A stretch of 63,531 nt of DNA, counting the filler, from Octopus bimaculoides (taxonomy: Eukaryota): the NCBI RefSeq assembly GCF_001194135.2. It is 6 parts of 6 records of this genome, joined end to end, with 100 filler letters (N's around TTAATTAATTAA, not from the genome) between each part and the next. Parts side by side here need not be neighbours in the genome. Positions count along the whole stretch, not along the records: positions 55,302 to 61,921 come from NC_068988.1; 5 more parts are not named here. One strand, given 5' to 3'. Position numbers and translations under genes: made by a program. The notes under the pieces were generated by a model. That model worked only from the letters and a program-made list of their open reading frames with translations. It ran no database searches and was not told where the DNA came from. Below, piece after piece: positions 1 to 63,531 of the stretch. Every line of letters starts with the position of its first letter. Positions within the stretch are counted from its first letter, which is position 1.

Positions 1-124
1 TAAGGACGTTATTTTTAGAAAGTAAATGTGTCCATTGAGTTAAGACTCATCACTATCATTCTACTAAGAGTGAATACACAAAAAATGGGTCAGACAAAAC
101 AGACAAAGTTAGAGCAACAGGATT

Positions 125-1759
125 AGAATCATTGGGATTTGGATTTCCTGCGGTGTTCCAGATCTCATTGATCACAATAGTGTCCAGCAGTAGCCAGCTA
201 GTATACTGCCATTCCAGAAGGCTTGGTACCGTTTCTCCATAGCACTAATATTCTGGTGAAAATTTTCACCATCTTCATCCTGCTCCAAGTTTATCTGCGA
301 AGAACTCAAGATGGGAGTCCAAGAAGTGTACTTTCAGTGACATGTGACAACCCATTGCTGAGTAACATTTCAGAAGATTCTTTAAGCCATCCCTGTAGTC
401 CATTGCCTTCTTGTTACCCAAGAAATTCTCAGAGATCCAATTGAAAGCATTCTAGGCAGGAAGTTCCAGTTCGTCCCGTTTTGTCTCGAAGTTGACATCT
501 TTGAGTACTTCTCTAATTTGGGGACCGACCAGGATACCCTCTTTCAACTTCACCTGTATGATTTTAGGAAACATTTCTACAATATACTCAAACATTCTGG
601 CATTTCTTTTCTGTAGTGTTTTTACAAACTGTTTCATCAGAATAAGATTAATGAGCAACTGCGGCAATAGGACATTGCATGGATCTCCAAGAGGTGTATT
701 GTTGATGCTAGACTGTCCTGGCTGGTATGATGTTCTTGTCTGCCAGTTTCATTCCGAATAGTGTCTATCAGGTGCCCGACTATCCCATAGACAAAAGAAA
801 CAACAGTATTTTATGAAACCTGACAGCATTCCCATTAACATTGTAATGACTTTTAAATCTCCACATATTTTCCATGAGTATCTTTCATAGGCAATGAAAT
901 GAAGTAAAAGTTCCATATTCTCATATGATTCATGAAGATGGACGGAGTGGGCAATAGGAATGGAGGGCTTCAAGTTACCATTATGGAGAAGTAAAGCTTT
1001 TAAATTTCGCTTTGAAGCTTTAATAAACAAACACCACTCTGCAGGATCATGATTTTGTGATTAACATTCGAAAATCTATCGATGATACTGCGAAAGCAAA
1101 GCGGGCTTTCAACAGATTAACATGTTTATAGAACCACATTTCTCAGTCGAAAATTAGTTATACGACCGCCGTGCTCTAGCGGATACTTCTTCAATCTTGA
1201 TGCCAATAGTTCTGCTTTATCTTTTGAGAGGAATAGGTCTCTGAGAAGGTCATTCAGTTCAGATTGGGAAACTTTCAAAGCTGTCGTCATCAGTCACGTA
1301 ATCTTCCTCAGCAGCACTATCGTGACAGTCAGCGTCGTGATCTGATGTTGCAATACCATCATCTGGTGGAACTGGAATTGGTAGACGTCAATTGTGATGC
1401 ACATGTCTCATTGTAGAATCCAAATTGGGATACACAATTTTGTGTTTATTCTTCATAGAAAATCTTGTGAAAAAAATAACAGTCATTAAAATGGTGTCCC
1501 TCCATATCACTGGAATGGTAAAAGGCATGGATTTCTTATTATTATTCTAGCAGTCCCGTAAGACTTTTTAGTAAGTTGAGTAAGCTGAGCAGATGAAATG
1601 TGGTGCCCATAACTTGACCGTATCTCCAAGAGGACAGTCAAAGTATAGCTTATAAATCTTCTTGATATCTGGTGTTATTGTACGGCTTTGATCTTTCACA
1701 ATAAATTGTCCACAGACATAACAAGATATATCAGGACGATTTCTATACAGTCTTGACAT
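125..1759 (-). mobile_element. Degraded Chapaev3-like (CMC superfamily) DNA transposase, about 545 codons with stops and frameshifts
   Basis: Minus-strand fragments in order: MSRLYRNRPDISCYVCGQ...YFDCPLG...WAPHFIC (N-terminal Zn finger), SQSELNDLLRDLFLSKDKAELLASRL, LLHNGN..PSIPIAHSVHLHESYENM...ICGDLKV...KYCCFFCLWDSR, LMKQFVK...KLKEGILVGPQIR, FLGNKK...MSLKVHFLDSHL...GENFHQNISAMEKRYQ. TIRs not identified; family name from motif recall. Confidence 0.8.
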
Positions 1760-1999
1760 TGTTAACACTGTAAAACAAATAAGGAAATAGATACAAACGG
1801 TTATACTTATACTGAATTTGAGATGATGAAATATTTCATCAGACCAATTATAACTATACAATCTGTGATGTTGAAATACTCATTTCATCAAACAAAACTT
1901 GACTGGTTAATTTAATATGATGAAATATTGCATCTCAACTATGCAGCAATGAATAATGTAGTTTATTTTAAAGGTACGTTTCTATGGTTAAGTGAAATA

Positions 2000-3413
2000 T
2001 TGGGTTGACAACTAAGTTCCCGTCGTATTTATAAATTTTGGAATTTACTGCGTTTGTAAATTTTGTAATCTATTTTTTTCGAGAATTCTATTTTTGAATC
2101 ATTTTGGAATCTATTTTGTTTTTTTCTTTCTAGTNNNNNNNNNNNNNNNNNNNNNNNNNNNNNNNNNNNNNNNNNNNNNNNNNNNNNNNNNNNNNNNNNN
2201 NNNNNNNNNNNNNNNNNNNNNNNNNNNNNNNNNNNNNNNNNNNNNNNNNNNNNNNNNNNNNNNNNNNNNNNNNNNNNNNNNNNNNNNNNNNNNNNNNNNN
2301 NNNNNNNNNNNNNNNNNNNNNNNNNNNNNNNNNNNNNNNNNNNNNNNNNNNNNNNNNNNNNNNNNNNNNNNNNNNNNNNNNNNNNNNNNNNNNNNNNNNN
2401 NNNNNNNNNNTGGAGAGGGTGCCATAGCTGAAAGAACCGCTCGTGATTAGTGTACCAAGTTCAAAAATGGAAATTTTGACCTCAAAGACGCACCTCGTTC
2501 TGGCCGTCCAGTTTGAGTTCGATGAAGAGCGATTAAACCAACTTTTGCACGAAAATTCTCGCCAAATGACAAGGGAACTGGCAGAGAAAATGGAATGCTC
2601 CCACACTGCTATAGAGAAGCATCTTCACTCCACGGGAAAGTTTCAGAAGTATTGAGCATGGGTTCGGCATGCTTTAAATGACAACAACAAAAATCAACAA
2701 GCCACAATCTCCGCTGGTTTGCTTGCTCGTCACTGCTCTACTAATGGTCACAGGCAACAATTTCTTTACTGAATCGTTACTGGCGACAAAAAATGGTGCC
2801 TGTACATCAATATTAAGCAGCGTAAGGAATGGCTTAGCCCCGGTAAACAAGCGACACCGCGCGTGAAACAAGATCTTCATCCGCGTAAAACGATGTTGTG
2901 CGTATAGTGGGACTGGGAAGGGATTATCCATTACGAATTGCTTGAACGGAACCAAACGGTTAACGCGGAACTCTATGTTCAACAGATGGAACGACTCAAC
3001 ACGGCTATTCAAGGGAAAAGACCTAATCGGCAGCATGGAGTTCTTCTGTTGCATGACAACGCCCGCCCTCATATCGCCAATATGACCAAAGAAGCCATTC
3101 AAACGCATGGCTGGGAAGTGCTGCCACACCCGCCGTATTCTCCTGATTTGGCACCAACGGATTTCCACTTCTTTCGATCTATTTCAAATGCTATGTGCGG
3201 AGTTCGTTCAATACTGATGCCGAATTGAGAGCTTGGTTGGATCAATTTTTCGAGTCGAAATCGGGTGATTTCTACCAAAGAGGTAATGAAAATCTTGTTG
3301 AACGTTGGGAAGAAGTTGTAAAGAACAAGGGTGAATACATTATTGATTAATTATTTGCTATTTTTTTTATTGAACCTTTAAAAAAAACGGCGGGAACGTA
3401 GTTGCCAACCCAA
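2000..3413 (+). mobile_element. Full-length defective mariner (DD34D) transposon
   Basis: 27-bp TIRs TTGGGTTGACAACTAAGTTCCCGTCGT (2000-2026, after TA) and ACGGCGGGAACGTAGTTGCCAACCCAA (3387-3413). Motifs WVRHAL (WVPHEL-like), IVTGDEKW, LLHDNARPH, HPPYSPDLAPTD. In-frame stops and a frameshift; 276-N gap in the 5' part. Confidence 0.95.
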
Positions 3414-4054
3414 TGCATACATACACGTCATTAATTGGAATTTCTATACAATGCATGTACTAAAGCTAAAGAGAAACTTTCTCATCTTGAAAAGTGTACG
3501 AGATGTCAGAAAGCTAATTGTATATTTGAAATCAACATTAAAAATTACACTAAATACACTCTGATATATGTTTGATGAAAAATACTTGTTGAGCAGTGTT
3601 GTTATTGAATGTACATACTGCTGTGTCAATGAAAGTTGGATTATTAAATTTTCTTTCACCAAATTTTTAGAAATTGTGTCCATGAATTATCTTACACCTA
3701 ATACTTCGGGCATCTTTTTTATTATTTCGTTGATTGCAGTTAAATGTCCACAAATAGATTTGGAAGAGGCGGTCGACAGAGGAGGAAAAGAAGAAAAAAT
3801 GAAAATTGATTGGGTTTCTTTTAATATTTCTTCTGTAACAACATAATAACTTTGTGCAAGACAATAAATTTCTTGACCGAATAGAATTGCAAAAGCAATA
3901 TGGAACGTAACGACTTCCCGCGTGTATTTTCAATGCACAATTGCTCAACCAAGCAGCCACCACATAACGCTCGGTAACTTATATATTTATATTGAATGAG
4001 GTAAAGAGGAGATTAAAGGCGACATTTCTAGAAATATAGTGAATTGATATGTCT

Positions 4055-4300
<246 letters not shown>

Positions 4301-5321
4301 CCACTATCTTTCTCTCTCACACACACTGATATAAGAGTAATTAAGGTGAACTACGTACCACGACCGGTAAGGTAGAAGGAAATGAGGTTATTTGTAAAGT
4401 TTTCTTGGGAGGCTCAGCGCCTCACTGAAACTCTGTCATCCCAGGTCGGGAATACTGGTACTAATGAAGAAGTAGATAGCAAGAGACTTCGTTGCGGTTG
4501 ACTTGTTATGGAGATATCTGCTTTATGCGTGGTGTGGAACATGTGGCATTATAGGTGCACTCTTTTTCACGTTTTGCGGTTTTGAACCGTTGTTGGCGTG
4601 TATTCTTCTGCGCATGTATGCTAGTTTCGTTAATTGATATTCGTAGTAAATAAAGAGATAAATCTACAGGAATATGAGTTTTGTTTAAGAATGGTAATTC
4701 TGTTATGGGAAATAGACATTATAATTTAGCTGAATAAATACTTTTGTTAAAGTATGTTGCTTTTGGATATTAGATTGGATTGAAAATATTAATGTGTAGA
4801 TTATGAGTGCATGTAGGGGTAGAAGTGAGGGGTAGGCTTCATACGGTTTAGCATTGTTACTTCCTTACTACAGAGATATAATAGTTAATCCTTCTTAAAA
4901 ACAATACTAATCCAAAAGTCAAAATCATATCCAATGTAGTCCGAAGGAAAGTGAGAAAAATGTAAAAATCATTTGCCAACAATGCCATCGGCTGGTTTAC
5001 CAGTATCCTTAATTAAGCTCCGTCATTCATTGCTTATTTCTCTTCCCAAATTTCACGTCAGCTTGCTTTGAATCAGAGTTTATCAAACTAAATTGACCTC
5101 AGACGGACAAACTGTGGAACCTATACGCAAACAGGGGTACCACAAACACAAACACACACGCACACACACGCATACATACACGCACAGACACACTCATGCA
5201 CAAATAACGCATTTATGAATGCATACTTAAAGTATATACATTTAATTCATGTGGGAACACGTTCATATTCATGCATATACTCGAATAATGACTGACAAAT
5301 CTAGGTAGAGACCGGTAATAC

Positions 5322-5358
<37 letters not shown>

Positions 5359-5362
<4 letters not shown>

Positions 5363-5726
5363 AACATAATTAAGGGATCAGCAAGCATTTGCTTCACCAC
5401 ATACCGAAGTTCAGAAATAGCAGCTAAAAAAGCTGAGACTCCAACGGTTATGCTTTCAGGTTGTGCCGATGCATGAATGTTCACTCGTTCATGCATGCAC
5501 AGTTTGCTANNNNNNNNNNGAAGGAAATGGAGTGTTATCGCTCATAATCCAGAAACGCGTATATGATTAACTTTAAATGGTTAGTTTTCATTATTTTTCT
5601 TCTTGTTTTTGCCTTTGTGAGTTACAAGTAATGCTATCTGTTGGAGTCTCAGCTTTTTTAGCTGCTATTTCTGAACTTCGGTATGTGGCGAAGCAAATGC
5701 TTGCTGATCCCTTAATTATGTTTATA
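5359..5726. repeat. 87-bp inverted repeat (possible MITE or local inversion)
   Basis: 5359-5445 is the reverse complement of 5640-5726 with one mismatch; the spacer contains a 10-N gap. Confidence 0.8.
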
Positions 5727-7148
5727 AAAGTATAAGAACTTTTAAATAAGTTCTCCACCGTTAATGGGCTTGGTAAAAATTATTAATTGTTGATTTAATA
5801 AATTAATAAATTGATAAACCTTTACCCTTTTAATTTGTAATATATACACATATATATATATATTTATCTTATTCTACTTTCTGTACCTTTCTTTCTGTGA
5901 TCTATAATTAGTCCAACGAATCTATGGGCAACTCTGTCTGCCTAGTAAAATCTTCAAAATCCTATACATAAGCAATTTCCAGAACTTTCTTCATAGGAAG
6001 AGAGACCAAGAAGTATGCATCCCCTAACTTCTTACGGAATGACTTTAAGGTTTTTCCATACCACCACAAATAATTGTGTAACTTTAAGATGATTCATTAT
6101 TTTGATTGTCGCAATATTTTAATAAATTCCAGTTTTAAGTTAATAGCTGATAACTAAGTCTTACACTCTACATTGCAAGCTGCTGGTCCACCCAGATATT
6201 TCCTGTGGTTCCTTCACCAACGCTTGGTCTGTCTTCAGATCTCTGATTTCCTATCTCAAAGTAGAACTTGTACTTCAAAAGCATTCATTATAACTGACCC
6301 CTATCCACTTTACATCGACCGGCACTGAACAATTCTGGAATGCCCATTATAACCACCCAGTTGCATTCAAATAATGGATTTATAGAAGTCCTAGAAAGCT
6401 TTGAATTGGTTTAATTAATGGCACTCGTATTAGAAACGAGTATATTTATTTCAATAACTATTTCTACATAGCGAAACTGATTCGCTATTGCAAGGCAGTA
6501 ATGCTTTTTTCTGCTGAACTATCTAATGTAGGTTTTAAATGAAGCCGATATCTGTAAAATTTTAGCATGCTAGTCAATTCCGAAATAAACCCAGCTTCAT
6601 GAATTTACATCAATAGAACTAGCTAATCAATAATAGATCCATTCAGAGAGCATTTACATTTTAAAATATAAAATATATCTTATGTCACTGCGCTTTAGGA
6701 ATCTTAGACTTTCTAGAATAGTTTTGCCTTAAGAAAAGAGCACACTCACCTAGGCACTGCGTGGTTCTGTGATAAAGATATTTTGCTGTAAAGGGATCTA
6801 ATTTATCGATAGTATTTTAAAGATAATTTTATTTAATTCGTCATTATTTTAAACAATTTATTGAAACAAAGGCAACAGAAATAGCATCAGAAACACCGAA
6901 ACAAACGGTTTAAATTCAGGATTTGTTAGTCCAATAATTTGCATATATTTAAATAATTTCCAAATATTTAAATAGTTAAAATGACGCTGTTATGGAACAG
7001 AATTATTTAGTAAAAATTTATAGAAAAAGACACAAATATCGAAGCGTCCAAACGGTTTAATAATACATACCTTTGATAATGATGACCACCGCCACCACCA
7101 CCACCACCACTATCACGACCATTACCACCACTACCACCATGACCACCA

Positions 7149-8192
7149 TGCGCAACTGGAAGGCCCCGGGACTAGATGGAGTTCAAGGCTACTGAATCAA
7201 AGGATTTGGTGAATGTCTCATGCACAAATAGCTGCACAACTCAACACCTTGTTAAATGCCGACCAAGTAACACCAGATTGATTGAAAATGGGTAGGACAT
7301 TGCTATGCAGGAAAAACATCGAAAAGGGCAATACGTTAGACAATTACATGCCGATATCCTGTTTGTCACTTATGTGGAAGTTATTAACTGTAATATTCGT
7401 AGAGTCAATGTACGGACATCTGGAAAAAATGGAGTCCTGAAGGGTTGCATGCGTAAGTGTAGACGTGCCAAGGATCAACACCTGGTAGACAAAACTGTAC
7501 TTAGAGATTGCAAGAGGAGGAAATCTAACTTAGCCATGTCACGGATCGACTATCGTAAGGTGTACGATATGATCCCACATTCTTGGATTATGGAATGTAC
7601 GAACCTATTTGGTATTGCATCGAATGCTGAGTGATTGCTTGGAAAAAGTATGGCGAAGTGGAGGACAGAACTGACAGCATATGGAAGAAGTTTAGGGACA
7701 ATAGAAATCAGGTGAGGCATCTTCCAAGGAGACTGCCTGTCCCCACTGATCTTTGTACTGTGCATGATACCACTAACACTGATTCTGAAGAAAGCAAAGG
7801 CAGAATATGTATTCAAGAGCCGCAAAAAAAAAAAAAAAAAAATTATCCACATCTTATTCATGGATGACCTCAAACTTAATGGTGAAGATGAATCCCAAGT
7901 CAGTTCTCTCGTTCATACGGTGGACAGACCACCGCCTTGTTGTATCCAAACTCAAGCTTATAGTTCAGCCCAAGAGACGACCACAAAGTAGGAAAGCACC
8001 AAAACGCTTGAACATGGGCAAGCTGAAGGATAGCAACGTCAAGTAACTATTTACACCGTGTATACAGAATGGAGTTCAGACTGAAAAAGTGTGATGTGTT
8101 AGTCTTGAAGAGAGGCAAAATTAAATGTATGGATGGGCAAGCGATACCGTCGGGGGAGGTCAAGAAGCAGATAAAAGAGACGGGCTATAAAC
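7149..8192 (+). mobile_element. R4/Dong-clade LINE reverse transcriptase fragment, degraded
   Basis: [76 protein letters not shown] across frameshifts. Confidence 0.85.
7924..8043 (+). mobile_element. RTE-type LINE fragment embedded inside the R4/Dong RT
   Basis: TDHRLVVSKLKLIVQPKRRPQSRKAPKRLNMGKLKDSNVK resembles the end of the RTE-BovB endonuclease domain and interrupts the RT between SLVHTV and MEF. Confidence 0.7.
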
Positions 8193-8356
8193 TCTTCAAC
8201 CAGGCTTACTTCCCATCTGTGAAGCCTTGCAAGGTATTGGCCATGGAGTGATTTCCCTCCCCATGTCTCTTATAGTATGATTTGTAGTTATGCTTTCATG
8301 CTGATTTTTATCTGTTTGCCGATTTCTGCTGTGTTATCATGAGATGAGTGTTTCTC

Positions 8357-8560
8357 CTCTCTCTCTCTCTTTCTCTTTCTCTTTCTATCTCTCTGTTGCC
8401 CTCGATATCAATATGTCTCCCTCTGGCTATCTGTCTATCTTTCTCTTTCACTCTTGATCTGCCTCTCTCCTCTTTCTTGTTCTCTCTCTCCTCTTTCTTG
8501 TTCTCTCTCTCCTCTTTCTTGTTCTCTCTCGTTCTTTCTCTCCCTCTTTCTCTCAGTTTT
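8357..8560. repeat. CT-rich repeat, inverted homolog of the GA-rich tract at 9520-9950
   Basis: Non-simple core ttgccctc..tatcaatatgtctccctctggctatctgtcta is shared with the reverse complement of about 9800-9890. Confidence 0.75.
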
Positions 8561-8921
8561 TCGTGTTGCTATATTAGAAAGTGGACGTTTACTAAACGTA
8601 GCAGTTGTCCACTTTTAATTTCTAATTATTTTCCTCGTCCAGCTTCTGTTATTTTATAGTCGGTCTCTATCTGTGTGAGCCTTGACCTCCTTCTCAGCGG
8701 GATAGATATATTCTCTGTGTATTTGTTTTGGTGGGGAGAGTGATTTCGGTATGTTGTTTCTTACATTTTCTGTCTAAATTTCTGAATTCAGTAATCTTCA
8801 GGTTGTTATGTTGAAGCTGTAGTTTATGACAGATATGGCTAGAGCGTCTATCCCTCTTATCTTACTTTTAGCTATGAGTTCATTTATTACTGTTGTTAAT
8901 GTGTCTATTGTTGTTGTTGCC

Positions 8922-9050
8922 TTTCTTCTTCTTCTTCTTCTTCTTCTTCTTCTTCTTCTTCTTCTTCTTCTTCTTCTTCTTNNNNNNNNNNCTTCTTCTT
9001 CTTCTTCTTCTTCTTCTTCTTCTTCTTCTTCTTCTTCTTCTTCTCCTCCT
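8922..9050. repeat. (CTT)n microsatellite
   Basis: Direct reading; split by a 10-N gap. Confidence 0.95.
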
Positions 9051-9519
9051 TCTTTTTCTGTAACATCAAGGCAAATTGGTATCATATGACAGAAGGGCAA
9101 ATATCATTCATTCAATCTTGGCATTTATAGTATAATCAGTTATTTTAATATTTCTTCAATCCAGCCGATGGATGATTATTAATCTATCAACGAGAGATCG
9201 TCAGAGCAAGAATTAACTTCCTTTCTTCAGTTGAGCACACATCTTCCAATTTTGTAAAAAGACGTTTAATTAAAAAGACTGAGAACCATCTTCGTATATG
9301 GTAATCCAATTGAATCATTGTAATATATTGTTGATTCTAGAGTAAAAATATCGAGATCAATGAAGTGGGGGATTATAATTAAAGAAAAAAATAATTAATC
9401 AACGGACAAACATCTGTATTTGTTATGAGATATTGAATGGTTTGGTATAAATAACGTAATTATTATTGTTGTAATACAAACGACTGGTATTAAAGTGTGT
9501 TTGCTATGACAACCAGCTA

Positions 9520-9950
9520 AATGGAGAACGAGAGAGAAGAAGAGAAACAGAGAAATACTGACAGACAGATATAGAAATAGAGATGGAGAGCACGATAGGG
9601 AGAGAAAGGAGAGAGTAAGAGTGAGAGAGGGGAGAGAGAGCAGGAGAGAGAAGGAGAAAGAGAACAAAAGAGAGAAGGAGAGAAAGAACAAGAGAGAAAA
9701 GGAAAGAGAGAGAGCAAGAGAGAGAACGAGAGGGAGAAAAGAGATAGGAGAGAAAGCATGAGAGAGAAGGAGAGGGAGTAATAGAGAGAAAGAAAGGGAG
9801 GAAAAGAAAGAGGAGAGAGGCAGCGGAAGAGTGAGAGAGTAAAGTAGACAGATAGCCAGAGGGAGACATATTGATAGAGAGGGCAAGAGAGAGAGAAAGA
9901 GAGAGGAGAAAGAGAAAGAGAGAGGAAGAGAAAAAAAGAAAGAATAGGTT
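9520..9950. repeat. GA-rich polypurine tract
   Basis: Direct reading; partly homologous (inverted) to 8357-8560. Confidence 0.85.
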
Positions 9951-10292
9951 ACGGAGAGGTCATCAGATAGAAAGTGAAATCTAATCGTAGATAGAGTTAA
10001 AGCGTTTATCGTCTTAAAGTCGTAGCTTTATAGAAGACAGAGCCAGAATTTTACATTCACTTGAAATCTATTCTTTCTGCAGTTCGATAAATCCCACATT
10101 GTGTCCCATTTTTTCAGAAAGTAGCTGCTCGTAAAATTACTCATTGAAATTCCAGCAACGAAATATGTTTAACCGTAGGCTTTTAATTAGATGTTTCTTT
10201 GCCATCATGGAACTAGTCAGAGGTTGAATCTTCCAAATGATTGATAATGGCCCTTCACAGAAACCACATGCTTCGATTCTTTCAACTGACAC

Positions 10293-10357
<65 letters not shown>

Positions 10358-10875
10358 NNNNNNNNNNNNNNNNNNNNNNNNNNNNNNNNNNNNNNNNNNN
10401 NNNNNNNNNNNNNNNNNNNNNNNNNNNNNNNNNNNNNNNNNNNNNNNNNNNNNNNNNNNNNNNNNNNNNNNNNNNNNNNNNNNNNNNNNNNNNNNNNNNN
10501 NNNNNNNNNNNNNNNNNNNNNNNNNNNNNNNNNNNNNNNNNNNNNNNNNNNNNNNNNNNNNNNNNNNNNNNNNNNNNNNNNNNNNNNNNNNNNNNNNNNN
10601 NNNNNNNNNNNNNNNNNNNNNNNNNNNNNNNNNNNNNNNNNNNNNNNNNNNNNNNNNNNNNNNNNNNNNNNNNNNNNNNNNNNNNNNNNNNNNNNNNNNN
10701 NNNNNNNNNNNNNNNNNNNNNNNNNNNNNNNNNNNNNNNNNNNNNNNNNNNNNNNNNNNNNNNNNNNNNNNNNNNNNNNNNNNNNNNNNNNNNNNNNNNN
10801 NNNNNNNNNNNNNNNNNNNNNNNNNNNNNNNNNNNNNNNNNNNNNNNNNNNNNNNNNNNNNNNNNNNNNNNNNNN

Positions 10876-11947
10876 GTGCATAGGAAAGGATGAGGCACTA
10901 TAGGACATCTTGGTCATTCACTGCATCCGGTTCTGTCCCCCAGTCGTCTCGATCTGGTCTTGCCACTGGTTAAGACGGTCTCGGACGAGAGAGTGAGGTC
11001 GGCGATGCGCAACCATTCTTCATTTTAAACAAAGTTTCCTCGCGCAAGTCATCTTTCATCCTCTTTCCATCCCTTCATCCCAAAGTCTTGTGGTGACAGG
11101 CACGCGACGAAGCGACAGGTTTGGGTACACTGGAAGTCGTAGCCGCAAACCTGCACACAGGCGGCTCAGGCAATAGGGTCGCTATTCACTGACCTGGGGC
11201 AGTAGTGGATTTCCTCAGCCGTCTGGGCGACTGAGCAATCCTATTTAGGAACGCACTGCTCACCTCCATGGCATGAGGAGGGGACTAAAAAAGGTGTCCC
11301 AAACATTGCCTGCTCCACCTACCCTAGCCAGCCTACCTTGACTGGAGGAGACGCTACACACTGCAGTCGAAACAAAGAACAAAGAAAAAAAATTAGACCA
11401 CTCATCCTCGCTGTTTGGAACGTTCATACGAGTCGGAGAGACCTCAGAGACGCACAGCACTCATAGCAAATGAACTCGCCAGATATAACATCAACATTGC
11501 TGCTCTCAGTGAAACCAGGCTGCCGGGTGAAGGCGAACTGCAAGAAAAAGGTGCAAGGTACACTTTCTTTTGGAGTGGATGTGGACTTGAAGAGAGAAGA
11601 GAGGCTGGAGTTGGCCTTGCAGTTAAGTCGACATTGGCTGGCAAATTGGTTGGTCCCACAAAAAGCATGAATGATTAGCTAATGACGATGAGACTCCCCT
11701 TTCGTCGCAGACAGAAGTACGCCTCCATTGTCAGCACCTATGCCCCCATCATGACGATTCCAATTGAGACCAAGGACAAGTTCTATGAAGACTTGAGCTC
11801 TGTCATTACCGCGGCTCCCCGCACAGACAAACTCATCATTCTCATCACAGACAAACTCATCATTCAATGCGAGAGATGGTCGTGATAGTTTCTCCTGAGA
11901 AGGAGTGATTGGGAAACATGGAGTTGGCGACTGCAACAGCAACGGTC
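10876..11947 (+). mobile_element. RTE-BovB-like LINE 5' part (probable 5'UTR plus apurinic endonuclease), truncated
   Basis: LAVWNVHT..RPQRRTALIANELARYNINIAALSETRL..GYT-like RYTFFWSG..EAGVGLAVK..IVSTYAP..KDKFYEDL..GVIGKHGVGDCNSNG; stops and frameshifts. The 5'UTR boundary is approximate. Confidence 0.9.
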
Positions 11948-12344
11948 TTGAGATTTTATAATTATATATATATGTTCATAAAAAAGACCGCGTGATTTAG
12001 TGGTTATTATATTCGATTGTAAGAGTTTAAGTTCGACACCTTGATCGGGTAGCGCGTGGTGTTCTTGAGCTAAATAACTTCATTTCACGTTGCTCTAGCG
12101 CTGTATGGGGACCTGCTTGTCAGAGAATAAATTCATTTGCCTATCGTAAAATGCGACTCAAAGATGTTGAGTTAGGATTTGCACGCCGACCTCGTAAAAG
12201 CCTCACCAGCAACGGCTACCGAAACAGACCTATCGGTTGGAGGGTTGTTATCTGGGTGATGCAGAAAGACCATCGGCCAGGTATAGTAGTGAATCACTAA
12301 CAGATGCTGGATGCAGCGATGCGCTGTTGTAACTCATTCTCCCA

Positions 12345-12381
<37 letters not shown>

Positions 12382-12388
12382 GCTACTG

Positions 12389-12467
<79 letters not shown>
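12345..12467. repeat. (TAC)n microsatellite
   Basis: Direct reading. Confidence 0.97.
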
Positions 12468-13342
12468 CTNNNNNNNNNNNNNNNNNNNNNNNNNNNNNNN
12501 NNNNNNNNNNNNNNNNNNNNNNNNNNNNNNNNNNNNNNNNNNNNNNNNNNNNNNNNNNNNNNNNNNNNNNNNNNNNNNNNNNNNNNNNNNNNNNNNNNNN
12601 NNNNNNNNNNNNNNNNNNNNNNNNNNNNNNNNNNNNNNNNNNNNNNNNNNNNNNNNNNNNNNNNNNNNNNNNNNNNNNNNNNNNNNNNNNNNNNNNNNNN
12701 NNNNNNNNNNNNNNNNNNNNNNNNNNNNNNNNNNNNNNNNNNNNNNNNNNNNNNNNNNNNNNNNNNNNNNNNNNNNNNNNNNNNNNNNNNNNNNNNNNNN
12801 NNNNNNNNNNNNNNNNNNNNNNNNNNNNNNNNNNNNNNNNNNNNNNNNNNNNNNNNNNNNNNNNNNNNNNNNNNNNNNNNNNNNNNNNNNNNNNNNNNNN
12901 NNNNNNNNNNNNNNNNNNNNNNNNNNNNNNNNNNNNNNNNNNNNNNNNNNNNNNNNNNNNNNNNNNNNNNNNNNNNNNNNNNNNNNNNNNNNNNNNNNNN
13001 NNNNNNNNNNNNNNNNNNNNNNNNNNNNNNNNNNNNNNNNNNNNNNNNNNNNNNNNNNNNNNNNNNNNNNNNNNNNNNNNNNNNNNNNNNNNNNNNNNNN
13101 NNNNNNNNNNNNNNNNNNNNNNNNNNNNNNNNNNNNNNNNNNNNNNNNNNNNNNNNNNNNNNNNNNNNNNNNNNNNNNNNNNNNNNNNNNNNNNNNNNNN
13201 NNNNNNNNNNNNNNNNNNNNNNNNNNNNNNNNNNNNNNNNNNNNNNNNNNNNNNNNNNNNNNNNNNNNNNNNNNNNNNNNNNNNNNNNNNNNNNNNNNNN
13301 NNNNNNNNNNNNNNNNNNNNNNNNNNNNNNNNNNNNNNNNNN

Positions 13343-13388
<46 letters not shown>

Positions 13389-14689
13389 ACACATACACAC
13401 ACATCCATATACATACATCTTTATTCACTAAATTCATATTATCCCGATACTGATGTTAGCCTTTATATTTCATGATGTTTCTGGGGTGGGAGAGTAGTTC
13501 TGGTTTGAGAGAAAATGTATTGAGTGACGAAGAAAGAAAGAAAAATGCATAAGTGAAAGAAAGGATGTAGGGCAGATATAGAAGATGATAGAAAGAACGA
13601 GGATGAAGGAAGGACGAGGCAGCTTAATAGAAAAGTTAATTAAATATAATTGCATGCAGTGTATGAAGGATTAGATTAGTGATTGAGAGCCAGAAAGATA
13701 GGATGATAAAGTGAGGAATATCGAGAGAAGCAGCGATAGGGAACGAGAGAGCAAGAGTGCGTGAGAGAGAGAAAGAGGAAAAGAGAGAGCGGGAAGAGAG
13801 ATAATCATGATATATTGAATTTGTGAAGCTGTTTGTTATGTAGGGTCAGCGTCTCAGATTTCAAAGTTCAATTCCCTTCAGAAGAATCGAATAAAGAGAG
13901 AAAAAGAGAAGGAAGAAACGAAATGTCGGATGGAAGTTGGAAGGTTGTTGGTGACGTTTCTCATAGAATTTATGTTACCATGCCGTCAATTCAAGGGTTC
14001 TCAACAGTTTCACTACCACTGACAACTTTCATTTAAATAAATTGCCCCGACAAACCTCAGGAGTTGGAAAGGTGTGTCATTTCAATAAATCGATTTAACT
14101 AAATAACAACCGACACAATTTTAATGCTGTCATCACTCAAATGAAGCATAATGGAATAATTGCGGGTAATTCAGTTTTGACACACTTTACACTGTGATTC
14201 TTTAAAAGTTTGGACACCTTTCATAGAGTTCTTGCGCTGATTATGAGAATCTTGAAATGGCTTTCGCACGAAGGGAAGATTTGGGTTGCTGTCGAGCGAT
14301 AGATGACCTAACTACCCGTCGGTTACGACGAGGAGTCTTCTAGTGGATTCGATCAGTAGAACAACCTGCTTATGAAATTAACGTGCAAGTGGCTGATTAC
14401 TCCACATACACGTATAATTTTAACGTAGATCAGCGTGACACACAGAATATGACATCACTGGCCCTTTCGAATTACAAGCACAACTCATTTTTGTCGGATG
14501 AATTGACTGCAGTAACGTTAAATATGTCTTTTAAAGGACACAAAGCACCGCCGGGAATCGAAATCAAGGTGTGAGGATCGTAAACGGGATACTCTAGCTG
14601 CTAAGTCACTCACCTTCGGATTCATAGAAGCCGTACAGCTAATAAATGACGGAATAATTTTTTCTACTCTGGGAAGAGGGACCGAAATT

Positions 14690-14863
14690 TTTTGGGAGGG
14701 GGACCAGTCGATTAGATCGAACACCAGTATGCAGCTGGTACTTAATTTATGAACTCCGAAAGCCAAAGTCGACCTCAGCAGAATTTGAACTCAGAACATA
14801 GAGACAGACGAAATACCACTGAGCATTTCGCCCGGCGTTCTAACGTTTCTGCCAGCTTGCCAT
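14690..14863 (-). mobile_element. tRNA-derived SINE, family C (Nin/Deu-domain-like centre)
   Basis: Reverse complement matches ggcgagctggcagaatcgttag...gttctgagttcaaattc..gaggtcgactttg...ataaattaagtaccag...gatctaatcgactggccccctccc, shared with other copies in the window. Confidence 0.85.
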
Positions 14864-14954
14864 ACAGTTAATAAATGGCGGAATAATGTTGATGTCATCT
14901 ACTCGCTTCTCTCCCTTTGCTCCATTCAACGGCAAAAGTAAAGCATAAAATGAG

Positions 14955-15178
14955 TCATGAGTTCCTCGTAAATTTTGCCTCTCACTCGTAATATCTTCAA
15001 AATAGTTTGTCGGGAAAAATAAATATACTAACGTCAGTGAAAGGGGGAAACTTTTGTGTCATGAGTTCCTCGTAAATTTTGACTGTCAAAGGTGATGCCT
15101 CTCACTCGTAATATCTTCAAAATAGTTTGTCGGGAAAAATAAATATACTAACGTCAGTAAAAGGGGGAAACTTTTGCG
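14955..15178. repeat. Two-unit tandem duplication (about 104 and 120 bp)
   Basis: tcatgagttcctcgtaaattttg...gggggaaacttttg occurs twice; the second unit has about 16 extra bp. Confidence 0.9.
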
Positions 15179-15222
15179 TGCTTGGAATCTATCAGTTGTA
15201 AACACGATAATTGCATTAATGG

Positions 15223-15273
15223 TTACTACTACTACTACTACTACTACTGCTACTGCTGCTGCTGCTGCTGCTG

Positions 15274-15334
<61 letters not shown>
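15223..15334. repeat. (TAC/TGC)n microsatellite
   Basis: Direct reading. Confidence 0.97.
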
Positions 15335-15629
15335 GCAAGCGCTGGGGCATCTACGTGCTCACTTAACATGCTAGAAATAGCAATCCAACCTCTTTCAAAT
15401 TACCTTAAGCGCCAAAGTTAGAAAAATAAATGGAATGGGCATGGCTGGAATGCATTTGCTCTTAGATAAGCTTCTTCCACCAAATTTGACCTGGAACGAA
15501 GTAATTAACGATATCAACAAGTGTTGCTGTTGTTACTACTACATTTTTAATTATAGAAATTATCTACAGTGAAAATAACCACACAAACAATACAGAGAAA
15601 GAATCTCACGTCAATAAAGATTAATAAAC

Positions 15630-15707
<78 letters not shown>

Positions 15708-16770
15708 CCACAACTATAAAACATAAAACCTTCCACTATGAAAATCCCAAATGGCGCCTAGATTTCATTTTGGTAAACGTTGTTCATTGACCTAGTTTTG
15801 ATCGTTTTCCTGTAGATATATTTTACTTCAGCGATAATGGGGGAGACGGGACTCTGCAGTGGACTTATCGAGACAGTTATCAAACAATTCAGAGGGGCAA
15901 TGTTCACATTTACATTATGATTTATGAATTTATTGTTTTTGATTTTATATTTATACGTGTCTATTATCGCAAACATTGTTTTCAGCTTTTGTTTAACAAT
16001 CTTTATCTGATGGAGGAGGGGGGATTTTATACAAACAAATGATAAAACAAAAGCCCATTGAACCAATGAAAACAAAATGAATAGCTCAAGTAGGGTTTAA
16101 TGGTCAAAAGTTTACAAACAATATGAAGTATTGTTCGTCAGGTGTGCGCTGTAGTCTAACTGGCAAAGTCCCAGCAAGTTGAGTCTACAATGCTGTTTCA
16201 ATCCATGGTTGAGAAAAGTTCAGTCAGTCTATCTGTAAATATTATTTGGGAATATATAACACAACATTTTCCATTTACGCCACGGTTTTAAAATATTGCA
16301 CTTTTAATCCTATAGAAAAGATATGAAGGAAGTTTGTATGGTAACATATTTCATCTGTTATAATGCACTAACAAGGCTGCTATTGTACAAGACTTCAGTG
16401 GTTTATATAACTTACAAACTATACTGGTAATAGCCTTCTGTGTTTAGATTTGATCATACAAGAGAAGTGTCAATAAAGGGGAAAAATTGCTCTCCGTAGT
16501 GTAGATTATCAAGAGAAATTTGAGACAGTCTAAGTCCTGTGGACAGCTGCTGTTTAAGTTATCATCATAGCATTTTGATCAGCATCCTTTGATCCTCTCT
16601 CTTGCTGAAATAATATTAAGGACAGGGGAAAGGAAGAGACATCTGTCAAAAACCCCTACGAAAGTGGACTCACTTTGATGAGAGTTAAGTTAAGAAGTGC
16701 TACTTTAAAATTGCAATGTCATTAAATTTTTTAGTGGAGAAGTTTAATTTTGCCACATCCCATTCTACAG

Positions 16771-16815
16771 GACCTCACTGCTTCTGAGATCCGGTCTACA
16801 GAGAAGGCATTGAAG
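16771..16815 (+). CDS. Candidate 45-nt internal exon, DLTASEIRSTEKALK (phase 0-0), gene unknown
   Basis: Acceptor ttttgccacatcccattctacag and donor AAG|gtgaga; only one frame is open. No partner exons found. Confidence 0.35.
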
Positions 16816-16985
16816 GTGAGAAATGGTGTTGAGATAAAACAATCTCACCAACAATTGATCCTAAAACATGGTATGTGGAAGCTTCATGTCAGTAGAATAA
16901 TTTCAGACAATATACAACTAATAGTTTTCAGCATAATATTTTATGTGTGTGTGTATGTATATATATATATATATATATATATGTT

Positions 16986-17099
<114 letters not shown>

Positions 17100-17190
17100 A
17101 ATATATATATACATATACACACATATATAGACATATTTAATGTGTCTCTACTTGTGTTAAATGATATTTGCATAAACATATTCTTCTTTT

Positions 17191-17589
17191 TTTTACTTTT
17201 TACTTGTTTCAGTCATTTGACTGCGGCCATGCTGGAGCACCGCCTTTAGTGGAGCAAATCGAGCCCCGGATTTAATGTTTGTAAGCCTAGTACTTATTCT
17301 ATCGTTTCTTTTGCCGAACCGCTAAGTTACGGGGACTTAAACACACCAGCATCGGTTGTCAAGCGATGTTGGGGGGACAAACACAGACACACAAACACAA
17401 ACACACATATACATACATATACATATATACGACGGGCTTCTTTCAGTTTCCGCCAACCAAATCCACTCACAAGGCTTTGGTCGGCCCGAGGCTATAGTAC
17501 AAGACACTTGCCCAAGGTGGCACGCACTGGGACTGAACACAGAACCATGTGGTTGGTAAGCAAGCTAGTTACCACACAGCCACATCTGC
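17191..17589 (-). mobile_element. tRNA-derived CORE-like SINE, family A, near full length
   Basis: On the minus strand: A box TGGCTGTGTGG, B box GGTTC..GTTCAGTCCC, CORE-like ccttgggcaagtgtctt, internal CA/TA tract, tail gactgaaacaagtaaaa. Confidence 0.9.
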
Positions 17590-17726
17590 AAACTTTCAAA
17601 ACTCTGAATACGTGTGAGAGAGCCGCCAGGCAGCAACTGTTTTTCCGTCTTGTAAGGGTAAATACATAATCTTATTTTGCTGTTCTGAAAGCTTTACAGC
17701 GTTCGAGAATTACTTTCTTTTCTGTA

Positions 17727-17770
<44 letters not shown>

Positions 17771-18158
17771 CAAATTAAAATGAGAAAGTTGAAAAACTGT
17801 CATGAACTTAAAGCTGTTTCTGCTATAGGTTCTAACGTACTCATAGTTGTTCTGTACTGAAACATGTATGCTTGGGAAATCGCAAAAGCCTAGGATGCCA
17901 AACTCTTGGGACAAAAAACAAAATGACGTGGTTAATAGTCAAACTTCTCAATAATCTAGTCTATGTGTATATGGCTTCTGTATAATCTAGAGATCATCCT
18001 CTAATGGAAACATGACAGACTAATTCCTTTTAATAATTCCAACACGTAATCAAATTCAACAGAGATATTGCCTTGTACTCTAGCCGTTCTGTACATGTGG
18101 AACTCAGAAGAACAACGCACATAAACGTACATATATACCGATATGCATATGCGCTCAA

Positions 18159-18225
<67 letters not shown>

Positions 18226-18794
18226 TATGTATGTATATACTTCGTTACGCACACACACCTCCACGCCAAAGATGTTACACTTCACAGTCAATAAGGATCT
18301 CCGACGACAACATCAATTGTACAACTTTGGACAAATGACATTTGTACAGACTAAAGGAACAAATGATAATTGGAAGCTACATCAGTGATGACAAATGAAC
18401 GTGGGGCCAGGTATGCGGTCGAAACTGTTTCCTAACAGGAAAATTTCGTTTAACTAAGTTTACTATCTAAAGCAAACAAAGGACACGTTCAATTAAATTT
18501 TTAGATGCTCTTAAGAACGGCAGGTAACCAGTTCTTTGAGTAGCCCCCCCTCCCCACACTACACCTCTGCTAGTTGTCTATTTAATAAAATCAGTCTCAC
18601 AGAATTCAGAAATTTCAAGTGCGAACTACACTATTGTGTTTTGCAAATGAACTGCCTTAAACGTACAGTGCACATGCATACACACGCAAGCACCAACGCA
18701 ATCAGGCGCGCATGCTCACCCTTGCATACACACACGCACAAACCCAAACACACACCCAGACACACATATGCATGCACGCACACATAAGTACATA

Positions 18795-19315
18795 GGCCTT
18801 AGAGCGATCCCAGCCGAGTGGCTGAAACTCATAAACAGATGGCGAACAAAAGTGTGGAGTGGAGTGAAAGCGTTTGAAGAGGCCAGGATAACGCATGCAA
18901 GACTCAAAAGAGATTTAAGGAAAAATGTTATGATCGACAAAGTGAACCACAATGACCTTTTTGTGTGCACAGTTTGTGACAGACCATGCTTTTCTTTTGC
19001 TGGGCTCAAATCTCATTTGGGAACCTATGGAAAACGAACCTGCACCAACTATTCTGCCTATATGTCTGTGAACACCATTCAATGCAATGTATGCCAGAAG
19101 GTTTGCAAATCTAACGGAGGCCTCAAAAGACATTTTAAGATCCACAAAGATCAGAACGTATCTCTAGCTCTTGATTGTCCAAATCGGATATGCAATCTAT
19201 GTGGGTGTCTTTTCAAAACATTGTCTGGTTTAAAAAGCCACGTTAAATGTCATGCTGGTTCTAAGGTGTAGGTACAGGAGGAGGTCAGACTCTGCGTATG
19301 GAGTAGACAACCACC

Positions 19316-19317
<2 letters not shown>
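18795..19317 (+). mobile_element. 5'-truncated RTE LINE 3' end encoding three C2H2 zinc fingers
   Basis: RWRTKVWSGVKAFEEARITHARLKRDLRK (RTE ORF C-terminus) followed by CTVC..HLGTY (last His lost), CNVC..HFKIH and CNLC..HVKCH; short 3'UTR ending GGAGTAGACAACCACCAT then (TA)n. Confidence 0.8.
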
Positions 19318-19350
<33 letters not shown>

Positions 19351-19718
19351 CATGTGTGAACACATGTGTATTTTATTTATTTATTTATGTGTTTCAGCCA
19401 AGTGGCTGCGGTCATGCTGGTGCACCACCGTGAATTTATGTATTTCAATACGTATGTGTGAACGTGTGTATATATNNNNNNNNNNNNNNNNNNNNNNNNN
19501 NNNNNNNNNNNNNNNNNNNNNNNNNNNNNNNNNNNNNNNNNNNNNNNNNNNNNNNNNNNNNNNNNNNNNNNNNNNNNNNNNNNNNNNNNNNNNNNNNNNN
19601 NNNNNNNNNNNNNNNNNNNNNNNNNNNNNNNNNNNNNNNNNNNNNNNNNNNNNNNNNNNNNNNNNNNNNNNNNNNNNNNNNNNNNNNNNNNNNNNNNNNN
19701 NNNNNNNNNNNNNNNNNN

Positions 19719-19750
<32 letters not shown>

Positions 19751-20957
19751 TGCTCTATTTTAAATGATATTTTATTTGTTTTTGTGTATGGGAGTGGATG
19801 TGTGCAGGAATGTGTTTGTAGCGATCATATCACAAAGACTAATCAATCAAATGATAATGAGGAAAAAGATAATTAATTGTGACGATGATAATGATTTCTC
19901 ACTGCGTTACGAGGGCGCAGTGGCTCAGGGGAGACGCTAGTGTCGATCGAGTCAACAGCAGCCAGTGACAATCACTTGTTTTATTAGCGCCCGGTGAGGG
20001 AAAACATTGAAGTTTAAAGTGGGAGTGTTGGAAATGATAGCGCAGCGAGAGAGAGAGAGAGAGGGAGAGAGGAGGAGAGAGGGGAGAGAGAGGGAAGAGA
20101 GAGAAGGGAGAGAGAGAGAGAGGGGGAAAGAGAGCCCCGGATAAAATGCTTAACTGCATGTGGTCCGTCTTTACGTTCTCAGATCAAATTCCACTGAGGT
20201 CGACATTGTCTTTCATCGTTTCGAAGCCGATTATAAAAAGTACCAGTTATACTCTGGAGTTGCTGTAGTTAATTTAACCATCCAATGAAATTGCTGACCT
20301 TGTGCCAAAATTTGAAACCAATGTTATTATCAGTATTAAGGCGGTGAGCTGGCAGAATCGTTAGCATGTCGGACGAAATTTCGCCTGTTCTGAGTTCAAA
20401 TTCTGCCGAAGTCGCTTTTGCGTTTCATCCTTCAGGGTGAGTCAACAACGACGTCAGTCTGCACATTCAACATCAAACGCAAGAATCAGTGACGAAAAAG
20501 TTTCTTGCAAACCACGAAAAGTCCTTATGGGTTATTTTGGTAAATTTCATTTTCCCAATAAAATATTCACATGAACAATTAGCAAAGATGTTCATCCTGA
20601 GGTTTGGGAACAAGAGTCCCCAAATCCAAATATTATTTCCTACAATACTAGCAGAATGCATGATGGCACTATCTGCAGGTTGAATATTCGTACATCAATT
20701 CACCCAGACTTCTGTATCCGACTTCAGGAACAATTTGGGTGTTGTGGCAGGTCGATGCCATACCTCAGGGGAAAAGAAAATTTACACTTGTGATTCACAA
20801 TCACTACATCTGCCTGGCCAGTTCCTAGCCTACTTTGCTGTTTATGACGGCCTCCAGCACATTGTTTGACCTGCGAGTCCGATCCGTTATAGGTTGATCA
20901 TGTTGCACAGTATTCCCTACACAGGGGCCACATTCATGTCTCAGTATATAAACTTGT

Positions 20958-21130
20958 AAAGGTGGTGAGCACGCAGAATCGTTAGCACGCCGGGGGAAAT
21001 GCTTAGCGATATTTCGTCTGCCGCTACGTTCTGAGTTCAAATTCCGCTGAGGTTGACTTTGCCTTTCATCTTTTCAGAGTCGAAAAATTAAGTACCAGTT
21101 GCGTACTGGGGTCGTTCTAATCGACTGGCC
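20958..21130 (+). mobile_element. SINE family C copy (further copies about 20150-20260, 20337-20440, 37395-37565 minus, 45437-45560 minus, 50085-50215)
   Basis: ggtggtgagc..cagaatcgttagc...gttcaaattcc...gcctttcatc...aattaagtaccag. Confidence 0.85.
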
Positions 21131-21139
21131 ATTGCAACA

Positions 21140-21480
21140 CTTTGGATATGTTTAGCACTTTCATCCTCTTTCCCACAGATTCTGCGTTTGTTGTCTGACA
21201 GAGGTTTCATCATACCTCATTTTTTTATCAAGACAATCCTTAAGACTTGTTCCTGAGCTGCTAAATGTATCAATTCAGTTTTCGTTTCAGGCATCCATCC
21301 CTCATGACCAACGTCTCCACCTCTTACACTACTCTTTGTTATATGAATTGTTTGTGCAGTTCCTTGGTAGAATCAAAAGCACGATTCAGTCAAATGGCCA
21401 CTGATCAGAACCATTTCAGATCACGTTCTCAGTCCGTCAGGATTGTACATTTTCTTCGCTTTCTGTATTTCTTCTGACTC
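21140..21480 (-). mobile_element. R4/Dong LINE fragment (post-RT, Zn-knuckle region)
   Basis: Minus-strand GW..ETKTELIHLAAQEQVL...RRICGKEDESAKHI resembles ETE..I.AAQDQAL...CR.CG...E...H; heavily decayed. Confidence 0.6.
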
Positions 21481-21629
21481 TTTGGATTGGAGTTTCGAAT
21501 CCTCACTGAACCAATTTCACATATCATCCTTTTGGTTCTCAAAAGCATAGCAATTAAGTATTGTACTCGATGTCACAAGCTAATCCCTGCCATTAAAATT
21601 CCGGACCTTGTTCCCAAATTGGAAACTAT

Positions 21630-23105
21630 TATCATCATTCAGTAGTCTTATTTTTATCACGTGCTTTCATTGAACAAATGAGCGCAGTTCTGTGCGCTTT
21701 GGGTATGTGCTATGATTTGTTATGGTGCTTTTATTTTCGTTGTATTAAAAGTGCTTTAGGTAGGATGTGCGCGGTGCCTAGTAGTGCTATTTTTGTATAT
21801 ATTTGTAATTGCAGGTGTCTTTGTTACGTATTTGTCTGAATGTTTTTTAATAATACCTAATGCAACTACTATTATAGGAATTGTTTCTGTTTCTGTTTTT
21901 AGGCTCCTCATTCGAGTTACCTCTATTTCCAGATCTTTGTATTTTGAGAGATTCTCCGTTTCTTTTCGAGATATATTGTCATCTGTTGGAATTGATACAT
22001 CGATCATAAGGCATTTTTCTTGGTGATATCTCACAACTATATACGGTCTATTAGCCTTGATTTCTGTATCTGAATGTATTGGCATATCATTTATATTCTA
22101 ATTAAGAATATTGTAACTGCAACTTATAAGTTCTTATAACCATTATCTTGTTTTTCGCATTGAGCTCTGTTTTCAGTATTAATCTACCTCCACTCCAGTA
22201 TTCTTTTCTCATCTTCTCTTTCACTCGTGTTGTGTCGTATCTAGGTTATTGATCGCTAAGTTTTTGTAAGTCTGTCTTTGGTCTAATTCTCTTATTTCAT
22301 TTGCTTTATCCTTTGTGATGTTGCTACTCTTAACTAGTTTTCCTCTTTTCAAGGTTGCTTTAGCACATTTTTCTGAGCCAAATGTCAAGTTTATTTCTTT
22401 GGTAAATCCATGCACTGTTAGTAGTAATGTTTCCAGATTTTTGTCATTTGCAGCATACAGTTTTAGATCATCCATATACAAGAGATGTTTCATTGTTTTT
22501 CTGTAACAGTTGTATCCTCACTCAGTTCTGCTTAGTATGTCAGATAAAGGTATCAGCACCGGGCAGAAAAAGAGTGAAGAACTCGCGTGTCTCTGGTATA
22601 TTCGTGTTCTAACGGTGGTGGTTTTGGTTTTTATGAGTCCCTCTTTTGTCTGGAGCTGTAGCACTGTTTGCCATTTATTCACGGAATGTTTTATATATTT
22701 TATGATTATTGACGCCACATTGTTCATGGCTAGTATTTCCAGGATTTCTGCGTAGGGAATACTGTCAAAATCCTTTCGATAATAGCCCCCAAGCGATGCT
22801 TAGACCCTTATTTTTCTTACGGGTATCTGCAGCTATTGATTTATAGCTGATCTCTACAGCCGTATGAGCCCTTGCAACATCCCTCCTGCTCTTCTGGAAA
22901 CAGGTTGCTTTCTTCCACATATTTGCCTGTTCTCTGCGATATTATTGCAATAAAGGCTTTGTAAATTGTAGGGAGACAAGTTATTTTATTCATGTCCGTA
23001 ATTTTGTGGGTTTGCCATTTCAGTGAATTCAGGAATTGGGATAGTTTTCCCTTCCGTGAGTCATTCAGGCGTTGTCTCTGGCGCTACTAGGATCTCATTG
23101 AATTA
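21630..23105 (-). mobile_element. R4/Dong LINE with RT and restriction-like endonuclease, internally deleted and 5'-truncated
   Basis: TCLPTIYKA, HLLYMDDLKLYA, FGSEKCAKATLKRGK, IKANRPYIVV..CLMIDVSIP..KETENLSKYKDL (PD-D/E-xK endonuclease), KIALLGTAHIL near the 3' end. Confidence 0.88.
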
Positions 23106-23369
23106 TTATTATTATTATCATTTCCTCTTTATCACATGTTTTGTTGGTGCTCCTGGAATCTTGCATCCGTAGCGGGCTCACTATCCTACTTTTCGTTCTT
23201 TTCAGCTATCAAATACTTCCCTGATTATTCTGGCCATACCTCTACCTTTGAAACTATTTTGAATGGTGAATTTGGTAACTTTGGCTTGTATTAGAAAAGG
23301 ATAAACTATTCATTACCGTTGCTAATTTTTTTACAGCCACCTTCATATTTCATGACTACCATTGGGATC

Positions 23370-23712
<343 letters not shown>

Positions 23713-24449
23713 TCGCTGTCAAAATAGGTTTATGCATATCTCTGTATCAATGTCGTATTGTGTATTTTCTCTAATAACTTGATAATTTCTTTGCTATGTC
23801 ATATGGATTCATTAGGAAGTGAAATAGAAGTTGTTTTTTATATTTATATGCCTGTTTAAAAAAGGAAAAAGCATATCTAACAAGGGGCTTGCCTTGTTTG
23901 AATTTAACCAAGATGACGACAAGAGATTGAGGCAAAAGATTAAATCAAATACAATCACAAAGAAAAATAAACAGTAGCATGAAAGCAATTTTCAACAAGG
24001 CAATCATATTTTGAAGAAAGAACATTGTAATATTTCTGTAGGCGTTACCAATTGTTGAGTGGACTTTTGCGGTTCTTTTGGCAATAACAACAATATTCAT
24101 AGAAATAATGTTTTTACGAGTGAGAAGGTTTATAAAATCGGATGCAATTTTACTGATTTTTCACAGAAAATGTCGACATGAATAAAATACAGCAGGAGAC
24201 CGAATTGCTACAGTGGTACGTCACAAACTATATGCCTTTTTTCCTGAAGAATTTGTCAGAAGACAGGCGAAAAGAAAACATAATGTGCAACTGACTGGTA
24301 AAAAAACAAAAATGTGGCGTACAGTGTGAAGCCTTAGCGCAATTGTGAGGCGGAGTGGCCGGGACACTAGTCCAGCCAGCTGAGTAGCGGGGTCAATAAA
24401 TGTACTTGGCGCATAATATAATAGTTTAGGCATATGGAGAGATACCAGA

Positions 24450-25296
24450 TGGTATGAAAATGTTCTGTAGCGCACCAATAGATAGCAGCACATGATTGAC
24501 TGCACAGGGAGAGCTAGCAGTGACCTTCATGAAGCTGTGTGTCATGTGCCATCACTGAATTTACTTCATAAGTTGTGAAATTGGTGCTTTAGTGATCACG
24601 TGTATGGTGTAGTCTGCGATTTGTCTTCGACAGGAACAAAGGACCAGCGTGACGTTTTGCATTAAACTTGGGAAGTTTGCTACAGAGATATTGAGCATGC
24701 TTTGGTAAGCTGACGGCGTTAAGGCAATGGGACATACGCAATGTTTCCAGTGGCATAGGCACTTCACGCCGCAGCTCAATGAAAAGCATGCTTATCATTT
24801 TTGACATCTGCAGCAAAAAAGACATATAGTTTGTAGCAATTCCATCGCCGTGATATTATGAACGGAGAATTCGTCCTCCAGGGCCAGGACATTTGTCGAT
24901 ATCAGCGGAGCGTGAACAATTGGATTCTTTACGACAACAATTCACCCTGTCACCGAGCTCTCCTCACTCGTGAGTTTCTTGCCCAAAGCAACATTGTATC
25001 GCTTCTGCATCCACCCTATTCGGCAGATTTAGCATCTGCGGACCTCCATCACTTCCCCAAAATGAAACTGCAGCTGAAACGTCACAGTTTTAACACCGTT
25101 CCGGTAATCCAGAGCGCATGGTAGAAGGTTCCCAACTAGCTTACGGCAAACGACTTCCAGGCCGGATTCCAAAGTTGCAGGAACTCTGGCAACGGTATAT
25201 TACAGCGCAAGGTAACTATTCCGAATGAAATTATGTTAGAACTTAGGTAAATTATTAAACATAACTAGTCCATAAACTTTCTGATACCTCTTCGTA
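24450..25296 (+). mobile_element. Internally deleted mariner relic (irritans-like)
   Basis: EQRTSVTFCIKLGK...CFQWHRHF, then NWILYDNNSPCH, LHPPYSADLASAD, WQRYITAQGNY; right TIR ccataaactttctgatacctcttcgta ends at 25296; left end degraded. Confidence 0.85.
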
Positions 25297-26375
25297 TCTT
25301 TGTGAGATCAGTATCTATACGTTGAGTATAACATATCGATTTTGGATTTCATCAATAAATGGTGGAAATATCAATACAATACGTGACTCTAGTTTGACTC
25401 AAATACGTCCAAGCCTGAGCAAATCAAAGATGGACGTCATGGCCATCCCGTTTTTTGTATCAAGAATCTCATTATCAAATATTCTGACTCGAGCGGGATT
25501 TAAGGGAAATTAAGCTCTTATTTTTAGCCAGTCGTTGGACCGAGTAGAGCAGTAGTTATCAAATTGTTTATAATCCATGCCATTACAAATTGTTCAAATT
25601 CCGCATTCCCTTCATGTGACTCGCTCAATACCCTCTTTTTCACTTGGTTCGATTATAATGCATTTCGTTATTTGCCTGAAAATTCACATGGTGAGACACA
25701 TCTGCCCTGAAGGATGCACCACAAACCAGTGGTCTAGAGTCTCGCCTGCGAATGACAGAGACAAGATTGGTCGAAAGGGTCATTGTGATTTATAAAGAAT
25801 CTCGTGAATTCCATTTTCTCTTTCTTTCATTTGTTATTTAATCGATGAACATACAGTGGGATTTATATCTATAATGTGGATAACGTCAGGTAGCCGCAAA
25901 CAGTGAACATGAGTTAATCAGCATACTGCCAGCTATTTGTCAACACAATGTGGTATTCCTACACAAGACGATGTTACTACTTTTTAGCTTCAGGAAAACA
26001 TCTTTTCCAGCTGGCAAATACACTTTACTGTTCGGTACTTTTCCTACATTTTTTTCGCTCAGTGATTTAAAACAGGTTGTTGTACTCTTTATATATATAT
26101 ANNNNNNNNNNNNNNNNNNNNNNNNNNNNNNNNNNNNNNNNNNNNNNNNNNNNNNNNNNNNNNNNNNNNNNNNNNNNNNNNNNNNNNNNNNNNNNNNNNN
26201 NNNNNNNNNNNNNNNNNNNNNNNNNNNNNNNNNNNNNNNNNNNNNNNNNNNNNNNNNNNNNNNNNNNNNNNNNNNNNNNNNNNNNNNNNNNNNNNNNNNN
26301 NNNNNNNNNNNNNNNNNNNNNNNNNNNNNNNNNNNNNNNNNNNNNNNNNNNNNNNNNNNNNNNNNNNNNNNNNNN

Positions 26376-26404
<29 letters not shown>

Positions 26405-26409
<5 letters not shown>

Positions 26410-27210
26410 CATATATATATAATGGGCTTCGTATATTTTACCCCAGTGACAATTTGATGGTATGCACTGCTCTGTCACTCAATAATAATAATGATAGTAT
26501 CGTCAACTATAATGTAAGCCTCCAAAATGAGAATAGTAGTATTGATGATGATGTGGAAAATAGAAGTGATAGTGGTAGTGCTTCTAATATAAACAATATG
26601 AATTGTAGTTCTGGTGCCTATACAAGCATGGAAATTATTGGTAGACCTGCTGATGTAGAGGCATATTTAAATGATACTAGAATTGAGGGGGAGTTAGAAA
26701 ATAGACGTGAACATAACATACTTGATAATAGAAATATTAATAGTGAAAATATTAACAATAATAATATGAATCTTAATAATACTAATATTAATAATAATAT
26801 TTCTCCTAGTTGTAATTGTAGTGTTAAATCCCGCTGTCTGTTATTAGGTCGATGTCTTATCCAGAACGTAATTTATAAATCTACAACTAATAATTTTATA
26901 TACATTGAATGTTTGATTAATATGAAACTACGTGTCTTCCTTAAAGCTTAAACATAAAGCGAATTGTACGTCATTATCCAGTAAGATTTGAAAATTGAAG
27001 GAAAGTAGAACTGGGGTTCAGCTTCAAATGGGAAATAATAAGAAAAGCACAGCCTTCTAGAAATAGAAGATACGGGCGTGAGCTGTGCTCTATGGAAACA
27101 TATGAAATTTTTAGGCATAAAAATAAAGGCAACCTGATTAATAATAGATTAGACCTTAGGGCATCATGCGTACATAGTGTCACCCGTACTTTTAAATATT
27201 TTCGAAAGTA
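26405..27210 (+). mobile_element. Penelope-like element 3' fragment (Asn-rich linker plus GIY-YIG endonuclease), degraded
   Basis: SCNCSVKSRCLLLGRCLIQNVIYKST..FIYIE matches the PLE CNCR..CPL.G.C...VVY...YIG pattern; decayed endonuclease C-terminus follows. Confidence 0.75.
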
Positions 27211-28315
27211 GCACTTTATAAGTCTTGTGATTGTACTGATTATATTACAATATAATAAAAGTTATATAGTATAGTTAGTTAATGTGCTAAACAAAGTAGA
27301 ATGGAATGATCAGGTGGGGTAGTACTGATTTTTATGGATACTTACTTTTAATTATGTTCAGTCTGAAATTAAAGCACATTGCATATATTACAATAAAATA
27401 ATAGCTATATAGTATAGTTAGTTAGTGTGCTAAACACAGTATACTATCCATAGAAAGGTTTTCCTGCAAAGCTGACCAAATCTTATCATGGTTTTAGTAA
27501 TTACTTTATTTATCCCTCTCGTAAAGTGTTTCACCTTCCTGATCTTAGTATTTACAAGGGCCTTTCTGAAAGTAGCCCTTCTAATTAAGTATCCCTAAGA
27601 AACTACAATATCCGGTATGGATTAACACACTGAAAACTTTTTAAAACTTTAATATACCTCTTAGTTTATAATTAATATATAGTTAGCATGTTCTATAACA
27701 TCAATATTCCTTTAGTTAATACCAGATATCAGTCTTTATAGATACAAACTAAGTAAGTAAATAAACAATATTTAGCTTAAATACTTGAATTATTATACTT
27801 TTTTTATAAGTCTTCTCTATTGATGTTACTAAGGTGTATATATACTTCATCATGGTTTTTAATAATTAAGCTATTTTATTCCGTTTGTATGGTGTTCCAC
27901 ACTACCAGGTCATTTTAGTACCTTTTAATTGTCTTTATGAAATAAACCTAATTTTCGTACCCCTATAAATTCATACCTAGCTTATATAAAACAATACCGG
28001 TATCTTCACAACTTAAAATAAACTGCTTAGATTATAATTCAATTCATATATAGTTCAACATGTTCTTTCGCCTCAGTGCTCCTTTATTAAATACCAGTAA
28101 ATGCCAATTGATCAATCTCCATAGATACAATCTAATAAGTTAGTATTTAAGTATATAATATGTATAAATATTAAACTATTTCTATCCTTTTTGTTGCTTA
28201 TTTTGATTTTATTCCCCTTATTTTGTAATTGTATATATATATGTATATATATGTATGTATATATATATATANNNNNNNNNNNNNNNNNNNNNNNNNNNNN
28301 NNNNNNNNNNNNNNN

Positions 28316-28327
28316 TTAATTAATTAA
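28316..28327. other. Artificial scaffolding linker TTAATTAATTAA (also 35916, 40916, 55246, 61966)
   Basis: Identical 12-mer with stops in all six frames, each centred in a 100-bp gap (44 N + 12 + 44 N). Confidence 0.9.
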
Positions 28328-29857
28328 NNNNNNNNNNNNNNNNNNNNNNNNNNNNNNNNNNNNNNNNNNNNTATATGTATAGAAAAACAAAACAAGGAGA
28401 AAAAATTTTTTATGTAATGGTCAGCGATCTATCATGGCGACTGCAGCACAGAAAGTTCACACAGGAGAGCTAAGAAAAACGGAAGATAACAAAGGGGAAA
28501 GAGGCGGTGACCCCAAATACAAGGAGTGTGTGTGAGAGAGAATGCTGGTGATCTTAACGTATGTATGCGTGTATGTAGGTGTGAATAAGTGGGGAAGGGA
28601 GAAGGGAGTTGGTCAGTGCTAATGTGTGCATGGTGATGTGTTGTGAAGTGATGTGTTGTGTGATATGGTGTAACTTGGTGTGATGTGAAAGTGTTGGGAG
28701 GTGGGGAAGGCGAAGGGGGGAGGCGAGAGTGGGGTAGAGGTAGGGGTATGTGGGTAGGCAGAAGTTGGGGTGGGTGTAAGGAATTGGATGGGGTTTATAT
28801 ATACATATACATACATATATTTATATATATATATGCATACAATATATATATACATATATATACTTATATATATATATATATATATATGATAATAATATTA
28901 GGGACAAAATCCAAAATTACAGGTAAAAACTCAATTAAAATCAATTTATAAAAAATTAAAATTAAATTAAGATTTACAGAGTANNNNNNNNNNATTTAAA
29001 TCGATTAAAATCAATTAAAATTATCGAAAATAAATTCTATTCAAAAATACAGCTAATCGTCAGGTCTAAATACAACAACAATAATAATAAATAAATGTAT
29101 ATATCAACCAGCAATAAGTACCAAATGAATTTATATAAAATACTTATTTTCTAAAGATAGAAAAATTATTAAAAATATCAAAATAATAAACATTCCATAA
29201 TCATCCCTACATCCATTATAATATATGCTAACATGTATATTATATACGAAAACCAACTTACATAAATTATTATCGTTTTAAATACAATTTGAACGAAATT
29301 TAAGGTTAAAATAATAATAAAGATAATATTAGCACATATTTAACCGGTGCAATAGTTAAAGCTAGACTATTTAAGACTAAAAACGTTTATTCAATTATCA
29401 TTAAAAATCCATTGAATAATAGAAAAATACAAGAATACTTATTTCTACAAACGTAGAAATAAAATAAAAATATGAATGAAAAAATTAAGAATGAAAAACA
29501 TTATTATGAATGAAAGATTAATCTTTCACCACATAGAACTTTACATAACCTAAGTTTTAATAAAAAAACCTTTAACGATATTATAAAGACTAATTATTAA
29601 TGAAATATTATTCATCAAAAATAATCGAAAATATATCAACCCTATTCAAATCGAAGTCTTATATTATGTTGAAATGATACTCTAACTTCTAAATAATTTA
29701 GTGTTAAATAAGTTATCTATTAAAAATAATCTTTAAAAAAACCAAATGAATAATATAAAAAACAAGAATACATATTATTTTCAAATAATAGAAAATCATT
29801 TAGCAAAGTAAAAAAAGAACTTATCCATTCTGTTTATACATATATATATGTATATGT

Positions 29858-30154
29858 ATTTGAAGAAAAGCAACAAAAATTCAATAGGTTATAGCAGTAC
29901 GTACGTTCCGTACAAGCTTCATTTATTCATGTAGTGAGAACACCACATAGAATTACAATGAAAATGTACTCCTCAGCTGCATAATGGAATTTCATTTTAG
30001 AAAGTCATTTTGAAGATGTGTGCAAAAAAACAAAACAAGAGTAAGAGAAGAAAACATATCATCTCGACTATGCTGCTGTTCAACAGCATTATGCAGCTGA
30101 GGAGTACATTTTATAACCTATAACCTATTGAATTTTTGTTGCTTTTCTTCAAAT
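29858..30154. repeat. Nested foldback (two pairs of perfect inverted arms)
   Basis: 29858-29893 pairs with 30119-30154 (36 bp); 29961-29986 pairs with 30087-30112 (26 bp). Confidence 0.9.
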
Positions 30155-30367
30155 TTTATTCAGCAAATCTCTCGATTTTGTTTTTGGTTTTTACCCTACC
30201 AAATTCTGGTGCCTCAAACATTTTAAGTACCACATCTAATCTTTTGATTAAATCTATGTATATGTATATATATGTACACATGTAGCTATGATTGACCGTT
30301 GACCGAACACTATTCAATTTTTTTCTCCGTGTTCTTCTTTTCCGTGTTTTTCTCCTTGTCTCCGTAT

Positions 30368-30404
30368 TCTTTCTGTTGAAGAGCGTAGCTCGAAACGTTA
30401 AAGA
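30368..30404 (+). ncRNA. Minimal hammerhead-like motif in a non-autonomous repeat (element about 30285-30505)
   Basis: UCUUU-CUGUUGA-A-GAGC(gua)GCUC-GAAA-CGUU-AAAGA: 5-bp stem I, 4-bp stem II, palindromic AACGUU instead of stem III. A6 is changed to U, so activity is doubtful. Confidence 0.4.
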
Positions 30405-30493
30405 CTTTCCGTATTCCCGAGCGTCATACTAATACATCCTTTTGTTGTTTACACCGCCTGTCCTCGTCTGTTGTTGTTTTTTCGTACATTCTC

Positions 30494-30538
<45 letters not shown>

Positions 30539-30740
30539 TACATATATATATATATACATATATAGTTGAAAAACTTTGATAAGGTAAATATCTTAATAGT
30601 TACCAGGGTAGCAGAATTCACAGGGAAACTGGGATATTTCACCTAGTTAAGAGGTAGAAATTCCATGTTAAAGTGATGTATTTTGAGTTGATATAATAAA
30701 CAATAAATGGAGCAAAACACATATAATGAATAAGTTCCTT

Positions 30741-30832
30741 TAATTCCAACACATGTTTCGAAAATTACATACAAGCTATTCCAAAGGAATAAAAGATGTT
30801 TTTATAAATCTAATTTTCTCTTCAGGGAATCA
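30741..30832 (-). ncRNA. Type I hammerhead ribozyme (GUU triplet)
   Basis: Minus strand: UGAUUCC-CUGAAGA-G AAAAUUA...UAAUUUU C-GAAA-C(AUGU)G-UU-GGAAUUA. Confidence 0.75.
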
Positions 30833-30928
30833 TCCTTTGAACGCAAGACCTATACCAAATGTGAAAATTACGTATTTGGAAGAATGCTACATAGCTAAGT
30901 TTTTGGTATAGGTCTTGCATTCAAAGGA

Positions 30929-31020
30929 TGATTCCCTGAAGAGAAAATTACATTTATAAAAAAATCTTTTATTCCTCTGAAATAGAGTGCATGTAATTTT
31001 CGAAACATGTGTCGGAATTA
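30929..31020 (+). ncRNA. Type I hammerhead ribozyme (GUC triplet, predicted cut after 31013)
   Basis: Stem I UGAUUCC/GGAAUUA; core CUGAAGA 30936-30942; 11-bp stem II GAAAAUUACAU/AUGUAAUUUUC; GAAA 31002-31005; 2-bp stem III with palindromic ACAUGU; GUC 31011-31013. Confidence 0.85.
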
Positions 31021-31334
31021 AAGTAACTTATTCATTATATGCGTTTTGCTCCATTTATTCTTTATTACATACATATATATATATATACCTATACCTATAT
31101 ATATATACACCTATATATATACACATATATATGTATACACATATATATACACACATATATATATACACATATACATGTACACACATATATATACACACAC
31201 ATAAATACATACACATATATATACACACACATATACATATACACACATATATATACACACACATATATACACACACATATATATAAACATATATATATAC
31301 GTACATATACATATATATATATATACATACATAT

Positions 31335-31659
31335 ATGGTGGTTGTCTACTCCTTACACAGAGTTTGACCACCTCCTGCACCTACACCGTAGCCCGTTCAT
31401 GGTGCCTGATGTGGCTTTTTAAACCAGACAATGTTTTGAAAAAACACTCACACAGATTGCACCTCTGATTTGTACTACCAATACCTGCAGGTAAGTTCTG
31501 GTCATTGTGGATCCTAACATGTCTTTTAAAACCCCCATTGGATTTGCAAGCCCTCTGGCACACACCACATTCAAACGTGTGCACAGACATATAATCAGGA
31601 TAGCTGGTCGAAGTTTGTTTTCCATGGGTTCGCAGGTGAGATTTGAGGCCAGCCAAAGA
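31335..31659 (-). mobile_element. Second, shorter copy of the zinc-finger RTE 3' end
   Basis: SLAGLKSHLRTH..CGVCQRACKSNGGFKRHVRIH..CNLCECFFKTLSGLKSHIRHH; same terminal GGAGTAGACAACCACCAT; flanked by TA-rich microsatellite on both sides. Confidence 0.8.
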
Positions 31660-31687
31660 CATACATACATATATATATACATATATA

Positions 31688-33200
31688 AGGATACTCCAGG
31701 CTTTCGATGTCCCTATGGGAAGTTCGGACTCAGCTCAAATAGCTGACATAGTTTGTTCGTATATACTATATGAACTGGCAGACCAATTCCCAAATATTAA
31801 TGGAGGTCTATACAGAGATGATTGTCTGCTATACCTCCAAAATGTCACTACCCAGCACATCTAAAAGGTTAAAAATAGATTAGCTAGATTCTTCCAGAGA
31901 ACGGGTTTTGGCATCATGTTTGAGGATGAGGTCTCCGTAGCCAACTTCCTAGATGTAACTTTAGACTTACATAGCAATACACACTTTCCATACCATAAAC
32001 CATCAACGAATCTTAGGTACATAAGCCCTTTTAGTAACCATCCAAGGTCAATCACCAATAATTTAGTTAAGAGTATTTCACTGAGACTGTCTAAACTTTC
32101 CTCTGACTCCCACATTTTCAATAAAGAGGCTGACTTTTATAATTCAGCCTTATTGAAGGCAGGTTACAAAGACAAGATAAGATACATCAATTCATTTAGT
32201 AACTTTTCATCTTTTGTGCAGCAGGATATTACCACTTCTAGCAGGGATAAACTCAATTCTATTTCTTCCCCTTCTTCTCACTTAACTGAGAAAGAGGCTC
32301 TTACTTATAATCATTCACATAAAAGAGGAGGCTTAACCGGCTCTAAGCACCTTAATACAAACAAAAAACTTAATTTATTTAGCAATACCAACACTGCACC
32401 TAGATCTGAACACAACATCTGGTTCATCGTCCAGTTTGGGAAACAAATTAAATCCAACTTGGTTTTGCAGTTCTGTGACGTGGTGAATAGGAACTTTCCT
32501 AGGGGTTCTCACTATTACCCAATCATCAACACACTCAAGGTTAGATTTGGGTTTTCTAATACAAAAAATATGTTACAAATAATTTCTTCCCATAATTTTA
32601 GACTTTTAGATTCGCATCTAGACAGCCATACAAATTATGATAATAATAATAACAATTACTCCAGTAATACAACACACTCCTATGGTAGCAATAGTTATTT
32701 AGATAAAAATATAGGTAATAAGTACAACATTAGTAAATATAACAATACCTCTTACAACAATAAGATTAGTATCTTGGAATCTAATTGTAATAGAATCAAG
32801 TTTATGAGTGTGAATGCGAGGACCAAAAATGTGGTTTATCAATGTAAGGTAATAACTAACACAGAGGTCTTGCATTACATAGGTTGCTTTTCTTCGCAGA
32901 TCTCTAGGAGAATCTCTAACCATTACTCAACTTTTAGGGATACGAATAAATATAGTAGTACCAGTCTTAGTAAGTTAATCTTAATAAGTTAAACTTAAGG
33001 ACTGCAATAAGCAATTCTCTTTAGAATGGTCAATACTGGCTACCTCAATACCCTACGACAAGGGTAAAGATTTTTGTCCTCTCTGTAACTTGGAGCTATT
33101 CCACATTCTGTTCTCCAAGAATAATTTAGTGAACCAGATAACGCATAGAGCATACAGATGCCAGCATTGGAGGAAACACACCTTCAGCTCGTTTCATTAA
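31688..33200 (+). mobile_element. Penelope-like retroelement, RT plus GIY-YIG, 5'-truncated, with one stop and one frameshift
   Basis: VPMGSSDSAQIAD, GGLYRDDCL, NFLDVTLDL, YHKP..YI..SNHP, IISSHN, NVVYQC..YIG..RISNHYSTFR..STSLSK, EWSIL..CPLCNLE..RCQHWRKH. Confidence 0.92.
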
Positions 33201-33844
33201 TTTCATCCTTTTTAATTCTAGTTACTTTTTTTACCTACCAACATACTCACTAGTTAACCGCCTTCTAGCATGTGGTATGCACAACCACCCAACTTTGTAT
33301 TTATTTTTATTAATTTAGGTAATAAATCTCTTTCAGTTACCTCCATTTACCCATTTGGTCCATCCCTACAACTTTTCCTTCTTGCTTGCTTGGTCCTCTT
33401 ATTATTATTATTCTTATCAACTCTTTTTGTAGTTTTTTTATCCATTGGATTTATAATCATACTCAAATATATTTGAGTTAATTATAACTTTGTAATCTTT
33501 GTTTCCCACCTTTGTAACCAGATATGTTAATGCAGCGTCTTCGCATTGTAGACACTGGAACATAACTTTAATATCAATTTTTCATTGAGATCAATATCTC
33601 TTTTAATTTGTCCATCATACTGCTCCCACTACCTATACACATAGGTTTTTTTCTATTATTTTATTTTTTTAATTGTTTATTCATTCATTTATTAATTTAC
33701 TTATTTTTTAATAGTAATAAAAAATGTTATTATAACATATCCATCACCTTAATAATAATAACAATAATAGTAATAATAATAATAACAATAATAAGAATAA
33801 TAACATTATAATATTATCTAAAATAACAATTATATCTAACTCCA

Positions 33845-34850
33845 ATGGCAGTTAATCCCACTCTCTCCTTCTCAAGTTAGTACAGTTACTTTAATCCTCG
33901 TAAAGTTATATTCATAGAGTTTTAAGTATATTTACGTATATACTATCGATTTTGTTATCGTAAATTTATAAAGTAAATTTCATGCTAACTACCCTTCATT
34001 CATCTCCCCCAAATCCTCCTATAATTCATTTATTTCTTTATCTATAAGTATATTTTTTTAAAGATATATCGATACTTGTACTTTATCTCAATATTCCATC
34101 CTACTTTTACATAAACTTCTATTAATATACCTCTGTGCTACAAAGTAATATGCAAAGTAGCATGTTTTTCCTGACAGGATATTATGTTTTAGTTTTAGTT
34201 AGACAAGTATTCTAATATAACTTTAAATATGTATTCGTTGCATAAGTATTCTTTCATTAATTTACGATATTGCATCAAGTATTGCCATTTATTTAGATTA
34301 GTTACTGTATCTTAATATGATACAATATCAATGGTTATCCCCATTGTAAGTTAATCTCTACTCTCTTTACTCCTTAAGTTTGCACGATTTTTTTTAACTC
34401 TACATATAGTCATATTTATATAGTTCACACATATCTTTATGTATATAAAGTTCTTGCTATCATAAGTAATTTTGCATAATAAATTTCATGCTTATTCCCT
34501 TTCGTTCACCTTTCTCGAATCAAGCTTTATTTCACTTCTTTCCTTATCTATTAGAATATTCTAAGATATCTTTCTAATCGTACTTCTATACTAGGTCTAA
34601 TATTCACTCCCGTTTTTCATTAATATACCTCTATGCTATATAATAGTATATAAGAAGCACGTTTTTCTCTGGCGGGATATATGTTAGTTTAACATGATTT
34701 ACAATATTACATCAAATAGGTATTTTTGCATATACATTTACCTACGTTATGTATTCTTTTATTATTTCATTACTTTATAGTTTTGTACCTTGTATTGCCA
34801 TTTAATTAGGTTCATTACCGTAACTTAATATGATACAACATTAATGGTTA
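33845..34850. repeat. Diverged two-unit tandem repeat (about 500-bp period) in the PLE 3' region
   Basis: Blocks recur about 500 bp apart: aaatttcatgct, ttaatatacctct.tgcta, gtattgccattta.ttag, cttaatatgatacaa..t.aatggtta. Boundaries approximate. Confidence 0.7.
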
Positions 34851-35090
34851 CTTATATTTACTATCCATCTTTAATTTCCTTCCATCTAAATGTTTATTTA
34901 TGTAATTAGTCGAATATCAAATATTTACTCTTTACACAAATCCATTGGATTCTCTCCCTTTCTCCTTCCACTTACAAAACAGCTCCCTGTAAACTAGCGT
35001 TCTTGTTTCTAACAGTCATTTAACTTAGCTATATACTGTTATTCCTCGTACATAATCTTACCATTCAGAATGAGTCTTGCATTTGTAAAA

Positions 35091-35184
35091 TGGTTCCCTG
35101 ATGATAAAATTATATGTATAAACCAGCATCTCTTATTCCTTTGGAGTAGAGTGCATATAATTTTTGAAACATGTGTAGGAATTA
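35091..35184 (+). ncRNA. Type I hammerhead ribozyme (GUA triplet), third pLTR copy
   Basis: Core CUGAUGA 35098-35104; stem II AAAAUUAUAU/AUAUAAUUUU (first pair is a U-U mismatch); GAAA 35166-35169; C(AUGU)G-UA; GGAAUUA. Confidence 0.7.
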
Positions 35185-35250
35185 AAGGAACTTATTGATT
35201 ATATGCGTTTTGCTCCATTTATTATTCTTTATATATATATATATATATTT

Positions 35251-35329
35251 ATATATTTATTTATATAAGGGCATTACTATACAATAGTATAGTAATTGTA
35301 TAGTAATGCCCTTATATAAATAAATATAT
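35251..35329. repeat. Perfect 35-bp inverted repeat with 9-nt loop
   Basis: atatatttatttatataagggcattactatacaat / attgtatagtaatgcccttatataaataaatatat. Confidence 0.92.
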
Positions 35330-35409
35330 ATATTTCGGGAATAAATGATGGATTTTTTCCCTTATGAGGTTTTTTTCACGCTAGCTACTTGATAAATTCT
35401 TGTAAAAGA

Positions 35410-35431
35410 GTTCATCCTATTATTGAATTTT

Positions 35432-35521
<90 letters not shown>

Positions 35522-35670
35522 TATATACATTCATATATACATATATATATACATACATATATATACATATATACAAACATATATATCCATACATACATAT
35601 ATATATATATATATATACATACACATATATATACATATATATATACATATGTATACATACACATATATAT

Positions 35671-35701
<31 letters not shown>

Positions 35702-35747
35702 ATATATATACATATATATATATATACATATATATATATATGCATAC

Positions 35748-35786
<39 letters not shown>

Positions 35787-35812
35787 CATATATATATACA
35801 TATATATATATC
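35410..35812. repeat. (TA/CA)n microsatellite
   Basis: Direct reading. Confidence 0.95.
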
Positions 35813-36104
35813 ATCATCGTTTATAACGTCTGCTTTCCATGCTAGCATGGGTTGGACGATTTGACTGAGGANNNNNNNNNNNNNNNNNNNNNNNNNNNNN
35901 NNNNNNNNNNNNNNNTTAATTAATTAANNNNNNNNNNNNNNNNNNNNNNNNNNNNNNNNNNNNNNNNNNNNTATATATATATATATTATATATGTATAGA
36001 TATTAACTACAACTTCATGATGTGACCTCCTTTTGTATTGAAAGCATGCCTACTCTCAATACAAAATTCTCCAATGTTCACTACAATAACCTATCAGTAC
36101 TTAC

Positions 36105-36203
36105 CAATTATTCTTGACTTGTCCAATACTATATTCCTCCAGAACATGTAATCACTGCCCTGAACCACTACCCTGCTATTGACTCTCAGTCCAATTACTG
36201 AAT
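36105..36203 (-). CDS. Candidate 99-nt symmetric (phase 1-1) internal exon, xSVIGLRVNSRVVVQGSDYMFWRNIVLDKSRII, gene unknown
   Basis: Acceptor ttttatttgctgcag and donor G|gtaagt; length is a multiple of 3; only one frame is open; sits in non-repetitive DNA. Confidence 0.55.
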
Positions 36204-36825
36204 CTGCAGCAAATAAAACTAAATGAAACTATTAAAGGCTCTCTAGAAGAAGCATTTAATAAATAAATATGGGCTACCATGCTGCTGTTTGATCAGTTAG
36301 AAACAACAGCCAAATTTCCATCAAACCACAAAATTCTAATTCAACATTTAATCAGTGTACATGGTTGCCACACAAAAAGCAATGGTGTGAAAGAGAAACA
36401 AACTTTTCTTTCAGTTAGAATATATTTGGGACATATTTGGCCATTAAATGGCTATTTTCACAGCACTTTGCTTTGGAAACAAATTCTTGCTTAATGCAAA
36501 AGGTGTAAAATGCCAAAGTCATTTCAGAGTGATGTAGTCAATAGAAAACTCCTCCTGATTTCTTATAAGTAAGTCAAAGGTTCTAGTCATTTTGGAAGAC
36601 CAAATAGAGCAAAAGGGGCACAAAATACATACATTAGTCCATGAGGAGCAGGGGGCTCCAAAATTACTGTTGGTATTAAAACACTTTTTTGCCTAAAGCA
36701 AGAATTTTTCTTTGAAGCACACTCAAGTAAAAATGGCTTTTTTGCAAGTCAAAAATGTTGCAAACATATCTGAACTGATCAAAAAATTTATTTTAGGAAC
36801 TTTATCTCTTTCCAGATATCAGTAC

Positions 36826-37220
36826 GAGCATAGTTGTGTGGTAAGAAGCTTGCTTTACAATTACATGGTTCCAGGTTCAGTCCCACTTCATGGCACCTTG
36901 GGTAAATGTCTTCTACTATAGCCTCCAGCCAACCAAAGCTTTGCGAGTGGATTTGATAGATGGAAACTAAAAGAAGCCCATCACATGTTAGTGTATGTGT
37001 GCATGTGTGTGTATCTGTGTTTGTCCCCCACCACCACTTGACAGCCAATGTTGGTTTGTTTACATCCCCATAGCTTAGCCATTCAGCAATAGAAACTGAT
37101 AGACTGATTACCAGGCTAAAAAAAGAAGCACTGGGGTCGATTTGTCTAGCTAAAATTTCTTCAAGGTGGTGCCCCAGCATGGTCACAGTTTAATGACTGA
37201 AACAAGCGAAAGATAAAAGA
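36826..37220 (+). mobile_element. SINE family A, older full-length copy
   Basis: Head gttgtgtggtaag..ggttccaggttcagtccc, CORE-like ccttgggtaaatgtctt, tail gactgaaacaagcgaaag. Confidence 0.85.
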
Positions 37221-37683
37221 CATATTTATCTCTCTCTCTCCCAGATATATACTTATCTCTCGCTCTAGATGGCCTTCAAAAGCCAAAGGTACGATGTCCT
37301 CTTCTTATTTAGCTGACTGAATAAAAACGAACACCTGAAACTGCTATAAAAGCTCATAAAAAATACATCAATATATTCATTACAAATTTTGGCACAAGGC
37401 CAGTAATATCAGGGAGAGAGCAAGTTGGTACTTATTTTATCGACCCAAGAAAGGATGAAAGGTAAAGTCAACCTTGGTGGAATTTGAACTCAGAATGAGA
37501 AGTTGGACGAAATACCACTAAGCATTGTTGACTGATGTGCTAACAATTCTGCCAGCTCACCACCTTAAGAAATACATTAATGTATTACCAAGGATAATAT
37601 GCTACAACGTATAACATGCATGTCAACTTTGGGAACCCTTTATCTTATATTTTACAAACACTGTGCTGTGAACACACCAACAT

Positions 37684-37894
37684 ACTCTTTTAGTCTTTTA
37701 CTTGTTTCAGTCATTTGACTGTGACCATGCTGGAGCACCACCTTTAGTCGAAATAGATCGACCCCAGGACTTATTCTTTGTAAGCCTAGTACTTATTCTA
37801 TCGGTCTCTTTTGCTGAACCGCTAAGTTGCGGGGACGTAAACACACCAGCATCAGTTGTCAAGCGATGTTGAGGGGACAAACACAGACACACAA

Positions 37895-37931
<37 letters not shown>

Positions 37932-38280
37932 CGACAGGCTTCTTTCAGTTTCCGTCTACCAAATCCACTCACAAGGCTTTGGNNNNNNNNNNNNNNNNNN
38001 NNNNNNNNNNNNNNNNNNNNNNNNNNNNNNNNNNNNNNNNNNNNNNNNNNNNNNNNNNNNNNNNNNNNNNNNNNNNNNNNNNNNNNNNNNNNNNNNNNNN
38101 NNNNNNNTATATATATACAACGAGCTTCTTTCAGTCTCCGTCTACCAAATCCACTCCCAAGGCTTTGGTTGGCCCGAGGCTATAGTAGAAGACACTTGCC
38201 CAAGGTGTCACGCAGTGGGACTGAACCCAGACCCATATGGTTGGTAAGCAAGCTACTTACCACACAGCCACTCCTGCACC
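37684..38280 (-). mobile_element. SINE family A spanning a gap (central segment present on both sides)
   Basis: Same consensus as 17191-17589. Confidence 0.85.
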
Positions 38281-39541
38281 TATATCCTTAATTTTCATCT
38301 TGATTTTGATGGAAAAAATGTATGTATTCAATCAATTAATCAACATTTGATATGGTTGAACAACCAATCCCAACCTATTGGGATTCACAGTACAGATTGA
38401 TCATCCTTTTGATTGCAGAATACAAAATATGATCTGCAAGACCTCCAATTGGGTAATATTTCTGAGTCACCATTTCAATCCTTCCATGCCAATCCATCAA
38501 AACGGTGGCCCATTTGCAGCTGAGTGGACTGGTGCAATATGAAATGAAGTGTTTTCACAATAACACAACACACAGCTAGTCTGGGAATCGAGACAATGAT
38601 CTCACAATAATGAATGCAACATCCTAAGCCGCTAGACCACACATTTATTAAGCACTAACTTAAAAGCTACACTCTGAGCAGGCCTTTAAGCCAGCTCCTG
38701 TCGAAGGCTAACTGGGCCTGCAGCCCAAAACAAAAGAGAGTTAAATAGCATGACTACAATACGTCTATAATGACTATATTGCCCTGCTGGTATTTGATCA
38801 GAGGTTAAGGACAGATGAGAATTAATTCTGTAATGCAATCATTCTATTGTTCCAGTCCCAAGTTGAATTTTAACTGTTGGTTAATTTGTCCCAAAGTTCT
38901 TATGTCAGCATAAAATTAACAATGTGAATGTCATTTATCTCCCCTTGATCTTTGATGTCTTCCAACAAATGCCAACCAAGATGGCATGAATCAGCCAAGC
39001 TTTACCTGCTAAAAATAGCAACCCAAATGCTTTTTAAATCGGATCCCAATACTGGATGTTCAACAACCAAATGAAGGGCAGATTTTTCATCCGAGGATCA
39101 TCCTGATTTCAAAAAGGTATAATATGTCTATGTAGAGCAAATGTAGGCTGAGATACAGGGGTCCCGGATGGACAGACAGAATTTTGCTTTCATTATTATA
39201 GGAGTTTTACAATACTTCATCAATACACAGAATATTTTCCCCAGAAGTTTTCATTTTGCTGCAAAATTTGTCATAAGATTCAATGCCTGACCCTGACAAC
39301 ACAGTAACTCACATACTTCACAGTTTATAAATAATCAAATCAACACAATATAAATTAAACCCATTGTGTATATCAACCCACTTTGCTTCTTGTGAGGTTT
39401 TTTTTTTTTTTTTTCCTTTCCTATTTAAAACAACTTTTAACCAACATCCTGATGCCTACTAATACCAGTCTACAACACACAAACATGCACGCACAACATA
39501 ACATATATGAATAATATATATTATAACTATATGTTAATTCA

Positions 39542-39810
39542 ATGCCACTAGACTGGCTCCTGTGCAGGTGGCACATAAAATACATCATTTTGAGCGTGAC
39601 CGTTGCCAGTACCGCCTGACTGGCCTTCGTGTCGGTGGCACATAAAAGCACCCACTACACTCTCTGAGTGGTTGGCGTTAGGAAGGGCATCCAGCTGTAG
39701 AAACTCTGCCAAATCAGATTGGAGCCTGGTGTAGCAATCTGGTTTCACCAGTCCTTAGTCAAATCATCCAACCCATGCTAGCATGGAAAGCGGACGTTAA
39801 ACGATGATGA

Positions 39811-39813
<3 letters not shown>
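39542..39813 (+). mobile_element. SINE/LINE-tail family D with (GAT)n tail (other copies 44122-44345 plus, 35813-35871 minus, 52910-53200 minus, 63199-63250 plus)
   Basis: ggcgttaggaagggcatccagctgtagaaac...acccatgctagcatggaaagcggacgttaaacgatgatgat. Confidence 0.85.
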
Positions 39814-39848
<35 letters not shown>

Positions 39849-40414
39849 ATGACGATTGCCACTTCTTTAGAGAAGAAGGCCTTCTCTTCAATTAATAAAA
39901 AATGTCATGAGATCTTATACGACTAGCAAGTCCTGCTCTTGACAAACAAACACTACTGCAGATCTTACAAATATTTTAAACAGAAAAGGGTCTACAATTC
40001 TAGTTAAATCCTGTCTACGGAGTGCTCGTTTCAAGATAGATTGTTCAATTCTTCGAGCTTTAAATGCTCTGCATCTATTGTAGATCATTTGTTTCCAAAC
40101 TGATTGCAAGTGTGTGTGTATATGTATGAGTAGATACATATTATATACACACACATTCTTATACATACATATATTCTTATATATACACACATGCGTGTGT
40201 GTATGCATCCCCTGTGTAACTGCATATAGAAGTGAAAGTGTGCGTGTGTATACGCATCCTGATCTATGCTACCATAGAGTCACTGGAACTTGAGGCAGCC
40301 CTCTGGTTTGCCTGTTCATATTGAATCATCCAACCTATGTCAGCATGGGTAAAGTGATGGGGTGTTAAATGTTGATGGTGATGATAATAATGGTTTATAT
40401 ATATATATATATAT

Positions 40415-40449
<35 letters not shown>

Positions 40450-40561
40450 TGCGCCATTTTACAGCCTAGCCAGGCTCATGGCCCGGTTTCCCAGTTTCTA
40501 TGGCATATGTGTTCCCCCACCCCAGCTGGACGGGACGGCAATCCATCACAGCTTTACTCAA

Positions 40562-40720
40562 GAAACAGGAAGAAAGAGTGAGAGAAAGTTGGGGTGAAAG
40601 AGTACAACAGTGGTTGCCACCACCCCGTGCCGGAGCCTCGAGGAGCTTTAGGTGTGGGAAGTGAAACCGTGATCTTCCAACCGTGAGTCCACTGCCCTAA
40701 TCACTGGGCTATTGTGCCTC

Positions 40721-40771
<51 letters not shown>

Positions 40772-41198
40772 ATATATATATATTAATAAATTATAGGGTA
40801 GCAAAAAAAATTTTAGAAATTTTATTTACCACCAGTGGTCTAGCGAGAGTAAAAAAACAGTCAATAGACTANNNNNNNNNNNNNNNNNNNNNNNNNNNNN
40901 NNNNNNNNNNNNNNNTTAATTAATTAANNNNNNNNNNNNNNNNNNNNNNNNNNNNNNNNNNNNNNNNNNNNCTGTACTCTTCCACCACAACTTTATCTCG
41001 CTCTTTCTTCCTATTTCTGTTGTGCCTGTAAATCAAAGAGCCAGCCTTGTCACACTGAATATCTCCGAGAATCTACGTTAAGGGGTACACGTGTCCGTGG
41101 AGTGCTCAGCCACTTGCACGTTAATTTCACGAGCAGGCTGTTCCGTTGGTCGGATCAACTGGAACCCTCGACGTCGTAAGTGACGGAGTGCCAACAAC
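40562..41198. mobile_element. Two partial SINE family B pieces (40562-40721 minus; 40972-41198 plus) either side of a linker gap
   Basis: Match to the 46009 and 57606 copies. Confidence 0.75.
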
Positions 41199-41268
41199 AA
41201 TCTATCAATCTATTTTTCAATCTATCAAACAATTTATTTACCTATATGCCTCTTTCTTTCGCTCTATA

Positions 41269-41300
<32 letters not shown>

Positions 41301-41898
41301 TAATATACACACACATACACTCACTCACTCACACACTAACAATCTTCAAACAATCATGGCTGCCCATACGGCTATTGAATCTAAGGGCAGTAACTCTAAT
41401 AACAGTTATTTCCCTTATATTAGGTTTCTTTCTTATTTGTTCAATATGTCTGCAAGCCAATATTTTCGATATCCTTAATAAAAATCTGTCTATGCAGCAG
41501 GAATGTCAGATTTAATGGATTAATCATTATTACATTAACTGCCTTGATAATAACTTGTAACATTCTTTTTCGAGTTATATGATTTAGTAGCGAGCTTTAA
41601 GGAATCTAAAGAGACGATGTTTAGCACCGGTTTCTGTAGCGCCGACAGCAGACAGACGCACACGACCCACACACACACATATATATAATAGATAGATAGA
41701 TAGATAGATATACACACGTGTATATACATGTGTGTGTGTACGTATGTACGTATACATGTTCTTTATTTTTTTATTTGTTTCAGGAATTTGACTGCGGCCA
41801 TGCTGGAGCACCACCTTTAGACGAACGAATCGACCCCATGACTTATTCTTTGTAAGCCTAACACTCATTCTATCGTTTTCTTTTGCTGAACTGCCAAG

Positions 41899-41938
<40 letters not shown>

Positions 41939-42452
41939 NNNNNNNNNNNNNNNNNNNNNNNNNNNNNNNNNNNNNNNNNNNNNNNNNNNNNNNNNNNNNN
42001 NNNNNNNNNNNNNNNNNNNNNNNNNNNNNNNNNNNNNNNNNNNNNNNNNNNNNNNNNNNNNNNNNNNNNNNNNNNNNNNNNNNNNNNNNNNNNNNNNNNN
42101 NNNNNNNNNNNNNNNNNNNNNNNNNNNNNNNNNNNNNNNNNNNNNNNNNNNNNNNNNNNNNNNNNNNNNNNNNNNNNNNNNNNNNNNNNNNNNNNNNNNN
42201 NNNNNNNNNNNNNNNNNNNNNNNNNNNNNNNNNNNNNNNNNNNNNNNNNNNNNNNNNNNNNNNNNNNNNNNNNNNNNNNNNNNNNNNNNNNNNNNNNNNN
42301 NNNNNNNNNNNNNNNNNNNNNNNNNNNNNNNNNNNNNNNNNNNNNNNNNNNNNNNNNNNNNNNNNNNNNNNNNNNNNNNNNNNNNNNNNNNNNNNNNNNN
42401 NNNNNNNNNNNNNNNNNNNNNNNNNGTAAAGAAATATATATACACATATATA

Positions 42453-42690
42453 AAGGCGGTGAGCTGGCAGAATCGTTAGCATGCCAGGCGAAATGCCTAG
42501 TTGTATTTCATCTGCTGTTACGTTCTGAGTTCAAATTCCGCCGAGATCAACTTTGCCTTTCATCCTTTTGGTGTCAATAAATTAAATACCAGTTGCGCAC
42601 TGGGGTTGATGTAATCGATTTAATCCCTTTGTCTGTCCTTGTTTGTCCCCTCTATGTTTAGCCCCTTGTGGGCAGTAAAGAAATATATAT
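42453..42690 (+). mobile_element. SINE family C, full-length
   Basis: aaggcggtgagctggcagaatcgttagc...ttgcctttcatcc...gccccttgtgggcagtaaagaaat. Confidence 0.88.
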
Positions 42691-43061
42691 ACACATATAT
42701 ATATACGCATGTACACACATACAATATAATCAGTTATTAGTAGGCATAGTACAATATTCCTATTATATATTGGGAGAAAGAAAGACAAGATTCCACACAG
42801 TTACAAAACCCAAATTCCCTCGTAAAGAATTGGTTGGGTGAAGTCTATAGAAGAAGTTACCTAAGGTGCAGTACAGTGAGACTAAACTTGGAATCATGTG
42901 CTTCCAAATTAACTTATATGATGAACCCCCACACTAAAAATCTCTGTCTTTATACATCCGTGTCTGTTTGATTTCCTGTCCATACAGTTGTATTTGTAAG
43001 CAGATCTGTATATATGGCTTGTCTTTATCTGTATACTTTTCTGTCTCTATACATCCGTGTC

Positions 43062-43104
<43 letters not shown>

Positions 43105-43395
43105 GCATATATACATACATACATACATTCATATACAAAGTGTGGTGAATACATTGTTGTCTAAATTACAAAAAATGAAAGTAATACTGACATCTCATTT
43201 TAACAGATATATTTACCAAAATTACATAAAAGTATCTCATAGATGGTGCCCAACTGGCCCTACTATACTGACCCTATTATACTGTGTAGTCAACAAAATC
43301 AAAAATAAACAATGCACAAAATTAAAAATATAACATGGTGACAATTTACCCATTGCATCCATTATATATAATTATAAGCTATATATTTATGTGTA

Positions 43396-43521
43396 CATAC
43401 AAGTGTGTGCAGTAGTCCTTGAATTTTACTAAGCTCTTGAAAGAACTTGGAAGATTGGGCCTCCAACCAGGCCTTTTGCGATACCCTTCAATCCAGAAAC
43501 TTTTTAGCATCCCCTCATGTA
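43396..43521 (-). mobile_element. Mariner-derived MITE fragment (same family as 55944-56151)
   Basis: TIR tacatgaggggatgctaaaaagtttctgg on the minus strand, plus a remnant of the transposase 3' end. Confidence 0.7.
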
Positions 43522-43535
43522 TACATATACGTGTA

Positions 43536-43570
<35 letters not shown>

Positions 43571-44699
43571 NNNNNNNNNNATATATATATATATATATAT
43601 ATCAGTGTGTGTGTATGTATATATATATATGTGTGTGTTTATAAGTGTATACATACATACACACACAAACACATACATATATATGTATACATATGTCTGT
43701 GTGAAGAGAGAGAGAGAGAGAGATTTTTGAGACCCCAGTGAACTGCAAAGTTCTACACAAGGTCCATGTATGTATGCGTGCTTGCATGCATGCATGTGTA
43801 TGTGTGTGTATGTGTGTGAGCAATTAGTTTGAAGTCGACCAAGAAGTACAATAATTAATATGATAATTAAGTCGTATATTAATCAAGGATGGTGATCTTC
43901 CCTCGTAGTTAATTAAACAAATCAACACAAAAAGAGGAAAGGCCGTAACAGAAATTACAAAATTAAATAACAGATAAATAAATACATAAATAAAAACAAG
44001 CAAAAAACAAACACCTATGATCTGAGGATTCCCCTGATAGAGTATGCTGTATGGTTGTTCCAAATTTTGGCAGAAGACCAGCTGTTTTATGGAGAAGTGG
44101 GGGTCGGTCAATTACATGGAAGCCATTGCCAGTACCGCCTGACTCGCCTTCGTGCCGGTGGCACGTAAAAGCACCCACTACACTCTCGGAGTGGTTGGCG
44201 TTAGGAAGGGCATCCAGCTGTAGAAACTCTGCCAAATCAGATTGGAGCCTGGTGTAGTCATCCGGTTTCACCAGTCCTCAGTCAAATTGTCCAACCCATG
44301 CTAGCATGGAAAGCGGACGTTAAACGATGATGATGATGATGATGATAAACATTTTTAGCAATTTGCTTCTGTGTTTTGCACTTTTTTCCATATTCTTTTC
44401 AAAGATGCCCCATCATGCTTTCGGGGATAATCATGAAGGGGTGAAATTTCAGTTTCACACAGAAGGGGGGTCTATTAGACTTGAAAGGTCAAAGTTTCAG
44501 ATCAAAGAAAAAAAACCAAGAAAGAGATGTTCTTTGCAAATCGATCTAGGCAATGATTTCCCCAAATTGTCGAGTTAAGCTGTAGAAATTTTAATGATTG
44601 GTTTCATCTTATATTCTTATACCTAAGAATGGATCTTCCTTTGTCATGATATCCTTCTACTTATTGGCCATACAAAAGAATTTTTGAAATGCAGTCATC

Positions 44700-45290
44700 T
44701 TTCATTTAAACAACATGTCCTACCCATCTGCACTACAGGGATAATTACCTTTATCATTTTATCAGGAAGTCCAGCTTTTGACAAAACTTTCCAGAGCACC
44801 AGTGTATCAAAGGCATTGGTAAAGTCGACAAAGACCATTCGAAAAGTAAGTATTTTGTCCATATGCTTTCTGTTGAACTTGCTGGAGGGCAAATATCATG
44901 TCAACTATGGCCTATCCCAGCCCGAAATCCACATTGGAATTCAGAATATATGCTGTTTATTACATGTTTTTTGATGGGGTTAAGAATCACTCTCACAAGA
45001 ATTTTTCCAGCTATGCACAACAAGCTTATTCCCCTGTGATTATATCACATACACTCTTCTTCCCTTTGTTTTTTGCACAAATGCATTATCGATGAACCAT
45101 TGAGGAATAGATCCATTTTCCCAGATCAAACAAATCAATTTGCACAGCTTACTTACAAGTTGTCTGCCGCTATGTTTGTACACTTCTATGGGAATATCAT
45201 CTTGTCCAGGAGCTTTACCATTGGAAAGCTTTTTGATAGAAGTATTTGGTTGTCCAGGAAAGGGCATGCCAATTTTTAAAGGAAAGAAAA
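44700..45290 (-). mobile_element. RTE LINE reverse transcriptase fragment, degraded
   Basis: IKKLSNGKAPGQDDIPIEVYK..LIWENGSIPQ, VDMIFALQQVQQK, MVFVDFTNAFDT..LWKVLSKAG.PDKMIKVI. Confidence 0.88.
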
Positions 45291-45309
45291 AGGTCAATAA
45301 ATATTTGCC

Positions 45310-45430
45310 ATTACATTTTTAATCAACCAAATATGAACCATTTTGTTGCACAATGCATCTCCATCTTTCCTGTAACTTGAAAAATACCCTCTTCCCAGAA
45401 TTGAGGTGATTTCATGGCAAAGAATTCATC
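45310..45430 (-). mobile_element. Mariner transposase C-terminal fragment
   Basis: FFAMKSPQFWEEGIFKLQERWRCIVQQNGSYLVD-stop. Confidence 0.75.
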
Positions 45431-46008
45431 AATTGGTACTAATTTAATCGATCCCCAAAAGGATGAAAGGCAAAGTCGACCTTGGCGGAATTTGAACTGA
45501 GAACTTATAGATGGATGAAATGCTATTAAGCATTTTGTCTGATACGGTAGCTATTCTATCTCCCTACCTTAGTTTGTCGCATAATTAAGGAATAAATAGG
45601 ACAGATAATTAATTTAAACTCATGAAGATCTTTATCTAACTACATGACCTAATATTGTGGTGTAGGGTTAAATGCTTAACTAAGAGCTAAAGCATGTATG
45701 GATAAAGCCAGAATAAGACCTGGATTACAGGCCTGAAACACTTAGATGGCTTGAGTAACCACATATATCTGCAATTCAAAATATAAACAATAATAAACCA
45801 TAAGATAATCTTTTTTTTTTTTTTTAATGAAACAAAACTAACAGCAAGATGGAAAATAATGCTTATTTTTGTATACTTCCACTTTATTTATATTTGAACA
45901 GTTTTCTCCTATTTTCTTTTTAATTACAAAGTCTTTGATCAGATCCTCAAAATTAATCTTATGTAACACATCTGCTTCTATACTTAAAAGAAATAAGGCA
46001 CCCTGAAT

Positions 46009-46390
46009 TGTGTGTTGGCACTCCGTCGCTTACGACGTCGAGGGTTCCAGTTGATCTGATCAATGGAACAGCCTCGTGAAATTAACGTGTAAGTGGCTGA
46101 GTACTCCACAGACACGTGTACCCTTAACGTAGTTCTCGGGGATATTCAGTGTGACACAGTGTGACAAGTCTGACCCTTTGAATTACAGGCACAACAGAAA
46201 CAAGAAGAGTGAGAGAAAGTTGTGGTGAAAGAATACAGCAGGGTTCGCCACCATTCCCTGCCGGAGCCTCGCAGAGATTTTAAGTGTTTTCGCTCAATAA
46301 ACACTCACAACGCCCGGTCTGGGAATCGAAACCGCGATCTTATGACTGCGAGTCTGCTGCCCTAACCACTGGGCCATTGCGCCTCCACTC
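46009..46390 (-). mobile_element. tRNA-derived SINE family B, full-length with 14-bp TSD
   Basis: TSD AAGGCACCCTGAAT at 45995-46008 and 46391-46404; head ggaggcgcaatggcccagtggttaggg..tttcgattccc; tail gacggagtgccaaca. Confidence 0.93.
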
Positions 46391-46803
46391 AAGGCACCCT
46401 GAATAATGTTTTAGCAAATCTAAAGTGATTTCTTTTGTTCTGTAAACCATTTACCATTTCTGTGATGCTTCCCACATCTTGATGTCCTAAGTACTTGCTT
46501 AAAGGATTTTGTTTTCTGGTTTTCATCCCAGTACATGACAGCATTTTTGCACTGGTTGTTTTGTTTTTGTTTTTGTTTCTGTTGTTGTTGTTTTTCTCTA
46601 CTGGTGGTGCATGGCACAGTGATTAGGATGCTGTACTAACAATCATGCAATCGTGGTTTCAGTTCCCTGACTAGGCAGTGCATTGTCTCCTTGAGCAAAA
46701 CACTTCATTTCACATTGCCTCATTCCACTCAGCTGTGAATGAGTTCCACCAATCAATAGCTGGGGAGTTTATTCTGCATTTTATACAAGCAGCGACTGTT
46801 GTA

Positions 46804-47040
46804 ATACTCTTTTACTCTTTTACTTGTTTCAGTCATTTGACTGTGGCCATGCTGGAGCACCGCCTTTAGTCAAGCAAATCGACCCCAGGACTTACTCTTT
46901 GTAAGCCTAGTACTTATTCTATCGGTCTCTTTTGCCAAACCTCTAAGTTACGGGGACGTTAACACACCAGCATCGATTGTCAAGCGATGTTGGGGGAATA
47001 AACACAGACACACAAACATATACACACACACATACATATA
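46804..47040 (-). mobile_element. SINE family A 3' half (also 41761-41900, 55040-55200 plus, 55302-55463 minus)
   Basis: Consensus match. Confidence 0.85.
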
Positions 47041-47457
47041 TATGTATATATATATACATATATNNNNNNNNNNNNNNNNNNNNNNNNNNNNNNNNNNNNN
47101 NNNNNNNNNNNNNNNNNNNNNNNNNNNNNNNNNNNNNNNNNNNNNNNNNNNNNNNNNNNNNNNNNNNNNNNNNNNNNNNNNNNNNNNNNNNNNNNNNNNN
47201 NNNNNNNNNNNNNNNNNNNNNNNNNNNNNNNNNNNNNNNNNNNNNNNNNNNNNNNNNNNNNNNNNNNNNNNNNNNNNNNNNNNNNNNNNNNNNNNNNNNN
47301 NNNNNNNNNNNNNNNNNNNNNNNNNNNNNNNNNNNNNNNNNNNNNNNNNNNNNNNNNNNNNNNNNNNNNNNNNNNNNNNNNNNNNNNNNNNNNNNNNNNN
47401 NNNNNNNNNNNNNNNNNNNNNNNNNNNNNNNNNNNNNNNNNNNNNNNNNNNNNNNNG

Positions 47458-47804
47458 CGGTCTTAGGATCGCGGTTACGATTCCCAGACCGGGCGTTGTG
47501 AGTGTTTATTGAGCGAAAACACCTAAAAAAGCTCCACGAGGCTCCGGCAGGGGATGGTGGCGAACCCTGCTGTACTCTTCCACCACAACTTTCTCTCACT
47601 CTTACTTCCTGTTTCTGTTGTGCCTGTAATTCAAAGGGTCAGCCTTGTCACACTGTGTCACGCTGAATATCCCCGAGAACTACGTTAAAGATACACGTGT
47701 CTGTGGAGTTCTCAGCCACTTGCACGTTAATTTCACGAGCAGGCTGTTCCGTTGATCGGATCAACTGGAACCCTCGACGTCGTAAGAGACGGAGTGCCAA
47801 CAAC
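47458..47804 (+). mobile_element. SINE family B, head cut by gap
   Basis: Consensus match ending gagtgccaacaac. Confidence 0.9.
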
Positions 47805-48159
47805 TATGAGATGTGGGACGAGGTCGTCAACCCTGGCAGGATTTGAACGCTGGACTTAATAAGGACAAAACCATTAACAGGTTAATATGGGAGGCTACTA
47901 TAGAGGCATTCGATCTGTTAGAAACGGCAGCCGGACGTCTCTGAAATCATACCCTACTGTCTTTAAAAGTGAGCGTCTCGAAGAATGTGGTTTTATACAC
48001 GTTGTGTTTAAAGAGAAAAGATAAAACATTCATTGTTGGAAGATGATCTGGTCGCTCAAGGTTGACTCAGGGCGAGATGATTACGAAATTATCAATGTAG
48101 GACAAGTTTATATTTCCTGTTGCTATTGTTTACTGGAAAACATATGACTCGTAGAACGT

Positions 48160-49200
48160 GCAGCTTGATTTTGTAGTTACGCCAGACAATAAAGTGCCCT
48201 GAGAAAAAGTAAATAAGGAGAAAGAAATTACGAAAAGAAGAAATTAGTGAAATATAAAGAAAGAGAGAGTATGGAGACAATGAGTGAGGAGTAAGAGAAG
48301 GAGGGAGAAAAGGAAAACGAAATATAAGCTGTGTATTTATAGTGAGGGGTGAGACAGAAAGAGGGAGAGAAAACAACAGAGAGAGAGGGGGGGCGAAAGA
48401 GAAAGTACAACAGAGCGGTATGAATAAAAGAGGAAGAGAGAGAGAGGAAAAAAGAATGAGCGATGGGCAGGAGGTAGAAAAGAAAGGCGAAGTGGGAGAG
48501 AAATAGGAAAGGAGGGGAAGATGGGAACGGTGGAAATGTGAGAGAGACGGTATGATTTGAGAGAGAGGGAAGTAATGAGAAAGAGAAAGATAGTAAAGTA
48601 AATGTGAAAGAGGAGAGTAAAGAGAAAGAGTGAGGAGGGGGAGGACAGTGGTGAAGAGAAATGGGAAAATACGAGAGAGGAAATAATTATTTAATAGCGA
48701 GAGAGAGAGAGGTGGGATGAAAAGCAAAGAAAAAGGAGGGTGAGAAAACAGAGAAAGAAAGTAGTGAGTAGACGGAGGGATGGGGGGAGGTGAAAGCAAA
48801 TAGAGAAAGAGAAAGAGAAAATAGAGAGAGAGATAAAAAAGATAGAATGGAAAACGTAAAGAGGAAAAGGAAAAGAAGGGTGAGAAAACACGAATGTGAA
48901 AATATAGGTTAGGAGAAGGGAAAGAAGAGAAGATGGAAACAGAAAAAGAAGAGAGAGAGGGTGAGAGAAAAGGCAGAATACAGAAAGAGGGTTATATGAA
49001 AGATAAAGTAGAGAGAGAGAAGGGGGGAAAGAGAGGTGTGAAAAATAGATAGCGTAGAGAAAGAGAGAGAGAGAGAGAAAGAGAGGTAAATATAACAACG
49101 AGAGGGAGAGAGAATGGTAAAAAGAGAAAGAATGATGAAGTAAGGGAAATAGAAAGTAGTGGATAGAGGAAGGGGAGGAAAAGTTTGTTTGAATATCACT
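48160..49200. repeat. About 1-kb GA-rich polypurine tract directly upstream of the signal-peptide exon
   Basis: Direct reading. Confidence 0.9.
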
Positions 49201-49459
49201 CCGCTGTATTTTGTTATTCTGGGGAAAGTTGAAAGTTTTGAGTTTTTGTATTGAAAGCAATTAACTACCTGGTATAGTTTTTTTTCTGTTTTGATTATTA
49301 TATAATTGATTGATCGCTGATATTTCAGTTTATTTTGAAAATATAGTGTTGTAAGTTTAAAACCAAACTAAACATCACAATTTTATCTTATTTTTTTAAT
49401 TAGATTATCAACAAGGGAACGAACACCTCTTAGTTTTTGGATTTAAAAAAAAAAAAGTA

Positions 49460-49640
49460 ATGGAAGTGAAAAAGAAAGTTTACGGAAACTCTCGATGGCG
49501 ACTTGACTTAATATTGGTAATAATCGTTGCTTCTTGTTGGTCTTTGATGTTGTTTACAACACCAACAACAGCAAAAGAAACTACGTCAACAACTCCAGCG
49601 ATAACGACCCCCATACCAACATCGGAGCCACCTTCGAAAT
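49460..49640 (+). CDS. Probable first coding exon of a secreted or membrane protein (signal peptide plus Thr/Pro-rich stalk)
   Basis: MEVKKKVYGNSRWRL (basic n-region), DLILVIIVASCWSLMLF (h-region), TTPTTA|KETTSTTPAITTPIPTSEPPSK; phase-1 donor AAAT|gtaggt at 49641. Downstream exons not found. Confidence 0.6.
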
Positions 49641-49749
49641 GTAGGTATTAAACACTCCTTAAACACTTCACCCATATTGTACACATGCACACGTGTGTGT
49701 GTATGTGTTGTGTGTGTGTGTGTGTCATACTTTAGACCCCACTTATAAT

Positions 49750-50070
49750 CTATGTATTGTTTATCTATGTCATCGATCTATCTATCCATCTATCTATCTA
49801 TCTGTCTGTTTTTATATCTGTTTGCCTATCAATCTGTCCGTCTATCTGTCTGTCAATCTGCCTGCCTATCTATCTATCTATCTATCTATCTATCCATCTA
49901 TCTGTTCGCCTATCAATTTGTCAGTCTGTCCGTCTATCAGTCTGTTTATCTATCCATCTATCTATCTATCTATCTGTCTCTATATCTGCCTATCAATCTG
50001 TCCGTCTATCAGTCTGTCCTTATATCTATCTATCTATCTATCTATCCGTCTGTCTGTCTGTCTATCTTAC
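49750..50070. repeat. Complex (TCTA/TCTG)n tetranucleotide repeat
   Basis: Direct reading. Confidence 0.92.
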
Positions 50071-50947
50071 ACAGTTTATCTGGCTCAGAATTGGCAGCGA
50101 ATTGGCCGAGTTGTTAGGGGCGTCAGACACACTGCCTCGCGGTATTTGTACTAGCTCTCTACGCTCTGAGTTCAAATCCTCCCACAGCCGATTTTGCCTT
50201 TCATCCTTTCGGGACTAAGGAAAAAAAAAAACCCTAATCAAAAGCGTTAGATTCGGCGAAACTATAAAAAGATCGGACTAGATATGTTGTGGAATTCAAA
50301 TCCTGCTTATAGCCCACTTGACGGGTGACATAACAATCTATCGCCCAGTTTAACCGCATTACCTAGCACCTTGGACGCTTTTATTGGAGCTCCGCTATAT
50401 TGCTAGCATTCGGGACAAGACTCTTGATTCAAAGTACTTTCCACAAGTCTTGAAAACCCTGCAGCGGTCGTGGGCCCCCTATATTCCTTCCTGATTAAAA
50501 GATTTTTAAAATGTCTACCTAGAAGTCTGTCTGCCTGGTAACAGTTCGAGCTTAGCTGTTAAGTCTGTCTCCTTGCATATCTATCTATAATTAGCCATTT
50601 GTCTATATACTTATCATTTCTTCTACTCGTCTCTCTCTCTCCGTCTCACACACATACACGCGCGTGCGTGTGTATATATGTGTGTGTTTACAATGTAAGC
50701 TTAAAATGTTTATCTCACCTTTTGTTAATGTGTCTGGCTTTTTTTTTTCCTTCTTGTATAACCCCCCTTCTACGTATCTATAACGATCGATCTCTCACTT
50801 TTTCTGTCTGTATATTTTGTGTATGTATGCATGTATCTAAGAATGTATGTATGTCTGTATCTAAGAATGTATGTATGTGTGTGTATTTATATGTACGTCT
50901 TATCAGTTTCACCTCTTCGATTTTACTTCCTCCCCCCTACCAATTCG

Positions 50948-50985
<38 letters not shown>

Positions 50986-51663
50986 CTCTTCGAAACGCCG
51001 GTGTTAGAATGGGGGTAGCTGATGAAGGAAAATGTTCTCTATATGGCTTGTGTGTTTTCTGTATTCTGGTTATTATTATTTTCTTGTCTACGTTTTGTTT
51101 GCAATGTCCTGTACCCAGATATGCACCTATATATACAGGTAGACGTAGGTATGCACATACCTGTACGTATANNNNNNNNNNNNNNNNNNNNNNNNNNNNN
51201 NNNNNNNNNNNNNNNNNNNNNNNNNNNNNNNNNNNNNNNNNNNNNNNNNNNNNNNNNNNNNNNNNNNNNNNNNNNNNNNNNNNNNNNNNNNNNNNNNNNN
51301 NNNNNNNNNNNNNNNNNNNNNNNNNNNNNNNNNNNNNNNNNNNNNNNNNNNNNNNNNNNNNNNNNNNNNNNNNNNNNNNNNNNNNNNNNNNNNNNNNNNN
51401 NNNNNNNNNNNNNNNNNNNNNNNNNNNNNNNNNNNNNNNNNNNNNNNNNNNNNNNNNNNNNNNNNNNNNNNNNNNNNNNNNNNNNNNNNNNNNNNNNNNN
51501 NNNNNNNNNNNNNNNNNNNNNNNNNNNNNNNNNNNNNNNNNNNNNNNNNNNNNNNNNNNNNNNNNNNNNNNNNNNNNNNNNNNNNNNNNNNNNNNNNNNN
51601 NNNNNNNNNNNNNNNNNNNNNNNNNNNNNNNNNNNNNNNNNNNNNNNNNNNNNNNNNNNNNNN

Positions 51664-52058
51664 TTTTACTCTTTTACTTGTTTCAGTCATTTGACTGTGG
51701 CCATGCTGGAGCACCGCCTTTTAGTCGAGCAAATCGACCCCAGAATTTATTCTTTGTAAGCCTAGTACTTATTCTATCAGTCTCTTTTTGCCGATCCGCT
51801 AAGTTACGGGGACGTAAACACACCAGCATCGGTTATCAAGCGATGTTGGGGGGACAAACACAGACACACAAACACATACACATATACATATATACGACGG
51901 GCTTCTTTCAGTTTCCATCTACCAAATCCACTCACAAGGCTTTGGTCAGCCCAAGGCTATAGTAGAAGGTACTTGCCCAGGGTGTCACACAGTGGGAATG
52001 AACCCGGAACGATGTGGTTGGTAGGCAAGCTACTTACCACACAGCCACTCCTGCGCCT
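51664..52058 (-). mobile_element. SINE family A, full-length
   Basis: From tail ttttactcttttacttg to head cacagccactcctgcgcct. Confidence 0.92.
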
Positions 52059-52869
52059 GGTTATATTATCCCCACATAGTGTCTGAGAAGAAAAAAGATT
52101 GAATGGCAAGAGTGGAGTGCCTTTTATTATTAGTCAGCTCAATCAAGTCTGACCTGGGAAAAACCACAAAATATGTGTCAGCAAGGAAGTCTCTGTAATC
52201 GTTCTGTATATCAGAAAAAGTAGCTGAATTTCTTTTAAATTATACATCTGTCCTTGTTTATCACAGAGGTTTGGTTCCAAAACAAAAGGTAGTGATAAAT
52301 GAATCATCTCCATGCATTTTGTGATTGGCATGAATGGGGAAGCCATTGACACCAAATTCACTGCTCACGGGGGCAAAGATTCCACCATCACATATTTTCT
52401 TGATCATCTCTCAAATATGGGGGTGCCTTCATATTTGAATGAATGGTAGATTCATTGACACTAAGTTCGTGGCCCCTCAGCAGTGAAGCTTCCACTCACA
52501 TTTTCTTAATCATCACCTTTTCCTGTAGAGAATCCACTCATCTGTTAGGGTGAGAAGCCTTCATATTTTTTCTGTGCACTGGTCCCTTGTCAATGGGTAA
52601 CAAATATGTAAATCTGTACAAACTCAATGTTGTTGTTGGCACTCCATCGCTTACGACATTGAGGGTTCCATTCTCCCTCCCTCGGTTTGTTGATTTGCAA
52701 GGTACTTAGTGACTGACATGGGAAAGGCACCCAGTATGCACTGTAAAGTGGTTGACATTAGGAAAGGCATCCAGTTGTTGAAACCATGCCAAAGCAGACA
52801 CCAAATGGAGTACCATACAGTCCTTGACTCATTGAATCCTTTGTCAAACTGTTTAACCCATCATTTATA

Positions 52870-52906
<37 letters not shown>

Positions 52907-53649
52907 TATCATCATCATCATTTAATATCCACCTTCCTTGCAGGCATGGGTGGGAGAGTTTGACAGGAGGCAGAAGACTACCCCAGGCTACTGTGTCTGT
53001 TTTGGTCTTAACACCAACCACTCCACAGAGTGGACTGAGTGCTTTTTACGTGGCACCAGCACAGGGCAAGGTCAGTTTTGGCATGGCTTTTACAGCTGGA
53101 TGCCTTTCCAAATGCCAACCACTTCACAGTGTTGACTGGATGCTTTCTATGTGGCACCAGCACTAACAGAGTCACCAAGTCGCTTGCAAGACAAGGAATT
53201 TTGAGAAGGAAGGGGGCATTGGATCTTATGTCAGATGAAAGGTTAGAATGAGACAGAGAGGCAGAAACAGGTGTGCTGCTGTAGAGGAGGAGATACATGG
53301 CCACCCAGCCAGAGGGAAGGGCAAGAGAAGGGGAGAGAGAGAGAGAGAGAGTGGGAAACAGCAAAAGTGCAAGAGAGAGCAGGAGAGAGATGGTGATGAA
53401 GTGCCAGAGGATATTCACAAGGAGATAGATAGAGGTGTGTACATGTGTTTCTTTGTCCTCCCCCATCACTTGACAACCAGTGCTGGTTTGTTTACATCCC
53501 CATAACTGATAGAATAACTACCAGACATTAAAAAATAATAAATTCTGTCCACCCATGCAAGAATGGAACAGTGTTAAAATGATAATCATGTAATCATATG
53601 GAACGAGGATAGTTGCATAAAGAAGTGCTGATGGATGGATGGATGGCAA

Positions 53650-53770
53650 ATTTACAGCAAACAAAAGACGAAGACAGGTGTAGGAACAACAAGCAGGTGT
53701 ATTAGTTTAACGCTCAGGAAGAATGGAAAAGTCTTTTACGTTTCCAGCCTACGCTCTTTGACAGGAAGGA
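53650..53770 (-). mobile_element. Second copy of the repeat carrying the minimal hammerhead-like motif (more degenerate)
   Basis: Reverse complement ctgtcaaagagcgtaggctggaaacgtaaaagac...actaatacac..ttgttg..cctgtc.tcgtc aligns with 30370-30500. Confidence 0.7.
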
Positions 53771-53918
53771 TTAAGAGGAGAGAAAAAGAAACAGGCGTAT
53801 AAACTATCCAAAATGGTCATGACTTCTGGTACTTGACTGATGAAAGAAAGCCAAGGATGACTCGTCTTTTTCTGCCTGTCCTTCTAATTGTTGTTTCTCT
53901 TGTCCGCCTTTGTGTTGT

Positions 53919-54053
53919 CTAGATAGATAGATAGATGAGAGAGAGAGATAGATAGATGAGAGAGAGAGATAGATAGATGAGAGAGAGAGATAGATAGATG
54001 AGAGAGATAGGTAGATAGATGAGAGAGATAGGTAGATAGATGAGAGAGATAGG

Positions 54054-54088
<35 letters not shown>

Positions 54089-54455
54089 GTAGGTAGGTAG
54101 GTAGGTAGATAGATAGATAGATAGANNNNNNNNNNNNNNNNNNNNNNNNNNNNNNNNNNNNNNNNNNNNNNNNNNNNNNNNNNNNNNNNNNNNNNNNNNN
54201 NNNNNNNNNNNNNNNNNNNNNNNNNNNNNNNNNNNNNNNNNNNNNNNNNNNNNNNNNNNNNNNNNNNNNNNNNNNNNNNNNNNNNNNNNNNNNNNNNNNN
54301 NNNNNNNNNNNNNNNNNNNNNNNNNNNNNNNNNNNNNNNNNNNNNNNNNNNNNNNNNNNNNNNNNNNNNNNNNNNNNNNNNNNNNNNNNNNNNNNNNNNN
54401 NNNNNNNNNNNNNNNNNNNNNNNNNNNNAGATAGATAGGTAGGTAGGTAGGTAGG

Positions 54456-54497
<42 letters not shown>

Positions 54498-54562
54498 TGA
54501 GAGAGATAGGTAGATAGATAGAGAGATAGAGAGATAGATAGGTAGGTAGGTAGGTAGGTAGG

Positions 54563-54595
<33 letters not shown>

Positions 54596-54600
54596 TGATA
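53919..54600. repeat. (GATA/GGTA/GA)n repeat with internal gap
   Basis: Direct reading. Confidence 0.93.
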
Positions 54601-55943
54601 AATAGATATAAAATGGTCATTTAGATATGTGTGTGTTGTTTGTACATGACTTGGTAGCTTGTAGCAGGCTTTTGTGAATCATTTTACATTCCTGTATAGT
54701 TATGAGCACACATCATAAGGAAAATGTGTATGAGCAGAGAGAGGAATGGGGGGGAGTAGTGGTTAGAGATATAAAGAGAGACCAGGAAATATATATGAAT
54801 GCAAACAAATGTTGACAGGAAAGTAGAAATGAGAGAAGAGGGAGGAGGGAACCAGGAAATAGAAAGAGATATGACAATATATATGTTATTATTAAATGGA
54901 GAGGGAGACGACGCAAAATACACTTATATACAGATATGTCTTTCTCAATATTTTCTTTTAGTCAAGAATGGGACGTTTTCTGAGTTTTTCTAGCAGAGAG
55001 GTCCAGACATTTTCTAGAGAATTTGATTAGAATTGTGAAGGTGTGGCTGCATGCTTTCATACCAAATGATCTTGAGTTCAGTCACACTATGCAAAACCTT
55101 GGGCAAGTGGTGCATGTCTTCTACTATAGCCCTTGGCCAACCAAGGCCTTGTGAATGGATTTGATGGATGGAAACTGAAAGAAGCCCATCATGTGTATAT
55201 ANNNNNNNNNNNNNNNNNNNNNNNNNNNNNNNNNNNNNNNNNNNNTTAATTAATTAANNNNNNNNNNNNNNNNNNNNNNNNNNNNNNNNNNNNNNNNNNN
55301 NATATACGACAGGCTTCTTTCAGTTTCCGTCTACCAAATACACTCACTAGGATATGGTCGGCCCGAGGCTATAGTAGAAGACACTTGCCCAAGGTGCAAC
55401 GCAGTGGGACTGAACCCGGAATCATGTGCTTGGTAAGCAAGTTACTTATCACACAGCCACATGTAGATTCTTTTATTCTTTTATATTTTGATTTACCTGT
55501 GTTTGAGCTGATAACTTCTTATCTATTTATTTGTAGTTTTTTTTTTATGTCATCCTTTTGTAACATATAAATTGATTAATAATTACATCCATTTATTCTC
55601 CATTATCTTCTTCTTTTCCCCCACAATATTGATAATTTCAATAATCCTGAAATTTCGCATAATATGATACGGATAAAACCAGTGAAAGAATTTTGATGAT
55701 ATAATCGCTAATAACAACATGACTTCATTGAACGAACTATACACACACACACACACGCACACACACACACACAAACACACATATATATATATATATATAT
55801 ACATACGAATATACACATGATTGTGTGTGTGGTGTGTTGGTTGTATGTGTTTTTGTGCGTGCGTGCGTGAGTGCGTGTGTATGTGTTTGTGCGTGTGTGT
55901 GTGTGTGTGTGTGCACGCGTGTTCGTGTGCTTGTATTTGTATA

Positions 55944-56151
55944 TGCGAGGGGGTGATAAAAATATCCCCGCTTTATGTGTATCGCGGAAGGCACAAAATT
56001 CCGAGTTCTTTCACGGGTCTTAGAGACACTGAAGCACCGCTGCAATAGGTGTGTTTGTCGCAGAGTGAGGGAGCTACGTTGATGGAAATCGTTACCGATT
56101 CTATTGTGTTTTCTTTTATCTATGCCAAGAACATTTCCGAACACACTCTTA
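55944..56151 (+). mobile_element. Mariner-derived MITE
   Basis: Degenerate TIRs tgcgagggggtgataaaaat / acatttccgaacacactctta; internal transposase C-terminal remnant (LETLKHRCNRCV). Confidence 0.65.
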
Positions 56152-56634
56152 TATGTATGCATGTATGTGTGTGTGTGTGTGTGTGTGTGTATTAGCTGTA
56201 TATATTTATGTATGTGTAAACTATTCCATACAAGAACGGTATACACACACAAAATTACACATACACACGTACATATATATATATATATGTACACATGTTT
56301 ATATATATATATATATATATANNNNNNNNNNNNNNNNNNNNNNNNNNNNNNNNNNNNNNNNNNNNNNNNNNNNNNNNNNNNNNNNNNNNNNNNNNNNNNN
56401 NNNNNNNNNNNNNNNNNNNNNNNNNNNNNNNNNNNNNNNNNNNNNNNNNNNNNNNNNNNNNNNNNNNNNNNNNNNNNNNNNNNNNNNNNNNNNNNNNNNN
56501 NNNNNNNNNNNNNNNNNNNNNNNNNNNNNNNNTATATATATATATATATACATATATACATATATACATATATACATATGTATGTATACATGTATATATG
56601 TATACTTATAAATATATAAATATATATATATATG

Positions 56635-56681
<47 letters not shown>

Positions 56682-56727
56682 AAATAATAATAATGATAAT
56701 AATAATAATACTAATAATAATAAGGAC

Positions 56728-56760
<33 letters not shown>

Positions 56761-56861
56761 AATACGAAGGAGACAGGCCCAACTCATGGGTGGTAAGATT
56801 AGTAAGAGCCCTGCAGTTTTGATTGACAGACTTACTACGAATGATGGCTCGATACCCATAC

Positions 56862-57090
56862 CGGAAGGCGAGCTGGCAGAATCGATAACGCGTCGCGAGA
56901 AATGCTTTACGTTATTTCGTCTGCCGTTACGTTCTGAGTTCCAATTCCGCCGAGGTCGACTTTGTCTTTCATCCTTTCGGAGTCGATTAAATAATTACCA
57001 GTGACGCACTGGGGTCGATGTAATGGACTTAATCCCTTTGTCTGTCCTTGTTTGTCCCCTCTATGATTAGCCTTTTGTGGACAGTAAAGA
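56862..57090 (+). mobile_element. SINE family C, full-length
   Basis: Consensus match including gaggtcgactttgtctttcatcctttcggagtcgat. Confidence 0.88.
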
Positions 57091-57605
57091 ATGAGATACA
57101 AATACCAGTTGATGGTTAAATATTAAATCACAAAACTCAATGCTGGGTAAATATGTCATATACTACTGTATCAAATAACGGTGTTAATAAGACTGTAACC
57201 AAATGAGAACACCTTTTGCCCGACAGGTGCATTGTCGTTGAGCAGCGCACGCCCTGTCGTCATACGGAAGCTACTTGAACACAAAGCCAGGCGATGATAA
57301 GAATCAGGAAAGTAATATGTAACAGAAAAGAATGGATAACCTGGTACTGTAGGGTGGAAGTAACAAGTCTGCAACGCATGCAAGACTCTAGGAGGTCCCA
57401 CAAAACCTGTGATGAAGAGATATAATGGCAATTAAAACAAAAATTCTAGGTTGGATTTTATCAATACATCGCACGCGCCTTTCCACATAACTTTAACATC
57501 AGAGACATTATTATTGGGATGAGTACAGTATAGTTCGTATAATCCATGATCATCCGCTTGATCAATATCCATAATCTATTTCATCAGGTGATACTACAGA
57601 AATAG

Positions 57606-57966
57606 TGGAGGCGCAATGGCCCAGTGGTTAGAGCATCGCGGTTTCGATTCCCAGATCGGGCGTTGTAAGTGTTTATTGAGTGAAAACACCTAAAGCTCCA
57701 TAAGGCTCCGGCAGGGGATGGTGGCGAACCCTGCTGTACTCTTTCACCACAACTTTCTCTCACTCTTACTTCCTGTTTCTGTTGTGCCTATATTTCAAAG
57801 GGCCAGCCTTGTCACACTGTATCACGCTGAATATCCCCGAGAACTACGTTAAGGGTACACGTGTCTGTGGAGTGCTCAGCCACTTACACGTTAAATTCAC
57901 GAGCAGGCTGTTCCGTTGATCGGATCAATTGGAACCCTCGTCGTCGTAAGCGACGGAGTGCCAACA
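57606..57966 (+). mobile_element. SINE family B with 13-bp TSD, inserted at the left terminus of a MITE
   Basis: TSD ACTACAGAAATAG at 57593-57605 and 57967-57979. Confidence 0.92.
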
Positions 57967-57970
57967 ACTA

Positions 57971-58404
57971 CAGAAATAGAGGTCAATACTTCTCTTATAT
58001 TCTTATTCTATCTAAAGGCTACAGTAGGCGACTGAGGAAATATCTGTTTTAAACGTGGGTATGTTTTCGCTACATGCTGGTGACTTTCCTGCAACACTTT
58101 TGAAATGCCAGCAAAATTTCAGTGCCAGTTAATCACGATTAAATGAAATAGCAAATGAAATAGTTAAGATTAGCAAAGATAGTCAAGCCTCCACTCATAA
58201 TTTTAGCAAACACAATACAATAGATGACAGAATTTCATCTGATAAATTGGCACAGAAAATTCACTGGCATTTCAAAAATGTTGCATGAAAGTTACCAGCA
58301 TGTGGCGAAAAAATATCCTCGTTTAAAACAGATATTTCCTCAGCCGCCTATCGTAGCCGTTAGACGGAATGAGAATATGAGATAGTTATTGACCTCTATT
58401 TCTG
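57971..58404. mobile_element. Foldback MITE, about 434 bp with about 164-bp TIRs
   Basis: 57971-58134 is an imperfect reverse complement of 58241-58404; termini CAGAAATAGAGGTCAAT...ATTGACCTCTATTTCTG. Confidence 0.85.
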
Positions 58405-59186
58405 ATTCCAAGAAAACGAACATTGGACTATCTGCACGCTGTGCCTTGGAAAACAGTTCCAAGAGAAGTAAGCCCTGTTCATTGTGCAACAACATGAGTC
58501 AAGTGAATTCCATGAAGAATCATAACAGAAATGTTAGGATTTATATGGAAGGTGGGACATGTAGTGATTCCCATTTGGTGTACGAGGCATAATGCACGAA
58601 ACACAACTTGATTTATGTTGGTTGTTCAACAGAACAATTAAACAAAATGTTTAATAGGGCACAGATTCGAACAGTAGTTCGACATAACTTGCTGAACATT
58701 TCGTTTCAAGCGGCTGCAATTTTGAAAAAGATCTGAAAGTGCATATTCTCAGAAAATATTCTGAATCTGCTTCACTTTCCCTTCTCAGAATGCATGAGGA
58801 GAAATATGTTTCCGGATTATCAAAAGTGTTTGATTAAATATTCTTCTTGTTCTCTTTTATCTTTTGCTCTTTTTTCTGTTTTTTTTTTCTGTCTTTGTTT
58901 TCTGTCTTCTTTGTTTTCGGTCTTTTTTTTTGTTTTCATTTTTGTCTTTTTGTCTTTCTTTTTTGGTTCACCTGTTATAAAATTGAAACTCTTATAAAAC
59001 ATTGTAACTTAAAAACTGATGATGTCATTCCATCAACGTGTGGACGCTGGTTGCTCTCGTTCATACTTTACATTTAAATTTCTATAATTTTCAATTTTTA
59101 TACTTCTTATTTTCAACTTGACAAATACATTTACTCAACCAATAAAATATCTATAACGATCGAATCGCGCTCTTCGTCTTGACTAT

Positions 59187-59235
59187 TCTTCTTCTTCTTC
59201 TTCTTCTTCTTCTTCTTCTTCTTCTTCTTCTTCTT

Positions 59236-59334
<99 letters not shown>

Positions 59335-59335
59335 G
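59187..59335. repeat. Compound (TTC)n(TTA)n microsatellite
   Basis: Direct reading. Confidence 0.97.
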
Positions 59336-59580
59336 TTCAGCAGTCTTATTTATAATCACGTACTTTCACTGCGCAGCTCCGTGTGCCTTACGTATGTGTT
59401 ATGGTTTATTGTGTTGATGTCATTTTCTCTGTATTGCAAATGTTTCTACATAAGATTATTATTGTTGTTACTGTTCTTGTTTTTAAGTAGAAGAATGACA
59501 AGGCAGAGGTGCAGGAGAGGGGAGTAGGAGGAGGAAAAGGAAGAGGCGGTTGAACCGAAGACGGACAGAAAGAAAGAAAG

Positions 59581-59622
<42 letters not shown>

Positions 59623-60351
59623 GGGGAAAAAGAAGGGAAAAGAAAGGAAAACTTTTAGGAAATGCAGAAACATCAAAAAAGCATTATTAAATAAAAAATG
59701 ACGTTTTCTATGAAGAAGCTGGAGGAGGAGGAGGTGGTGGAGNNNNNNNNNNNNNNNNNNNNNNNNNNNNNNNNNNNNNNNNNNNNNNNNNNNNNNNNNN
59801 NNNNNNNNNNNNNNNNNNNNNNNNNNNNNNNNNNNNNNNNNNNNNNNNNNNNNNNNNNNNNNNNNNNNNNNNNNNNNNNNNNNNNNNNNNNNNNNNNNNN
59901 NNNNNNNNNNNNNNNNNNNNNNNNNNNNNNNNNNNNNNNNNNNNNNNNNNNNNNNNNNNNNNNNNNNNNNNNNNNNNNNNNNNNNNNNNNNNNNNNNNNN
60001 NNNNNNNNNNNNNNNNNNNNNNNNNNNNNNNNNNNNNNNNNNNNNNNNNNNNNNNNNNNNNNNNNNNNNNNNNNNNNNNNNNNNNNNNNNNNNNNNNNNN
60101 NNNNNNNNNNNNNNNNNNNNNNNNNNNNNNNNNNNNNNNNNNNNNNNNNNNNNNNNNNNNNNNNNNNNNNNNNNNNNNNNNNNNNNNNNNNTTTGGGAAT
60201 CAAAAGATGCAAGACGGATATCGGAAGATAAGATATCGCATAAATTTAAAACACCAATGAAATTGGGATAACATATTCGACATCTTTTATGATGTAATAT
60301 GTAAAATAGAATTGAAGAAAAACTGTGATTATATATTATTATATAACTTAC

Positions 60352-61350
60352 CGATGTATTTAAACGAACTCCGATCCACATCATTGTGATCAAAAGCATC
60401 ACGTCCAACAAAGTCATAAATATAAAGGAAGTGTGTCCAGAAAATATATTTTGAAATGAAGAATTTAAAATAATATAAGTAGCAACACAACATCCAGTAA
60501 TACTACTGAGTATGATATATCCCGAAGTCAGCTGAAATGATTCATTCACTAAATTCAGTATTTTACTCAGAGTATCATGTGAGGTACATATTTCTGTAAT
60601 CTCTTCATATTTCTTAAAGAAATACGAAGTATTAGATTGCTTTTCTTTTACGTATCTCTCAGCCTCGCTCGCTACTTTATTAAACTCATAGAGGAGTGCA
60701 GTCCCAGTTGCTGTACTGATATACCAATCAAATAGTATGTATATATGTGATATAAAATCAAATACAATGGAAGTTAATGAAATAATTAAGTCAAGAGGTT
60801 TGCTGGTTTCTAAATTAATTGTTGAGGAATTCCAAACAGAGTTCATGAAAAACGGGAGAACGTAGATCATAATAGTGAGTAAAATAGGCGGCAACAATAT
60901 CACTATAGAAAGTGATATAAAAGAAAATATTAAGTTATTGTTATAGAATTTTTCATCGTCTTTCTCAATTGTAAGTTCGCTGAATGCTTCGAGTATTTCC
61001 TTTTCTTTAGATTTTCGGAAGAATTTGATCAGACAATAGAGTGAAAACAAACACTGAAGAAATAGTACATAAGTATAAAGAATCATTCTACCAGTTTCGC
61101 TATGAATCTCTTCTCTTAGATCGTAAGCATATATAATGGGACTTGTAATCAGATATACCAAATACAGGATATAAAAAGCAGAGATACAGATAGTTTTATA
61201 TTTGAGAGACTTCAGTGATATCTTAGTAATATTAATTTTTCCATAAAATTGTAATATTTTATAGAATCGTGTTTCTTTTAGTTCCATACTTTTTCTAATA
61301 AAATATTTCTCACAAGTTACTTCTATATAAAGAGTTAAACTCTTTGACAT
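60352..61350 (-). CDS. Exon 1 (333 codons, TM1-TM6) of a probable gustatory-receptor-like 7TM ion-channel protein
   Basis: Uninterrupted ORF with an upstream in-frame stop (alternative start Met22 at 61287); six hydrophobic helices; long polar loop between TM4 and TM5 ending HDTLSKILNLVNESF (H..L......N..F); phase-0 donor TCG|gtaagt right after TM6. TM7 exon(s) not found. Confidence 0.72.
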
Positions 61351-61877
61351 AAAACACAGAGGCCTTAGTTTTGTTTAAGATCTCCAGTTCTTCAGTTTTG
61401 CTTCTATGTTAAGTCGAGAGTGTTGCAAAGTTCCGTGTGTTCCGAAAGAAGATATGGGAAAGAAGATATGGGATAAAGCTGTTACATAATGTCTCACGCT
61501 TTATTTGTATGGAGGGATTATTTCAAATCTGTTGGTATGGATTTAAGATATATATTAAATTGAATATTGCTCGCTAAGCTTCTTAAAACAGGTGATTTTT
61601 ATCAGATCAACACTTTTAAAGCGTATAGGAAAACGAATATCAATAGTATGTGTGTGTGTGCGTGTGTGCGTGTGTGTGTGTTTGTGTGTGCTTGTGCATT
61701 TATGCGTGATATTATTCTGCTTCTTGTTTGATTTTCGCAAGTACATTAATTACAATATCGATATTATTTTCTTCGCCATTAGTTTGTATTTTAAGAAGCG
61801 TTGGTTCCAAATGGATGTGCATTTACTATTTCTTTCATCTGCCACATTTAAGAAGATTTATCTTACATATGATGTTT

Positions 61878-61921
<44 letters not shown>

Positions 61922-62639
61922 NNNNNNNNNNNNNNNNNNNNNNNNNNNNNNNNNNNNNNNNNNNNTTAATTAATTAANNNNNNNNNNNNNNNNNNNNNNN
62001 NNNNNNNNNNNNNNNNNNNNNATTCTCTTAGATTTTCCAGTCAATGCCATTTTATCAGTATGTGATCTATTGTTTTAAAAATATTGTACTGCTTCACTGT
62101 GACAATATTGTGATGCCATACTTTCTTAGTACNNNNNNNNNNTTGTACTGCTTCACTGTGACAATATTGTGATGCCATACTTTCTTAGTACTGTTGATTC
62201 AAACTAATAATATATATATAGACTAAAGAAAATTACACTGAGATGCAATAACAGCCAAGTGAGTGACATCATAGTCAAGATACGGAGGAGGGGATTCAAT
62301 TAATCAAGATATTTTTATGTTTTTTGCTTGCTGAGTTTGATACAAAGTGCAGTACCCAGAACCTTTGAGGGCTTTTTGAGACTATTGAGCTTTTAACATT
62401 CTATTTAAACTGCTGCAGATCAACACCTACAGAAAAGACATAAGCAAAGAGAAGATTCTAAAAGATCAATGTTCTGAGCAAGAAGGACAGGGAAATTGGT
62501 TAGGTGTTAGACTGAAGGGGTTCAGAGTAACAATAGTGATGAAAAGTAGAGAAACAAGTGGGTTGGAGGTNNNNNNNNNNNNNNNNNNNNNNNNNNNNNN
62601 NNTCTGGGGGAAAAAAAAACATTTTAGTATTCTTTTTCA

Positions 62640-62860
62640 TTATCTTAGTCATTTAACTTCCTGTGGAGCGTAGGATGCCAACAAGAGGAATCTTTATCCC
62701 TAGGTGTGGCAGCCTGCCAGTGCTTCAATTTCTGTGGATCTTCTCCATGTTGATTTTGGTCAGCCATGTTTGTGTCTCCCTTAGTGTGCACATTGGAGGG
62801 CTTGCTTTTATAATATTGGAAACAGGTTTCCATAGGATGTATCACAGCCAACCCCATTTC
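62640..62860 (-). mobile_element. RTE LINE 3' end, degraded
   Basis: KRKWGWL.HILWKPVSNI resembles RRKWGWIGHTLRKP..NI; ends GILRSTGS-stop near a short tail. Confidence 0.65.
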
Positions 62861-63531
62861 CTTTTCTTTTAGTATAGCATGCTATATCACATATTCATTT
62901 AAGATTAATATTTATTTTGGGTCTCACAAAAGTAATGACAAGTGACTGAGACCTTGGCGATATGCTGTGCTTGAGAAGATTCGTCAAGCCAAGTGAAATC
63001 ATAGTTGTGGCCGTTACCAGTGTCATTGTAGTCAAGGCTANNNNNNNNNNNNNNNNNNNNNNNNNNNNNNNNNNNNNNNNNNNNNNNNNNNNNNNNNNNN
63101 NNNNNNNNNNNNNNNNNNNNNNNNNNNNNNNNNNNNNNNNNNNNNNNNNNNNNNNNNNNNNNNNNNNNNNNNNNNNNNNNNNNNNNNNNNNNNNNNNTCT
63201 AACCTATGCCAGCATTGAAAGCAGATGTTAAACGATGATGATGATGATTTAATATTGATAAAATAATAAATATGAAATAAATTGAAGGTGTTTACCCAAA
63301 AATATGCTGTTGTTCCAGCTATAACCATCTCACCTTTATGCATATTCATGACTACATTATGTAATGTGTGGTTGTATTTTTTAAGATGGTTGTGTGTGAT
63401 TTGAAGAAATTTAGCTGTTATTTTGAGCAGTATGAGCAACCACATAGAGTACACTCATTAGCTTGGAGACAAGTACAAATATAACCATAATATGTTGTTG
63501 TTGGCACTCCGTCGCTTATGACGTCGAGGGT

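What the first reader, a model, noticed from the sequence alone, without database searches (positions are those of the whole stretch)
60352..61350. Candidate gustatory-receptor-like (GRL / 7TM ion channel) gene in a probable cephalopod
Seen: an intact 333-codon exon with six TM helices, an N-terminal L..YG motif, a long TM4-TM5 loop ending H..L......N..F, and a phase-0 GTAAGT donor right after TM6. Known: insect GR and metazoan GRL genes typically have one long exon for TM1-6 and short 3' exons after phase-0 introns encoding TM7 with TYhhhhhQF; they are ligand-gated channels of inverted topology, not GPCRs. The best-known octopus chemotactile receptors derive from nicotinic receptors. Inference: this would be a separate and easily missed chemosensory channel lineage. 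The TM7 exon was not found and may lie in the 59743-60191 gap or further away.
Basis: partly seen in the sequence, partly recalled or inferred. Interest (0 to 1): 0.85.

Follow-up and report, generated by a model that had tools for sequence, protein, structure and literature searches.

The report
Octopus gustatory-receptor-like gene, variable first exon
The window holds an intact first exon, coding for six of the seven membrane helices, of an octopus relative of insect taste and smell receptor channels. It is most likely one of many alternative first exons that share a distant pore-forming tail, a known gene family not yet described in cephalopods.

Summary
On the minus strand, 61350-60352 is a stop-free 333-codon frame with six hydrophobic helices, followed directly by a phase-0 GTAAGT donor. 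Chance does not explain it (P about 3e-12).

The gustatory-receptor-like (GRL) reading is supported:
- All detectable relatives are Octopus proteins. Several pass Pfam's own cut-off for 7tm_7, and two also pass 7tm_6.
- AlphaFold models of a full-length paralogue and of the window exon match only insect Orco/OR/GR structures in the PDB.
- The charge distribution predicts a cytoplasmic N-terminus.
- Paralogues end in TM7 with T-Y-x5-Q-T.
- In O. sinensis the 3' end has three short exons after three phase-0 introns, the GR hallmark.

New here: in O. sinensis and O. bimaculoides these loci are arrays of 5 to about 10 intact TM1-6 exons upstream of one shared set of three small exons. This is the Drosophila Gr39a/Gr28b layout on a larger scale. 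In O. vulgaris only the array was seen. It explains why no TM7 exon lies in this 6.6-kb piece.

The true start is probably Met22 (61287). Channel and chemosensory function are inferred, not shown, and expression was not tested. Verdict: a new member of a known kind, of moderate interest.

The parts
60352..61350 (-).
60352..61287 (-). Probable coding part of the exon: Met22 (MELKETRFYKIL...) to ...GVRLNTS, 312 codons. It encodes the cytoplasmic N-terminus and TM1-TM6 of a GR-like subunit.
   Evidence: Aligns from residue 1 of O. sinensis P0003. Stops lie upstream of the equivalent Met in paralogous cassettes.
60346..60351 (-). Phase-0 splice donor GTAAGT
   Evidence: The same position carries GTAAGT or GTGAGT in nearly every full-length O. 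sinensis and O. vulgaris cassette.
61111..61191 (-). TM1 (aa 54-80 in the model)
61018..61095 (-). TM2 (aa 86-111)
60847..60921 (-). TM3 (aa 144-168)
60640..60798 (-). TM4 with its long cytoplasmic helical extension (aa 185-237)
60463..60609 (-). TM5 with its cytoplasmic helical extension (aa 248-296). It contains the family's conserved HD.LS..L.L.N.S stretch and the columns N269, G277, C288 and Y292, which are invariant across all 13 aligned sequences.
60355..60456 (-). TM6 (aa 299-332), with the invariant G327
60192..60345 (-). Start of intron 1. It is 80-85% identical to the intron starts of the O. vulgaris cassettes, so it belongs to the duplicated cassette unit.
61351..61638 (-). Upstream flank that is duplicated together with the exon in O. 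vulgaris cassettes. It is a candidate cassette-specific promoter or 5' UTR (inferred).
   Evidence: alignments extend to 61586-61638
59743..60191 (.). Assembly gap (449 N) inside intron 1

Best explanation
Identity. The feature is the long 5' coding exon of a gustatory-receptor-like (GRL, 7TM ion channel superfamily) gene of an octopod. It encodes a cytoplasmic N-terminus and TM1-TM6. That part corresponds to the portion of insect OR/GR structures that holds the ligand pocket and much of the cytoplasmic anchor.

Gene layout. The exon ends in a phase-0 donor. By homology with the O. sinensis and O. bimaculoides loci, it is spliced to three small downstream exons. These are shared by a tandem array of sister first exons, each probably with its own promoter. 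The shared exons encode the TM6-TM7 loop and TM7, which carries T-Y-x5-Q-T. Each transcript would therefore combine one variable ligand-binding module with one constant pore and assembly module.

Function. The product most likely assembles into a tetrameric ligand-gated cation channel, like insect ORs and GRs, and serves as a chemoreceptor.

Shown: the intact ORF and donor; family membership by HMM, fold, topology, motif and intron pattern in paralogues; the cassette arrays with shared 3' exons in O. sinensis and O. bimaculoides, and a cassette array without its 3' exons in the O. vulgaris stretch read.

Inferred: that this particular exon sits in such an array and is expressed; tetrameric channel function; a chemosensory role.
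For: - ORF and donor.
- Homologues: O. sinensis P0003 at E 1.4e-60 and 38% identity. A profile that includes the window exon finds only 18 proteins at E <= 0.001 in 1.84 billion representatives; those that carry a source name are Octopus proteins.
- Pfam 7tm_7 and 7tm_6 above the gathering score in paralogues. BLASTP of the window exon against P0026, which passes both models, gives E 2e-8. The in-silico chimera scores 31.1 bits on 7tm_7.
- Structure: the P0003 model has pLDDT 71 and pTM 0.71, and Foldseek ranks 1-21 are all Orco/OR/GR structures. The exon model has pLDDT 75 and pTM 0.76, with OR/Orco/GR on top at TMq 0.49-0.58.
- The positive-inside rule gives an N-in topology.
- O. sinensis locus L001: five intact cassettes plus one fragment, then exons of 69, 90 and 54 nt. 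All three introns are phase 0 with GT..AG ends, and the last exon reads MIGSFITYILVVIQTKPL*.
- RefSeq isoforms X1, X2 and X3 of LOC118764608 join three different cassettes to the same tail.
- O. bimaculoides L003: about 10 stop-free cassettes, then three shared exons. O. vulgaris L002: nine cassettes at 62-69% aa identity to the window exon.
[quoted passage not shown] Drosophila Gr39a has four large alternative exons plus three small shared exons (PMC2204066).
Against: - The window exon alone has no Pfam hit at E <= 10. The profile finds nothing among PDB sequences. Full-length P0003 itself misses 7tm_7.
- No TM7 exon and no sister cassette lie in the 6.6-kb piece, so the array context of this exon rests on homology.
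- The motif's last position is T rather than F.
- TM7 in the model has low confidence (pLDDT 36-52).
- dN/dS against the nearest O. vulgaris cassettes is 0.80-0.85, which fits weak constraint as well as rapid diversification.
- There are no expression data and no functional data for any cephalopod GRL. GRLs outside arthropods have non-chemosensory roles in the few studied cases, for example body patterning in Nematostella (PMC7746228; PMC5850775).
Confidence: 0.85

Rival explanations
1. Dead or silent cassette. The exon is a recent duplicate in a birth-and-death array that is no longer transcribed or spliced, so it is a pseudo-exon that has not yet picked up a stop.
For: Cassette arrays hold many damaged copies: 4 of 9 in O. 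vulgaris L002, plus fragments in L001 and L003. dN/dS is 0.80-0.85 against the nearest copies. No expression evidence exists. The source's own protein is absent from the 5.8-billion-protein collection.
Against: - The 312-333 codon frame is intact at 30% G+C.
- The GTAAGT donor is intact.
- Every family-invariant residue is present.
- At dS of about 0.24 from the nearest copy, a neutrally drifting exon would be expected to carry several stops or frameshifts. By my rough estimate, the chance of staying open is about 0.01.
- dN/dS falls to 0.4-0.6 against older cassettes.
Confidence: 0.12
2. Stand-alone GRL gene. Its private TM7 exons would be hidden in the assembly gaps (59743-60191 or 56322-56532) rather than shared with other cassettes.
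For: A 449-N gap starts 160 bp after the donor. Gap sizes in assemblies are often nominal.
Against: In O. sinensis the nearest cassette is 3.4 kb from the first shared exon, and the three small exons span 2.9 kb. None of the three is detectable in the 4.4 kb of readable sequence downstream. All three would therefore have to fall inside gaps. The closest relatives of this exon in O. vulgaris sit in a dense cassette array with no 3' exons between them.
Confidence: 0.08
3. Not a GR-type channel: a GPCR, a transporter or another multi-pass membrane protein that only looks similar.
For: The exon alone has no Pfam hit, and identity to insect receptors is 10-14%.
Against: Paralogues pass the curated 7tm_7 and 7tm_6 cut-offs. 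Only OR/GR/Orco structures match the models, while ABC transporters and one GPCR score TM 0.14-0.25. The N-in topology is opposite to that of GPCRs. The intron phases and TM7 motif are GR-specific.
Confidence: 0.01

Closest known systems
Drosophila Gr39a, Gr28b and Gr23a complex loci (insect gustatory receptors with alternative large 5' exons)
   Same: Several large alternative exons that each encode TM1-TM6 are spliced to three small shared exons that encode TM7 (PMC2204066). The octopus loci show the same layout, with phase-0 introns. Exon gain, loss and pseudogenisation occur within the array.
   Different: The octopus arrays are larger: 5 intact cassettes in L001, 9 copies in L002 and about 10 stop-free cassettes in L003, against 2-5 in the fly. 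The proteins share only about 10-14% identity with insect receptors. Whether the layout is ancestral or convergent is unknown.
Metazoan gustatory-receptor-like (GRL) proteins (Robertson 2015; Saina 2015; Eyun 2017), including molluscan GRLs such as those of Aplysia
   Same: Seven TM domains, an intracellular N-terminus, a TM7 motif and conserved 3' introns (PMC7746228). Presence in Mollusca is already reported.
   Different: No relative outside Octopus was detectable by sequence in three searches and one exhaustive HMM scan, so this is a fast-evolving lineage-specific clade. No paper in the searchable library describes cephalopod GRLs.
Insect Orco, OR and GR channels with solved structures (6C70, 7LIC, 8V3D, 8VC1, 8JM9, 8ZE0 and others)
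   Same: The predicted fold matches at TM-score 0.48-0.66 over the full length. TM4 and TM5 have long cytoplasmic extensions, and TM7 lies at the C-terminus.
   Different: Tetramer formation, the pore and ligand gating were not tested. The last motif residue is T, not F. The TM7 part of the model has low confidence.
Octopus chemotactile receptors (CRs, derived from nicotinic acetylcholine receptors)
   Same: Both are candidate ionotropic chemoreceptor families that have expanded in octopus (PMC11526382).
   Different: They are unrelated in fold and family: pentameric Cys-loop receptors against 7TM GR-type channels. CRs have functional and structural proof, whereas these genes have none.
Variable-exon and constant-exon clusters such as clustered protocadherins and UGT1A (from my own knowledge, not tested here)
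   Same: A tandem array of large variable first exons, each presumably with its own promoter, is spliced to a few shared constant exons.
   Different: The protein family is different, and promoter choice in the octopus loci has not been shown.

Membership tests
GR/GRL (insect chemoreceptor superfamily, 7TMIC; Pfam 7tm_7 PF08395) | Match to the family HMM above the curated cut-off (26.6 bits) | tested here: met
   Paralogues score 27.4-35.1 bits: P0023 33.8, P0026 35.1, P0022 30.3, P0027 30.5 and P0012 27.4. P0026 (36.5) and P0027 (28.3) also pass 7tm_6. The window exon alone gives no hit. The exon plus borrowed O. sinensis 3' exons scores 31.1 bits over profile positions 5-367 of 370. The link to the window is by homology: E 1.4e-60 to P0003 and E 2e-8 to P0026.
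GR/GRL | Seven transmembrane helices | tested here: inconclusive
   The window encodes six. The seventh is present in full-length paralogues but was not found in the piece.
GR/GRL | Intracellular N-terminus (topology inverted relative to GPCRs) | tested here: met
   Positive-inside rule: K+R counts of 12, 6 and 7 in the N-terminus, TM2-3 loop and TM4-5 loop, against 2, 1 and 0 in the alternate loops. This is a prediction only.
GR/GRL | TM7 motif TYhhhhhQF | tested here: inconclusive
   Paralogues carry TYILVVIQT or TYSIVAYQT, which keeps T, Y and Q but not F. Variants of this motif are accepted in the family (PMC9998090; PMC7746228). The window's own TM7 exon is not in the piece.
GR/GRL | [quoted passage not shown] | tested here: met
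   O. sinensis has exons of 954, 69, 90 and 54 nt, with all introns phase 0 and GT..AG ends. The window has the first of these donors at the homologous codon. The criterion comes from PMC9998090.
GR/GRL | OR/GR/Orco three-dimensional fold | tested here: met
   Foldseek against the PDB returns only Orco, OR and GR structures at prob >= 0.99. These are predicted models of moderate confidence (pLDDT 71 and 75).
GR/GRL | Forms a tetrameric ligand-gated cation channel | not testable with these tools
   Needs expression, electrophysiology and structure determination.
Alternative-first-exon GR locus (Gr39a/Gr28b type) | Several large TM1-6 exons upstream of one shared set of small 3' exons, joined in different transcripts | tested here: inconclusive
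   Met in O. sinensis L001 and O. bimaculoides L003, with RefSeq isoforms X1, X2 and X3 joining different cassettes to one tail. For the window's own locus, only one cassette and no 3' exon are visible in the 6.6 kb.
GPCR (rhodopsin-like or other) | GPCR fold and an extracellular N-terminus | tested here: not met
   There is no GPCR Pfam hit. The only GPCR in the Foldseek list has TM 0.16. The predicted topology is N-in.

The most novel reading that the evidence does not exclude
Octopus genomes may carry a second ionotropic chemoreceptor repertoire, so far undescribed, beside the nicotinic-receptor-derived chemotactile receptors. It would consist of clustered GR-like loci built as large variable-exon arrays: up to about 10 alternative TM1-6 ligand-binding modules per constant TM7 pore module, with neighbouring loci lying tail to tail. 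Promoter choice would then give dozens of channel subunits from a few genes, as in clustered protocadherins, and these would be expressed in suckers or the olfactory organ.
Probability: 0.3. Interest if true: 0.7.

Novelty: new member of a known kind. Interest (0 to 1): 0.45.

Why it matters
Work on octopus chemosensation has centred on nicotinic-receptor-derived chemotactile receptors and on GPCR expansions. A clade of GR-type channel genes that is expanding, evolving fast and diversifying by cassette would add a third candidate receptor class for suckers or the olfactory organ.

It would also place the Gr39a-style design, variable ligand module plus constant pore module, outside arthropods. 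That bears on whether the layout and the three phase-0 introns are ancestral to bilaterian GRLs.

On the practical side, automated annotation handles these loci badly. This exon's product is absent from the protein collection, and the O. vulgaris model P0004 is a scrambled chimera. Repertoire counts for cephalopods are therefore probably too low.

Tried and rejected
- Pfam on the exon alone, and on P0001, P0002 and P0003: no family hit.
- Profile search of PDB sequences: nothing at E <= 10.
- Motif scan [TS]Y.{5}Q in all six frames of 55302-60351: one hit, on the wrong strand and broken by stops.
- tblastn of the P0003 C-terminus against the piece at E <= 50: no credible hit on the minus strand. 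The TM7 exon is therefore not in the readable part of the piece.
- tblastn of the shared 3' exons against O. vulgaris L002: not found within 68 kb, so they lie beyond the stretch fetched.
- Searches for relatives outside Octopus, three word-seeded searches and one exhaustive HMM scan: none found. A distant molluscan GRL could still be beyond the reach of sequence search.
- Look-up of O. bimaculoides P0020, meant to test whether the window comes from that species: not on record. The source species stays undetermined. The best nucleotide identity of the exon is 80-85%, to O. vulgaris paralogues.
- ARAGORN on the piece: no tRNA.
- Pfam on the decayed ORF at about 58224-58700: no hit. My impression that it is a remnant of a GIY-YIG-type transposon is unconfirmed.
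- Literature: no paper on cephalopod GRLs in the library. Robertson 2015 itself was not readable here and is cited only through PMC7746228 and PMC5850775.

Full report
**1. The observation**

On the minus strand an ORF runs from the ATG at 61350 to 60352, 333 codons without a stop. The next six bases, 60351-60346, are GTAAGT, so a splice donor there would be phase 0.

The exon is only about 30% G+C. At its base composition a stop is expected every 13 codons, and the chance of 333 open codons is 2.8e-12. The longest stop-free run in the contiguous 1.7-kb stretch is 394 aa, against a maximum of 162 in 1000 Markov simulations.

Hydropathy gives six hydrophobic segments and a 70-residue TM4-TM5 loop. 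The second motif exists but has seven residues, not six, between L and N (aa 258-272).

The piece has two assembly gaps, at 56322-56532 and 59743-60191.

**2. The likely start codon**

The first 21 codons are probably not coding. Full-length O. sinensis relatives begin at the equivalent of Met22. In those cassettes a stop lies a few codons upstream of that Met, and the closest O. vulgaris cassettes carry stops inside the extension. The AlphaFold model has pLDDT below 50 for residues 1-21. The likely coding exon is therefore 61287-60352, 312 codons.

**3. Relatives**

The exon's translation finds only four proteins in the 5.8-billion-protein collection. The best named one is O. sinensis LOC118764608 isoform X1 (P0003, 389 aa, 38% identity, E 1.4e-60).

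An exhaustive HMMER scan of 1.84 billion representatives, with a profile that includes the exon, finds 18 proteins at E <= 0.001. Two more profile searches add only Octopus entries: O. sinensis LOC118764605, LOC118764607 and LOC118764608, O. bimaculoides LOC106880719 and LOC106880487, one O. vulgaris model, and unnamed contigs from sequencing runs.

The window's own product is not in the collection. The family is thus a small, fast-evolving clade seen so far only in octopuses. The source of the window is an octopod whose species I could not determine. The exon and its flanks are 80-85% identical to O. vulgaris paralogues, not to an orthologue.

**4. Is it a GR-like protein?**

Five independent tests agree.

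- HMM. The exon alone and P0003 give no Pfam hit. Paralogues do pass the curated 7tm_7 cut-off of 26.6 bits: P0023 33.8, P0026 35.1, P0022 30.3, P0027 30.5 and P0012 27.4. P0026 (36.5 bits) and P0027 (28.3 bits) also pass 7tm_6. The window exon aligns directly to P0026 at E 2e-8. A hypothetical product, the exon joined to the O. sinensis shared 3' exons, scores 31.1 bits on 7tm_7 across profile positions 5-367 of 370.
- Fold. An AlphaFold model of P0003 (pLDDT 71, pTM 0.71) matches, at ranks 1-21 in the PDB, only insect Orco, OR and GR cryo-EM structures. These have prob 1.00 and TM 0.48-0.66. Rank 22 falls to prob 0.16 and TM 0.17. The model of the window exon alone (pLDDT 75, pTM 0.76) puts the same structures on top at TMq 0.49-0.58, while everything else stays near TM 0.2.
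- Topology. Lys plus Arg counts are 12, 6 and 7 in the N-terminus, the TM2-3 loop and the TM4-5 loop, against 2, 1 and 0 in the alternate loops. This predicts a cytoplasmic N-terminus, as in ORs and GRs and opposite to GPCRs.
- TM7 motif. Full-length paralogues end in GSFITYILVVIQTKPL or GSIITYSIVAYQTRS, that is T-Y-x5-Q-T. This is the canonical TYhhhhhQF with its last residue changed (motif as given in PMC9998090).
- Gene structure. In O. sinensis the P0003 gene has a 954-nt first exon ending ...LNRS|gtaagt, at exactly the codon where the window exon ends. Exons of 69, 90 and 54 nt follow. All three introns are phase 0 with GT..AG ends, and the last exon starts just before TM7.

[quoted passage not shown] Together with the TM7 motif, they are the criteria used to accept animal GRLs (PMC7746228).

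**5. Why the TM7 exon is missing: cassette arrays**

O. sinensis. The 59.6-kb locus L001 holds five intact TM1-6 exons and one fragment in tandem, at 1457, 6109 (fragment), 10001, 16398, 27570 and 42321. A single set of the three small exons follows at 46673, 47649 and 49533. RefSeq isoforms X1, X2 and X3 of LOC118764608 join three different cassettes to that same tail.

O. bimaculoides. Locus L003 holds about ten stop-free cassettes of the more distant P0023/P0026 type, plus fragments. Its shared exons lie at 67322, 70311 and 73706. The 3' exons of a neighbouring locus sit on the opposite strand.

O. vulgaris. Locus L002 has nine cassettes closest to the window exon (62-69% aa identity). Five are intact and four carry stops or truncations. 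There are no 3' exons between them.

The duplicated unit includes about 160 bp of intron and about 250 bp of upstream flank. This fits a promoter for each cassette, which is an inference.

In the window, neither a motif scan nor tblastn finds any of the three small exons or a second cassette in the readable 4.4 kb downstream. The most economical reading is that the window exon is one variable cassette whose constant exons lie beyond the piece. A private set hidden in the gaps cannot be excluded, but it would need all three exons, which span 2.9 kb in O. sinensis, to fall inside N runs.

**6. Constraint**

By the Nei-Gojobori method, dN/dS is 0.80-0.85 against the nearest O. vulgaris cassettes (dS 0.23-0.25) and 0.4-0.6 against older cassettes.

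This is weak constraint, as is common in young chemoreceptor duplicates, and it also fits decay. However, the frame and the donor are intact and all family-invariant residues are present. At that divergence a neutral copy should have collected several stops, by my rough estimate. I therefore rate 'dead cassette' at about 0.12.

**7. Mechanism**

Shown:
- An intact exon for the N-terminus and TM1-6 of a GR-fold protein, ending in a phase-0 donor.
- Paralogous loci that combine variable TM1-6 exons with constant TM7 exons.

Inferred from the family:
- In solved insect OR and GR structures the ligand pocket lies within the extracellular half of the helix bundle of each subunit.
- TM7 lines the central pore of a tetramer, and the cytoplasmic parts of TM4-7 form the anchor domain.
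- The octopus layout would therefore generate subunits that differ in ligand recognition but share the pore helix and part of the assembly interface.

A chemosensory role is plausible but unproven. The few GRLs studied outside arthropods include a developmental one in Nematostella (PMC7746228; PMC5850775).

**8. Novelty**

GRLs are already known across protostomes, including Mollusca (PMC7746228; PMC5850775). Alternative-first-exon GR loci are known in insects. Paralogues of this exon exist in RefSeq as 'uncharacterized protein' with 7tm_7 hits on record.

I found no paper that describes GRLs in any cephalopod. Reviews of octopus chemosensation mention only CRs, IRs and GPCRs.

This is a new member of a known kind. 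The added points of some interest are the lineage-specific octopus clade and the cassette arrays, which are larger than in flies and have not been reported outside arthropods as far as I could find.

**9. Caveats**

- The structure models have moderate confidence, and TM7 is poorly predicted.
- The RefSeq isoforms are computational models whose transcript support I could not see.
- 'Only in Octopus' depends on the reach of the sequence searches.
- The species of the window is unknown.
- Nothing here tests expression or function.

Noticed in passing
window 57971-58135 and 58240-58404: An inverted repeat of 165 nt, 85% complementary, with 104 nt between the arms. Both arms and the sequence after them carry decayed ORFs such as ...KYPRLKQIFPQPPIVAVRRNENMR..C..C..., interrupted by stops. 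It looks like two inverted remnants of a transposable element. There is no Pfam hit, so its type is unconfirmed.
   Followed up: partly
window 57626-57968; L003 61997-62341: A 345-bp stretch is 94.8% identical to a site inside the O. bimaculoides GRL locus. This is far more similar than the exon is to any paralogue, so it is probably a young interspersed repeat. ARAGORN finds no tRNA in it.
   Followed up: partly
window 55741-56760, 58870-59650, 61649-61708, 61883-61921: Dense microsatellites lie around the exon: (AC)n, (TG)n and (AT)n; (ATA)29; (GAT)11; perfect (TTC)27 directly followed by (TTA)24 at 59186-59334; and (AGAA)n. Several abut the two N gaps, which probably explains the assembly breaks.
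   Followed up: no
P0004 / L002 (O. vulgaris OX597821.1:107184675-107253054): The only O. vulgaris protein model for this locus is a chimera. It has a 150-aa N-terminal part unrelated to the family, then the middle of one cassette, then the N-terminus of another cassette out of order, then an out-of-frame stretch. Automated annotation fails on these arrays.
   Followed up: partly
L003 81320-81782 (minus strand) and L001 59371-59541: In O. bimaculoides the 3' exons of a second GRL locus, of the P0003/P0020 type, lie tail to tail about 8 kb behind the shared exons of the P0023-type locus. In O. sinensis a further cassette starts about 10 kb after the shared exons. The GRL loci therefore form a chromosomal cluster.
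   Followed up: partly
P0012 versus P0022 (O. sinensis LOC118764607 isoforms X3 and X4): The two models differ by 14 residues (VHSITRSIHYMQFQ) at the start of the first shared exon. This suggests an alternative in-frame acceptor 42 nt inside that exon. P0020 and P0021 also lack the stretch. It was not checked against genomic sequence or reads.
   Followed up: no
L004-L008 (Logan contigs from runs SRR11869384, -85, -90, -91, -94): P0001, at 53% identity to the window exon, occurs on 1.2-1.4-kb contigs from five sequencing runs of one study, and its ORF reads through the GTAAGT donor. The species and library type are unknown. If these are RNA libraries, they would be unspliced transcripts of a cassette.
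   Followed up: no
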